Below are positions 1-64,000 of a stretch of DNA of 64,000 bases, one piece after another. The notes beneath the pieces are model-generated. The model was given only the letters and a program-made list of their open reading frames with translations. It made no database searches and had not been told where the DNA came from. Location: IMG/VR virus record IMGVR_UViG_3300025450_001231; one strand, 5' to 3'. The number at the start of each line of letters is the position of its first letter. Position 1 is the first letter of the stretch. The translations under genes were made by a program, and so were the position numbers. This DNA comes from a virus. Lineage: Duplodnaviria; Caudoviricetes.

Positions 1-21
1 AAGTTATAATAGCATTGGTCA

Positions 22-354
22 ATGAAGAAGACCAAGGTATCGAAATATATCCACCAACAAGGTAAAAATAAAATGTTTGATAGTATTAAAAGAAAACTTG
101 GCAATTGGTTACTTAGTAGCTCAAAAAATAGCATCGAACTAGAATCTTCAGCGAAATACTCAATTTCTCGTCATGATATTGACGGGCGTATTAGATTTGA
201 ACTTACACCTGCTCGTGGAGGCACTATTGTTAGTATTAGAACTTACGATCATGCTAAAGATGAGCAACACGATGTTCTGCACGTTATCCATGAAAACGAT
301 GATCTCAGTAAAGCGGTTGCAGATTTAGTTAGTTTAGAAATTTTAAGAATGTAA
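22..354 (+). CDS. hypothetical protein
   Basis: 110-aa ORF in the + strand gene run; the start may be the ATG at 73. Confidence 0.7.
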   Translation: MKKTKVSKYIHQQGKNKMFDSIKRKLGNWLLSSSKNSIELESSAKYSISRHDIDGRIRFELTPARGGTIVSIRTYDHAKDEQHDVLHVIHENDDLSKAVADLVSLEILRM

Positions 355-366
355 AAGGAAATCATT

Positions 367-819
367 ATGGTCTTGCTAAAGTTACTCGAAAGATTAGGAC
401 GTAAAAGAATAATTATGGACCGAATTGACGATGAACCTTACTTAGAAAGATATTATGTATTCCTTAAAGAACGCACTTGGTTTCCCTTTAATGTATTTGT
501 GCACAGGTTTCTTAAATCAGATCCTGATGATGTACACGATCATCCTTGGCCTTATGCTACCCTTATCCTTAAAGGCGGCTACTACGAATGGTTGCCACAG
601 TTTAATAATCTTGGACAAAAAATAGGCGAAATAGCAGTATGGCGTGGTCCTGGTAGTTTTAGAATTTGTGGTGCCAAAAGCTATCATCGTATCGAAATTG
701 ACGCCAATGTAGAAACTTGGACATTGTTTATGCCTGGCCCAAAACAACGCGAATGGGGATTCTTAACTCGCAAAGGGTGGATACAACACGAACAATATCT
801 CTCAGCCAGAGCAAAATAA
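367..819 (+). CDS. cupin-fold protein
   Basis: HRFLKSDPDDVHDHPW...GGYYE...YHRIE His-rich cupin-like motifs; AAGGA RBS upstream. Confidence 0.65.
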   Translation: MVLLKLLERLGRKRIIMDRIDDEPYLERYYVFLKERTWFPFNVFVHRFLKSDPDDVHDHPWPYATLILKGGYYEWLPQFNNLGQKIGEIAVWRGPGSFRICGAKSYHRIEIDANVETWTLFMPGPKQREWGFLTRKGWIQHEQYLSARAK

Positions 820-850
820 TATAACCACTATAGCCTGCATAAAAACAAGA

Positions 851-930
851 TAAATACACAAGCGGCCTTTGAGCATCATCCCGCTATACAAATTCTGCTG
901 CCTATGCTACAATTAACATAGGAGAAAAGC
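851..930 (+). promoter_or_regulatory. late promoter plus structured queD leader (candidate preQ1-I-like riboswitch)
   Basis: TAAATA 851-856; stem AGCGG(861-865)/CCGCT(881-885) with loop ending CATC; A-rich tail ATACAAA; hairpin CCTATG(901-906)/CATAGG(917-922) overlapping the AGGAG RBS. Confidence 0.5.
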
Positions 931-1428
931 ATGACACCCGTAACTTACAAATATACCTCAACAAAAGAATATGTGGACGCATTTCCTTGCGCTTACAGAC
1001 AATGGCGTGCAGACAGTCATTGCAATACTATTCACGGATACAGTTTTAGTATGAAATTTTATTTTGGTACTGACCAACTAGATGTTCGCAATTGGGTTGC
1101 CGATTACGGCGGCTTAAAAGAACTAAAGAAAATATTAGAGAGTCAATTTGATCATACGCTGCTAGTAGCAGAAGATGAACCAGAAATGGAAACATACAAG
1201 TTACTAGAATCAAAGGGGTTAGCAAAACTAACTATTTTACCAAAACTTGGTTGCGAGGGACTGGCTGATATGCTTTACAAGTATGTCAACAGTGTTTACA
1301 TTCCTGATATGTGGGGCCCAGGTGAAGCAGAAAGACTTTGGTGCTATAGAGTTGAAGTAAGAGAAACACAAGCTAATATGGCATTCAGAGAAGGTCATAG
1401 AGAATGGAATGAGGATTTATTTGTATGA
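931..1428 (+). CDS. queD: 6-carboxytetrahydropterin synthase (PTPS/QueD family)
   Basis: HCNTIHGYS motif, WVADYGGLKELKKILESQFDHTLL, GCEGLA, VEVRET; queE lies nearby. Confidence 0.85.
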   Translation: MTPVTYKYTSTKEYVDAFPCAYRQWRADSHCNTIHGYSFSMKFYFGTDQLDVRNWVADYGGLKELKKILESQFDHTLLVAEDEPEMETYKLLESKGLAKLTILPKLGCEGLADMLYKYVNSVYIPDMWGPGEAERLWCYRVEVRETQANMAFREGHREWNEDLFV

Positions 1429-1766
1429 TCAAATACCATATTAATAACGTGGGCGGAGAAGTTATCAAAGATAACGAAACTTATACACTCAAAGATAATA
1501 AAACATTAAAAAACCTTGTGTTGAGCTCTACTAATTTACATAGAGGTATGAGTACACGTGGGCATCGTCACCCCGGGCAAGAAGAAATTTATATTTTTGT
1601 TTTGGGACACGGCCAAATGATTGTGGGAGATGAAACAGATGAGCCCTTTAGAGTCAGTGCAGGAGATATTGTACTAATCCCTGACGGGGCATTTCATCGT
1701 GTGATCAACGACGGCGACATCAATTTACTATTCAACTGTGTATTTGATGGTAAAAGAAATCATTAA
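1425..1766 (+). CDS. cupin domain protein
   Basis: GHRHPGQEEIYIFVLGHGQM...GDIVLIPDGAFHRVIN is a classic cupin_2 signature. Confidence 0.85.
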   Translation: MIKYHINNVGGEVIKDNETYTLKDNKTLKNLVLSSTNLHRGMSTRGHRHPGQEEIYIFVLGHGQMIVGDETDEPFRVSAGDIVLIPDGAFHRVINDGDINLLFNCVFDGKRNH

Positions 1767-1926
1767 ACAAGTTTGGCGCCTTTGGGCAAAATCGTTAGGT
1801 GAAAAAGCAGGTGATACGGACAAAGAAGCTGACCGTATTGCTTGCATTCGTACTGCAATTGTGTTATCATATATCATTACAAACTGCTTTATCGTAGCAG
1901 GTGTTATTCGACATTGGAATCAATAA
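1738..1926 (+). CDS. small membrane protein
   Basis: C-terminal hydrophobic helix IRTAIVLSYIITNCFIVAGVI; the start may be at 1746. Confidence 0.6.
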   Translation: MYLMVKEIIKQVWRLWAKSLGEKAGDTDKEADRIACIRTAIVLSYIITNCFIVAGVIRHWNQ

Positions 1927-1927
1927 A

Positions 1928-2287
1928 ATGCTAACTTCAAAATTAAACAATCATATAGAAAAACGTGTTGTTCGAGAATTAGAAAAAAATTTACCAGTAG
2001 CAGTAAACTATTCTTCTACAGACAAAGTAGCCGAAGCATTAATTATACTAGCCGAAGAATGTGCAGAAGTTGTACAGGAAGTCTGCAAGATACAACGATT
2101 TGGTATTGAGTCAACTTCTCATCATACAGGGTTATCGCATAAAGCAACTTTAGCAAAAGAAGTAGCAGATGTATTGGCAATGGTTGATATCCTAGTAGAA
2201 CAAGGTGTAATTACATATAACGAATTAAATCTAGGTAAATTATCAAAAATCGAAAAATTAAAAAAATGGTCAAAGTTATATGAGTAA
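1928..2287 (+). CDS. MazG-like NTP pyrophosphohydrolase
   Basis: ILAEECAEVVQEVCK...LAKEVADVLAM all-alpha NTP-PPase motif; ATG at 1928 preferred over the track start at 1901. Confidence 0.7.
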   Translation: MLTSKLNNHIEKRVVRELEKNLPVAVNYSSTDKVAEALIILAEECAEVVQEVCKIQRFGIESTSHHTGLSHKATLAKEVADVLAMVDILVEQGVITYNELNLGKLSKIEKLKKWSKLYE

Positions 2288-3128
2288 AATTAAAATTTCA
2301 GAATTATTTTATAGTGTGCAGGGAGAAGGTCGCTATATGGGTGTACCATCTATATTTTTGCGTACATTCGGTTGTAACTTCAAATGCGCTGGCTTTGGAA
2401 TGCCAAGAGGAGAACTAAGTAATGAAACAGATGATATTGCAAGTGTTGTGCAAATGTACAACGATTATAAAGAATTGCCTTTGGTTTCTACAGGCTGTGA
2501 TTCTTATGCTAGTTGGGATCCTCGCTTTAAGCATCTCTCTCCTTTACTTTCTACTGATTCAATTGCCAATTCGATTATGGATATACTTCCTTACAAAGAA
2601 TGGCAAGACGAACATCTTGTAATCACTGGCGGCGAGCCATTGCTAGGTTGGCAACGTCAATATCCTGATTTGCTGGATCATCCTAAAATGCATGGACTCA
2701 AAGAGATTACATTTGAAACCAATGGCACTCAAAAGTTAACCCCAGAATTCAAACATTACTTGGATGACTGGACTATTGCCAACTGGGATAGAGAAATCAC
2801 ATTCAGTGTAAGTGCCAAACTTCCTGCCAGTGGAGAATCGTGGGAGGATGCTATTAAGCCCGAAGTTGTATGTGAATATGAACAAGTTGGTACTGCTTAC
2901 CTTAAATTAGTGGTTGCAACTGAACAAGATATCGCTGACGCAGAATGTGCAGTAGGAGCATTTCGTTCAGCAGGATTTAAGGGACACATTTATCTAATGC
3001 CTGTTGGTGGTGTGGAAAGTGTTTATACATTAAACGCAAAGAATGTAGCACTGGCCGCTATGAAGCGTGGATGGCGTTACAGTGATAGATTGCAAGTGCC
3101 ATTGTTTAAGAACGAGTGGGGCACCTGA
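2280..3128 (+). CDS. queE: 7-carboxy-7-deazaguanine synthase (radical SAM, QueE family)
   Basis: SELFYSVQGEGRYMGVPSIFLRTFGCNFKC...GCDS, VITGGEPLL, FETNGT, SVSAKL, RLQV. Confidence 0.9.
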   Translation: MSKIKISELFYSVQGEGRYMGVPSIFLRTFGCNFKCAGFGMPRGELSNETDDIASVVQMYNDYKELPLVSTGCDSYASWDPRFKHLSPLLSTDSIANSIMDILPYKEWQDEHLVITGGEPLLGWQRQYPDLLDHPKMHGLKEITFETNGTQKLTPEFKHYLDDWTIANWDREITFSVSAKLPASGESWEDAIKPEVVCEYEQVGTAYLKLVVATEQDIADAECAVGAFRSAGFKGHIYLMPVGGVESVYTLNAKNVALAAMKRGWRYSDRLQVPLFKNEWGT

Positions 3129-3364
3129 TGATGGGTGTAGGATACCAGAATCAGTGGATTGACGAAGACGATGCTTTTTATCGTAGAGCTGAATGGGAAG
3201 AACGTTTTGCACTAACACCGCAACGTTGCGATTTAAGTCGAAAGCGTATTTGGCTTAAAAAAGGATTTGTTGGTAGTGCTGCTTGGACTGGTCCCGGATC
3301 ACCTATATGGGAATATAGGTGGCACGATGCTAAAGAACATATGATGTGGTTACTAAAAAGATAA
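3128..3364 (+). CDS. hypothetical protein
   Basis: ATG overlaps the queE TGA (TGATG), which indicates translational coupling. Confidence 0.6.
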   Translation: MMGVGYQNQWIDEDDAFYRRAEWEERFALTPQRCDLSRKRIWLKKGFVGSAAWTGPGSPIWEYRWHDAKEHMMWLLKR

Positions 3365-3365
3365 T

Positions 3366-3845
3366 ATGAGTAATGTAAGCAAGGGTAGAGAAAGTTACGA
3401 TATAACTACAGGCAACACCCTTGTTGCTTTTTTTAATCGCAATATCAGCACTTACGGCACTGAAGCCGGCGGTGTTAAGTTTGATCTTGTGCCGGTAACC
3501 AAGCAAAAAGATATAATGCTCAATGTGGCACGTATGCACGCAGAGCAAGAGTATAATCGTATTATGGAACTGGTAGCAGTATTGCAACGACAGGCTGCAG
3601 AAATAAAAGAACGATTGGATTTAACCGACCTAGTTCATTCAGCTAAATATGAATATCAACTAGCACACGGACAAACATATTGGATCGTATACGATCACAA
3701 AAAACAACAAACAATACTATTAAGTACTGGACCAAACGATTGGTCAACTGGTCCAGCACCAGAATGGGAATATCTCAAAGCAGTTAAATGGTTAGGTGAT
3801 CACACGTGGATAGAAGTCAAGGAAGATAATAATGGGAATATTTGA
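3366..3845 (+). CDS. hypothetical protein
   Basis: 159-aa ORF tightly packed in the operon. Confidence 0.75.
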   Translation: MSNVSKGRESYDITTGNTLVAFFNRNISTYGTEAGGVKFDLVPVTKQKDIMLNVARMHAEQEYNRIMELVAVLQRQAAEIKERLDLTDLVHSAKYEYQLAHGQTYWIVYDHKKQQTILLSTGPNDWSTGPAPEWEYLKAVKWLGDHTWIEVKEDNNGNI

Positions 3846-4230
3846 TAAATTTATAAAAAAACCAGAGCCACCTAAGGTAGAAACACCCAAAGTTGTTAAA
3901 CCAAAAGAGCCCAGGCCCAAAAAGAAAACAGAAAAAGAGTTGGCTACTGAGCGTGGTGAACCTTGGGTCAGTGTTGTTCAAGTTGAACTAGACCCTGAAA
4001 ACATTGGTAATGGTGCATTCGAATTAGATTGGAATGAATTCTTTGTGGCTAAATTGATTCGTGCTGGTTACAAAGGACGGGACGACAGCCAAATTGTTGA
4101 CCAATGGTTTCAGGATGTCTGCAGAAATGTCGTTTTGGAAACATTTGAGCAGTATGATGCCAACAACCCAAGACCCCCAAATGGCGTTCAACGCAAAGAT
4201 TTGGGCAACGGTTACTCAGAAGTTTCTTAA
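3832..4230 (+). CDS. hypothetical protein
   Basis: 132-aa ORF; GEPWVSVV...FELDWNEFF motif; overlaps the previous gene. Confidence 0.75.
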   Translation: MGIFDKFIKKPEPPKVETPKVVKPKEPRPKKKTEKELATERGEPWVSVVQVELDPENIGNGAFELDWNEFFVAKLIRAGYKGRDDSQIVDQWFQDVCRNVVLETFEQYDANNPRPPNGVQRKDLGNGYSEVS

Positions 4231-4249
4231 ACTTTTGGTTAACCGACGG

Positions 4250-4278
4250 TTGACCATAAATCTATTATATGCTATTAT
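4250..4278 (+). promoter_or_regulatory. sigma70-like promoter
   Basis: TTGACC(4250)-N17-TGcTATTAT(4273-4278). Confidence 0.6.
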
Positions 4279-4284
4279 AATGAT

Positions 4285-5274
4285 ATGAAATACTTAATCG
4301 TTGATACCGCAAATACATTCTTCCGTGCACGTCACGGCGCCAGCAGACAAAGTGATGCGTGGGACCGTTTGGGTTTTGCCATACACGTTACACTCAGTAG
4401 TGTCAACAAAGCATTTAGAGACCAAAATGCTGATCACGTGGTGTTCTGTTTAGAAGGCCGTTCGTGGCGCAAGGACTATTATGAACCCTACAAGAAAAAC
4501 CGAGCAGTTGCCCGTGCCGCTCAAACAGAAGCCGAGCAAGAAGAAGACAAGCTCTTTTGGGAAACTTTTGACGATCTCAAAGACTTTATCTCAACCAAAA
4601 CAAATTGTACTGTTCTCAGGCACGAAAGACTGGAAGCAGATGACTTGGTGGCAGGATGGATCCAAAGTCACCCTGAGGATCACCACACCATCGTAAGCAG
4701 TGATACAGATTTTTATCAGTTACTGGGTCCTAATGTAAATCAGTACAATGGTATCAGTGACGAGCTACATACCATCGAAGGTATCTTTGATAAAAAAGGC
4801 AAGTTGGTAATTGATAAAAAGACCAAAGAGCCTAAACGCATTCCTGAACCTAAATGGATCTTATTTGAAAAGTGTATGCGTGGCGATCCCACTGACAATA
4901 TCTTTAGTGCATATCCAGGTGTGCGTACTAAAGGTTCTAAGAATAAAGTGGGTCTACAAGAAGCGTATGCAGACAAAGACCGCAAAGGATTTGCGTGGAA
5001 CAATCTAATGTTGCAACGTTGGACCGACCACAATGGCGAAGAACATCGTGTATTGGATGATTACGAACGCAATCGTGTACTAGTAGACTTAACTGCACAA
5101 CCAGATGATGTCAAGGCTGTAATTGCAGAAACTATTGCGGCAGGTAGTGTTAGTAAAAATATTCCAATGGTGGGTGCACATTTCTTAAAATTGTGCGGCA
5201 AATATGATTTGGTGCGGCTAAGTGAACAAGCATCAAGTTATAGTAGTTTTCTATCAAAAAGTTATCCTCAGTGA
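4285..5274 (+). CDS. rnh: RNase H / 5'-3' flap exonuclease (T4 rnh, PolI N-terminal family)
   Basis: YLIVDTAN, SWRKDYYEPYKKNR, LEADDLVA, IVSSDTDFYQL, MRGDPTDNIFSAYPG. Confidence 0.88.
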   Translation: MKYLIVDTANTFFRARHGASRQSDAWDRLGFAIHVTLSSVNKAFRDQNADHVVFCLEGRSWRKDYYEPYKKNRAVARAAQTEAEQEEDKLFWETFDDLKDFISTKTNCTVLRHERLEADDLVAGWIQSHPEDHHTIVSSDTDFYQLLGPNVNQYNGISDELHTIEGIFDKKGKLVIDKKTKEPKRIPEPKWILFEKCMRGDPTDNIFSAYPGVRTKGSKNKVGLQEAYADKDRKGFAWNNLMLQRWTDHNGEEHRVLDDYERNRVLVDLTAQPDDVKAVIAETIAAGSVSKNIPMVGAHFLKLCGKYDLVRLSEQASSYSSFLSKSYPQ

Positions 5275-5329
5275 TACAAGAAAGTAGAACTACGCAAATT
5301 ATGTCATTAAAAAATCAAGGAGAATGAAA

Positions 5330-5539
5330 ATGGCAACAAAGAAAACATCAGTTAATAAAATCAGTGACAAATTAGACAAAGTCAGCGACTCATATACTAT
5401 CAATATGTATGACAATGGCTTTATGTTGGAAATCAGTGGACGCAAAGACGAAGATTGGAAAAATGCCAAGATTATGGTTCAATCAGTTGAACAACTATTC
5501 GAACTAATCAAAGAAGCTGCAGAAATGGAAAGGGATTAA
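5330..5539 (+). CDS. hypothetical protein
   Basis: AGGAG RBS; short acidic ORF; start at 5324 or 5330. Confidence 0.7.
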   Translation: MATKKTSVNKISDKLDKVSDSYTINMYDNGFMLEISGRKDEDWKNAKIMVQSVEQLFELIKEAAEMERD

Positions 5540-5541
5540 TC

Positions 5542-6048
5542 ATGGCTACCTGGAACGTTAGTACATATTACAAGAAATCTTGCGAAGAAGTCGAAACATA
5601 CCATCAACGAGAAGGTGACGGTATTGTAACTATTAGAAATGGTTATCGATATGGTGAGTGGATCGTGGAAACCACAGATGACAATCTGCCTGAATTCAAG
5701 TTTGTAGAAGTTACGGGTGGTGATGGTAAACGGGATAGCATTGATATGCTGGACTGCGAAGTTAACAATATTGAATATGTAGAGCTAGTCGAATTGTTTG
5801 ATGGCGGCTGCTGGTATGATGTGGCTATGGCTAATCTAGACGAAGACGAAGAAGCTGAGCTAGAAGAATTTCTCGACGAGCATAGTGCATACGAGTTAGA
5901 AGAACGCGAAGAAGACAGTTGGAGTCAAGGCGATACACAATGGTGGATTTGGGGACCGATTGCAATTAAAAACGAAGCAGGTGATACAGTTCGTATCATT
6001 TGTGCAGACGATGAAGGTAATGTTGTAGACTTCAAGGAAGAAGAATAA
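5542..6048 (+). CDS. acidic hypothetical protein
   Basis: 168-aa ORF in the operon. Confidence 0.75.
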   Translation: MATWNVSTYYKKSCEEVETYHQREGDGIVTIRNGYRYGEWIVETTDDNLPEFKFVEVTGGDGKRDSIDMLDCEVNNIEYVELVELFDGGCWYDVAMANLDEDEEAELEEFLDEHSAYELEEREEDSWSQGDTQWWIWGPIAIKNEAGDTVRIICADDEGNVVDFKEEE

Positions 6049-6049
6049 T

Positions 6050-6211
6050 ATGGATCAGGATACCAGAATAGAAGTGCTATTGGAATTAGACGAAGAAACG
6101 CAATTTAAGCTAATGAAGTTAGCGCACGAGCAGGATATTACTCTTAATGAGTTCGTCAATTTTTTGCTTAGAAATCATATACAGGAAACAAATGAGTCAA
6201 TTATTAGCTAA
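6050..6211 (+). CDS. small protein, possible ribbon-helix-helix DNA binder (not in the ORF track)
   Basis: Translated by hand: MDQDTRIEVLLELDEETQFKLMKLAHEQDITLNEFVNFLLRNHIQETNESIIS; fills the gap between 6048 and 6192. Confidence 0.6.
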   Translation: MDQDTRIEVLLELDEETQFKLMKLAHEQDITLNEFVNFLLRNHIQETNESIIS

Positions 6212-6671
6212 AAATGTAGTTAAAAATAAGTTTTGGATTGTTGAAAATCAAGGCGAGAAGATTGCCACTATCCAAGCGGTTGAAGATGGTACGTTTGTTT
6301 ACGTCGATACTTCAGACAGAAAAAAGTATCCTAGTATCAAACTGCTATCAAAAGAACATAATATTGTGTTCGACAATACCGTTGTTAAAAAAGAGCGAGT
6401 GGAACAAAAAAACCATACTGTACACGGATTTCCAGTTAAACAGAAACCGTGGAATATTTTATGGGATGTACGACATCATTTCCCTATCTATACTAAAACC
6501 AGTAAAAGCAAAAGTTATTACTGTGCAGGCTATTACTTAATTAAGTTTAACAACGGATGGGTTAAAAGTAATTGCCCTAAGTACATTACCTTAAATCGTT
6601 ATCCGTTCAAAGGTCCGTTTAAGTCAATGGCTCAAGCACAAGAAATGCTCAGAGAATTAGATGGAAAGTAA
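6192..6671 (+). CDS. hypothetical protein
   Basis: ATG at 6192 follows an AGGA RBS and is in frame with track ORF 6147..6671. Confidence 0.75.
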   Translation: MSQLLAKNVVKNKFWIVENQGEKIATIQAVEDGTFVYVDTSDRKKYPSIKLLSKEHNIVFDNTVVKKERVEQKNHTVHGFPVKQKPWNILWDVRHHFPIYTKTSKSKSYYCAGYYLIKFNNGWVKSNCPKYITLNRYPFKGPFKSMAQAQEMLRELDGK

Positions 6672-7233
6672 TTTTATACTGCAATCATACATAAAGGATA
6701 TAACTTTGTGTGATGATATTATCGAGTATTTTGAAGAAAATACTCAGTATCAGTATGACGGATTAATATCAGCAGCCGGCGAGTTCACTAATGTAAACAA
6801 AAAAATAAAAGATTCGACCGATTGTTTGCTTAGTCATAATCAAGATTTATATACAAAATACTGCAACGAATTACAACCCATTATTGAAAAATACGTAGAA
6901 AAATTTCCTTATAGTAATGAATATGCTCCGTGGCGATTAATAGAAGAAATTGTAGTCCAGCGATATTTGCCAGGGCAAGCATTTTATGAATGGCACACTG
7001 AACGCAGCAATTCCAAAATGCCTGCTACTACCAGACATATTGTTTTTATGACATATTTGAATGATGTGTATGACGGGGGCGGTACTGAGTTTTATCATCA
7101 AAATTTAGTAACTCCAGCAAAAAAAGGATCTACTATATTGTGGCCAGCAGATTGGACACATACCCATAGAGGCCAAGTATCGCTTACTGAAACAAAATAT
7201 ATCATAACTGGATGGCTTAACTATGTTGGGTAA
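6661..7233 (+). CDS. 2OG-Fe(II) oxygenase (prolyl-hydroxylase-like)
   Basis: VQRY..GQAFYEWHTE, VFMTYLNDV..GGGTEF, ILWPADWTHTHRG. Confidence 0.85.
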   Translation: MESNFILQSYIKDITLCDDIIEYFEENTQYQYDGLISAAGEFTNVNKKIKDSTDCLLSHNQDLYTKYCNELQPIIEKYVEKFPYSNEYAPWRLIEEIVVQRYLPGQAFYEWHTERSNSKMPATTRHIVFMTYLNDVYDGGGTEFYHQNLVTPAKKGSTILWPADWTHTHRGQVSLTETKYIITGWLNYVG

Positions 7234-7238
7234 CTATT

Positions 7239-7460
7239 ATGGAAAGTAATTTCTCCAATATGCATTTGAAAATGTTTAACGATAAAGTTAAATTAATGAA
7301 TCAAAGCAACAATAAGAACTTGGTACTATCGGCTACAGAAGCACGCAGTTTGCAGGCTGAAATATACGATTTATTGAATTATTGTGCAAATTTAAGCCGG
7401 AAAACTACTACTACAGAAGAAGTAATTAGTGTAGTAATGGACGGTGGTAGTTATAAATAA
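7239..7460 (+). CDS. hypothetical protein
   Basis: 73-aa ORF; its first 14 nt are identical to the start of 6661..7233. Confidence 0.7.
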   Translation: MESNFSNMHLKMFNDKVKLMNQSNNKNLVLSATEARSLQAEIYDLLNYCANLSRKTTTTEEVISVVMDGGSYK

Positions 7461-7502
7461 TCTACGCACTTTTAATGATAAATAATATATCGAAGAAACA
7501 TT

Positions 7503-7790
7503 ATGAGCAGACCTAAACCTAAAGTGTTAGCAGAACACGTCAATAAAATAAACTACAAGAGTGAGCAGATCTTGAGTAGCGAAGGGATTTGGGCTGTGTT
7601 TTATGAAGACCAACCTATCAACTTGAAGAGTCACAATATGTTGGTCAATTACCCCGGACCTAAATATAAAAAGACTAGTTTTAGTAATCCCGGGCACGCA
7701 ATTAATTTGGCTAAAAAGTTAAATGCGTTATTCAAAACAGAATCATTTTCTGTGGTTCTACTTAAAAGTGGTGACAAAATCTTCCCCTAA
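7503..7790 (+). CDS. hypothetical protein
   Basis: MSRPKPKVL...YPGPKYKKTSFSNPGHA; preceded by TAAATA. Confidence 0.75.
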   Translation: MSRPKPKVLAEHVNKINYKSEQILSSEGIWAVFYEDQPINLKSHNMLVNYPGPKYKKTSFSNPGHAINLAKKLNALFKTESFSVVLLKSGDKIFP

Positions 7791-8151
7791 GACTTATAGT
7801 CAAAGTCAATTAACAAAAATATTTGCAGTAACTGCCAATGTGCCAGCTGCTGATCAACTTACATTAAAGTATCGTATTTGGTTTAACCCTACCGAAGATT
7901 CTAGTCTCAGACTGACCTTGGAGGGCTATAGATTTGTTACCAAAGATGTCAAGTTACAAAGTTACACATTCGAATTGGAAGAACCTTTGACCAATCGTAA
8001 CTTACTGCAATTAGAAAGATACTTTCAAAGCGTTTACTATCTTTTTAAGAATACCAAAATTGTAGTATTCGAAGAATCCGAAGCCACTATGCTAGCACTT
8101 CACAGTGGAGATTTGAAAACCTATTTGGAAAACTTGGAATTAGAAAAGTAG
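7771..8151 (+). CDS. hypothetical protein
   Basis: In frame with track ORF 7723..8151; GTG at 7771 is the likely start. Confidence 0.65.
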   Translation: MTKSSPKTYSQSQLTKIFAVTANVPAADQLTLKYRIWFNPTEDSSLRLTLEGYRFVTKDVKLQSYTFELEEPLTNRNLLQLERYFQSVYYLFKNTKIVVFEESEATMLALHSGDLKTYLENLELEK

Positions 8152-8206
8152 TACTAAAGTATTACTTTTATTTGATGCCGCTAAACCCGTTCTTTTTATC
8201 GGGTTA

Positions 8207-8235
8207 TTGACCGAAATACCAAACTTTGCTATAAT
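8207..8235 (+). promoter_or_regulatory. sigma70-like early promoter
   Basis: TTGACC(8207-8212)-N17-TATAAT(8230-8235) with a TG extended -10. Confidence 0.8.
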
Positions 8236-8262
8236 ACATACATAGCAACAAAGGAGTGGTAA

Positions 8263-8532
8263 ATGGATATTAAAGCAGTCAATCGTGAGATTATGAGCGG
8301 CAATCTAACCAATGAAGATTTAGAATCTATCATTTTAGCAATTAAATTTGCCCGTGCTCAAATTGCAACTAGAACCAAACGCTCATTAAGTATCGGAAAT
8401 ACTGTTGTATTCAGATCCACTAAACTTGGCACACACACTGGCCGAGTTGAAAAAATTGCTATCAAATATATCACTATTCGTACTCCGAAAGGATTGTATA
8501 AGGTTCCTGCCAATATGGTAGAAGTAGTTTAA
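8263..8532 (+). CDS. hypothetical protein (possible SH3/Sm-like C-terminal barrel)
   Basis: AAGGAG RBS; GNTVVF...HTGRVEKIAIKYITIRT. Confidence 0.7.
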   Translation: MDIKAVNREIMSGNLTNEDLESIILAIKFARAQIATRTKRSLSIGNTVVFRSTKLGTHTGRVEKIAIKYITIRTPKGLYKVPANMVEVV

Positions 8533-8541
8533 GGAAGCATC

Positions 8542-8778
8542 GTGTTTGTAGTATACAAAGTCAAAACTGGTAAAACTATATCGGTCTACACCCGAGAAAG
8601 TAGTGCCAAATCTCGGGTTACAAAAAATAATCGCGAGCATTTGATGCAGTTGCTAAAAAACAACGGTGAAAGACTATTCTTTTCTTGGAATCGCAAAGAC
8701 GAGTGGGCCTACTGTAGTTATACAGATTATGCTCCGATTTTTTACGAATTTCATAAGAAAAATCCAGGAATTTTTTAA
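8542..8778 (+). CDS. hypothetical protein
   Basis: GTG start after AAGGA. Confidence 0.6.
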   Translation: MFVVYKVKTGKTISVYTRESSAKSRVTKNNREHLMQLLKNNGERLFFSWNRKDEWAYCSYTDYAPIFYEFHKKNPGIF

Positions 8779-8796
8779 TCTGTTGCACAAATACAA

Positions 8797-8825
8797 CAGA
8801 CAATAATTCAAGAGTATTGTATAAT
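8797..8825 (+). promoter_or_regulatory. sigma70-like promoter
   Basis: CAGACA-N17-TATAAT(8820-8825). Confidence 0.55.
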
Positions 8826-8856
8826 ACATTTTTAACGCAACAAAAAGGAGAAAGTT

Positions 8857-9966
8857 ATGGCTAAAGATAGTATCAGCGAACACCGCACAGTGACCTCAGA
8901 AACAGGTCGTCGTGCTATTATTAAATGTTTCCAAAAACAACGTCCAGTGTTTCTTTGGGGTCCTCCCGGCATTGGTAAATCAGAAGTTGTGGCAAGTATT
9001 GCTGCAGAAATGAAAGGTGCAATGATTGACCTTCGTCTTGCACAAATGGAGCCCACAGATCTGCGCGGTATTCCATATTTTAACAAAGACCTAGGTCTTA
9101 TGGATTGGGCGGCTCCCATTGATTTGCCCGATGCAGAATTTGCCAGCAAATATCCTGTCGTGGTACTTTTCTTAGATGAAATGAACTCTGCGGCACCCAG
9201 CATTCAAGCAGCTGCATATCAGTTGATTTTGAATCGTAGAATTGGTAAGTATCACCTGCCTGACAATGTGGTAGTTATTGCCGCTGGTAATAGAGAGTCG
9301 GATAAAGGTGTTACTTATCGTATGCCTGCTCCGTTGGCTAATCGTTTTGTTCACTTGGAAATGCGTCCAGATCACGCTGCCTGGGAACAATGGGCTGTGT
9401 TGAATCAAATTCACAAAGATGTTGTGGGCTATGTAGGTTTTGCCAAACAAGACTTATATGACTTTGATCCCCGTAGCTCAAGTCGTAGTTTTGCTACACC
9501 ACGTTCGTGGACTTTTGTTAGTGAGTTGTTGGCAGATGACGACTGTACTGACAGTGAGTTAACTGACTTGGTAGCAGGTGCAGTTGGTGAAGGTGTTGCA
9601 GTTAAGTTTATGGCACACCGCAAGATTGCTGGACAATTGCCCAAGCCCAGTGAAATCCTTAAAGGTAAAGTACACGAGCTTAAAATCAAAGAAGTTAGTG
9701 CTATGTATTCTTTGGTTATTAGTATGTGTTATGAGCTTAAGGATGAAGCTGGTAAGAATGGCGGCAAGCCAACTACAGAATGGCACGAAATGGCCGATAA
9801 CTTCTTTAAGTTTATGATGGATAATTTCACCACAGAACTTACTGTTATGGGCGCTCGTGTTGCATTGACTACTTATGCACTACCGTTTATCCCTGGTAAG
9901 CTCAAACACTTTGATGAGTTCCACAAGCGTTTCGGTAAGTACATTGTGGCGGCAAGCCAAAAGTAA
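8857..9966 (+). CDS. MoxR-type AAA+ ATPase
   Basis: Walker A GPPGIGKS, Walker B LFLDEMN, VIAAGNR, PLANRF, ATPRSW. Confidence 0.88.
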   Translation: MAKDSISEHRTVTSETGRRAIIKCFQKQRPVFLWGPPGIGKSEVVASIAAEMKGAMIDLRLAQMEPTDLRGIPYFNKDLGLMDWAAPIDLPDAEFASKYPVVVLFLDEMNSAAPSIQAAAYQLILNRRIGKYHLPDNVVVIAAGNRESDKGVTYRMPAPLANRFVHLEMRPDHAAWEQWAVLNQIHKDVVGYVGFAKQDLYDFDPRSSSRSFATPRSWTFVSELLADDDCTDSELTDLVAGAVGEGVAVKFMAHRKIAGQLPKPSEILKGKVHELKIKEVSAMYSLVISMCYELKDEAGKNGGKPTTEWHEMADNFFKFMMDNFTTELTVMGARVALTTYALPFIPGKLKHFDEFHKRFGKYIVAASQK

Positions 9967-9974
9967 AAGTTATT

Positions 9975-10016
9975 GGGGCAGAGAGTTTTCCTCCTCCTTT
10001 CTCTCTCGTAAGTCCT
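9975..10016 (+). other. intergenic stem-loop with a CU-rich loop and a CGTAA bulge
   Basis: GGGGC/GTCCT and AGAGAG/CTCTCT helices; loop TTTTCCTCCTCCTTT. Confidence 0.5.
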
Positions 10017-10026
10017 CGATTTTATT

Positions 10027-10329
10027 ATGCAATTAAATAAATTAGATGGCAGGCATTCCGGAAAAACGTGGTTTTCACACTATGTTAATTCCTCTCCTAC
10101 TTTAAGTGCCCGTGAAATTCGAATACAAGAATTCATAAATTGGAGAAACTGGTGTCAAGAAACATTTGGACCAGGTTGTGAAAGAAATTGGGCCACTAAT
10201 TATCGAGTGGTACACGGTGTTGCTCCTCGATGGGGATGGATCACAGATGAGCGCATTGTAGGCACTTTCCCAAGATTATATTTGGCTACAGAAGCAGAAG
10301 TGTCGCTTTTTACACTAAAATGGGGTTGA
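10027..10329 (+). CDS. hypothetical protein
   Basis: 100-aa ORF ending FTLKWG. Confidence 0.65.
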   Translation: MQLNKLDGRHSGKTWFSHYVNSSPTLSAREIRIQEFINWRNWCQETFGPGCERNWATNYRVVHGVAPRWGWITDERIVGTFPRLYLATEAEVSLFTLKWG

Positions 10330-10354
10330 TGGTAATTCAATTCCCTGTTATAAT
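10326..10354 (+). promoter_or_regulatory. sigma70-like promoter
   Basis: TTGATG-N17-TATAAT(10349-10354) with a TG extended -10. Confidence 0.7.
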
Positions 10355-10376
10355 TGTATTTTAAGGAGCAGAAATT

Positions 10377-11651
10377 ATGGCAACTCAAACAACCAGTAAC
10401 GAAAAAACTAAAAAATCCCGTATCAAAGAAACTACAGATCCCGCATTGGATCGTTTGATTCGTGAAAAATTGGTTACTGCTCGAATTGGACTTTTGCTCA
10501 GAGCACCATTCTTTGGTAACTTGGCAACTCGTTTGGAATTGATTAATGCAGACGCTTGGTGTGATACTGCTGCTACCGACGGTCGCAAGTTTTATTACAA
10601 TACAGAATTTATCAATGGTCTCAAACCTAAAGAAGTAGAATTCTTATTTGGTCACGAAGTGTTGCACAATGTTTATGATCATATGGGCCGTAACGGTGAT
10701 CACAGAGATCGTCGATTGTTTAATTGTGCCGCAGACTATTGTGTTAATGCAGATTTGCTTGAACAAAGAATTGGCGACAAAATTACTCCTTGCTTGTATG
10801 ATCCAAAATACAAAGGTTGGAGTGCTGAAGAAGTCTATGATGACTTATACGACAAGGCAGAAAAAATCGACATCGGCGCACTAATGGACCAATTGCTAGA
10901 CGAACATATGGACGGTGATGATGGAGAAGGCGAAGGTGAGGGTGACGGTGATGGTAACGATCGTCCACGTTTGAGTGCTGCAGACCGCCAGGCCGTCAGA
11001 GACGAGATTCGTGAAGCAGTATTACAAGCCGCACAGGCTACAGGGGCAAGTAACTTGCCGTCAGGTGTAAAACGCCTTATTAAGGATCTAACTGCTCCTG
11101 TTGTCGACTGGCGTGAACTGTTAGAGCAACAGATTCAAAGTACAGTTAAAGATGACTTCAGCTGGATGCGTCCCAATCGTCGCAGTTGGCATATGGATGC
11201 TATTATGCCTGGTATGAAACCCGGTACACAAATTGATGTGTGTATTGCTATTGATACTTCGGGCAGTATCGGCGAGGACGATATCAAAGCATTTATGACT
11301 GAGATCAAAGGTATTATGGAAGCATATGATGAGTATAAAATACAAGTGTGGAGTTTCGACACAAGTGTATACAATCATAAAACATATACTAGCGATACGC
11401 TAACGGACATTTTGACTTACGAACCCCAAGGTGGGGGCGGTACAGACTTTGAAGTCAATTGGGTTTATATGAAAGAAAATCAAATTGAGCCTAAGAAGTT
11501 TATTATGTTTACAGACGGATGCCCATTTGGTTCGTGGGGTGACCCAGACTACTGTGACACAGTATTTGTTATCAAAGGCAACGAGCGAGCTGAGCCACCA
11601 TTTGGTGTTTGGGCAATTTATGAACAAGCAAAAGAAAAGGCCAAAGCATAA
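10377..11651 (+). CDS. HExxH metallopeptidase-like plus vWA domain protein (partner of the AAA+ ATPase)
   Basis: TAATDG, LFGHEVLH, FNCAADYCVN; vWA MIDAS IAIDTSGSI, GGGGTDF, MFTDG. Confidence 0.85.
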   Translation: MATQTTSNEKTKKSRIKETTDPALDRLIREKLVTARIGLLLRAPFFGNLATRLELINADAWCDTAATDGRKFYYNTEFINGLKPKEVEFLFGHEVLHNVYDHMGRNGDHRDRRLFNCAADYCVNADLLEQRIGDKITPCLYDPKYKGWSAEEVYDDLYDKAEKIDIGALMDQLLDEHMDGDDGEGEGEGDGDGNDRPRLSAADRQAVRDEIREAVLQAAQATGASNLPSGVKRLIKDLTAPVVDWRELLEQQIQSTVKDDFSWMRPNRRSWHMDAIMPGMKPGTQIDVCIAIDTSGSIGEDDIKAFMTEIKGIMEAYDEYKIQVWSFDTSVYNHKTYTSDTLTDILTYEPQGGGGTDFEVNWVYMKENQIEPKKFIMFTDGCPFGSWGDPDYCDTVFVIKGNERAEPPFGVWAIYEQAKEKAKA

Positions 11652-11929
11652 TGCTTAAACACGGAGAAATCAATCCGTTAAATGTGTTTGGGTTAAGGGA
11701 GGTCGACCATCTCCCTCCCCATTTTTCTCAAGTACCGTTTAATATCAGCACTACAGAAAAACATATCAAAGACTGGATATACGAAAACTTAGAAGGTCGA
11801 TTTTGGTTAGGTGACATTTATAATTCTTCCGGTAAAACAGCAGAAATGCACAAGTGTGCGGCCTTTGAAGTTCACAGTGAAGCGTCTTATTTTAGTTTAT
11901 TATTAGACCAAATCAACAAGTGGGAATAA
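11651..11929 (+). CDS. hypothetical protein
   Basis: Stop/start overlap (TAATG) with the vWA gene. Confidence 0.7.
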   Translation: MLKHGEINPLNVFGLREVDHLPPHFSQVPFNISTTEKHIKDWIYENLEGRFWLGDIYNSSGKTAEMHKCAAFEVHSEASYFSLLLDQINKWE

Positions 11930-11990
11930 AAAATTTCGTACCTGACAAAATAGAGTAAATATTTGTACATTAATTAATGGAGTATATATA

Positions 11991-12308
11991 ATGTCAGACG
12001 ATATCCAAACAACACCAGATACAGCAGAAGCTGCACCTGCACAAACCCAAATTCAATTACCTATCAATGATATGGTAGTAGCACTTCAAGCAATTCAATT
12101 GGCTTCTCAACGTGGTGCATATCAACCAGGCGATTTTTCTAGCATTGGCGGTTCTTATGAAAGAATTTTTAACTTCTTAGTAAGCGTCGGCGCAGTTGGA
12201 GCTCCTGAAGCTACACAAGAAGCAACTGAAGAAACTGCACCAGAAACTACCTCGGATGTTCCTGTAGATGCAGCACCTGTAGCAGATAGCACAGTAGCAC
12301 CACAATAA
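11991..12308 (+). CDS. hypothetical protein with Ala/Thr/Glu-rich termini
   Basis: GGAG RBS and TAAATA upstream; core ALQAIQLASQRGAY. Confidence 0.7.
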   Translation: MSDDIQTTPDTAEAAPAQTQIQLPINDMVVALQAIQLASQRGAYQPGDFSSIGGSYERIFNFLVSVGAVGAPEATQEATEETAPETTSDVPVDAAPVADSTVAPQ

Positions 12309-12327
12309 GCAATTCAAGGATAATATC

Positions 12328-13020
12328 ATGATCAAACACGTAGGTAAACACAACAACAAAAAATGTATTCTATTATTCAGAACCGTTCCAGGCGAACCAC
12401 ATATGTGCTTGGTCATTTATCCTGACACACTTCCACGTCATATCCATGATGATATCATGACTGCTTTGGAATCTGAAAGCGGCCAACAAGCCAAAGAGTT
12501 CAGTGATTATTTGTTCAGAGTCACACTAAGCGATGGCAACAACGCATTGGAAACTCTACACAAAGAACAAATGATTAAGAAAGTCCCAACTAACCAAGTT
12601 ATCGTTACACCAAATGTAAAGAGTACTGTTAGATTAGACGAACTTAACAGCATCCTTGACAAGATGTCTGCGGGCGAAGAAGCCGTTAAAGAAATGGCCG
12701 ATTTGGACAATGCTGCCGGGATGACTGGCAAACGTAGAGTTCAAGAAGGTCGTACTCCAGGTGAAGTTCGAGTGCCTCGCGAAAGTCGCAGCCAACCTGC
12801 AGTAGTACCAAACACACCGGTTGATTTGACTGAAGTGTTAACAGATGAACAGCTAGCTCAACAAAGATTAGCACAGGCTCAAAAAATGACGGCAGATGCC
12901 AAGGCTTTACTAGCCGAAGCAGATCGTTTGCAGAAAGAAGCAACTGCACTAACTGGTACTAAAAAAGAAAATGGCACAAGAAAAACCAAAAAAACCAAAG
13001 TCGAAAAAGCTGACGCTTAA
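12328..13020 (+). CDS. hypothetical protein
   Basis: 230-aa ORF starting MIKHVGKHNNKK. Confidence 0.8.
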   Translation: MIKHVGKHNNKKCILLFRTVPGEPHMCLVIYPDTLPRHIHDDIMTALESESGQQAKEFSDYLFRVTLSDGNNALETLHKEQMIKKVPTNQVIVTPNVKSTVRLDELNSILDKMSAGEEAVKEMADLDNAAGMTGKRRVQEGRTPGEVRVPRESRSQPAVVPNTPVDLTEVLTDEQLAQQRLAQAQKMTADAKALLAEADRLQKEATALTGTKKENGTRKTKKTKVEKADA

Positions 13021-13306
13021 TCCAAAGACAACTTGGAAAAATATTCTTAAGGACGTTGACAAACAAGAAGTACCAATACACGTATTAGAAAAACTAATGG
13101 TGTATCTTAAAGACGGAACTATTATTACTGTAGATATTAAAAAATTATTAAGCGAAGGAGCGGATCCTACAGAAGTAGAAGATCACGTACAATCCAGACT
13201 TACTGATTTAGATATGTACATCGACAACGTTGACTTTTTTGTGGATATTGATCTAGTAGAGCGTACAGTACAACCAGAGACAGATAGAATATTATCAAAA
13301 TTATGA
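12971..13306 (+). CDS. hypothetical protein
   Basis: 111-aa ORF overlapping both neighbours. Confidence 0.7.
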   Translation: MAQEKPKKPKSKKLTLNPKTTWKNILKDVDKQEVPIHVLEKLMVYLKDGTIITVDIKKLLSEGADPTEVEDHVQSRLTDLDMYIDNVDFFVDIDLVERTVQPETDRILSKL

Positions 13307-13809
13307 TCAAGGCAATTTTTGCTGTAGATTATTGGGGTGGAATGGGCTTTAACGGTACACTACCGTGGCCCAGTCATTCCGAAGATTTACAATACTTCAA
13401 AGAACAAACACAGGGACATATAGTCATAATGGGTCGTAAGACCTGGGATGATCCCAAGATGCCTAAGCCGTTGGCCGACAGGACTACTTACGTAGTTACC
13501 AATAGGCCTTTATTTGGTCACGGTGTAAAAACAATTCGAGGTGACATAGCTGAACGTGTTAAAAATATACAAGCAGAAAATCCCACCAAGACTGTTTGGA
13601 TTATAGGTGGGCCAGATATTTTAATGGCCACAAAAGATATTGTGCAAGAAGCACATATTACGCATTTCAAAACTCAATGTAGAGTAGATGTTCAAATTGA
13701 CTTGAGAAAGTATTTGAGCTTATTCAGAGCAACAGGTGCAGCTCCTAGTACTGATAGGAAGTGTAACTGGACTACTTACAAAAACATCAATCCTTTTAAT
13801 TCATATTAA
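13303..13809 (+). CDS. frd: dihydrofolate reductase
   Basis: AIFAVD..GGMGFNGTLPW..HSEDLQYFK, VIMGRKTWD, PLADR, WIIGG. Confidence 0.9.
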   Translation: MIKAIFAVDYWGGMGFNGTLPWPSHSEDLQYFKEQTQGHIVIMGRKTWDDPKMPKPLADRTTYVVTNRPLFGHGVKTIRGDIAERVKNIQAENPTKTVWIIGGPDILMATKDIVQEAHITHFKTQCRVDVQIDLRKYLSLFRATGAAPSTDRKCNWTTYKNINPFNSY

Positions 13810-13812
13810 ATT

Positions 13813-14712
13813 ATGCAACAATATTTAACTGCGCTAGAGCAAGTATTAACCCAAGGCACGACTAAATCGGATAGAACCGGAACAGGAACTATTAGTTTAT
13901 TCGGTATGCAACAACGCTATGATCTCAGTCAAAGCTTTCCTGCAGTTACTACTAAAAAACTAGCGTGGCGTAGTGTTGTATCAGAGTTGTTGTGGTTTAT
14001 TGAAGGTTCAGGGGACGAACGACGCCTACGGGAAATCTTACACGGGGATAGAAACTCAGTGAAAGACACCATCTGGACTGCCAATGCCACAGCACCATAT
14101 TGGCAACCTCGAGCCAATTATGATGGAGACTTAGGTCGTATATACGGAGTACAGTGGAGGCACTGGAGGAAATATACAGAACAAAAAGATATGGGCCCTG
14201 CTCATTTAGGAGGTACCCGTGTTGCCGCAGATCGTTATGAAATAGATCAACTTGTACAGTTAATCGAAGGAATTAAAAGCGATCCCAACGGACGCAGACA
14301 TATATTAAGTGCGTGGAATCCTGGAGAGTTAGATCAAATGGCATTACCTCCTTGCCACGTATTTGCGCAGTTCTCTGTTACAGATGGCCGACTAAGTTGC
14401 CAAATGTATCAAAGAAGTTGTGATATGGTTTTAGGTGTACCTTTCAATATTGCCAGCTATTCCTTGCTTACGCATCTGATAGCTCAAGTGTGCGAATTAC
14501 AGGTAGGAGAGTTCGTTCACGTACTAGGCGACGCACACATATACCTAAACCATGTAGATCAGGCAAAAGAACAATTGAAGCGTGAACCCTTGCCTGCGCC
14601 ACAACTTTGGTTAAATCCTGATATTACTGATATCGATAAGTTTACTATGAGTGATATCCGACTGGATAATTATCAATCTCACAGTGCAATACACGCACCA
14701 ATGGCAGTATGA
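13813..14712 (+). CDS. thyA: thymidylate synthase (ThyA type)
   Basis: DRTGTGT, SELLWF, LGRIYGVQWR, MALPPCHVFAQF, YQRSCD..LGVPFNIASY, GDAHIYLNH. Confidence 0.95.
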   Translation: MQQYLTALEQVLTQGTTKSDRTGTGTISLFGMQQRYDLSQSFPAVTTKKLAWRSVVSELLWFIEGSGDERRLREILHGDRNSVKDTIWTANATAPYWQPRANYDGDLGRIYGVQWRHWRKYTEQKDMGPAHLGGTRVAADRYEIDQLVQLIEGIKSDPNGRRHILSAWNPGELDQMALPPCHVFAQFSVTDGRLSCQMYQRSCDMVLGVPFNIASYSLLTHLIAQVCELQVGEFVHVLGDAHIYLNHVDQAKEQLKREPLPAPQLWLNPDITDIDKFTMSDIRLDNYQSHSAIHAPMAV

Positions 14713-14963
14713 CAAAATTAGTTGTGCACAGTTTTACTATGTCTGACTGTGAAGATCCTGAGATTTATGCTGCTGAGCCAGTTTGGCAATGGCAACAAAC
14801 TGATGCAGGTCGATGGATTATGGAAAATAGTCGACCCGATCCCCAATGGACTGTAAGTCTCGACCATAGAACATATGGGTATCGAGTACATATTACTGCT
14901 AATTTAGAGCCCGATCTTGCTACTTACTGGGCCCTAAAGTGGGGAAATACTAGTAAGAATTAA
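14709..14963 (+). CDS. hypothetical protein
   Basis: ATGA overlap with thyA; contains YWALKWG near the C-terminus. Confidence 0.7.
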   Translation: MTKLVVHSFTMSDCEDPEIYAAEPVWQWQQTDAGRWIMENSRPDPQWTVSLDHRTYGYRVHITANLEPDLATYWALKWGNTSKN

Positions 14964-15136
14964 CCGCCACGTCCCGCAGCACGTTTTGTCGGTCTATTCA
15001 TTTGTACTTGTGGTTTGAATTTTGCAGCCTGTACTGCTGATGTTTTTGAACCTGGAACTTTTGGTTGCGCTGCAGCTGCTTTGGCTGCATTGGCCATATT
15101 AATAAATGGATTAGTTGATTTTTTCTGTTCAGTCAT
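14960..15136 (-). CDS. small basic Ala/Lys-rich protein (not in the ORF track)
   Basis: AGGAG RBS; translated by hand: MTEQKKSTNPFINMANAAKAAAAQPKVPGSKTSAVQAAKFKPQVQMNRPTKRAAGRGG. Confidence 0.7.
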   Translation of the reverse strand: MTEQKKSTNPFINMANAAKAAAAQPKVPGSKTSAVQAAKFKPQVQMNRPTKRAAGRGG

Positions 15137-15148
15137 TTTAGAATCTCC

Positions 15149-16555
15149 TTAAAAAATTCCTTGCCAAGTAGTTGAATTAGTTTTTGTACTTATGTTAGCA
15201 GGTCTCCAAGTAGTTGCATCTGTTTTAACATATACTGCAGTAACATTAGCCCACGTAGTTGCATCTGTTTTGACACGTATATTAGAACCAGTGGAAACAA
15301 CATTACCGCTACTACCTATTGCATTGGAATATATATTATACACTAAATCACTGTAAGGTGCACCCAATCCGGTTACCGGATCCCATCCTACAGTAGATGC
15401 ATAACCAATAATACTTACATTTGTATCATTGTTACCTGTTGTAATATCGTAGAAAGCAGTGGTATTACCGTAAAATAACGGTCCCAATGGTTGTGTTGGT
15501 CGTTTGCCTGTTAATGCTACATAACGTGCTATCATACCAGCCATCATTGGTGCGGCTGCACTGGTACCACCAAATCCGCCGATAGAACCATTCATATACA
15601 ATCCATAGGCATTCATGGGACCAGCTATGTCAGGCACACCTCTGTATGTTAGTGAAGTAGGACTACCTGTTGTATTTGTAGATGCTTGATAAGTTCTATA
15701 AGTAAGACCTGACTGCCAACTTGGCACTGGTACATAAGTACTCAATCCACCACCACCGCCCCAAGTAGTTGGAAATCCAGGATCAACTGCATGAGATTCT
15801 GGTACTTCACTTGCACGTACATTTCCTGTACCAAAAGATAAATGCGTTCCGCCTACACTTATTATGTTAGGGCTTGAGCCAGGGTATTGCACTTCTGTTA
15901 AAGGAGTACCGGTAGTTGGCTCCGATCCGTTGTCGCCTGATGCTACAACAACGGTTATGCCTTTTGCGGCTGCGTTGGCAAAAGTATTAGCAAGAAAATC
16001 ACCTAAATAATATGAAGTCCCGCTTTGAACTAACTTTTCAGCATACCCCCAACTAATACTAATAACATCAACATTATCGTCGATCGCTCTTTGGACTGCA
16101 TTTGCAAATCCTGTTGGATGCGCAGCATTATAACTTGCTGCATATACTGGATCTGCAAATAAACTTGGAAGAATTCCGCCTGATATATAAATTGAAATAT
16201 TAGCTGATGGAACTAATCCTGCCACGCAATATAAATCTAAAGTATTTTCTCCGCTGCCGTTATCTGATGGATTAAAAACACCAGATGCTCCATCGAGTAA
16301 AACTTTTCGTATGGTAGGAGCAGTCAAGCCTATGTCCGATAACGAACTATTAAGATCACTTTGTAAAAATCCACCACCCAAACTAATAACACCAACTTTT
16401 ACACCAGCGCCATTGCTAGCTGGCATATTATACGCAGTTGAGATCTGCGGAGGGGTCATCCCTGCATCTGCAACGTGAGTATAGTTGGGATCAGTGCCGT
16501 ATACAGTTAAGTAAGAATTTACATTGGCTTGGATTGATTGAATGGTATCACTCAT
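15149..16555 (-). CDS. sedolisin (peptidase S53) with C-terminal KTxxTTW repeats
   Basis: GENTLD (Glu/Asp), VASGDNG (oxyanion Asp), GGTSAAAP (Ser), RGVPDI, GWDPVTGLGAP. Confidence 0.88.
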   Translation of the reverse strand: MSDTIQSIQANVNSYLTVYGTDPNYTHVADAGMTPPQISTAYNMPASNGAGVKVGVISLGGGFLQSDLNSSLSDIGLTAPTIRKVLLDGASGVFNPSDNGSGENTLDLYCVAGLVPSANISIYISGGILPSLFADPVYAASYNAAHPTGFANAVQRAIDDNVDVISISWGYAEKLVQSGTSYYLGDFLANTFANAAAKGITVVVASGDNGSEPTTGTPLTEVQYPGSSPNIISVGGTHLSFGTGNVRASEVPESHAVDPGFPTTWGGGGGLSTYVPVPSWQSGLTYRTYQASTNTTGSPTSLTYRGVPDIAGPMNAYGLYMNGSIGGFGGTSAAAPMMAGMIARYVALTGKRPTQPLGPLFYGNTTAFYDITTGNNDTNVSIIGYASTVGWDPVTGLGAPYSDLVYNIYSNAIGSSGNVVSTGSNIRVKTDATTWANVTAVYVKTDATTWRPANISTKTNSTTWQGIF

Positions 16556-16557
16556 TT

Positions 16558-17946
16558 TTAACTATATTTAATCCAAATATCGCCAATAGCACCTTGCCCC
16601 GATGATGGTGCTGAACTACTTACAAATATGTTTCTAGTTTGGCTAGAAGTTACTACTGCATTTCCGCCGATATTAGCTTGAGTAGCAGTAACTGTACCAG
16701 TTATACTAATTCCGCCTGTACCAGTGATATTGTGGTTGTTCAAACTTAAACTGCCGCCCAATGAAGGATTGGTATCTTGTGAAACTGATGTTATGCCGGA
16801 CCCACCGCCGCCACCTGACGCTGTAATCCATTGTATTCCAGTTCCTGTAGAAGATAGTACTTGTCCACTTGTGCCAAGCGAATAATTGTTATCGATTATG
16901 CCTCTATTATTAAATATTGCAATATTACCATATACTGACAGATTTCCAAATACTGACGCATCCCCAAAAGAAGTGACAGTAAGACCGCTTATGCCACCAT
17001 AGACTTGTACGTTACCAGTACCACCAATACTATGATTAAATAAATTCAGATTCCCGCCAAGTCTTGGACACGTATCACAATGTAATCCTGATATCCCAGA
17101 ACCACCTGATGCCGTAGTCCACTGGACTCCAGTGCCTGTAGAAGATAGTACTTGTCCACTTGTGCCATATGAGAAACTATTATCTCTTATTCCGCCGCCG
17201 ATACCTAAGTTACCGCCAAATTGACCACCGCCCACTACTGATAATGCAACAGGTGCACTACTTAAAATAGTAGTTGCATTAGCTATATAACCGCCTGAGA
17301 ATGAGCCGCCACCGCTTGGGCCTGACGGTCCTTGCGGTCCTTGTGGTCCTTGTGCCCCAGACCCACCGCCGCCAGAAGAGCAAGACCATTGCACTCCGGT
17401 ACCTGTAGAAGTTAATACTTGTCCACTTGTACCATAATTACTACCTGCTTTGAGTGCGCCAGATACTTGTAGGTTTCCGCTAACACCAATATTACCAACA
17501 ACACTTAATCCTAGTGCTGCGCCAGATATAATAGTAATGGCAGATGTTACAATTCCGCCATTAAAAGTAGGACCGCTTGGTCCGCTTGGTCCTTGTGGTC
17601 CAGATACTCCCGATGGTCCGCTTGGTCCTTGTGGGCCAGACGCACCCGATGGTCCGCTTGGTCCTTGTGGTCCAGATACGCCTGATGGTCCGCTTGGTCC
17701 TTGTGGACCAGATGCACCCGATGGTCCGCTTGGGCCGGACGCACCCGATGGTCCTTGCGGTCCTCTAAGTCCAGTAGGACCTTGTGCGCCTTGCGGGCCT
17801 TGTGTTCCTGATATTGCGTGACCGCCCGCCGTGGTTCCGTCACCCATATAGAGTGTATAAGTGTCTGTCGCCCAGACCGGTTCACCTAACGCAGGGGTTA
17901 CGTTAGCTATTTGTGAAGCAGTGCCTTTTCTAAATTTTAATGCCAT
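16558..17946 (-). CDS. collagen-like tail fibre protein
   Basis: N-terminal KFRKGT...PALGEP major-tropism-determinant-like motif; G-X-Y repeats; C-terminal GDIWIKYS. Confidence 0.75.
17575..17760. repeat. ~36-bp coding tandem repeats ([12 protein letters not shown])
   Basis: Repeated GGTCCGCTTGGTCCTTGTGG.CCAGA units. Confidence 0.8.
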
Positions 17947-17973
17947 TGCTGTATTCTCGAGTATATTTTATAT

Positions 17974-20805
17974 TTATATGTTTCCAAAATCAATATCAAC
18001 AGGATTTGAGCTATTGATATCTCCAAAATCTAAATCACTACCGCCAAGGCTAACAGTTCCGGTGGCAGGTGTAGTCCATTGGACTCCTGTACCCGTAGAA
18101 GTTAATACTTGTCCGCTTGTGCCGTACCCGCCGCCGGCATTGATTGCTCCAGATATTTGTAAATTTCCGCTAACACCAACATTACCAACAACACTCAATC
18201 CCAATGTTGCGCCGGTTATAAGTGTAATAGGGTTAGTTACATACCCGCCATTGAAACTACTGCCGCCGCCTGACGGTGTAGTCCATTGGACTCCTGTGCC
18301 CGTAGAAGTTAATACTTGTCCGTTTGCACCTATAGAACCGTTTGCTGACAAACTACCGCTCAATGTTAAAGAACTACCAATTGTAGCATTGGTATTAACT
18401 ATCAATACATTTGTTGCAGTATTACCAGTAAATTGTGCAGTAGATGCAGTAATGGTACCATTTGTACTAATTGCAAATACTGTTTGACTGTTAGCAGCAT
18501 TTACACCCCTAACATAGTATCCTACAGGAGAAGAGTCTGAGGATCTTTGTAAAAATAGTGTATCGTATCCAGGCTGATTACCAAATTGTCTTAGTCCAAC
18601 CGGTGTATTTTGTACTGGAGAAGTTGCTCCCACACGTACACCTTGATAATTTATGTTAGCAAGACTTAGATCTAATCCATAATCTACAGTAACACCTGAA
18701 GTGGTATTGGCTGCTTTTATTAGTGTAGAACCAGTTTGTCCGCCCACTCCGTCGAACCACATACCGTGCTTCCAACGATTCGACGTCGAAGTAGATCCAG
18801 CTAAAAATGCTGCACTAGGAGCTGCAGAACCGCCGGACATCATATCAACACCTAAATTATGTCCTACTGTTCTAGGATCAGGAGCATTGACAGTAGAATT
18901 CATATCTCCTTCTAATACCCAAGATGTTGCACCGTTCGCAGAATCGACAATAGGATTCATACTCCATACTCTTGTATGGGTAGAATCGCCTACCATATAT
19001 GAGTAAACACCTACTAGATCGCCTGCATTTGGATTACCAACCCACCCTGTTTCTTGCCCGGTTACCGGATTGCCGACTCTTAATACTGCTCCACCAACTT
19101 GTGCACCTGCAGAATTTCTATGGGTTACAATTTCTGCACCATCTTCAAATCTATTACCGTTGCCTAGATTATATTGATCTACACTACTGCCAAAATTACA
19201 AGCAACTAATGACAATGGAAATGCCTGATTGTAATTGTTAATTGCAGGTCTTGATGATGTAGGAGTATATCCACCGATTGTAGTGGCAAACCCTGTTCCT
19301 ATTATTGCTATTGGAAATGCGTAAGAGTCGACTGATGCTTGCAAAAACAACAGACTTGTTGCGTATGCATTTGCCAAATGATGGAAATCGCATCCAGTAA
19401 TAGTTGCAGAAATACCTGGTCTATTTACAGTTTGATCTACCCATAACGCTGCTATTCCGCCATTACCTTCAAAGTAAATACCGTGAAGTGCAAAACCAAC
19501 TCCAGATCCTGCTGCACCATTGCCGCCGGAATTACTAATTCTCAATCCCCAACCAGCACCAAGACTTGTTGGAGGACCATTGCCTTCAATACTGCCGCCG
19601 ATAAAATTAAATGTACCGGCACCGGTTACCCATCCGCCATAAGTAAGATTATTTGAAACTGTACAAGAATTAAACTCTATAGCATTTGATTCAGCCACTG
19701 CAGTGCCAGATACAGTTGAGGGAGAAATATTAAATCCCATTTGATTAAATGATATAATATTGCGGTCAAATTTGGAACTTATTAAGTTTGTTCCGACAAT
19801 AGCTTGATTCCAACTTATAAATTCACAATCTCGAACAGATACTGACCATAAGCTCTTTAGGACCAAACCAGCACCGGTACTTGGTATTGAGCCAGTACTT
19901 GCGCCCCCGCCCGACAAAGTTAATCCAGATATAACAACACCAACGCCAAAATCTGTAGAAGAGCTAGGGAAAACATTTAGACCAGTGGCAGTTCGAGTCG
20001 CTTGATAAATCGTAGACGCTCCTGGGCCTTCACCTAACAAGTGAACTCTGACCCCGTGTGCTGGAGTAGCTCCGCCATAATACCCTAATGAAGGGACTAT
20101 TAAATTTAATGCACTGGTTATCTTGTATGTGCCTGCAGGAAAAAATACTGTTCCGCCAGTTACTTGTGCAGCATTAATTGCACTTTGAATGGCAAGAGTA
20201 TCATCGGTGGTCCCGTTGCCTGCTGCACCATAACTTTTTACACTATAGACATATGAAGACGGCCCAGGTGATCCTTGCGGTCCTTGTGGACCTTGTGGCC
20301 CAGTTGTTCCTGCTAGACCAGATGGGCCTGACGGACCTGTAGGACCTGTGCCACCTGGACCTTGTGGTCCTCTGAGTCCGCTTGGACCTTGTGGACCTTG
20401 TGGCCCAGATAAACCAGCTGGACCTTGCGGTCCTTTAAGTCCACTGGGTCCAGTTGGTCCAGTTGGGCCTTGAGCACCAGTTGGGCCTTGAGCACCTTGT
20501 ATACCGGTCCCGTCTGGGCCAGTATTACCGCCGGTATTACCAGTTGTGTGCCAGCTTCCACTGTAATACACATTAAGTTGTTTTGTGCTACTGTTAAACC
20601 AAATTTGCCCAGTTAATGGATTGGCTGGTGCAGCATTACTACTAAAATTTTCTAATAGATGAATAAAATTTTCATCAATAATAGAACCAAAATCACCTGT
20701 GTAATTTTGTCCTATCATTGGCAAAGTAGTTGCAGTAGTATTGATAGTACCGTTTGCAACTACAGTCAATACTGATCCATTTGCTAATTTTAGTGTATAT
20801 GCCAT
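17974..20805 (-). CDS. tail fibre/tailspike with collagen stalk and pectate-lyase-like beta-helix
   Basis: [26 protein letters not shown]...[10 protein letters not shown] is a Pectate_lyase_3-type motif; N-terminus is paralogous to that of 21207..22469. Confidence 0.8.
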
Positions 20806-20814
20806 AGTAAGATA

Positions 20815-21192
20815 TTAAGGGCTCGTAGGCCAAGTTATGTTATTTGGAAATCCTGCTTGTTGCGGAATATCACGAAGTGCTTGACGATAGGCAGCCCATT
20901 TAGTTTTTATAGCTTCTGGCACATCACCTGCTTGTGTCCAATCTGTTTGTGATATCAATTGATTACGTTTAGATCTAGCTTTTGCTGCCAATGCATCGTT
21001 GCTAACAATTACTGGACTTAAACTAACGACTCCATTGGCTACTACAATAGCATTGCCATATGTTGCCATACCAACTAGTAATTCTAGATGGAGTTCGTCG
21101 GATATTGCTATAGTATCGTTGGGGATTGGATTGATATAGTTAATATCACTACTATAAAATCCTTTAGTTGATGGAGAGTATGAAATTGTCAC
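20815..21192 (-). CDS. tail fibre assembly chaperone
   Basis: RSKRNQLISQTDWTQ..D...WAAYRQALRDIPQQAGFP..ITWP; GTG start. Confidence 0.85.
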   Translation of the reverse strand: MTISYSPSTKGFYSSDINYINPIPNDTIAISDELHLELLVGMATYGNAIVVANGVVSLSPVIVSNDALAAKARSKRNQLISQTDWTQAGDVPEAIKTKWAAYRQALRDIPQQAGFPNNITWPTSP

Positions 21193-21206
21193 AATTGTTC
21201 CTTAAA

Positions 21207-22469
21207 TTAATAGCCGATAACTAGCCAAGATGCCAAACCTTTAGTACCGGTGGTATTTATAGTACACCCTGTGCCAGTGAAATTATTGAAGTAAAACGGG
21301 CCTTGCCCTACTCCGCCAGGTCCTGCGTACGGGCTTACTAGCCCAGATACAATTATATTAAATGCAACAGGAAAAGTAACTGTTTCATTTTGTGGGCCAT
21401 CTGCATCAGTGTTAATATTTCCCCACTGGATTAAAAGACCGTTATTTAACCGCCAATAACCATGGCTAGTGGTACCAACATACGTTCCTTGGGGACCAGG
21501 AGGGCCGCTTGGGCCAGATGGTCCGGCTACTGTGCTAGCTGCACCCGAAGGACCTGAAGGGCCTTGTGGGCCTTGTGGGCCTTGTGGACCACTTCCGCCA
21601 GGCCCGCCGCCACCTCCTGTGGATACATTAGCCCAAGTAACACCTGTGCCTGTACTAGTCAGCGCATAGCCAGACGGGCCTAATCTACCGCCGGCTACTA
21701 CTCCACCATTCAGTATCACTGGACTACTGAAAGTGGCGTTTGCTGAAAAAGTATTTTGATGTGTGAATGTGTTTGTTTGATCAACTCTTGCATACTGACT
21801 TGGTGCAACATTGCCAAATAAGTCTGCATCACTTGCACGAGTAACTGTGCCATAAAAAGAAGAACCAGGTAATACACCTGGATCAATTAAATTAATACCA
21901 GGTTTAATGGTTGAAAAACCTGAAATAGGAGTTGCTGGAGTATACACATTTGGTGTACCGCTAAAAATAGCAACCAATTGATTACCAACAAATAATTCTA
22001 CTGCAGTATGGCTAACTGGAGGAACTTGTGTATCTACGATGGTAGTTACAATTGTACCGCTTGTTCCGTTTGTAGTAGTAAATGCTGGGCCTACTAGAAC
22101 CCACGAAGAACCATTCCATACATTAAGTTGATTGTTAACAGTATCCCACCACGCATTTCCAGTTACAGGATTCAATGGTTGGCTACTACTGCTGGTAGTA
22201 CTGCCCAATGTTTTGAAGTGTACACCATCTGTACAAACATTAAGATTATTATTAATATTATCCCACCACAATTGTCCCGCCAAAGCTGGAGCTGGTTGTG
22301 TGCTTGCACTGCTGTTTTCTAGTAAGTGAACTAGATTGTCGTTAAGAAATTGTCCGTAACCGGAAAAGTTTTTACCAATCAGTACTAAACTGGTAGAAGT
22401 GTTATCAACTGTACCATCTGCTATAGTAGATAGTGTTGTGCCATCGGTTAAATTTATTGTATACGACAT
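21207..22469 (-). CDS. tail fibre protein
   Basis: N-terminal LIGKNFSGYGQFLNDNLVHLLEN anchor; C-terminal GYWRLNNGLLIQWG...FPVAF fibre-tip domain; adjacent to the assembly chaperone. Confidence 0.8.
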   Translation of the reverse strand: MSYTINLTDGTTLSTIADGTVDNTSTSLVLIGKNFSGYGQFLNDNLVHLLENSSASTQPAPALAGQLWWDNINNNLNVCTDGVHFKTLGSTTSSSSQPLNPVTGNAWWDTVNNQLNVWNGSSWVLVGPAFTTTNGTSGTIVTTIVDTQVPPVSHTAVELFVGNQLVAIFSGTPNVYTPATPISGFSTIKPGINLIDPGVLPGSSFYGTVTRASDADLFGNVAPSQYARVDQTNTFTHQNTFSANATFSSPVILNGGVVAGGRLGPSGYALTSTGTGVTWANVSTGGGGGPGGSGPQGPQGPQGPSGPSGAASTVAGPSGPSGPPGPQGTYVGTTSHGYWRLNNGLLIQWGNINTDADGPQNETVTFPVAFNIIVSGLVSPYAGPGGVGQGPFYFNNFTGTGCTINTTGTKGLASWLVIGY

Positions 22470-22506
22470 TGTTTTAGTCCATTTTGTTTATTTATTGAGT
22501 TACACA

Positions 22507-23100
22507 TTACAAATTACTGCTCAAGTTGGTCAGTGTTTGGATTCTGATTGTGTAATCTACTTGTATTAATCTGTTCAATGCTTTTTGCACTGGATGAAAA
22601 ACCACGTGTGACAACAATCTGCCACTACTGCTGATCAACCCTAATTCGTCAAATACATAAGTGCCTTGCATTGTACTGCTGTTATCAAATGCCGATTGCC
22701 CTGTTGGTTCTGCATAATCTAAATAACAACTGATAAACAAATCAGTATAAATTAAACCAGGGGTATGTCGAACTTGTATGTAATTTCTTGCAGGATCTGT
22801 GTTTAACGCACTGGTATTATCAACTACTTTTTGGTAAGTTTGATTGTATAATGTAGCAGTTTGCCCAAATGTATTAGTGGGCAAGTAAGTAATAATACCA
22901 GTACCGTCTACTGCAGTGGCTCCATTACCAAAAGCCATATTTGTAATAATGCCCAATCCTTTATTGGCCAAGCTCTGAGCAAGAGCTTCACTCATATTTT
23001 CATAATGAATAGCATTATCTTTATCAATAAAAACCTCACCTGTAGAGGGATCAGTGATTTTAATGTGCCCTTGAATTATTGTATTTGTTTTATCTAGCAT
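22507..23100 (-). CDS. virion structural (baseplate/fibre-associated) protein
   Basis: MAFGNG...FDELGL...LLSHVVFHPVQK..RLIQVDYTIRI; located in the tail operon. Confidence 0.6.
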   Translation of the reverse strand: MLDKTNTIIQGHIKITDPSTGEVFIDKDNAIHYENMSEALAQSLANKGLGIITNMAFGNGATAVDGTGIITYLPTNTFGQTATLYNQTYQKVVDNTSALNTDPARNYIQVRHTPGLIYTDLFISCYLDYAEPTGQSAFDNSSTMQGTYVFDELGLISSSGRLLSHVVFHPVQKALNRLIQVDYTIRIQTLTNLSSNL

Positions 23101-23103
23101 AGT

Positions 23104-23256
23104 TTATCCGTTTGTCTCTACTAGAACTTCACCTGATTCAGGATCACTGATCTTTACGAATCCTCGTACATATATACCAGTAGACTCATTTGGACGAGTA
23201 GATTCGTTCGTTGTCTGCTGGTTTTGGGTGTTAGGTTGTTCTTTGTTTGATTCCAT
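23104..23256 (-). CDS. small protein resembling the N-terminus of the downstream gene (not in the ORF track)
   Basis: Translated by hand: MESNKEQPNTQNQQTTNESTRPNESTGIYVRGFVKISDPESGEVLVETNG; TAAATA at 23261-23266. Confidence 0.6.
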   Translation of the reverse strand: MESNKEQPNTQNQQTTNESTRPNESTGIYVRGFVKISDPESGEVLVETNG

Positions 23257-23284
23257 CTTTTATTTATCAGGGTTTTAAGGTGTT

Positions 23285-23656
23285 TTACAGAACCACTGCT
23301 GGTATCATTCTGGCACCAGTACCAGCATCAGTTACTAAACTTTTAGCAAATACACTATTGGCCATATCAATAGTAAAACTAAGAGCCAATGTGTTATATG
23401 TTTGGAGACTTTTCGCTAGTCCTGAATTATCCGCTACTACCAATAAATCGCCTTGATTGACTGGTCCCATAACCATTATAGTTGTACGGCCTTTTAATAC
23501 CACTGTGGCTTGTGTGCCTGCACTAGATGCAATCACACCGGCAACTGAAGTATCACCAAATAAACTGCTGGTAGTAACTTCGTTAGCTCCGCCGTAGACC
23601 ACAACTGTGCCAGCTGGGTAATTTGCATCTGCTAAAAATGTATCTGTATATGCCAT
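23285..23656 (-). CDS. stand-alone peptidase-G2/intramolecular-chaperone-like domain
   Basis: YPAGTVVVYGGANEVT...VAGVIAS...LKGR..V.GPVNQGDLLV. Confidence 0.5.
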   Translation of the reverse strand: MAYTDTFLADANYPAGTVVVYGGANEVTTSSLFGDTSVAGVIASSAGTQATVVLKGRTTIMVMGPVNQGDLLVVADNSGLAKSLQTYNTLALSFTIDMANSVFAKSLVTDAGTGARMIPAVVL

Positions 23657-23685
23657 TGATTTTCCTAGGTTATAGTGTATTTATT

Positions 23686-26600
23686 TTAATTATCTTTGAT
23701 GAATTCGGCTTGTATTTGTGTGCTTTCAAACAATCCTGTGCCATCCGTTGGAGTTATTCCGTAATTGGTATTCAACCAAAGTTTACTTTGCTGATAAGTA
23801 TGACCTTCTGCTAAAGTATAAGTTTTGCCTGCAGTAGTCGTAACAGTATTGTTGGCCACTGGAGTATAAGAAGTGTGAGCACTTTGCGGGACTACTTGGA
23901 ATACACTGCCGTCAATCATTCTCGAACCAGCTAAATGTACATTTGCGCCAGTGCCTGCAGTTGCTCTTCGAATATTACTGAGCGTATTTGTGGAATTATC
24001 CACAGTCCAGTAGGTTATTCTTTCACCGTTAATGAACACTACGCCAGGTCTAAGTCCTTGCGATCCCACTGATGGAATTGGCAGTCTAGTAACATCGTCT
24101 ACTTGAATAACTGTGTCCAGTAATCCTAAATCTGCAGTTAAATTGGCTGTGCTATTGGTTTTTGGTATTCTCAAATACTGATATTCATCATTCATTGATT
24201 TGAATATTCTGTAATCAAAAGTAACAAAACTTGCAGCAGTCATTACAACTGTAGCGTTTGCTGGGCTAGTATTAGCTCCTAATATTACAACAGTCGGTGC
24301 TGTATGATAGATAACTGTTGGATCGTCTGGCGTAATACTGATAATACTACCGTTTCCGTCAAACGTTGCAGTTGCATTGTTTGTTATAACTGTAGTAGTT
24401 GAAATCTCATCACTGGAAAGATCAGTTTCGTCGGATGTTATTGTGTTACCACCAAATGGGAATAGTATTCTAGTATCATCTGCAGTAAGGTTAGCGGTAT
24501 AGGTATTTTCTAACAATACTCTTACATTTCCGTATCCCAATCCAGGATCGTTAATGATAATAGAAGTAATAACAAAGCTAGTGGCAATACCGTCACCGTT
24601 ACTGGCAATGGTACTAATTCTCATATCCAACGTATCATATACCCTGCCTGGTATTAGTTCTTCCGGAGCGTGACTGCTATATGTATCAACATATCCACCG
24701 CCGTCAACAATAACATCGTCAGGTCTATAGCCTAATGAAGAATCAGTATATTTTGACTCTATTACTGAATCTAACAACGAATCGCTGATGCTAACTGTAC
24801 CGTCAGGATTTAATATCAGTCCATCAAATGATGAAATATCAAATCCGCCTTGTCCAAAACCGCCGTTATCTGTATACAAAGGTCCTTCTACTATAACACC
24901 AGGATAATCTATCCCGGATTGTAGTAAACTGTAATCCAAACCTGGCATACCTAAAGTAGGCTGATAAAATGCACGTATTCTATCATTTGCAGGTGCAGTA
25001 ATTTTTTCTATTATATAATTCTGGTCTGTGGTCAATGACGCACTGTCTGCAAAGAAACCTACATCAGTTGTTAAATCAAACTCAGACAGTGTTGTATCCA
25101 ATGGTAATGCAACTGTGTTATAATTGTCTGCAGTAATAGTCAGGGCTCTTACGCCAGGTGTAACCAGTTGTGTGGCATCTGCTGTAATTGTTTTATTACC
25201 TGCTTTAACATTGATGTTATCAGCAGTTAATCTTGTTCCTGTTAGCGGTGCCGCACCATAATTGATTCTATCATAGACTAGTGTAGCTTTGAGCTTACGT
25301 GTAGTATTGTTGACCAAATGAGCCAACAAACGTGCTTCTGTTACAGCAGGGCCAGATCCTGAAGTACCAAACCCACCACCACCAAATATACTGGTGTTTA
25401 TACCAATTATTGGTTGTGTAGTATAATGCGACCCAGGATAAGTTACTACTATAGAAACAATAGAACCATTATGCATAATAGGTATAGCTGTGGCATCATC
25501 GCCTATTGCACTTCCAGTGATAGTAATGATAGGTGGCGTAGGATAATCTTTTCCACCATCGATAACTTCAATTGATCCAACTGAATATGTATAAGAAGTG
25601 ATCCAGTCTTGATATGTTAAATTATTTTGTAATTGATTTATATCTTGTCCAAACTCACCGCTTGGACTACGATATTTTTGAAACACCGTATCATAGTAAG
25701 CTGGTAAATCATAATCAGTAACGTACCCCATAACATTATCAATTGCAGTATAATCCAATGTGTATTCACGTATGGTGGTATGATAAGGTTTAACTTCCTC
25801 TATGTACTGCTGATAGTAGTCTTGATTTTCATTACGATAAATTGGAGTCTGATTCAGATTTCTAATAGTATGCAATACATTTACAAAACTAGTTTTGAAT
25901 ACCCAATCAACAGACTTTTGTTCTTTTAATGCATAATAAATTAAGCTGAAGAACATACTAACAAAATCACTATCCATTGTATTGATAAAGATATCGTCTC
26001 GTAAGGCTGTAAATATATTTCTAATTTCAATTGATGGGTTTTGATCGAAGCCACGAGTATCAAAATTATCGTTATCAAACCCCATTCCGTTGCCTTCTAA
26101 ATCGTAAAGATTAGAAGTTAACTGTATGGTTCCATTTTGTAAACCGATTGGTAAAACAACATTAGGAAATACCTGTATGAGACTCCATTGCCCTTGACCG
26201 TTGTTTAGAATTTTAACAATATCACCAGTAACCAATGATAGTGTACTTAAATCTGCAGGTTGGCCGATTGTATATGTAGGCTTTGTACTACGGTCAAATC
26301 CTGTAGCATACCAATCTACAAATTCCCAGTAATCAGCAGTATTATAAGTTTGAGTTCTTGTTAATTGCCAAGTGTTGTTTCTTCGTTTAGTATAAATGGT
26401 CCAATGATTGTTTGCTGAACTATCGTTTTCAACTAAAACTGTGTAACCGGCTGGATATATAGCAATGTCTACATATCCCAATGTTTCTAAGTTAGGTACA
26501 GATGTATTGTAAAGACCAAGTCCCACATTAGGTATAGGTTCCCCTGCACTTAAATTAGCAAGATTAAAACCTTTACTAATTGTATTCTTTATTAGTATAC

Positions 26601-29600
26601 TATTGATATAATCAACCATCTCGTGGACAGCTTGATTTTTATCAATGAACATACTTTGACGAGGACGAATTCCAATTCCGTAACGTGTTTGTACCGGCAA
26701 CAAAGGATCTGGAACTTGATTACCAAATGCATCTATTCCGCTAACACTATCAACTAGTTTGTTATAGATCGCAGTGGGGATATCATCTGCACGACTATTT
26801 GTTTCACTTAATAATACAAATTCACTGTGAATAATATTATCAGCATCAGTACGAGTAGAATAATCTATGTGGAGTATGGTATCTTTACCTGTTGCCGTAC
26901 CTGCTAAATTATAAATTGCAATACTATCATTTCTGATTGCAGCAAAATACTCGACCCCACTATTTTTAGGATCTTTTATATAACTTGCAATTGCTGATAC
27001 CGGAGCAGTTCTGTTCTTTAATTTTACGTCAACTGTAGACTTATCTTTGACCCAATAGTAGTATTTTACAATAGTCTGATTTGTTTCAGGATCTACATAA
27101 TTTACTGTACTGTATGCACTATTGTCTGGATATTTTGGTGTCCCGTCTCCACCAGTGGCTACATATTGGCTTGGTGGATACATACTTTCTACCCACTCGT
27201 ATACATCAATACTGCTGCCAGGGAATGTTCCTCCCCAGTTTGTAGTGCGATATTGTATACTGCCTTGTTCGTAGTTCAAGAATCGTACTGTGCTAAGATC
27301 CCACCAAACTTTTCCAACTTCGTTGCTGTCCCAGTGGAACGCAGAGTCTAAAGTAACTGTACCGTTTGTTCCGTGATTGTAAACACCGGGATCGTGTGCC
27401 ACTTTATAACTGATATCTTGTTCAGCTATTCCCAATATTTTACCTTTTGCAGGATCAATATAATCTAGGGTATGTGTAATTGTTTGTGATTTATCACTGT
27501 AGACAAATGCTTTTACAATAGAATTAATATCAACTTCAGGTTCTTCGGCGGTATAAACGTCCCACCCCAATAGTCCTGCAGGATTACTAAATTGATAAAT
27601 TCTTCCAGCTGCGGTACCATATGTATTATCAAAATTAGATCCAATAATCATTTCAGTGGAATTAAAATCTATCGCACTACCAAAATTAACATAAGGTTGC
27701 AATGATGGGTTAATTCCGGAACTGTAGGGATTAATCTGTTGAACAAATGCAAATACTCCAGGATCAGCAATATCATTTTTACTGTTTGCCAAATAGCTAA
27801 ACATCCAAACCCCGCCGGAAATCACTTCATCAACAAACACCATTGATCCAGAATCAAAAGTAGTGGCTATATGGTCCGTATCAAATATAGTAACTTCGCT
27901 TGTTATAGCAGCAGTACTAGATACTGCCAATACATTATTTGATGGATTAATTTTTACATTTTGTCCAAACAAGTCGTATGCATTGTTAGTCGGATTATTG
28001 ATAATTTCAACTTGAACAAATACATCTAGTCCCAAATCCTGGATACTATTTCCCATTCCAGGTAAGATTCTTATTTTGTTTGAATCTGCAGTTGCAGTTG
28101 TTGTCAATTGCAAATAACCGTTGACATTAGCCGCTGACAATCCAGGGATAAAGTGATTATTAATTGCAGTTACTGTGCTATCTAAATCGCTGTAGATGAA
28201 TATAATTTCAAAGTCGTTGATTCTAATACTATTACCAGGAGTAACGGTTGGGTTTTGTACTTTACCAGTAATGGTTCCGTATACTCTTGCTTGGTTTACA
28301 TATCTATAGACTTGACCAGCATAGTATCTATTTGTATTTGCGTGTGGTGCTCCTGCATATACAGTACTGTCAGTTGCATCAATGTCAACACTGAATCCCA
28401 ACTGTGCTTTTGTTCCGGCTGGATTGCTAAATCGTTTTAGTAATTTGAATTGATTTGTTTCTATTGTAACAATACTATTTTGTGGGGGAGCAACTGTAAA
28501 TTCAAATTCACTGTGATGTGTAGGATAACCGCTAACACTATAAATGGTATAATCAGTACCGTAAGTTTGCAAAATATCATTTACATAAACTCTATCTGTG
28601 TAAACTAACTCACGGGGGCTACTGAATTTAGTTTCTATTCCGTTACCTAAGAATTGTTCCACAGTTCTGTCGTATATACTAACACTACCTGCTTCGCCAT
28701 TATCAGTGGGTGCACCTACTGCAATTTGTCTGCCATCGGTAGTTGTTGCAATACTGTAGCCAAAATTATTGTCACCGTTGTTATAAAATATTTTATCTTT
28801 CAACTGGTAACCAGGTTGTTGACGAACAATCAGTGTACCGGCAGGCACAGGATTGACAAAAGTTAATGTAGTACCCGATACTGTAAAACCAGTGCCGTAT
28901 ACTAATGTATATGATTCTAAAGAAGTAATTACTGTTGCAGTTAAAAATTCAGGTCCTGCAATTGTAAAATCAGTAATCATATACTGTGTGTCTGATCCTG
29001 TTGTAGCAGAGAATGTCTGACTACTTGATGTTAAATTAGAGAACCATTGGTACGCATAAACTGCTTTTTCTCCAGGTGCGCCTACATACATCCAATGTGC
29101 ATCTTCACTGATTGCAACACTAGTACCAAATTCTGATGAATTTGTAGTCGTTGGTCCTAAAATTTGTTGTTGAGTAATAACGCCCAAGAAGTTTTTAGTA
29201 TAAACATACACATAGCCTGACCCGTCGGAACTGCCAGGAGCTCCAGTTACAATATGATTGGAACCTAATGCAAGACTTGTGCCCATACCGGCAGTATTTT
29301 GTGCAGATCCAATGATTGTAGAGTTTTCTGCTAATTTTCCAGTAGTAGTTGAATAAGCATACAAGTATTCAACTAGTGCACCTGTTCCATTGGCATATCC
29401 AGGAGCACCAACTATTGCTAATTTATTATCTGCACTAAGTTTTACACTTGTACCAAAATTGGCGCCAGCATATGGGCTTTCAGTTGCAAAGCTTAAAATT
29501 GGTTGCCAAGGATCTGTTTTGTTGTATACTGCCCAATTGTTATTTGCAGTATTGTCATTGATCCATACTTTACTGTTAGCAGTCCACCCGTTAACTGGAG

Positions 29601-32600
29601 TATAAGAAATAACATCACTGGGCTCATTAAAACGTAAACTTACCAATTTATGTAGGCCATCTGACTCTGTGGTTCCACTAAAGCCAGTTAGATCTCCGTT
29701 GTACTTAACTACAAAACTTGTCAGTGATTCTACTCTTTCAATTTTATAAAATCCGTCAAATTGACTGCTGTTGGATACTAAAACTGTGTCGTTTTCTTTG
29801 AGTCCGTGATAGCCGTCAGTTTTCATTAGTACACGGCCATTTAGTGCATTGGTAATTTTAACTACATTTGTGGTAGACTCATTTACTCTATATACATTCC
29901 AATCTTTGGTATAATCAACCGCACACCATATAATATTACCTGCACCAATTTCTTCTACTTTTCCGCTTAGTGTAGAAGTGTCTGTTAAATCAAATATTGT
30001 GTAATCTACATCATCTAAATTAACAAATCCAGCAGTTTGAATATCATTTGTATAATCGCTATCTGTGGTTCTTGTCAAGAAGAACGGACTTGTCCATACT
30101 TTATCAGTGGCAGAAGTTTTATGTACTCCTGTTCCACTGGTGTATAAATTTGCATATACCACTGTTGCATTATCAACAACCTGTAAACTTGTGGGATTGT
30201 TTAATGTATAGTTTTCGTCTAATACTATCTCAACATACTGATTGGTTTCTAAACTACCATAACTGCCCAATCTAAATGCCCATTCTTCATTGACTGCAAT
30301 ACTGTTGGATTCTTGTGAATTGAAACTTACATCAGCCAATGCGTTAATGGCATTGTGTGTGCCTTTTTCTTTAATAAATCCTTGATAGAATTTTACTTGA
30401 GTAGTATCATCTAAACCTAGTTCTGTCAAGTAACTGCGATTTCTATAGCCTATTAATCCCAATGCATATTGTGCAAAATCACTTTGCAGATTTACGTGGT
30501 CGGTATCATAAAAATGACGACCCATACTTGCATTTGTGGCAAAGTTATTCATTAGTCCGGTATTCATACGATTCTTATCGTATGGTAACCAGTCTGCAAA
30601 AGTAAATGTTGATGTGGCAGGAATATCCTTACTAGCGGTATAATAGAAATTCTTGTACTGTACAAGATCGCCTTTAAGGTAATCGTTTCCAGCAGCCCAA
30701 AGTTGCACAACATCATTGTTGTATACAAATCCCTGCGGATTTAATATTCCAGTCCAACCATTGGTTTTACTGCCGACTAATTTTAATCTAAACTGTCGTT
30801 GGCCTAACGCAGGATCATATATCAAATCATTGAACTGTGTTTTATTGTTTAATATAATTGCGTGCTCGTATTGAACAACACTCAAGTCTAAAAATGCTAT
30901 CATATCAGCACTCTTAGAATTAGTAGCCAAAACAAACAAGTTATCATCTCTGACAACCTTATAAGAGTCTGGATCTAAAGTAATGAAATTTTGATTCATT
31001 ATCTTGTTGCCGTAAAAACTATTAGAGATTTTATCAACTACTCCATCTGCACGACCAAACTCAACTCTATCTGCAAATGGACTTAATACTATTAAACTAC
31101 CCACTGCCCAGTTTTGTTGCACCCAGAATAATAATTCATTTACACTTAGTGCCCAATTTCTAATTTGCTCGAGGTCTGTGTCAAAGTAATTGAATCTAAA
31201 TCCCTGCAATGTTAAAAATTGTTCGTAACCTGATAAGAATCCTACCAACTGTTGAACAGTGGAAAATGTTGTGCCGTATGGTACTGCTATTTTGTAGTTG
31301 GTGAATTCAGTGTAGTAAGCAGCTGATTCTTTTAGTACTGATATTTCATAACTGTTGCCAGTTGTATTAGGTATAACAACAGTAAAATAAGGATTGAATG
31401 TGTCATACCCCGTGACTTTGAATCCGTCTGATGTTTTTTCAACACTAACTGCACTATATCTAGGATTGCCTATAGGAGTAGATTTGTTCAATACTAAAGA
31501 ATAATCTTCTTCAGGAATAATAACACTATCACTAATTGAATTAGGACTATTTTGTTCTGCTAGTATTTTTAGGAATTGTTTTCCGCTAAATCCTGCCATT
31601 CTGTAGCTCAATTGTACAGTATAATTTTGTGCATATCGTTGCAAAGTGGCAGACGACAGTATGCCTAAATGTGTTTGATAATCTGCAATCCAATTTAGAT
31701 ATCCTGCAGCACGAGTAACATTGCCTGACAAATCTGTGTAGCCATTTATGTCAATATCAGCAGGAGTCAATCTAAAGTTTGTTGTGTCTAATAAGAACTG
31801 ACCCAAGTCATAATTATATCTGCATTTGTGTACTGCAACACCTAGTCCAAAATATTTTGCAGGGCTGGTTAATGCCAAAGCTATTTGCACATCATAAGCA
31901 TATTCGCTGCTGTTTCTCCAAGCAGTTTCTACTGGGCTATACTGTCCTACTTGCCAGTTTTGTACAAAATGGTCAGTTATTGTGTCATTTGTTAGCAGTC
32001 CCAATGGTGGAATTCTGTTACCGCTATCGTCTACAGGAATAATTGCACTTAATCCGGGACGACTGAAAACGGGGTCTATGCCTTGACGTGGTCCTTGTGC
32101 AATGTATCCAGCTTCTAAATCATCCCACAATATTTTATTACCACTGGTATAGGGTGCAGGACCGTACTGTGTATTCCACCAGCTGGGTTTTTCTGTAAAT
32201 CCCAACATTTCCCAAGGAGCAGAGTCTGGATGTTGTGTATCATAAAAATACTCGTAACAAGCTCTCCAACTACCGGGCAATGTTTCTCCATTGACTGTGT
32301 CAATGCTGCCACCATAGTTAAATGTAAAAGGATTTGATAAATCAGTAGTAGAATTAGTTGTATAATCCAATTGGTTTGAATTTGCCCAAGGTAAATATCC
32401 TCTGCTCAATATCAAATTAAAATCTTTAGGGCTATAGGTGTTGGTTCTAAATTTACCAGGTTTAACTGAATATACATTTACAATTGATTCATCGTATACT
32501 GCTTTGATGTTATTGTAAATTCTTTTTTCTAATTCTAGTAATAAAGAATCTCTGAAATCATTGAACACTGGAGTTAAACTGCCGTCGTGTCCTTGTATAA

Positions 32601-35600
32601 ACTGTTGTGTAGTAAGATATGTGGTGTCAGTGACTATACCTGGTTTATATTTTGGATATAATCCTAATTTACTTGGCGTTTCTGGAATATAATTGCCATC
32701 TGTACTTAGATATTCAACTACTTCTATTAGATCCCCAATGGCTAGCGTAACACTGGATGATAAACTAACACCAGCACTATTGGTCATAAACGTATAATCA
32801 CGATTTAACAACAGTTGCGATCCGTTATGGTAAACTAAAATTGCACGACTGCTTAAAGTAGTAGGGCTAAAAATACTGCTGATTTCATAATTTCTTATGG
32901 CTGCTTCTATTACTTTATGTGTGGTAATTGTTTTATTGTCCCCGTAAGGAACCATATCACTGTGGTACCAAGGGAATGTTTTGTTCTTGGCTTTATTAAT
33001 TTGTTTTAGAATATAATCAACACTTTCAGCAGCAGTATTAAAAACCAATTGGTTACTGTTACCAGCAAAGGTTATAAATTTATTCTTAAATCTTGCATAC
33101 TCAAATTGTGCTGTTTTGATGCTGTTAACAAAATTTAATTTGTCATCTGTCAAGAACATTGATGCCAAAGTAACAGGTCCGCTTTGTTGCAGAATAGTTC
33201 CGCCTTGCCCTACTACATCAATATTTCTTAAATTACTAACACCTGGATAACGACCCAAGAATTTTGTACTGTTTTGCGTTAGTTTGTTTATATGATTTCT
33301 CATATCTCCCAATGTTGGGGTAGTTAACACAGCATTTTGAGCATTGAAGTTTAAGTTGCCAGGAACTTCGTAAGTACCAAATTGGCTCACTTGTGTACTG
33401 TATACCAAAATATCTATTCTATCGGAATCTTTAAGAATTGTTGAATCTATAACAACAATTTGTGTATTATTCGGTCCAGCAGTTACAGTATATCTTGCAA
33501 CTGTTAATTTTTGATAGTTTACAAATACCAACAAAGAAGGAATTATTGCATCTGTTGCAGGAGGAACATCTATAGCAAATGAGTTTGTAATGCCGTCAAA
33601 TATGTAACTTATATCCTGATATTGTTTACTGTGCTCGACTACTGTACGCCATACATTTAATTTTTCAAACGATGAAGAACCTTCATTTTTATATAAGTAT
33701 CCACGATTTACTTTGTCAGTGTAGTTGACTTTATCAACAGTATAAACAAATGTATCGTTGTCAAAATTATTAACAAATTCGATATCACCTATATTATTGA
33801 TATTTTTATAGACCAGTGGGAATCCAAGTTCCTTGTCGGCAACACCTGTGCCAACTCCATAACTAAAGATTTTTGTACCAAAAAACGCAGAACTATTACT
33901 ACCAGGGTAAACTGCAGTATCACCAAAGCTAACACCGTTTACATCAAATACATCAAACATCGGCGGTTGATTCACTGATGTTTTTTGTTGTGCACGAATC
34001 CAATTTACACCATTGTAATAATAACTACCGCTGTTTTTCAAACCACTGGTAACTGTGACACTGGTATTTTCAGTTGCCGCAGTAACTGATGATAAATGTA
34101 TTGTTTTGACATCTGTGTTGGCTATTCCTATTTCGTCAACAAAATTTATTTTCCATACAGTTTCTGGAGTTTTTGGATTTTGCATTGCAGCAAAAATCAC
34201 AGTCATTCCGTTTGTCAAAGGCACACCGTCTATGGTAGTAGTAACTATACCATTGACTGACTTAACTTTACTGCCTTCTAAAGTTAAAAAAGGTTCTGTT
34301 ACTGTGGTATCTAATAGAGTAACTGGAGTAATACCAGTGGTACCAAAATTATATAATTTTAAGTCTGCTTCAAATTCAATAATAGGTCTATTGGCTCTTG
34401 CAAGGCCTTTTAATTGTGGACTGGATCTTTCTGTTTGATCCGCAGTAATAAAATCTGTATCTGCAGTTAAATTTGCAGCCAATGGATAAGGATATACTGT
34501 TTCGTCTGCAGTTAATGGCACTGTAGGGACATTACTGCCTGTGATTACATCTTGGTGAAACCAACGATTGTTAGTGCTCCAAGGATTAACATCACTGCTG
34601 GCTCTATTGATTGTTATATAATCTTTAACTGTGGATCCCAAAGATCCAGTCTCTGCATTTAACAACGTTTGAACATCTACTAGTTTAATACCGGTACCCA
34701 CACCTTCGACATAATATTCTTTATTTTGATATGTTTCTGGTATTACAGTATTGTCAAATCTAACTTTAAGACCATTGACAAATTCAACTGCATTAGGGCT
34801 GATGTAACGTGTTTGTCCCAATATGTCGGTTTCAACATTTATAGTGTTGACTGCAGGATCAATAATACGAATAGTTCCTTGCTCACTGGTAACTACTCCG
34901 TCTTGATAATAGTAAGTACCTTGTGTTGCGTCTGTTGGAACTACAAAAGTAATGGTACCTGTATCGATACCGTTATTTGTTACTCCTGCAATATTAGGAT
35001 GTGTGCCGAATTCACCTATAACATTCTGTATCCAAAAAGGCTTACCTGGCTGATTAACGTGAAAATTATACGCATACCCTTTGGCCAACACCAAGTCAGG
35101 ATTGGCAATTTGATTCCAATTGCTAAAATTGTAAACACCCTGACTATCAATAGGAAATACTGTAATTTCTGAATTTAAGTAGATGTTGCCTGCACTTACG
35201 AATACACTATCAGGTCCTTCAGGTACCCAATAGTAGTGTGTAAAGTTGATAAACGCATCTAAATTAATGTGCGGGTCATAACTGTAGTACTCGCTGTCCC
35301 ACAGTCTACTTTGATTTGTTACGTTTCCGCCAAAATAACTAATTTGTTGTAGTACTTCGGGATAAGTTACATGAAACTCTATGTCCTGAGTCGCAGGATC
35401 TGTTACTGCAACACTAGGCTCAAGTTGATAAGTGGCTCGAGTTAAGTCAGGTTCTCTGATATAGTTTGTAATAGATTCAAACCCAGGAGCAAACTTGCGA
35501 CCTACATATCCGCTGATTGTTTTTAAGTTGCTTTCGGTTACTAACTGATCTAAAGTTGCATTTAAGAACTTTTTATTAGTTTCACTTTGGAATGTTCCTG

Positions 35601-35631
35601 GTAACAGATTTACCGTTTTTGTAATTGGCAT
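23686..35631 (-). CDS. giant baseplate wedge/structural protein (3981 aa) with FG-GAP-like repeats
   Basis: Follows gp6; FGTSV...VGAPG repeats; YIEEVKPYHTTIRE motif. Confidence 0.75.
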   Translation of the reverse strand: MPITKTVNLLPGTFQSETNKKFLNATLDQLVTESNLKTISGYVGRKFAPGFESITNYIREPDLTRATYQLEPSVAVTDPATQDIEFHVTYPEVLQQISYFGGNVTNQSRLWDSEYYSYDPHINLDAFINFTHYYWVPEGPDSVFVSAGNIYLNSEITVFPIDSQGVYNFSNWNQIANPDLVLAKGYAYNFHVNQPGKPFWIQNVIGEFGTHPNIAGVTNNGIDTGTITFVVPTDATQGTYYYQDGVVTSEQGTIRIIDPAVNTINVETDILGQTRYISPNAVEFVNGLKVRFDNTVIPETYQNKEYYVEGVGTGIKLVDVQTLLNAETGSLGSTVKDYITINRASSDVNPWSTNNRWFHQDVITGSNVPTVPLTADETVYPYPLAANLTADTDFITADQTERSSPQLKGLARANRPIIEFEADLKLYNFGTTGITPVTLLDTTVTEPFLTLEGSKVKSVNGIVTTTIDGVPLTNGMTVIFAAMQNPKTPETVWKINFVDEIGIANTDVKTIHLSSVTAATENTSVTVTSGLKNSGSYYYNGVNWIRAQQKTSVNQPPMFDVFDVNGVSFGDTAVYPGSNSSAFFGTKIFSYGVGTGVADKELGFPLVYKNINNIGDIEFVNNFDNDTFVYTVDKVNYTDKVNRGYLYKNEGSSSFEKLNVWRTVVEHSKQYQDISYIFDGITNSFAIDVPPATDAIIPSLLVFVNYQKLTVARYTVTAGPNNTQIVVIDSTILKDSDRIDILVYSTQVSQFGTYEVPGNLNFNAQNAVLTTPTLGDMRNHINKLTQNSTKFLGRYPGVSNLRNIDVVGQGGTILQQSGPVTLASMFLTDDKLNFVNSIKTAQFEYARFKNKFITFAGNSNQLVFNTAAESVDYILKQINKAKNKTFPWYHSDMVPYGDNKTITTHKVIEAAIRNYEISSIFSPTTLSSRAILVYHNGSQLLLNRDYTFMTNSAGVSLSSSVTLAIGDLIEVVEYLSTDGNYIPETPSKLGLYPKYKPGIVTDTTYLTTQQFIQGHDGSLTPVFNDFRDSLLLELEKRIYNNIKAVYDESIVNVYSVKPGKFRTNTYSPKDFNLILSRGYLPWANSNQLDYTTNSTTDLSNPFTFNYGGSIDTVNGETLPGSWRACYEYFYDTQHPDSAPWEMLGFTEKPSWWNTQYGPAPYTSGNKILWDDLEAGYIAQGPRQGIDPVFSRPGLSAIIPVDDSGNRIPPLGLLTNDTITDHFVQNWQVGQYSPVETAWRNSSEYAYDVQIALALTSPAKYFGLGVAVHKCRYNYDLGQFLLDTTNFRLTPADIDINGYTDLSGNVTRAAGYLNWIADYQTHLGILSSATLQRYAQNYTVQLSYRMAGFSGKQFLKILAEQNSPNSISDSVIIPEEDYSLVLNKSTPIGNPRYSAVSVEKTSDGFKVTGYDTFNPYFTVVIPNTTGNSYEISVLKESAAYYTEFTNYKIAVPYGTTFSTVQQLVGFLSGYEQFLTLQGFRFNYFDTDLEQIRNWALSVNELLFWVQQNWAVGSLIVLSPFADRVEFGRADGVVDKISNSFYGNKIMNQNFITLDPDSYKVVRDDNLFVLATNSKSADMIAFLDLSVVQYEHAIILNNKTQFNDLIYDPALGQRQFRLKLVGSKTNGWTGILNPQGFVYNNDVVQLWAAGNDYLKGDLVQYKNFYYTASKDIPATSTFTFADWLPYDKNRMNTGLMNNFATNASMGRHFYDTDHVNLQSDFAQYALGLIGYRNRSYLTELGLDDTTQVKFYQGFIKEKGTHNAINALADVSFNSQESNSIAVNEEWAFRLGSYGSLETNQYVEIVLDENYTLNNPTSLQVVDNATVVYANLYTSGTGVHKTSATDKVWTSPFFLTRTTDSDYTNDIQTAGFVNLDDVDYTIFDLTDTSTLSGKVEEIGAGNIIWCAVDYTKDWNVYRVNESTTNVVKITNALNGRVLMKTDGYHGLKENDTVLVSNSSQFDGFYKIERVESLTSFVVKYNGDLTGFSGTTESDGLHKLVSLRFNEPSDVISYTPVNGWTANSKVWINDNTANNNWAVYNKTDPWQPILSFATESPYAGANFGTSVKLSADNKLAIVGAPGYANGTGALVEYLYAYSTTTGKLAENSTIIGSAQNTAGMGTSLALGSNHIVTGAPGSSDGSGYVYVYTKNFLGVITQQQILGPTTTNSSEFGTSVAISEDAHWMYVGAPGEKAVYAYQWFSNLTSSSQTFSATTGSDTQYMITDFTIAGPEFLTATVITSLESYTLVYGTGFTVSGTTLTFVNPVPAGTLIVRQQPGYQLKDKIFYNNGDNNFGYSIATTTDGRQIAVGAPTDNGEAGSVSIYDRTVEQFLGNGIETKFSSPRELVYTDRVYVNDILQTYGTDYTIYSVSGYPTHHSEFEFTVAPPQNSIVTIETNQFKLLKRFSNPAGTKAQLGFSVDIDATDSTVYAGAPHANTNRYYAGQVYRYVNQARVYGTITGKVQNPTVTPGNSIRINDFEIIFIYSDLDSTVTAINNHFIPGLSAANVNGYLQLTTTATADSNKIRILPGMGNSIQDLGLDVFVQVEIINNPTNNAYDLFGQNVKINPSNNVLAVSSTAAITSEVTIFDTDHIATTFDSGSMVFVDEVISGGVWMFSYLANSKNDIADPGVFAFVQQINPYSSGINPSLQPYVNFGSAIDFNSTEMIIGSNFDNTYGTAAGRIYQFSNPAGLLGWDVYTAEEPEVDINSIVKAFVYSDKSQTITHTLDYIDPAKGKILGIAEQDISYKVAHDPGVYNHGTNGTVTLDSAFHWDSNEVGKVWWDLSTVRFLNYEQGSIQYRTTNWGGTFPGSSIDVYEWVESMYPPSQYVATGGDGTPKYPDNSAYSTVNYVDPETNQTIVKYYYWVKDKSTVDVKLKNRTAPVSAIASYIKDPKNSGVEYFAAIRNDSIAIYNLAGTATGKDTILHIDYSTRTDADNIIHSEFVLLSETNSRADDIPTAIYNKLVDSVSGIDAFGNQVPDPLLPVQTRYGIGIRPRQSMFIDKNQAVHEMVDYINSILIKNTISKGFNLANLSAGEPIPNVGLGLYNTSVPNLETLGYVDIAIYPAGYTVLVENDSSANNHWTIYTKRRNNTWQLTRTQTYNTADYWEFVDWYATGFDRSTKPTYTIGQPADLSTLSLVTGDIVKILNNGQGQWSLIQVFPNVVLPIGLQNGTIQLTSNLYDLEGNGMGFDNDNFDTRGFDQNPSIEIRNIFTALRDDIFINTMDSDFVSMFFSLIYYALKEQKSVDWVFKTSFVNVLHTIRNLNQTPIYRNENQDYYQQYIEEVKPYHTTIREYTLDYTAIDNVMGYVTDYDLPAYYDTVFQKYRSPSGEFGQDINQLQNNLTYQDWITSYTYSVGSIEVIDGGKDYPTPPIITITGSAIGDDATAIPIMHNGSIVSIVVTYPGSHYTTQPIIGINTSIFGGGGFGTSGSGPAVTEARLLAHLVNNTTRKLKATLVYDRINYGAAPLTGTRLTADNINVKAGNKTITADATQLVTPGVRALTITADNYNTVALPLDTTLSEFDLTTDVGFFADSASLTTDQNYIIEKITAPANDRIRAFYQPTLGMPGLDYSLLQSGIDYPGVIVEGPLYTDNGGFGQGGFDISSFDGLILNPDGTVSISDSLLDSVIESKYTDSSLGYRPDDVIVDGGGYVDTYSSHAPEELIPGRVYDTLDMRISTIASNGDGIATSFVITSIIINDPGLGYGNVRVLLENTYTANLTADDTRILFPFGGNTITSDETDLSSDEISTTTVITNNATATFDGNGSIISITPDDPTVIYHTAPTVVILGANTSPANATVVMTAASFVTFDYRIFKSMNDEYQYLRIPKTNSTANLTADLGLLDTVIQVDDVTRLPIPSVGSQGLRPGVVFINGERITYWTVDNSTNTLSNIRRATAGTGANVHLAGSRMIDGSVFQVVPQSAHTSYTPVANNTVTTTAGKTYTLAEGHTYQQSKLWLNTNYGITPTDGTGLFESTQIQAEFIKDN

Positions 35632-35643
35632 AACTCGTTCTGA

Positions 35644-38600
35644 TTAGTTTATAATAGTATTTACCAATTGATTTTGTAGGTTCAATTGAGCGGCGGTGAT
35701 AGCAGTGATTACCTCAATGTTTTCAACAGTGGCACAACTGATTAATATTTCATTTGGCCCACTGCTAATCTGTTGCATACTACCATAAATTTGACCAGCA
35801 GTGTTAGGAACGATAATGATACTACTGATGTTAGGTGCCATTGCTTGTTGAATATAAGTGGCTAATTCAGTGAAGTAGAAAGTTTCGCCGAAATCCCAGT
35901 TACTGGTGTTGAAGTAATTGTTAATATACATTAGCACTTGACTGCGAATTTCGCTGTCACTTACATTTACATTTGAATTTTTAATTACTTTGAAAGTAGC
36001 TTGTAGTGTAGAATCTGCTTTAGAGCCAAACAAAGGCTTGAATGTAGCAGAATTATAAATGATAGCATCACTTACACTCTTATAATTTTCCAAGTCATTA
36101 TACAACAGTCTAAGACTTTCGCTAGTTGGTACACTGGGTTCTGCAATCGCACCGGTTGTGTCTGTTACCCAAGAAATATAGTCTCTTTCGTATTGAGTTG
36201 TCAGAATATACATATCAATAAGATTACTGGGGCTTGGGTCTATGCGTCTGTTTCCTGGAGCATTGTGTCTGTATTGGAAATATAAACCCTGTCTTCCAGT
36301 TTTTACAATATAATCTGCAGTGGCCGATAAGCTATAGACCCCATTAGTCACTGATAACAAGTAAAAATTTTGTTCATCTGTGGCGTAGAACAATTGACCG
36401 TCCAGATAGTTTGCTAATTTATTTTTGATACTTTGTTGATTAGGATATTCAACATTTACCGTGGTATTGTCGACTAGTGTATAGGTAATAAAACTATCGT
36501 AACCATACGTTTTTTGGAAGAATACCAACTTCTTGGCAACATCAACATCGGGTTGAACAATGGTTTTGAATATATCTGGATTGTCGGGAACGCCATTATA
36601 ATTAGAATCGGCAAATGTGATTAACACTTTACTATTATCAACATAACCGTCGCTTTCTGCTACTTGATTGTCAATAAACCAAGTGATGTTTTCCTGCAAA
36701 GGTTGATTTGTATCTGGGTCTCCGTTTACTTTTAGTACGTTAACAAAGTCGTGTATTGTTGATCCAGTTACACTATCAAAAATCTTAACTTGTTTGTCGA
36801 AATAAAATTTAGTTTGGTTTGCACTTTCAAATACATAACTAAGTCCTCGAGCAGTCACTGTATAAATTAAGTCATTGACTGTAAAATTCAGTAACCAACT
36901 GCTGTCACTGTTAGTGCCATTGGATGAACCTTGATTGGCTTGACTAAAAGGCTTAGTAGAATTTATGTTTTGTAAAGAAACAATTGCCCAACTGTTGGTA
37001 GCTTGGTCAAATCGAATCGCAAACTCTGTGTAACTTTGTATTAGTTTAATTAAAGTAGCAACAAATGTACTGCTAAAAGAGTTACTAAAACTTGGAATAA
37101 CTGTGGTTGCAATTGCACCAGACGGTACATTTTGGCTCAGAGTTACTGGACCAAGACCTGATGTTAACACGCCTTGAGCACCGGTTCCTACTAATTGTGT
37201 TACTGCCACATATAATAACGGTTGTCCGTTGGGAGGTAATACCCCAGACGCAGGTAATGCTACTATTTCATTTTGACTATTAAAATAGTTGCCTGTGCCA
37301 GGACTAAACACTACGATACTTTCAAGTGTTAGATAAGAGTTATTGCCGCTTACATCACTTCCAATTGCTTGTGGAGTTCCGGTACTGCTTACAAAATAAC
37401 CAGTACTTGCTCCTGTAGCAACTGTAGTTCTATTCCAGGCCATATTTGTTAAACTAAAACGATTGAAGTTTTCGTAATAAAAATGAGCCATCGACGAATT
37501 TTCGATGATAGGAGTTAACTGATTATCAATTACTTTTAATATGTCTGCAGTTGTATTCCAAGTAAAATCAAAATATCTAGTGGCATCTTCTTTATAGATA
37601 ACACCGTCATCTGCAAATATATTTGTACTACTGTATCTTCCTGTAGTGTCAATTACATCCAAGTATCTACTTACACCACTGCTACTGCGGTTAACAGATT
37701 TGATTTTACTAATACTGTTAAAATAACCATAAGGGAAAGTATTGTAATCTTCTCCAGTAACCATACGATTTTGTGTATAGTATTGTTGTGGAGCTCTTGT
37801 ACTGATATCTTTAATACTTTCAGTGGCGATGCTATTGGCAATAGTATACTTCAAACTTGCAACTATGGTCAGTGTTTCCAATCTGCCAGCTCTGCTGACA
37901 TAGGGAATACTCAATTTGATGTTTTGCATTTCATCTGGAGTAATTTTATATGCAAGGCCTGCACTGGTTCTAAAGTATGTTCTAAAACTACCTTGTGGAA
38001 TTTGTGCAAAAGTACCGTCGCCAAATACTAAATCAATTTGGTCATTGTTGCGAGTATTCACTTGAAAGCTTTTTTGTGCAGAATTGTTATTATAGATAAT
38101 GTTAACACCAGCCACTGCTGGAACTTGTGTCCACTCATAACGAACAGTACCTGCATTGGACAATTCATACAACCAAACATCAGTATTATTAATATTGTTA
38201 TAATTGATACTGACTAGATTATTTGGTACACTTTCAGTCACTCCAAAATTTACATTTTGCAATGAACCTTGTTTGAAATAAGCAAAAAATCCAGTGTTGT
38301 TGCTGGCATTGCCTAAGTTATCGTTTTTATAAAGAATATTCAACGGTGCACTAGGTTGTGGACTTACTTCATAGATATAGTCTTTACCCACACTACTGGC
38401 GCTGACGATTTCAAAATTCAAGCTTGTGCTTTCAACTTGTGTTTGAAATGCGTACACTGGCAAGTTGTTTGCGGGTGTATTGATCTGATACTCGTCATTT
38501 ACTACCCCGTTGATAGTTTGACTATTGCTGGGTTTACCTATGTATTGATTTGACTGCAAAGATGCATTAATAACCGACACAAATTGTTCATACCAATTGA

Positions 38601-39048
38601 TATTTGTGTTGTCATTCCAGCGTATAATAGCATTGGTAATATCAATACCACTGCTGTCACTTATTGGCTCAGTGGTTTGGACACTGACAAATTTCAAATA
38701 ACCTGATGCTGTTTGATTACGTTTAGGAACATAACTAACTAACTTGGCTAATTTAAGAATACTGTCACGGCGTTGTGCGGTATCAATAAAATTTTCACGG
38801 GCATTTAAGTCTGTACGAAATGCTAAACTTTGTCCCAAGAAGGCAATTAAATCCAATAAAGCAATATACTCACTGCTTTCTACAAAATCATTGAAGTCCT
38901 CGGGATAATAAAGTTGTAGATAATCAACCATGCTTTTGCGCAAGGTTTGAAAGTCATAGCTTTGAAAATCTGCGTTCCTAAAGCTTTCGTATAATCTTGT
39001 CCAATCTTGATTAACAAGTAGACTATTTTGTCTGGATGTGGTTGCCAT
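35644..39048 (-). CDS. gp6: baseplate wedge subunit, gp6-like
   Basis: DFQSYDFQTLRKSM, ENFIDTAQRRDSILKLAKLVSYVPKR, QNRMVTGEDY. Confidence 0.85.
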   Translation of the reverse strand: MATTSRQNSLLVNQDWTRLYESFRNADFQSYDFQTLRKSMVDYLQLYYPEDFNDFVESSEYIALLDLIAFLGQSLAFRTDLNARENFIDTAQRRDSILKLAKLVSYVPKRNQTASGYLKFVSVQTTEPISDSSGIDITNAIIRWNDNTNINWYEQFVSVINASLQSNQYIGKPSNSQTINGVVNDEYQINTPANNLPVYAFQTQVESTSLNFEIVSASSVGKDYIYEVSPQPSAPLNILYKNDNLGNASNNTGFFAYFKQGSLQNVNFGVTESVPNNLVSINYNNINNTDVWLYELSNAGTVRYEWTQVPAVAGVNIIYNNNSAQKSFQVNTRNNDQIDLVFGDGTFAQIPQGSFRTYFRTSAGLAYKITPDEMQNIKLSIPYVSRAGRLETLTIVASLKYTIANSIATESIKDISTRAPQQYYTQNRMVTGEDYNTFPYGYFNSISKIKSVNRSSSGVSRYLDVIDTTGRYSSTNIFADDGVIYKEDATRYFDFTWNTTADILKVIDNQLTPIIENSSMAHFYYENFNRFSLTNMAWNRTTVATGASTGYFVSSTGTPQAIGSDVSGNNSYLTLESIVVFSPGTGNYFNSQNEIVALPASGVLPPNGQPLLYVAVTQLVGTGAQGVLTSGLGPVTLSQNVPSGAIATTVIPSFSNSFSSTFVATLIKLIQSYTEFAIRFDQATNSWAIVSLQNINSTKPFSQANQGSSNGTNSDSSWLLNFTVNDLIYTVTARGLSYVFESANQTKFYFDKQVKIFDSVTGSTIHDFVNVLKVNGDPDTNQPLQENITWFIDNQVAESDGYVDNSKVLITFADSNYNGVPDNPDIFKTIVQPDVDVAKKLVFFQKTYGYDSFITYTLVDNTTVNVEYPNQQSIKNKLANYLDGQLFYATDEQNFYLLSVTNGVYSLSATADYIVKTGRQGLYFQYRHNAPGNRRIDPSPSNLIDMYILTTQYERDYISWVTDTTGAIAEPSVPTSESLRLLYNDLENYKSVSDAIIYNSATFKPLFGSKADSTLQATFKVIKNSNVNVSDSEIRSQVLMYINNYFNTSNWDFGETFYFTELATYIQQAMAPNISSIIIVPNTAGQIYGSMQQISSGPNEILISCATVENIEVITAITAAQLNLQNQLVNTIIN

Positions 39049-39106
39049 ACTGTTCCCGTTTTAAGTATTTATTGCATTTGAAATATGCTAACTTAAAGGT
39101 ACAGTT

Positions 39107-39481
39107 TTAGTTGGTGGTCATTGAATTAGATTCGTTACTGAAGTTTAATTCTAACTTAGAAACTTGGCCTGTTGCAATATACAGTAAATCAAATTGAATT
39201 TGTATACCTTTGTCATATTTTGTTACTACAACATTGCTTGCAGAGACTCTTGGATCATAAGCTATAATCTTGTAAACGTCATTGGTGATGGCATTTTGCA
39301 AATCACTGTCCATTGGATCGAACAGTCTATCCCAAATAATAGTACCAAAACTGGGATTCATCAACTTTTCGCCTCTGCGAATATTAAAATTGTTCGTGAC
39401 GTCTTGTTTAACCAACTTGAAATCGGTTAATCGAAACTTTTTACCGCCATTCGCAGTACTGAATCCGTTATATAGTGCCAT
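39107..39481 (-). CDS. gp25: baseplate wedge subunit, gp25-like
   Basis: GEKLMNPSFGTIIWDRLFDP...IIAYDPRV is the GPW/gp25 motif. Confidence 0.88.
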   Translation of the reverse strand: MALYNGFSTANGGKKFRLTDFKLVKQDVTNNFNIRRGEKLMNPSFGTIIWDRLFDPMDSDLQNAITNDVYKIIAYDPRVSASNVVVTKYDKGIQIQFDLLYIATGQVSKLELNFSNESNSMTTN

Positions 39482-39499
39482 ATTGTATTTACACCTTAA

Positions 39500-41623
39500 T
39501 TAACGCAATGCCACTGACGTCATTGGAACTCTACTGGCATTGCTGGCCTGTATAGTAGGAACTTGACTCTGACTATAAACGCCTCTGTTATAATAACTAG
39601 CAACAGTTGTACCGTTAGCATCACTGCTGCTAATACCTTGTTGTGCCCACGTGGTTACTGCTCCTGCTCCTACTAGGTGACTGGCTTGCAGGAATCCTGC
39701 AGTTTGATCAGTTGGGGTATTTGCAGTAATAACTCCAGTTCTTTGTAGTGCTGCATAGTTATTGGCAGTATAGTTGTACATCTGTTGTTCTTGTACAGAA
39801 GGGTTATTTAAGAAATCTTGTGGACTGTTTAATCCGTCTTTTCCTGTCCAATTTGCAGGATTCATCACTGTGGCTTGTGTTGTGCCTGGTTTTACATATC
39901 CAGCATCGGCTAGTGCAGCTGCGCCCATTTGATATTTGCCGAGATAATTGTATTGATTTTTAGATCCGTAATTTCCGCCACTTTCATTAAATCCAACCTG
40001 AGCCATATAGGCCTGTAGTTGATCCTCGCTCAATGCTCCTAATCCTTTGCCAGGAGCAGGTTGCTTTAAGAATGAACTAGTGGGTGCCAAATTTGAAGCA
40101 GGTTGATTGGCAGCCAGGCCTGGGCCTATGTTAGAATTTTTACTACCGCCGTAGCCTTTGGCAGTTAACCCTCTTGAAATAGGATTACCTTTGATGTCTA
40201 TTCCTCTAATAATAGCTTGTGCTTGTGCCTCTGCAGAACTTTGAGTAGATCTAAGATAGGGTTCGTGAGTAGGAACTTTATAGGCCGCACTTTGTATATG
40301 ATTAGTTTCAATTTTCCAACCAATGTTACCATCGCTTATAGTATCAAATAGACTGTATCGAGTTAAAGGTGTTGGAGGATTTACCTGTGGTACCTGTGCT
40401 CCGCCATTTATATCTACTGGCTTGCCTGTTAATATAAGTGGGCCTGCTGCTTCTACTCCAATAAAACCTCCGGCCAATAACGACATATTTTGTGTGGTTG
40501 CAATTTGTCCGTTACCTGCATAAACATTTAATAGATCTTTAGCAGTGGTGTTAACTGTTAAACTTTCAGTATTAACAGACTGTCCAGCATAAACATTAAA
40601 ATTTCTGGCGGCATTGATGGTGACATCAATATCACTGTGCATCATCAAGTTGCCTTGAGTACGAATACTCAGATCTCGTTTGGCATAAATCAGCACATCG
40701 CCTTCTTTGGTCAGTTCAACCCAACTGTTGCCAGTTGCATTGCTAATGTATAGTATCCCTTCGCTGTCGTTCATCAATAGCTGATGCCCGGCTGCAGTTC
40801 GCAATCTAGTTAATATACTTTCTTTATTGGCATCCCCGTCGTCCATTGTTAAACTATGGCCACCTACTCGAGTGGTAACTGGATCTGTATAATCTGGACT
40901 GTCTTGGGCAGGAATAGGTCTGCCAGGTGTGCTAATACCAAATACTCCACTGACTCCTTCTCGCTGAGCACTACTAGTTAGTGTTCCCCTGACAGGGTCG
41001 TCTTGGAGTCCTTGATTAATCAAATGCGCCAATTGATAAGGATGCAATGGTTTTGCTTCTCCAGCCCAACCACTATTGAATACACCGGGATTTTGTTCAT
41101 TAAATTCTCCAGTGGGATATATATTTCCGGGCTTAACATACTGTGCCAAAGCAGCAGGTATACTGTCTGGTTCAATCAACTCCTTAGGCAAACTACCTAT
41201 TGAAGGTATCATATGTCTACTTAGATTGTGATTAACACACGCAAACCAGTATCCGCCTTCTATCATTTTACCTTCAGGAAAACAACACAATACAAGATTA
41301 TCTATGTCCGGTGGGATCATAGTAAATCCGTAAGTTTGTTTTGTTTTGTCAAATGAATTAGTTTGATCTGAACTACCTATAGGCCCAGGAGTCGATCCCA
41401 TGAAAGGACTAGCATACAAAACCTTAAACCAGTTTTGTGGATTAGTTGGGTCGTTACCTCCGAATCCATCTATATAAACGTGCAACAATCCACTGCGTGT
41501 GCCAGTGTCCACCAGCTTAACCACACCAACATATATGCCAGGTGTTAAGGGAATAATACTTTTCGTCGAGTCAGTGAAACTGGCTTGACGATTTTTATTC
41601 ATGTACCCGCTATAAGTACTCAT
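39500..41623 (-). CDS. gp5: baseplate hub/spike, gp5-like, with C-terminal lysozyme-like domain
   Basis: OB-fold GIYVGVVK..D..RSGLLHVYI; RLRTAAGHQLLMND...SWVELTKEGDV beta-helix; ESGGNY...YLGKYQMG. Confidence 0.75.
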   Translation of the reverse strand: MSTYSGYMNKNRQASFTDSTKSIIPLTPGIYVGVVKLVDTGTRSGLLHVYIDGFGGNDPTNPQNWFKVLYASPFMGSTPGPIGSSDQTNSFDKTKQTYGFTMIPPDIDNLVLCCFPEGKMIEGGYWFACVNHNLSRHMIPSIGSLPKELIEPDSIPAALAQYVKPGNIYPTGEFNEQNPGVFNSGWAGEAKPLHPYQLAHLINQGLQDDPVRGTLTSSAQREGVSGVFGISTPGRPIPAQDSPDYTDPVTTRVGGHSLTMDDGDANKESILTRLRTAAGHQLLMNDSEGILYISNATGNSWVELTKEGDVLIYAKRDLSIRTQGNLMMHSDIDVTINAARNFNVYAGQSVNTESLTVNTTAKDLLNVYAGNGQIATTQNMSLLAGGFIGVEAAGPLILTGKPVDINGGAQVPQVNPPTPLTRYSLFDTISDGNIGWKIETNHIQSAAYKVPTHEPYLRSTQSSAEAQAQAIIRGIDIKGNPISRGLTAKGYGGSKNSNIGPGLAANQPASNLAPTSSFLKQPAPGKGLGALSEDQLQAYMAQVGFNESGGNYGSKNQYNYLGKYQMGAAALADAGYVKPGTTQATVMNPANWTGKDGLNSPQDFLNNPSVQEQQMYNYTANNYAALQRTGVITANTPTDQTAGFLQASHLVGAGAVTTWAQQGISSSDANGTTVASYYNRGVYSQSQVPTIQASNASRVPMTSVALR

Positions 41624-44286
41624 TAAAACAATCCTCCTAAGCCAGATATTCCAGACTCAATTAAACTACTTGCAGAACTACCCACTAGGTTAAGTCCCGC
41701 AGTAATGCCTGTTTGAATTGGCTGAACAACCACTGCATTAACCACTGCACCTTCTGCTTGTGCAACAACTGTATTTTCTAAAGATTTTGCAAAGCCAGGA
41801 GAGCTAACGCCAGACGATGCACCGCCGGCAGATGCGGCAGCAGTGGCAACAGGATTATTAACTATAGAAGGACCACTGGCACTTTGTGCTTGTGCAGCTT
41901 GTGTAACTGATAAGCCTTGATTTAGATAATCGTCTATTCTGGCAGAATTGGCTGGTATAGAATCTAAGTCAGAATCGTCAAATCCAATTCTTGCTAGCTC
42001 TAATTCTTGTTCAAATTTTCCTCGGCTAAAATGATTTTGTACTAAAATAACTTTGTATACTCCGCTAAACTTGTTGGCGTAAGGATTTTTATCTGGTATA
42101 GCCAGTCCTGTTGTTTCATCGTAATCTATAGGGCTCTTGAATCTAACGTAAACATACAACTCCCCTGAATCCATTGGCATATTGCCTAGATTAGATAGTG
42201 CAGAGTCCGGCGGATTACTGTCTTGTCCGTAAAAGATATCGTCTTGCTTGATAAACTGTGGATCACCAATTATTTTTAATTTTAAGGTAATCATATCGCC
42301 TTGACCAGAAATGATAAAACTGTTTAATACATCTTGCCCGGTGTTGACGTTTTGCTGATCTGCTCCTTGTCTTTTATGAGAAGCAGCATAGCTGGCAATC
42401 AAATGTGTGCCAGCAATGGCAGGCGAATTATTTTGTTTAGGCTTTTGTTCAGCAGTGGGTGTAGGAGGTGTTCCGTCGTCTAAGGATTGTTTTAAGTTTT
42501 TTTCGCTACCAGCACCAGTTTTAGGATAGTTTGATTTAAGTCTATTGGTTGTTACTTTATTAAAGTACATAAAGTTAAAATCAATTTGCAAATCAAGTAC
42601 ATCTCTATTGCTGTTAGACTGCCCAGACGAGCTAGTACCGCCTGTAAAAATATAATTATATTCTTTGACCCATCCTTGTTGTCTGCCAGTTGGACCATTG
42701 GGATGTCTACTGTTAACAGTCCAGGGCTTAACAAAGTAAGTTACATTATAAGCGTATTGATCTAATGTTTGATCGTAGTCTATCAATTCTACTTTAGGTA
42801 TAATTTTTATCCATTTCAACGGTTGATCTTTTTGTCCTTGTTGATACGACGATGTTGGATCTAACAATTGATTTCGCAAATAATCACTGTTAGAAACTGC
42901 AAATTCTATTAGGGAATCTATACTAGTACCAGCTGGAATATTAAAATATCCCTGTTGAAAATCTATACCTGATTTACTTTTGCCCACGGCAGCGTGTGTT
43001 AAATTTACAGGAGCTCCGCCTTGCGGGTGAATTAGCGAAGATGCAATGCTAGGATCAAAAACAACACTATAAGTAGAAGCAACCTTAATCTGTTGTGCTT
43101 GCAATAATTTTTGCTGATGATTGTTCATGGCATCAATGATACCGTTGGTGCCGCCACCTAACCCATACTCGTCTGTAGTACCGCCAGCACCTGCAGCTCC
43201 GCCTGTGCCAAATAAATCACTTACTGTTTTGGCAACAACACCAAAGTTTGCAGGAGTTACTCCATACAATTCACTGAATGCCGAATGATTAAATGCAACA
43301 AAAGTCACTGCGTATTCTGCACCTTTTGTTGTAATTTTGGTTTTCATTGTTACAATTTGTATAGGTAACACTTTTTTCAAATCATCTATTGGTCCCACAA
43401 AGTCTGGGCCCGCATCTGAATCGTCATTGTTATAGCCAAAGAAATCAATTTGCAATATGTAAGGTTGTCTAAGATAGTTGGTAATGCCTTTATCCAATGA
43501 TGCTTTTACTAGTCTATCAATGAAACTAAACCCGTTAGGTTCAACTAGTGTAAAACTACCTTCTATTAGATTACTACTTCTGTTTCGAGTTGTAGTACTG
43601 ATGTAGGTGCTCATCTTAAAGTCTTCAAAGAAAAAATCTTCAGTGAAGTTGGGATCACGCAATCCTGAAGACACAGGAAATCTACCTGCACTGGCAATCA
43701 ATACATTTTGAGGAGTATACCCAGATGGATTATTGATAGTACTGTTATAGGTATTCATATCTAACAAGTGTAGACTTAACCCATAAGTGTAATCATCATA
43801 GTTATGTAGTGGATTTGCTTGCGGAGTAAAGGCCGCAGCTTGGGATGACAAACTATTGCTAGTACCAGTATTCGCGCTAGGCGAAGATGTACCCGCAGTT
43901 CCGTCTAAAGAATTAGTAGATGGTCTTACTGCAGACGATGTTTGATCGCTAGGTGATCCAGCAGTTATTGAAGTTGCACCTCCCAGTGTGTTGGCTGGCC
44001 CAGAATGCGGTACTGGAGAATTTTGCCAATCTGCTAGTGCATTACCTGGCGCAATAGAATTTTGCCAAGCAGTATAAGCCATATCCAATTGTTTCTGCTG
44101 ATCAGCAGCTGCTGAAATTGCAGCAGAAGGCGTTGCAGGTATTGCAGTTGAAGTAGCATTGGTTGACGGTAATACCGGAACTGGCTGATTTGGTGTAGGT
44201 GTTTGAGAATTAAATAACCCGTTGAAGAAATTACTTACTGATGCGCCTTGTTGTTGAGCTGCAGCTTGGCCAAGTTGTGATGCCAT
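41623..44286 (-). CDS. baseplate hub protein (gp27-like, inferred)
   Basis: Position between gp53 and gp5; LKLKIIGDP...GVYKVILVQNHFSRGKFEQELELAR. Confidence 0.5.
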   Translation of the reverse strand: MASQLGQAAAQQQGASVSNFFNGLFNSQTPTPNQPVPVLPSTNATSTAIPATPSAAISAAADQQKQLDMAYTAWQNSIAPGNALADWQNSPVPHSGPANTLGGATSITAGSPSDQTSSAVRPSTNSLDGTAGTSSPSANTGTSNSLSSQAAAFTPQANPLHNYDDYTYGLSLHLLDMNTYNSTINNPSGYTPQNVLIASAGRFPVSSGLRDPNFTEDFFFEDFKMSTYISTTTRNRSSNLIEGSFTLVEPNGFSFIDRLVKASLDKGITNYLRQPYILQIDFFGYNNDDSDAGPDFVGPIDDLKKVLPIQIVTMKTKITTKGAEYAVTFVAFNHSAFSELYGVTPANFGVVAKTVSDLFGTGGAAGAGGTTDEYGLGGGTNGIIDAMNNHQQKLLQAQQIKVASTYSVVFDPSIASSLIHPQGGAPVNLTHAAVGKSKSGIDFQQGYFNIPAGTSIDSLIEFAVSNSDYLRNQLLDPTSSYQQGQKDQPLKWIKIIPKVELIDYDQTLDQYAYNVTYFVKPWTVNSRHPNGPTGRQQGWVKEYNYIFTGGTSSSGQSNSNRDVLDLQIDFNFMYFNKVTTNRLKSNYPKTGAGSEKNLKQSLDDGTPPTPTAEQKPKQNNSPAIAGTHLIASYAASHKRQGADQQNVNTGQDVLNSFIISGQGDMITLKLKIIGDPQFIKQDDIFYGQDSNPPDSALSNLGNMPMDSGELYVYVRFKSPIDYDETTGLAIPDKNPYANKFSGVYKVILVQNHFSRGKFEQELELARIGFDDSDLDSIPANSARIDDYLNQGLSVTQAAQAQSASGPSIVNNPVATAAASAGGASSGVSSPGFAKSLENTVVAQAEGAVVNAVVVQPIQTGITAGLNLVGSSASSLIESGISGLGGLF

Positions 44287-44289
44287 TGA

Positions 44290-44589
44290 TTATCCTAACA
44301 CCGCAGTAATAGTATTTTTATTAGGTATGAAAATTTGTAACCCTGGAGTCATATCTTTAACAGGATCTTCAATTCTGTCGGGGTTACGTGCTGCAAATAC
44401 CCACCAAAGGTTAGCATCGCCGTATAGGTCATAGGCCAATAGGTCTGGTCGATTTTGATAAATTAAATTTATTGTAAACAGTACATCGTCATATTTTGCT
44501 GGTATAACTGGTATATTGACCACGTCCATGAAATTACCAAAATATTTTGCACCGTAGTAAGGGCTATGTCTACTGTATGTTGCTGACAT
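44290..44589 (-). CDS. gp53: baseplate wedge protein, gp53/LysM-like
   Basis: RPDLLAYDLYGDANLWWVFAARNP. Confidence 0.8.
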   Translation of the reverse strand: MSATYSRHSPYYGAKYFGNFMDVVNIPVIPAKYDDVLFTINLIYQNRPDLLAYDLYGDANLWWVFAARNPDRIEDPVKDMTPGLQIFIPNKNTITAVLG

Positions 44590-45401
44590 TATAGGAATCC
44601 TCCAGATGAACCGCCGCTAGGCTGTCTTAGTGTTCCGGCACCATAATCAACTAATCCAAAATTATTGGCAATATTATTTCTGCTGTAAACAGGTTGCAGA
44701 GTTACCTGTAGTTGACTTAGTGTTGGCAATCTAACCGGAGCACCTACTGCATTAGTACCAGCAGGAATTTCCATATAGTCAACATCTGATGGTAACGTAT
44801 GGCTAAAATTAGTTACTACACAAGGAACGTTTGGAAAATATTCGCTACCGTATCCGTTCAAGAATACCATTGGGGGAGGAGTTCCTGCTAACACATCTTT
44901 TCCGTAGAACATTTTTGTAGACACTCGAAAAAACTGTATTGCTGCCATTAAATATGTGCCTTCTTCTACATTTTGTACTGTAAAGTCTCCGGTTATACTA
45001 ATTGCTCCAATTTCACTACCTTCGTAAAAGTAACTGGCGTAGTTACTGTGTGTTAATGTATTGGTTCCATACCTTGCAGTATGCGAAACAGTAATTTGTG
45101 GTGTATAAGGAAATATTACTCCATTTGTTATCGACAATGGACTCATCAGTGAATTGGGAGTATTATAGAATAAATCGGCTACTGTCTGTTGAAAACTAAG
45201 TCTGATACGCCAATCCTGTGTAGTATCCACTACTCCACCACCAGCATTTACGTATGTAGGAGGAGCAACTACTGATCCAGATAATGGCTGATAGGGGTTC
45301 GAGCCCCCGGGTACCAGCCCAGATGCCGCAAGTCGTGTACTCGTAGGAGTATACGGTTGTCCGTTTGGATATATTGCCTGGGTTGGGATCGGATCTGCCA
45401 T
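44589..45401 (-). CDS. baseplate tail-tube cap/initiator (gp48/gp54-like)
   Basis: GVIFPYTPQI, PPPMVFLNGYG..YFPNVPCVVTNFS. Confidence 0.55.
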   Translation of the reverse strand: MADPIPTQAIYPNGQPYTPTSTRLAASGLVPGGSNPYQPLSGSVVAPPTYVNAGGGVVDTTQDWRIRLSFQQTVADLFYNTPNSLMSPLSITNGVIFPYTPQITVSHTARYGTNTLTHSNYASYFYEGSEIGAISITGDFTVQNVEEGTYLMAAIQFFRVSTKMFYGKDVLAGTPPPMVFLNGYGSEYFPNVPCVVTNFSHTLPSDVDYMEIPAGTNAVGAPVRLPTLSQLQVTLQPVYSRNNIANNFGLVDYGAGTLRQPSGGSSGGFL

Positions 45402-45462
45402 TTTTATTGTGCCTTGTGTTAAATATTTATGGCAAATAAAATCTGGGCATATTATAAAAAGG

Positions 45463-45492
45463 TTGACAACACGTAGTAAAAAGTGTTAATAT
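45463..45492 (+). promoter_or_regulatory. sigma70-like promoter for gp55
   Basis: TTGACA 45463-45468; TGtTAATAT 45484-45492. Confidence 0.55.
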
Positions 45493-45516
45493 ATATCTAT
45501 AGCCAGGAGAACTAAA

Positions 45517-46389
45517 ATTAAGTTTAATTACCTTAACAACAAAGACATTCTTAAAGAGATACACAAAAGTAAAACCACATACTGTTCATACATTGGGCCA
45601 GAATGTGCAGACTACGATATCATTCTAGATAATGTTAAAAAAATTAACAAGAAAAACACGTTAGAAGCTAGAAAACTAAGAGCTGAGCGTTTGGCCAAAG
45701 CTGCTTATGATGCAGCAGTATTAGCCACTGGTGAAAAGCAAAAGATGGATCAGTTTGAAATCAAATACACAAAGATTCCTGCTACTGATGTGGTGTTTAG
45801 AGTTATGACTTGGGAACACGTACCAATTGACGATGTTAAAACTCGTAGAGCAAAAGATGTTGCCAAAGGCTTATTCGAAGATGAAGACGAAGTTACCCAT
45901 ACCGAATACGACGAAGAAGACCCAAAACACAACAAATATATCAAAGTAAATTTTCCACCGTTTTATCATTATCGAGTAGACGAAGAAGGTAACCCAGTAC
46001 TAGTGGGCAAAAGCCATTGGAAAGGTGATTTGGAAACTGGAGAGTTCAGCAAGGATCACGGCGCAATGACCAATAAATTGGCTCATATGTTTATGAAACT
46101 GTGTGAGCGTTATGCTACTCGTAGTAATTGGCGTGGTTATACATATAATGACGAAATGCGCAGCCAAGCACTATTGCAACTGAGCCAAATTGGACTACAG
46201 TTTGATGAGTCCAAAAGTCAAAATCCATTTGCTTACTATACTGCGGCCATTACCAATAGTTTTACCCGTGTGCTTAATGTAGAGAAACGCAATCAAAACA
46301 TTCGAGACGATATTTTAGAAATGAACAACTTAAACCCCAGTTATACTCGACAAGGTATGAGTGGCGGTAGTAGTTCATACGAAGAATAA
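45517..46389 (+). CDS. gp55: late-transcription sigma factor, gp55-like; ATT start
   Basis: YNDEMRSQAL...FDESKSQNPFAYYTAAITNSFTRVLNVEKRNQ; the frame is open from TAA 45487-45489, with AGGAGA at 45505-45510 six nt before ATT. Confidence 0.8.
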   Translation: MKFNYLNNKDILKEIHKSKTTYCSYIGPECADYDIILDNVKKINKKNTLEARKLRAERLAKAAYDAAVLATGEKQKMDQFEIKYTKIPATDVVFRVMTWEHVPIDDVKTRRAKDVAKGLFEDEDEVTHTEYDEEDPKHNKYIKVNFPPFYHYRVDEEGNPVLVGKSHWKGDLETGEFSKDHGAMTNKLAHMFMKLCERYATRSNWRGYTYNDEMRSQALLQLSQIGLQFDESKSQNPFAYYTAAITNSFTRVLNVEKRNQNIRDDILEMNNLNPSYTRQGMSGGSSSYEE

Positions 46390-46462
46390 ACAGACACTCG
46401 AAAAGATTGATCTTTTGTTTACAATAGTGTAAACTGTATAGTCACGCACAATAAAGGATACG

Positions 46463-47479
46463 ATGAGTAATTTATTTAAGAAAGCTGCACTATTCACTGA
46501 TATACACTTTGGACTAAAGTCCAATAGTCTATTACACAACGAAGACTGTTTGAATTTTGTCAAATGGGCTACAACCAAAGCCAAAGAAGAAGGCTGTGAA
46601 ACTGCAATGTTCTTGGGAGATTGGCACAATAATCGTGCCAATATCAATATTTTAACGTTGACCTACAGTTTAGAAGCGTTGGAGCACTTAAATGATAATT
46701 TTGATCGTGTTTATTTCATTCCTGGCAACCATGATCTGTACTATCGCGACAAAAGAGATGTTCAAAGTGTTGCGTGGGCAAAGCATCTCCCAAATGTACA
46801 AATATGCAATGATTGGTTCAGCGATGGTAATGTGGTCATTTCCCCTTGGTTGGTGGCTGATGATTATAAAAGAATTCCTAAACTAAAAGGAAAATATATG
46901 TTTGGGCATTTTGAATTGCCCAACTTTTATATGAATGCCATGATACAGATGCCAGATCATGGTGAAGTTAAAAGCGAACACTTTGACCAGTTTGAACACG
47001 TGTTCACCGGACATTTTCATAAACGACAAACATCAAAAAATATTACCTACATTGGTAATTGCTTTCCGCACAATTATGCAGACTCTGGAGATGATGACCG
47101 AGGACTAACTGTATTGGAGTGGGGCAAAGATCCTGTGCACTATGCGTGGCCGGATCAGCCCACATATCGAGTTATGGGACTCAGTACCATATTGAATCAC
47201 GCAGATGCAGTACTAAAACCCGGAATGCACGTTAGAGTAAATCTTGATATTGATATCAGTTACGAAGAAGCCAACTTTATCAAAGAAACTTATTTAGGCA
47301 GTCATAATCTGAGAGAGATTACACTGATCAGTCAGCGTAGTACCGATTTAGATGAATATGCTATACAAGGTAACGTAAACTTTGAAAGTGTAGACCAAAT
47401 TGTAACCAATCAATTAACGGCTATCTCCAGTGAACATTACGACAACAATCTCTTGCTCGACATCTATAGAAACCTGTAA
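46463..47479 (+). CDS. gp47: recombination nuclease subunit (Mre11/SbcD-like)
   Basis: FTDIHFG, FLGDWH, IPGNHD, FGHFE, TGHFH. Confidence 0.92.
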   Translation: MSNLFKKAALFTDIHFGLKSNSLLHNEDCLNFVKWATTKAKEEGCETAMFLGDWHNNRANINILTLTYSLEALEHLNDNFDRVYFIPGNHDLYYRDKRDVQSVAWAKHLPNVQICNDWFSDGNVVISPWLVADDYKRIPKLKGKYMFGHFELPNFYMNAMIQMPDHGEVKSEHFDQFEHVFTGHFHKRQTSKNITYIGNCFPHNYADSGDDDRGLTVLEWGKDPVHYAWPDQPTYRVMGLSTILNHADAVLKPGMHVRVNLDIDISYEEANFIKETYLGSHNLREITLISQRSTDLDEYAIQGNVNFESVDQIVTNQLTAISSEHYDNNLLLDIYRNL

Positions 47480-47487
47480 AATAACTA

Positions 47488-49260
47488 ATGCTTAAAATTC
47501 GCAGTTTATCAGTTCGCAACTTTATGAGTGTAGGTAATGCTACACAGGCCATTAACTTTGACAGAGAAGATTTAACTCTTGTATTGGGAGAGAATCTTGA
47601 TCTCGGAGGAGACGACAGTGGTGCACGTAATGGTACAGGTAAAACCACTATCATTAACGCACTGAGCTATGCACTCTTTGGCCAAGCGTTAACCAACATT
47701 AAAAAAGATAACTTAATCAACAAGACCAATACCAAAGGTATGTTGGTAACCATTGACTTTGAATGTAATGGACAGAGCTATCGCATTGAGCGTGGTAGAA
47801 AACCCAATGTACTGAAGTTTTATGTTAACGATGCTGAACAGGAAAGCAAAGACGACAACAGTCAAGGTGATTCAAGAGAAACACAACAAGAAATTGAACG
47901 ATTGCTTGCTATGAGTCACGATATGTTCAAACATATCTTGGCTTTGAATACTTACACTGAACCATTTTTGAGCTTGAAAGCCAACGATCAACGTGCTATT
48001 ATCGAACAATTGTTGGGTATTACACTACTAAGTGAGCGTGCAGAAGTATTAAAAGAACAAAATAAAACAACAAAAGACGCTATCCAGCAAGAAGAATACC
48101 GTCTTAAGGCGGTAAATGACGCTAACAATCGTATTAAAGAACAAATAGATGCATTGGTTCGCAGACAAACGTTGTGGCAAAAGAAAAAAGCCGACGATTT
48201 ATCTTCTTTACAAGTGGCTTATGACGAGCTGGCAAAATTAGACATCGAAGCAGAGATAACTGCACATCAGGCCTTAAATGCTTATAACACAAAACGCAAA
48301 GCCATTACCGAACTAACCAATTGGATAAAACGGTGTGAGCTGGATGAAAAACGTGAAAACAAAATTATCGATCAACTGCGAGCTGATATTGCTGCCTTAG
48401 AAGATCACAAGTGTCACGCCTGTGGACAAGACTTACACGACGACAGCCACGAAAAGATGTTGGAATCTAAACGTAGTGCTTTACAAGAAGCTGCGCTACA
48501 AGCATTGGCTACCAACACACAATGGATGGAGCATACTCAAGCACTGGCAGACCTGGGTGAGTTAGGTGCACAACCTAAAGTTTATTACAACACCGAAGCA
48601 GATGCTTTTGAACATCGTAGTAGTATGTCTACATTATTAAGTCAGATTGTAAGTAAAGAAAGCGAAGCTGACCCTTTTGCAGAACAAATTGACGATATGA
48701 AAACACAGGCTCTGCAAGAAGTCAGCTACGATTTAATGAATACTTTAACAAAAATTCGAGAACATCAAGAGTTTTTGTTGAAGTTGTTGACAAACAAAGA
48801 CAGTTTTATACGTAAAAAGATCATTGATCAGAATCTCAATTACTTGAATGCACGCCTAAGTCAGTACTTAGACCGTATTGGATTACCACATACCGTTAAA
48901 TTCCAAAACGATTTAACTGTTAGCATTGAAGAATTAGGTAGAGAGCTAGACTTTGACAATCTCAGTAGAGGCGAACGCAATAGGCTTATTTTAAGTTTGA
49001 GCTGGGCCTTTAGAGATGTTTGGGAAGGTCTATATCAACCTATTAACTTGTTGTTTATCGACGAGTTGATTGATAGTGGATTGGACAGTTCGGGCGTTGA
49101 AAACAGTTTAGCAATACTTAAAAAGATGAGCCGAGAGGCCAACAAGAGTGTTTGGTTAGTAAGTCACAAAGACGAACTGATCAGCAGGGTTAACAATATA
49201 CTAAAAGTAGTAAAAAGCAACGGATTTACAGAGTACGACAGTACAGTAGAAATAACATAA
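47488..49260 (+). CDS. gp46: recombination ATPase subunit (Rad50/SbcC-like)
   Basis: NFMSVGN, GARNGTGKT, zinc hook CHACG, LSRGE signature, LFIDELID. Confidence 0.92.
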   Translation: MLKIRSLSVRNFMSVGNATQAINFDREDLTLVLGENLDLGGDDSGARNGTGKTTIINALSYALFGQALTNIKKDNLINKTNTKGMLVTIDFECNGQSYRIERGRKPNVLKFYVNDAEQESKDDNSQGDSRETQQEIERLLAMSHDMFKHILALNTYTEPFLSLKANDQRAIIEQLLGITLLSERAEVLKEQNKTTKDAIQQEEYRLKAVNDANNRIKEQIDALVRRQTLWQKKKADDLSSLQVAYDELAKLDIEAEITAHQALNAYNTKRKAITELTNWIKRCELDEKRENKIIDQLRADIAALEDHKCHACGQDLHDDSHEKMLESKRSALQEAALQALATNTQWMEHTQALADLGELGAQPKVYYNTEADAFEHRSSMSTLLSQIVSKESEADPFAEQIDDMKTQALQEVSYDLMNTLTKIREHQEFLLKLLTNKDSFIRKKIIDQNLNYLNARLSQYLDRIGLPHTVKFQNDLTVSIEELGRELDFDNLSRGERNRLILSLSWAFRDVWEGLYQPINLLFIDELIDSGLDSSGVENSLAILKKMSREANKSVWLVSHKDELISRVNNILKVVKSNGFTEYDSTVEIT

Positions 49261-49312
49261 TTTTTTATCATGGCTCACACAGGCATAACTATATTACATA
49301 TGGAGTTGTCGA

Positions 49313-49747
49313 GTGACGTGGTACTTTCAAAACAATATAATCGAGGAATTGCCTGAAGATTGTATAGGTTTTGTGTATCTTATCACTAACAACGTTTCCA
49401 ATAGGAAATACATAGGTAAGAAATTAGCCAAATTCTCAAAAACAACATACAAAACAGTAAAACTTAAAAACGGCACAAAAAAGAAAAAGAAAATCCGCTC
49501 AAAGGTCAACAGTGACTGGCGGGAATATTATGGCTCAAACGACGAATTAAACAAGGATGTGGCTGAACTAGGGGCTGAAAATTTTACAAGGGAAATACTA
49601 TACCTTTGTAAGAGTAAAGCAGAGTGCAGCTATATCGAAGCAAGAGAGCAATTTAGACACCAAGTCTTAGAATCAGCAGATTATTATAACGGACAAATCT
49701 CGGTCCGTGTTCATGGCTCCCACATCAAAAACAAGTTAAATGGTTAA
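49313..49747 (+). CDS. GIY-YIG family nuclease (free-standing)
   Basis: GFVYLITN..SNRKYIGKK...YYGS...FTREIL...YIEAREQ...YYN; GTG start. Confidence 0.85.
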   Translation: MTWYFQNNIIEELPEDCIGFVYLITNNVSNRKYIGKKLAKFSKTTYKTVKLKNGTKKKKKIRSKVNSDWREYYGSNDELNKDVAELGAENFTREILYLCKSKAECSYIEAREQFRHQVLESADYYNGQISVRVHGSHIKNKLNG

Positions 49748-49759
49748 CAGGATTTTATT

Positions 49760-49981
49760 ATGGTCAGTAAAAAGAATGAGTATGCTTTTACCAAAATGCC
49801 TTGGGGAAAGTACAAAGGTTGTTTCCTAAGTGAGTTACCGGATGATTATATAATCTGGGCAGCAAACAATTGGAGTGATCGTGGTACAAGAACCATGTTT
49901 TTAGTTGAATTAGAACGCAGAAAAGCATCTAGTAAACCAAAAGCAAAACCAAAAGATACAGTAAACAATTCAGGCAGTTAA
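49760..49981 (+). CDS. small protein, DUF3820/ExoX-C-terminal-like
   Basis: MPWGKYKG..LSELPDDYIIWA motif; AGGA RBS. Confidence 0.6.
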   Translation: MVSKKNEYAFTKMPWGKYKGCFLSELPDDYIIWAANNWSDRGTRTMFLVELERRKASSKPKAKPKDTVNNSGS

Positions 49982-59830: not shown

Positions 59831-59873
59831 TATTGGAAAAAAACTTTTTACCCTCGGGATGGGAAGTTACATT

Positions 59874-59900
59874 AAAGGACCGCAATTGCGGTCCTTTTTT
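59874..59900 (+). terminator. Rho-independent terminator
   Basis: AAAGGACCGC-AATT-GCGGTCCTTT followed by a T-run. Confidence 0.9.
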
Positions 59901-59938
59901 GTTGGCTTGATAAATAATACTAACATAGGAATTTAATT

Positions 59939-60667
59939 ATGTCATTACCATATGGAGTTAAAGTTGAATCAGGTATCGTGGTTGGTCCTGGAATATTTAT
60001 TGGACTTGGTCAAGGTTCGTCTGGCATCTCTGCACCAGTTGCATCAGATTTTGCGGTAGGCCCTAATCCACCTAACGGACTAGTAGTAGGATATTCGTTA
60101 GGATTATCTACCAACATTACAGGTAGTTATAACAGTGTTACTATATTAACTCAAACAGGATCTGGTAGTGCAGTAGTTTCTGGTACAGACATATTATACA
60201 GCGGAAGCCCTTCTGGAAATCACAGCACTTTGACTATAACGTATACAGTAACTGGACCAGGCGGAACATCAAATATAGGAACTATTACAGTTGAAAATGG
60301 ATGTTGTATAGTAGCCAGTGCATTAACTGCACAAGGTTTATGGACATCGAGACAGTACAAAGCACTTAACATTTGGGGTGCAGAAGTACTTGACAAGTCG
60401 TTTGCTGGCCGCGCATTGCACAAAGGTTATCACATAATTGCTCCTAAGGTAGTAATACCGGCAATCAAACAACAAGGCACCTTAAAAGCAAAATACTTTA
60501 AGTGGAGTTTTGATAACGCTACTAAAATGTTAAGAGGTAAAAAATACGATAAACTTTCAATCGTAAATAGTGCAGTATGGATTGGTGTAATGACTATTAC
60601 TGGTTTATTTACTAAACAAGAACAAGCTGATAAGTCTTGGAAATCAATTTATAAGGATACAAAATAA
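59939..60667 (+). CDS. virion accessory protein with Ig-like middle and CCIVASAL C-terminal domain
   Basis: TAAATA at 59911; Thr/Gly-rich beta region; CCIVASAL...HKGYH. Confidence 0.6.
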   Translation: MSLPYGVKVESGIVVGPGIFIGLGQGSSGISAPVASDFAVGPNPPNGLVVGYSLGLSTNITGSYNSVTILTQTGSGSAVVSGTDILYSGSPSGNHSTLTITYTVTGPGGTSNIGTITVENGCCIVASALTAQGLWTSRQYKALNIWGAEVLDKSFAGRALHKGYHIIAPKVVIPAIKQQGTLKAKYFKWSFDNATKMLRGKKYDKLSIVNSAVWIGVMTITGLFTKQEQADKSWKSIYKDTK

Positions 60668-60963
60668 TGGCAACAATTAATAGTACAATCGATAATTGTG
60701 TACTACACAATATATTAAGTAATGCAGCAACTTCACCTGATTATAAAAGTCACGCAGATAAGCTAACTGCATTTGCTAACTTGTTGCCACAATCTGTAGT
60801 TGATCAGTATTATACTAAATCAAAACAAATTATAGATAGTAAGAAATATACTCCTGAGCAATTTGCAAGTATGTATCAGCAAAAGATTATTCCTTTAGTT
60901 GAAACAAGCGTCGACGAAACAGTATTTGCATCTCAATTATTGAGTCTATTGGATACATTATAA
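60667..60963 (+). CDS. hypothetical protein
   Basis: TAATG coupling to the previous gene. Confidence 0.7.
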   Translation: MATINSTIDNCVLHNILSNAATSPDYKSHADKLTAFANLLPQSVVDQYYTKSKQIIDSKKYTPEQFASMYQQKIIPLVETSVDETVFASQLLSLLDTL

Positions 60964-61029
60964 AATTAAAGGAAAAATATAATTAAAAACTAATTAGTAT
61001 CGATAGATTTTTGCCATTTTAAGTAAATA

Positions 61030-61099
61030 AGTATGTTCACACTCTGAAATGAGTGTTCTCGGAGCAGCCACTTCGGGTAGCTTAGAACGCTAACATACT
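61030..61099 (+). promoter_or_regulatory. structured 5' leader
   Basis: AGTATGTT(61030-61037)/AACATACT(61092-61099) closes internal hairpins, immediately after TAAATA at 61024. Confidence 0.5.
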
Positions 61100-61114
61100 A
61101 TAAAGGAAAATAAA

Positions 61115-61855
61115 ATGGCAAAATTAAAAATCTCTAAAACAACTTCAGTAAGCGGAGTTACTTATCCCCAACCACGTACAGATCGTCAGACTGGACCAGA
61201 AACAATTACCAGCAACGGTGTAACAGGTCACCCAGGTAGTGTTGGTGGTATATACACACAAGCTGGAGCACAAATACACGCACAAGTAAACACAGGCAAT
61301 GGTCCTACTAACGGTAGTATTTTGCGTCAAAAAGGTGCGCACAAGTTTTTATGTACTGACGGTACAAGCAAAAAAGTTTGCAAACTAGTACCAAGTCGTG
61401 TACCAGACGGCGGCCCAGGACAAATGAGTATCCCAGTTTACACAACGGTATTCAGCGGCAATATTGCTGACACAGTAGGTAATGCAACATCATCATATTT
61501 GTACTATCAAGTATCAAGTATTGTTGGTGATGCTAGTGGTATTAAAATTGGTGCAAACATTCACAACATTCAGCAAAGTATTAACGGTAATGTAGTTATT
61601 ACAGCCATTAATGCAACAGTTGGTAATATTGGTAATGTTACAGTTAACTTCAGTTTACAAGATGGAGATCCCCCAAGTGGTGTTTATATTATGGAAGCAG
61701 GTTTCTTTGCTAGCCGTATTACAAATCGTTGGGTCTATGATTTTAACGGTAACAAATATCGTTATTGGAGTCAGTTACCAACAACTGCAAAACCATACCA
61801 CGTGGACGCAGCAGCGGGTACTGTAGGTTTTGTACAAATTCCTGATGCTGTATAA
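61115..61855 (+). CDS. virion structural protein (putative)
   Basis: AAAGGA RBS; MAKLKISK...SILRQKGAHKFL; late promoter upstream. Confidence 0.65.
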   Translation: MAKLKISKTTSVSGVTYPQPRTDRQTGPETITSNGVTGHPGSVGGIYTQAGAQIHAQVNTGNGPTNGSILRQKGAHKFLCTDGTSKKVCKLVPSRVPDGGPGQMSIPVYTTVFSGNIADTVGNATSSYLYYQVSSIVGDASGIKIGANIHNIQQSINGNVVITAINATVGNIGNVTVNFSLQDGDPPSGVYIMEAGFFASRITNRWVYDFNGNKYRYWSQLPTTAKPYHVDAAAGTVGFVQIPDAV

Positions 61856-61891
61856 AACACAAAAATAAATAATTTTTGATAAAATGCAAAT

Positions 61892-61913
61892 AGGGCTGGT
61901 AACAGCCTTTTTT
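61892..61913 (+). terminator. Rho-independent terminator
   Basis: AGGGCTG-GTAA-CAGCCTT followed by a T-run. Confidence 0.8.
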
Positions 61914-61955
61914 GCTTTGTTGATAACGGAATAAATATCTAAAACAGGATAATTC

Positions 61956-64000
61956 ATGAGCTCGAATGACAATATATCGTCTGGTAATTACAATCTCACC
62001 ACTTTAGATCCAACTGGTAATGTAGTTGTTACTACTAAAGACTTTGTTATTAACGGTAATTTAATTGTTAATGGTAGTTCAGGATTGGTTACATCAGTGG
62101 GACCAACTGGTCCAACAGGCCCAGCAGGACCTGCAGGTCCGTCAGGTAGCCCTGGTCCGTCAGGACCAAGAGGGCCATCAGGACCGTCGGGGCCTACTGG
62201 TGCAGGAGTACAAGGACCACAAGGACCAAGCGGCTCATTGGGACCATCAGGACCAAGCGGACCATCAGGACCGTCAGGGCCTACTGGTGCAGGAGTACAA
62301 GGACCACAAGGACCAAGCGGCTCGGTAGGACCATTAGGACCAAGCGGACCATCAGGCCCTAGCGGCCCTGCAGGACCAAGCGGACCATCGGGACAATTTG
62401 GACAAGACGGTAAACTTGGACCGCAAGGACCACAAGGTCCCAGTGGTTTAGATAGTACAGTACCAGGCCCACAAGGACCACAAGGACCGGCCGGTACTAG
62501 CGTAGAAATTCAAGGGTCTGTTGCAGTTTACACTGCACTTCCGAGTTCTGGACAAACATTAGGTTGGGGATACATAACATCTGATACTGGACATTTATGG
62601 GTTTATACTGGAACAAGTACAACAGATTCAACACATCATAATGGATTCTTAGATGTAGGAAATATTACCGGACCGACAGGCGCTCAAGGACCGCAAGGAC
62701 CAACTGGAATTCAAGGAAATACAGGAGCACAAGGTCCACAAGGCATACAAGGAAATACTGGAGCACAAGGACCGCAAGGCATCCAAGGGCCAACAGGAAT
62801 TCAAGGAAATACTGGAGCACAAGGACCCCAAGGCATCCAAGGGCCGACTGGAATTCAAGGAAATACTGGAGCACAAGGACCAACAGGTGTACAAGGACCA
62901 ACTGGTGTACAAGGCCCTACTGGTGTACAAGGACCGCAAGGACCACAAGGACCAATTGGACTAGACGGAGCACAAGGATTACAAGGACCGCAAGGACCAC
63001 AAGGACCATCGGGTCCACAAGGTACTCAAGGAAATCAAGGATTATCTGGTGTACAAGGACCACAAGGACCAACTGGTGCACAAGGACCAAGCGGTCCACA
63101 AGGAGCCGCTAGTACAGTACCAGGACCACAGGGACCGACTGGAATAGGCGTACAAGGACCACAGGGACCACAAGGCGTACAAGGGCCAAGCGGATCACAA
63201 GGCCTAACTGGAATCCAAGGAAATACTGGAGCACAAGGACCGCAAGGTGTTCAAGGACCAACTGGTGTACAAGGGCCACAAGGTCCTTCTGGTCTTACTT
63301 TTACTAATGTATATAGTACTGATACTTTTAGTTTAGCCAATCCTGCTGGATCTCCTACATTTACAGTTAATCAACTTGGAGCTTTTCAAGTTGGTAATAG
63401 AATTCGTGTCTGGAACAGTGATTATAACTTTTTTGAAGGCACATTAGCTAATATTAATATAGATAACGGGTATAGTAATTTACATTGGCAAGTAACCAGC
63501 GATTATGTAAAAACTTCAGGAGTTCCTAAATCTTTTTGGAGTGTTAGTCTAGTAGGGGAATACGGCTCGCAAGGGCCCCAAGGACCACAAGGTCCAATTG
63601 GTCCAATTGGACTAGACGGTGTACAAGGACCACAAGGCACACAAGGACCAAGCGGACCATCAGGACCAAGCGGACCACAAGGCCCCAGTGGAGTCAGTAA
63701 TGTACCCGGACCACAAGGACCACAAGGTCCTAGCGGAGCAGGTGTTCAAGGCCCAACTGGTGCGCAAGGGCCACAAGGACCATCGGGCCCAAGCGGTCCG
63801 CAAGGTCCAAGCGGAGTTAGTAATGTACCCGGACCACAAGGACCAACGGGTATACAAGGACCAACGGGTATACAAGGACCACAAGGCCCACAAGGATTCA
63901 CTGGATTTACAGGCCCAAGTGGCCCACAAGGTCCAAGTGGCCCACAAGGTCCAAGTGGAGTTCAAGGACCACAAGGCGTTCAAGGACCAAGCGGACCACA
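61956..64000 (+). CDS. collagen-like fibre protein (truncated by the window end; not in the ORF track)
   Basis: ATG 61956 after AGGA; [14 protein letters not shown]... followed by long G-X-Y runs; no stop codon seen before the edge. Confidence 0.85.
62060..64000. repeat. coding G-X-Y repeats including ~45-bp tandem units
   Basis: GGAATTCAAGGAAATACTGGAGCACAAGG recurs at 62700-62880; GGACCACAAGG is repeated throughout. Confidence 0.85.

Follow-up and report, generated by a model that had tools for sequence, protein, structure and literature searches.

A covarying H-type pseudoknot before the queD-like gene of jumbo phages: a candidate preQ1-I-like riboswitch variant

Class I preQ1 riboswitches fold into an H-type pseudoknot, in which a strictly conserved cytosine just before the 3' strand of P1 pairs with preQ1 (PMC11625349). 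The floor of the ligand pocket is a G-C pair, U6 in L1 reads N9-H of the ligand and an adenine of L3 reads its minor-groove edge (PMC11625349). The A-rich L3 runs in the groove of P1 and, in those members that act on translation, bases of the Shine-Dalgarno (SD) sequence lie within P2 (PMC11625349). All preQ1 riboswitches known to date are OFF switches, repressing genes of biosynthesis and transport (PMC11625349). Very few riboswitch classes are native to phages, and a search of the full-text literature outside subscription journals returned no description of a riboswitch in a phage queD leader.

The DNA presented here (the window, a stretch of 64,000 nucleotides) is the reverse strand of part of an IMG/VR viral contig of 83.8 kb with an estimated completeness of 24%, whose habitat is that of freshwater and lake metagenomes. 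Since the relatives of this contig reach 216-364 kb, with terminal repeats in two of them, its source is regarded as a jumbo phage. The window bears a queD-like gene, the product of which matches the PTPS family of Pfam (2e-16) and belongs to the QueD-like family of PHROG. Its leader harbors an element of approximately 45 nt with the preQ1-I-like layout that the first-pass annotation had recognized, namely a 5-bp P1 closed by G-C, an invariant C 5' of the P1 3' strand (P1b), an A-rich L3 and a short P2. All of the sequence features which that annotation had listed were read directly from the window sequence in the places where it had put them (Table 1). The element also displays what is generally looked for in a riboswitch, as a conserved and covarying aptamer domain in the 5' leader overlaps a mutually exclusive expression platform. 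Assignment to the preQ1-I family as such did not hold, because Rfam 15, run with lax filters and E <= 10, gave no preQ1-I, -II or -III match in the window leader (855-935) or in two variants of it (L036, 50-125, the AGAGG/CCUCU version of the leader, and L059, 2418-2500). At the gathering threshold, an Rfam scan of the whole window led only to a Polynucleobacter-1 RNA, which lies elsewhere. Weak Rfam matches to traJ_5, miRNA families, rli28 and Yfr17 were discarded, being on the wrong strand or far below threshold.

Table 1. Features of the queD leader and the gene that follows, with their positions in the window.
Feature	Position	Strand	Remarks
TAAATA promoter-like box	851-856	+	lies 4 nt before P1; the aptamer-bearing transcript probably starts here
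P1 5' strand (P1a) AGCGG	861-865	+	100% paired; 2 of 5 pairs covary
P1 loop CCTTTGAGCATCATC	866-880	+	enclosed by AGCGG/CCGCT
L1	866-872	+	2-9 nt in relatives; mostly begins YCU
P2 5' strand (P2a) GCA (consensus GGCN)	873-875	+	A872 x C902 mismatch; alternative register AGCA 872-875
L2 UCAUC	876-880	+	ends in C880, which is invariant and corresponds in position to the specificity cytosine of preQ1-I
P1 3' strand (P1b) CCGCU	881-885	+	paired in all sequences of the covariation test
L3	886-898	+	A-rich AUACAAA 886-892, then nearly invariant YUCUGC 893-898
P2 3' strand (P2b) UGCC	899-902	+	C901-C902 common to P2 and the anti-SD hairpin
Anti-SD hairpin CCUAUG/CAUAGG	901-906/917-922	+	10-nt loop; buries A920-G922 of the SD
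Shine-Dalgarno AGGAG; start codon ATG	920-924; 931-933	+	queD-like gene
Embedded putative sigma-70-type promoter	885-913	+	-35-like TATACA 885-890, 17-nt spacer, TG 905-906, -10 TACAAT 908-913
queD-like gene	931-1428	+	165 aa, PTPS family

Folded on its own, the leader of the window (84 nt) has a minimum free energy (MFE) of -15.5 kcal/mol (z = -1.09), and 30 out of 200 shuffled sequences fold as well. As the single-sequence fold is no better than chance, the case rests on comparison with relatives. QueD-like relatives in the clade of the window were found on at least 574 viral contigs, while a second QueD clade, reached through a QueD only 59% identical, comprises 356 contigs. Leaders from these were used in sets of 26 (pairing test), 55 (SD folding), 59 (alignment) and 85-86 (variant counts). 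The pairing test was performed on the 26-sequence alignment, with gaps placed in the variable L1 and with both P1 and the pseudoknot helix P2 counted. The first-pass annotation had named covariation of P1 and the pseudoknot in homologous leaders as one check of its proposal, and both helices do covary (score of 0.561 against 0.166 in shuffles). Paired cells of P1 and P2 amount to 94.2% against 73.5% in shuffles, and neither this value nor the covariation score was reached by any of 500 shuffles, although kinship among the sequences inflates such statistics. As a control, sliding the partners by 1-3 columns brought pairing down to 34-49%. P1 was paired in 100% and P2 in 88.5% of the cells, and changes on both sides were seen in 7 of the 10 pairs, comprising all five pairs of P2 and two of P1. 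Judged from this comparison of sequences, the leader is a real and strongly supported structured RNA.

Natural variation is considerable in both helices. Among 86 distinct leaders, P1 occurs as AGCGG/CCGCU (61), ACCGG/CCGGU (13), AGUGG/CCACU (6), AGAGG/CCUCU (4) and AUCGG/CCGAU (2), and there are more than 10 versions of P2, including GGCA/UGCC, GGCU/AGCC, GGCG/CGCC, GGUG/CACC and GGGC/GUCC, as well as GACAU/AUGUC, GACAC/GUGUC, GACUU/AAGUC and others. The consensus runs from P1a through L1 (mostly YCU plus 0-6 nt), P2a (GGCN), L2 (UCAUC), P1b, WUAMAAA and YUCUGC to P2b (NGCC). In the 59-sequence alignment C880, C881, C882 and G865 are invariant, where C880 was not required in the selection, whereas G864-G865 and C881-C882 were fixed by the search pattern itself. 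Invariant columns in alignments A1 and A2 further include A888, A892, U894, C895, G897 and C898. At the end of L2 the last two bases are UC in 75 of the 86 leaders, CC in 7 and AC in 4, and the first base of L1 is C in 42 (the window among them), U in 37 and A in 7. An alternative pairing of P1a with UCUGC, which is present in the MFE structure of the window, was rejected, given that UCUGC stays constant when P1 changes.

Concerning the pseudoknot, the first-pass annotation had paired AGCA of the loop with TGCT at 896-899. An H-type P2 does exist and covaries; its register, however, is a different one, as the 3' strand of P2 in the relatives always begins directly after the invariant UCUGC, and the conserved strand (899-902) thus lies three bases downstream of the partner first proposed. 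The window carries GAGCA where the consensus has GGCA. In the conserved register its P2 has three pairs and the A872 x C902 mismatch (-1.9 kcal/mol), and in the shifted one (872-875/896-899) four pairs (-2.5 kcal/mol), compared with -4.2 kcal/mol for the consensus GGCA/UGCC. The window's own P2 is therefore weak, which counts against the explanation preferred below. Across the relatives, a P2 of 3-7 bp would best describe the proposed class.

The element was located directly before queD in 148 out of 160 related phage contigs. A covariance model (R1), built from 26 distinct leaders, was run on the 80 best loci of the clade to which the QueD of the window belongs and matched just upstream of queD in 74 of them (30-68 bits); in the second clade it again matched before queD in 74 of 80 loci, at 34-68 bits. 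One strong R1 match each was obtained in the contig of the window and in five of its relatives (216-364 kb, two of them complete), and all other matches in these six stayed below 14 bits. Among 50,697 phage records of GenBank, BLAST in its near and distant modes found nothing that matched the region. A pattern scan of prokaryotes, covering one genome for each of approximately 185,000 species and the AGCGG version of P1 only, returned at least 120 matches; 118 of those listed are chance occurrences inside GC-rich coding DNA, and the two genuine copies among the matches listed both come from one Haliscomenobacter MAG, where they precede queD on its contigs. The latter are probably phage contigs binned with the MAG, and the prokaryote matches listed in this AGCGG scan hold no evidence of a cellular version. 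So far, the element has been found on phage contigs only. The motif is split in some relatives by the gene of a homing endonuclease.

P2 and the hairpin that masks the SD draw on the same bases. C901 and C902 close P2, and the same two residues pair with G922 and G921 in the hairpin over the SD. The anti-SD hairpin has a free energy of -5.8 kcal/mol, which turns to +0.4 kcal/mol once its CC/GG pairs are lost to P2. With the aptamer formed, the predicted probability of the SD being unpaired rises from 0.33 to 0.73 (up in 48 out of 55 leaders, down in one), and the cost of opening the region from the SD through AUG+3 drops from 7.15 to 4.17 kcal/mol when P2 is formed, with a gain of at least 1 kcal/mol in 79 out of 86 leaders. 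Covariation says little about the hairpin itself, which hardly varies among the 75 main-type leaders; G-C to A-U compensation is seen in L027/L029 and in L031/L035/L038, and no more than one or two compensatory events back the helix. A second platform was found in 11 leaders, where the start codon, within GAUGGC, is paired with P2b (AUGUC/AAGUC) and the bases that follow it. In most leaders of this second type the AUG is predicted to be approximately 0-3% unpaired as long as P2 is not imposed, and with P2 formed the values are 26-67%. Because two unrelated platforms follow the same logic, a translational ON switch is likely, and the folding models make ON control fairly probable provided that the leader is a riboswitch at all. 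The feedback logic of the first-pass annotation, in which the ligand would turn queD off, was not supported in that form, since P2 takes two C residues from the anti-SD strand and its formation should free the SD.

On the strength of the conservation, the covariation of P1 and P2, the single copy that always precedes queD, the sharing of bases between P2 and the strand that masks the SD or the start codon, and the lack of an Rfam match, we lean toward a cis-acting leader RNA, a riboswitch of an undescribed class, that would control translation of the queD-like operon. The transcript from the TAAATA-box promoter would begin almost at the aptamer, and C880 would lie stacked beside the G-C pairs at the top of P1. 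Binding at C880, a small ligand whose pairing face resembles that of guanine would then lock P2; candidates are a 7-deazaguanine intermediate, guanine or one of its nucleosides or nucleotides, and pterins, for example the one that FolE makes. Without ligand, anti-SD (or anti-start) pairing would close the ribosome site, while in its presence P2 would win, the site would open and translation would be ON.

Covariation proves structure and not ligand binding, so that the same data would also suit a structured leader that works without any small molecule, either as the operator of a protein, from phage or host, that represses or activates translation, or as a constitutive pseudoknot at the 5' end serving mRNA stability or translation efficiency. 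Protein recognition would be well served by the invariant single-stranded UCUGC and UCAUC, and no family match offers a precedent for a ligand. Nevertheless, the element has the layout of the preQ1-I ligand pocket and always stands before a gene of the 7-deazaguanine pathway, its mutually exclusive P2/anti-SD design is typical of riboswitches, and one copy per genome of 200-360 kb is not what a general operator would show. A leader of this kind is thus an unlikely, if not negligible, alternative to the ligand-responsive RNA that we favor.

The direction of the switch invites a further alternative, an OFF-type feedback riboswitch in which preQ0, preQ1, CDG or a deoxy form lowers queD translation. 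Two routes to repression are possible, as the released UAUGCU could re-pair with the start-codon region, or the compact pseudoknot beside the SD could block the ribosome. When P2 is imposed, AGCAUG at the start codon of the window does find a weak partner in the freed UAUGCU (-3.5 kcal/mol), and across the leaders the predicted median AUG accessibility falls from 0.54 to 0.27, a decrease seen in many main-type leaders; by these models the holo state would not be fully open. Repression would also be in line with the precedent of all known preQ1 riboswitches, which repress genes of biosynthesis and transport (PMC11625349), as the operon is biosynthetic and a Vut_1/YhhQ-like transporter is part of it in 9 loci of relatives. 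ON control of a biosynthetic operon is unusual and unexpected, and this counts against the ON reading. On the other hand, the 3' strand of P2 is the anti-SD strand and not the SD, the opening of the SD through AUG+3 becomes approximately 3 kcal/mol cheaper with P2, and in the second platform type P2 frees the start codon. Within the riboswitch reading an OFF switch is therefore a minority prospect, and as an account of the whole locus it is rather improbable.

Apart from the RNA, the leader bears promoter-like sequences. The promoter-like TAAATA that the first-pass annotation had placed before the stem is corroborated by its recurrence, both upstream of P1 and before phage ORFs. A TAA[AG]TA box ends at most 14 nt upstream of P1 in 64 out of 85 distinct leaders, the commonest distance being 5 nt, and TAAATA is located at -80 to -10 of 15 of the 46 window ORFs of at least 100 aa, compared with 2.8% of random 70-mers. 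Ten leaders have a sigma-70-like promoter within 60 nt upstream of P1. The window contains four copies of the late octamer of T4, TATAAATA, where 6.4 are expected; this lack of enrichment lends no support to the late timing that the first-pass annotation had given to the promoter. Among RNA data sets, none is listed for a 2-kb stretch of this DNA, and for queD alone the shares listed are at most 0.09. A second, putative promoter, of the sigma-70 type, is embedded in the leader and was found in the window by a consensus scan. Its arrangement, T[AT]TACA-17-TGnTATAAT, recurs at the same offset in 72 of the 75 main-type leaders, with a perfect TGnTATAAT in 44; the 11 leaders of the second platform type lack it. 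The embedded -10 ends 6-7 nt before AGGAG and its predicted start is near 920; the predicted transcript would therefore carry neither the aptamer nor the anti-SD strand. Since this promoter overlaps the loop of the anti-SD hairpin, it would account for the conservation of that loop, and at the DNA level it may explain the ACA of L3, the CUAUAAU of the loop and the fixed spacing. The arrangement suggests that the host-type promoter could yield a riboswitch-free mRNA and the phage-type promoter a gated one. A reading in which the conserved block acts chiefly as DNA, being a strong queD promoter of the sigma-70 (early) type, and the RNA pairings are incidental, would agree with the fixed offset, the consensus-scan hit in the window and the odd conservation of the hairpin loop, but it is highly improbable, as it leaves unexplained both the compensatory changes of P1 and P2 (P2a being upstream of the -35 and P2b in the spacer) and the 6-bp CCUAUG/CAUAGG complementarity, and 11 leaders keep the pseudoknot without such a promoter. 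The embedded promoter is best seen as an additional, overlapping element.

The genes around the leader give an indication of what a riboswitch at this position might sense. Downstream, the queD-like gene is followed by those of a cupin, a small protein and a MazG-like NTP pyrophosphatase and then, extending to 3128, by the gene of a radical SAM enzyme that falls into the QueE-like family of PHROG; the NCBIfam models of QueD and QueE gave matches below cut-offs only. Upstream, on the same strand and in this order, the genes encode a 5'-truncated ORF, a GFO/IDH/MocA oxidoreductase, a zinc alcohol dehydrogenase-like protein, three proteins without assignment, FolE, three small ORFs and a cupin. 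The 5'-truncated ORF, at the contig end, belongs to a family which at full length has 521 aa and carries GDSGGFQ. The predicted structure of this family (pLDDT of 83.6) has its top Foldseek matches with the TGT of Z. mobilis (E = 5e-7), according to which the family would be a divergent TGT-fold protein. The Pfam models of TGT, DpdA and QueC had no match over cut-off on the contig and the five large relatives, the TGT fold coming to light in the structure prediction alone, and QueC is absent from two complete relatives. In relatives, the genes after queD include those of a B12-binding radical SAM enzyme, a methyltransferase, a cytidylyltransferase-like protein and the transporter named above. 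The gene content is suggestive of a DNA modification pathway of the 7-deazaguanine type, which would stop at CDG or branch from it. The intermediates of the 7-deazaguanine pathway, guanine and pterins all present a common face that a cytosine can read.

A narrower form of the favored explanation, to be taken as tentative, is a phage-specific class in which a preQ1-I scaffold with a rebuilt pocket, lacking U6 and having gained UCUGC, would bind a ligand other than preQ1, turn on translation of an operon for DNA hypermodification and be nested with the host-type promoter. Its ligand would be a 7-deazaguanine intermediate (CDG or preQ0, for example), a nucleoside or nucleotide of guanine, or the pterin that FolE produces. 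Early transcripts would escape control, and those from the phage promoter would be gated by the ligand.

If this is true, the smallest known riboswitch fold would have an ON-type relative in phages, an illustration of how a scaffold can be re-tuned by means of another pocket base, an extra conserved strand and inverted logic. The ligand would also name the metabolite that these jumbo phages monitor. These phages, with FolE, a QueD-like and a QueE-like protein and a divergent TGT-fold enzyme, and without QueC, putatively make a replacement for guanine. As an RNA of approximately 45 nt with hundreds of natural variants and a clear P2/anti-SD design, the element is directly assayable and could possibly be used as a compact ON switch. 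Together, the overlapping promoter and the insertion of homing endonucleases highlight the dense regulatory layering in phage leaders.

Concerning known systems, the logic of the proposed switch is that of the add adenine riboswitch of Vibrio vulnificus, where a ligand-stabilized pairing captures the strand that masks the SD or the start codon, and translation is turned on. The likeness ends with the logic, as add is built on a three-way junction and not on an H-type pseudoknot, and has another ligand and gene context. Riboswitches of the preQ1-II and preQ1-III classes (RF01054 and RF02680) are also pseudoknots before queuosine-related genes, and in them too a cytosine reads the guanine-like face of the ligand (PMC11625349). 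They differ from the phage element in being HLout pseudoknots of approximately twice the size with extra helices, and the phage element has no Rfam match to them. The closest resemblance is with preQ1-I (RF00522; types I, II and III), which is likewise a small H-type pseudoknot at the 5' end of a queuosine/7-deazaguanine pathway mRNA, with a P1 of 5 bp, a P2 of few pairs that joins the P1 loop to the 3' tail, an A-rich L3 after P1 and a predicted control of translation via the ribosome-binding region. As in type I, a U precedes the invariant C in most of the phage leaders (75/86). Unlike in preQ1-I, U6 is not conserved, and a conserved U two positions further on in L1 (YCU) might be its substitute. 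The phage L1 is also longer and variable (2-9 nt), and the six-base YUCUGC between the A-tract and P2 has no counterpart in preQ1-I. The first-pass annotation had read the departures from the canonical aptamer as signs of an altered ligand, and both the variable first base of L1 and the YUCUGC insert agree with it; a pocket changed in this way points to another ligand, whose pairing face would be like that of guanine. Finally, P2b (NGCC) of the phages is complementary to the SD and does not contain it. Because P2b is the anti-SD strand, ON control is predicted, in contrast to the OFF control of preQ1-I. By sequence comparison, the element is most likely a new preQ1-I-like riboswitch variant of jumbo phages, in which the logic of preQ1-I is inverted.

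The riboswitch-candidate leader of queD carries a putative promoter of its own, which consists of sigma-70-type elements and lies on the coding strand of the gene. A matching arrangement was found in nearly all of the main-type leaders, i.e., those with the anti-Shine-Dalgarno (SD) hairpin CCUAUG/CAUAGG (72 of 75). Judging from the position of these elements, RNA started from the embedded promoter would have its 5' end approximately at the SD and would thus bypass the aptamer.

Partial copies of the motif were also detected. At the relative locus L242, a homing-endonuclease gene with its own TAAATA box is preceded by an extra copy of the 5' half of the motif (from the 5' through the 3' strand of the P1 stem) and followed by an intact motif. 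The two differ in their version of P1, the complete motif having ACCGG/CCGGU and the half copy AGCGG/CCGCU. Similar half-motifs were located at five further loci. Concerning structured RNAs, the window itself also contains a match to Polynucleobacter-1 RNA, which scores 86.7 bits where the gathering threshold is 37.

Coordinates of the features located in the window and at related loci
Feature	Locus	Position	Strand	Remarks
Sigma-70-type promoter	Window	885-913	+	TATACA, 17-nt spacer, TG-n-TACAAT; within the leader
Polynucleobacter-1 RNA (RF01718)	Window	49982-50120	+	Full-length Rfam match
Homing-endonuclease gene	L242	813-1424		188 aa; phrog_314 match, E = 3e-13
Intact motif	L242	1433-1480		After the homing-endonuclease gene
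Half-motifs	L239, L241, L276	813-840 or 817-844
Half-motif	L025	1358-1383
Half-motif	L046	1789-1811
5'-truncated ORF	L214	6383-7576	-	End of the window's own contig (G000), ~6.3 kb ahead of window position 1

Two different versions of the motif, each with queD, were found in a single Haliscomenobacter sp. MAG (L131 and L199, on contigs 1 and 58), and their QueD proteins share 59% and 84% identity with that of the window. Both contigs have low GC; they are either phage contigs binned with the MAG or a pointer to the host.

As for the modified base, two large relatives with the queD leader motif, G001 (364 kb) and G003 (223 kb), both have terminal repeats and are complete genomes. No QueC match over the Pfam cut-off was obtained in either, which makes canonical preQ0 synthesis an unlikely source of the base. 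The truncated ORF at the contig end falls into a family that has more than 7,000 relatives and whose proteins, 521 aa in length, carry GDSGGFQ. An identical protein is encoded on a 264-kb contig, indicating that a longer assembly of the window's phage exists. Both the Pfam TGT and DpdA models missed this family; Foldseek assigned it a TGT fold (E = 5e-7 to the Z. mobilis TGT), and the ORF probably encodes a divergent DpdA-like DNA transglycosylase.
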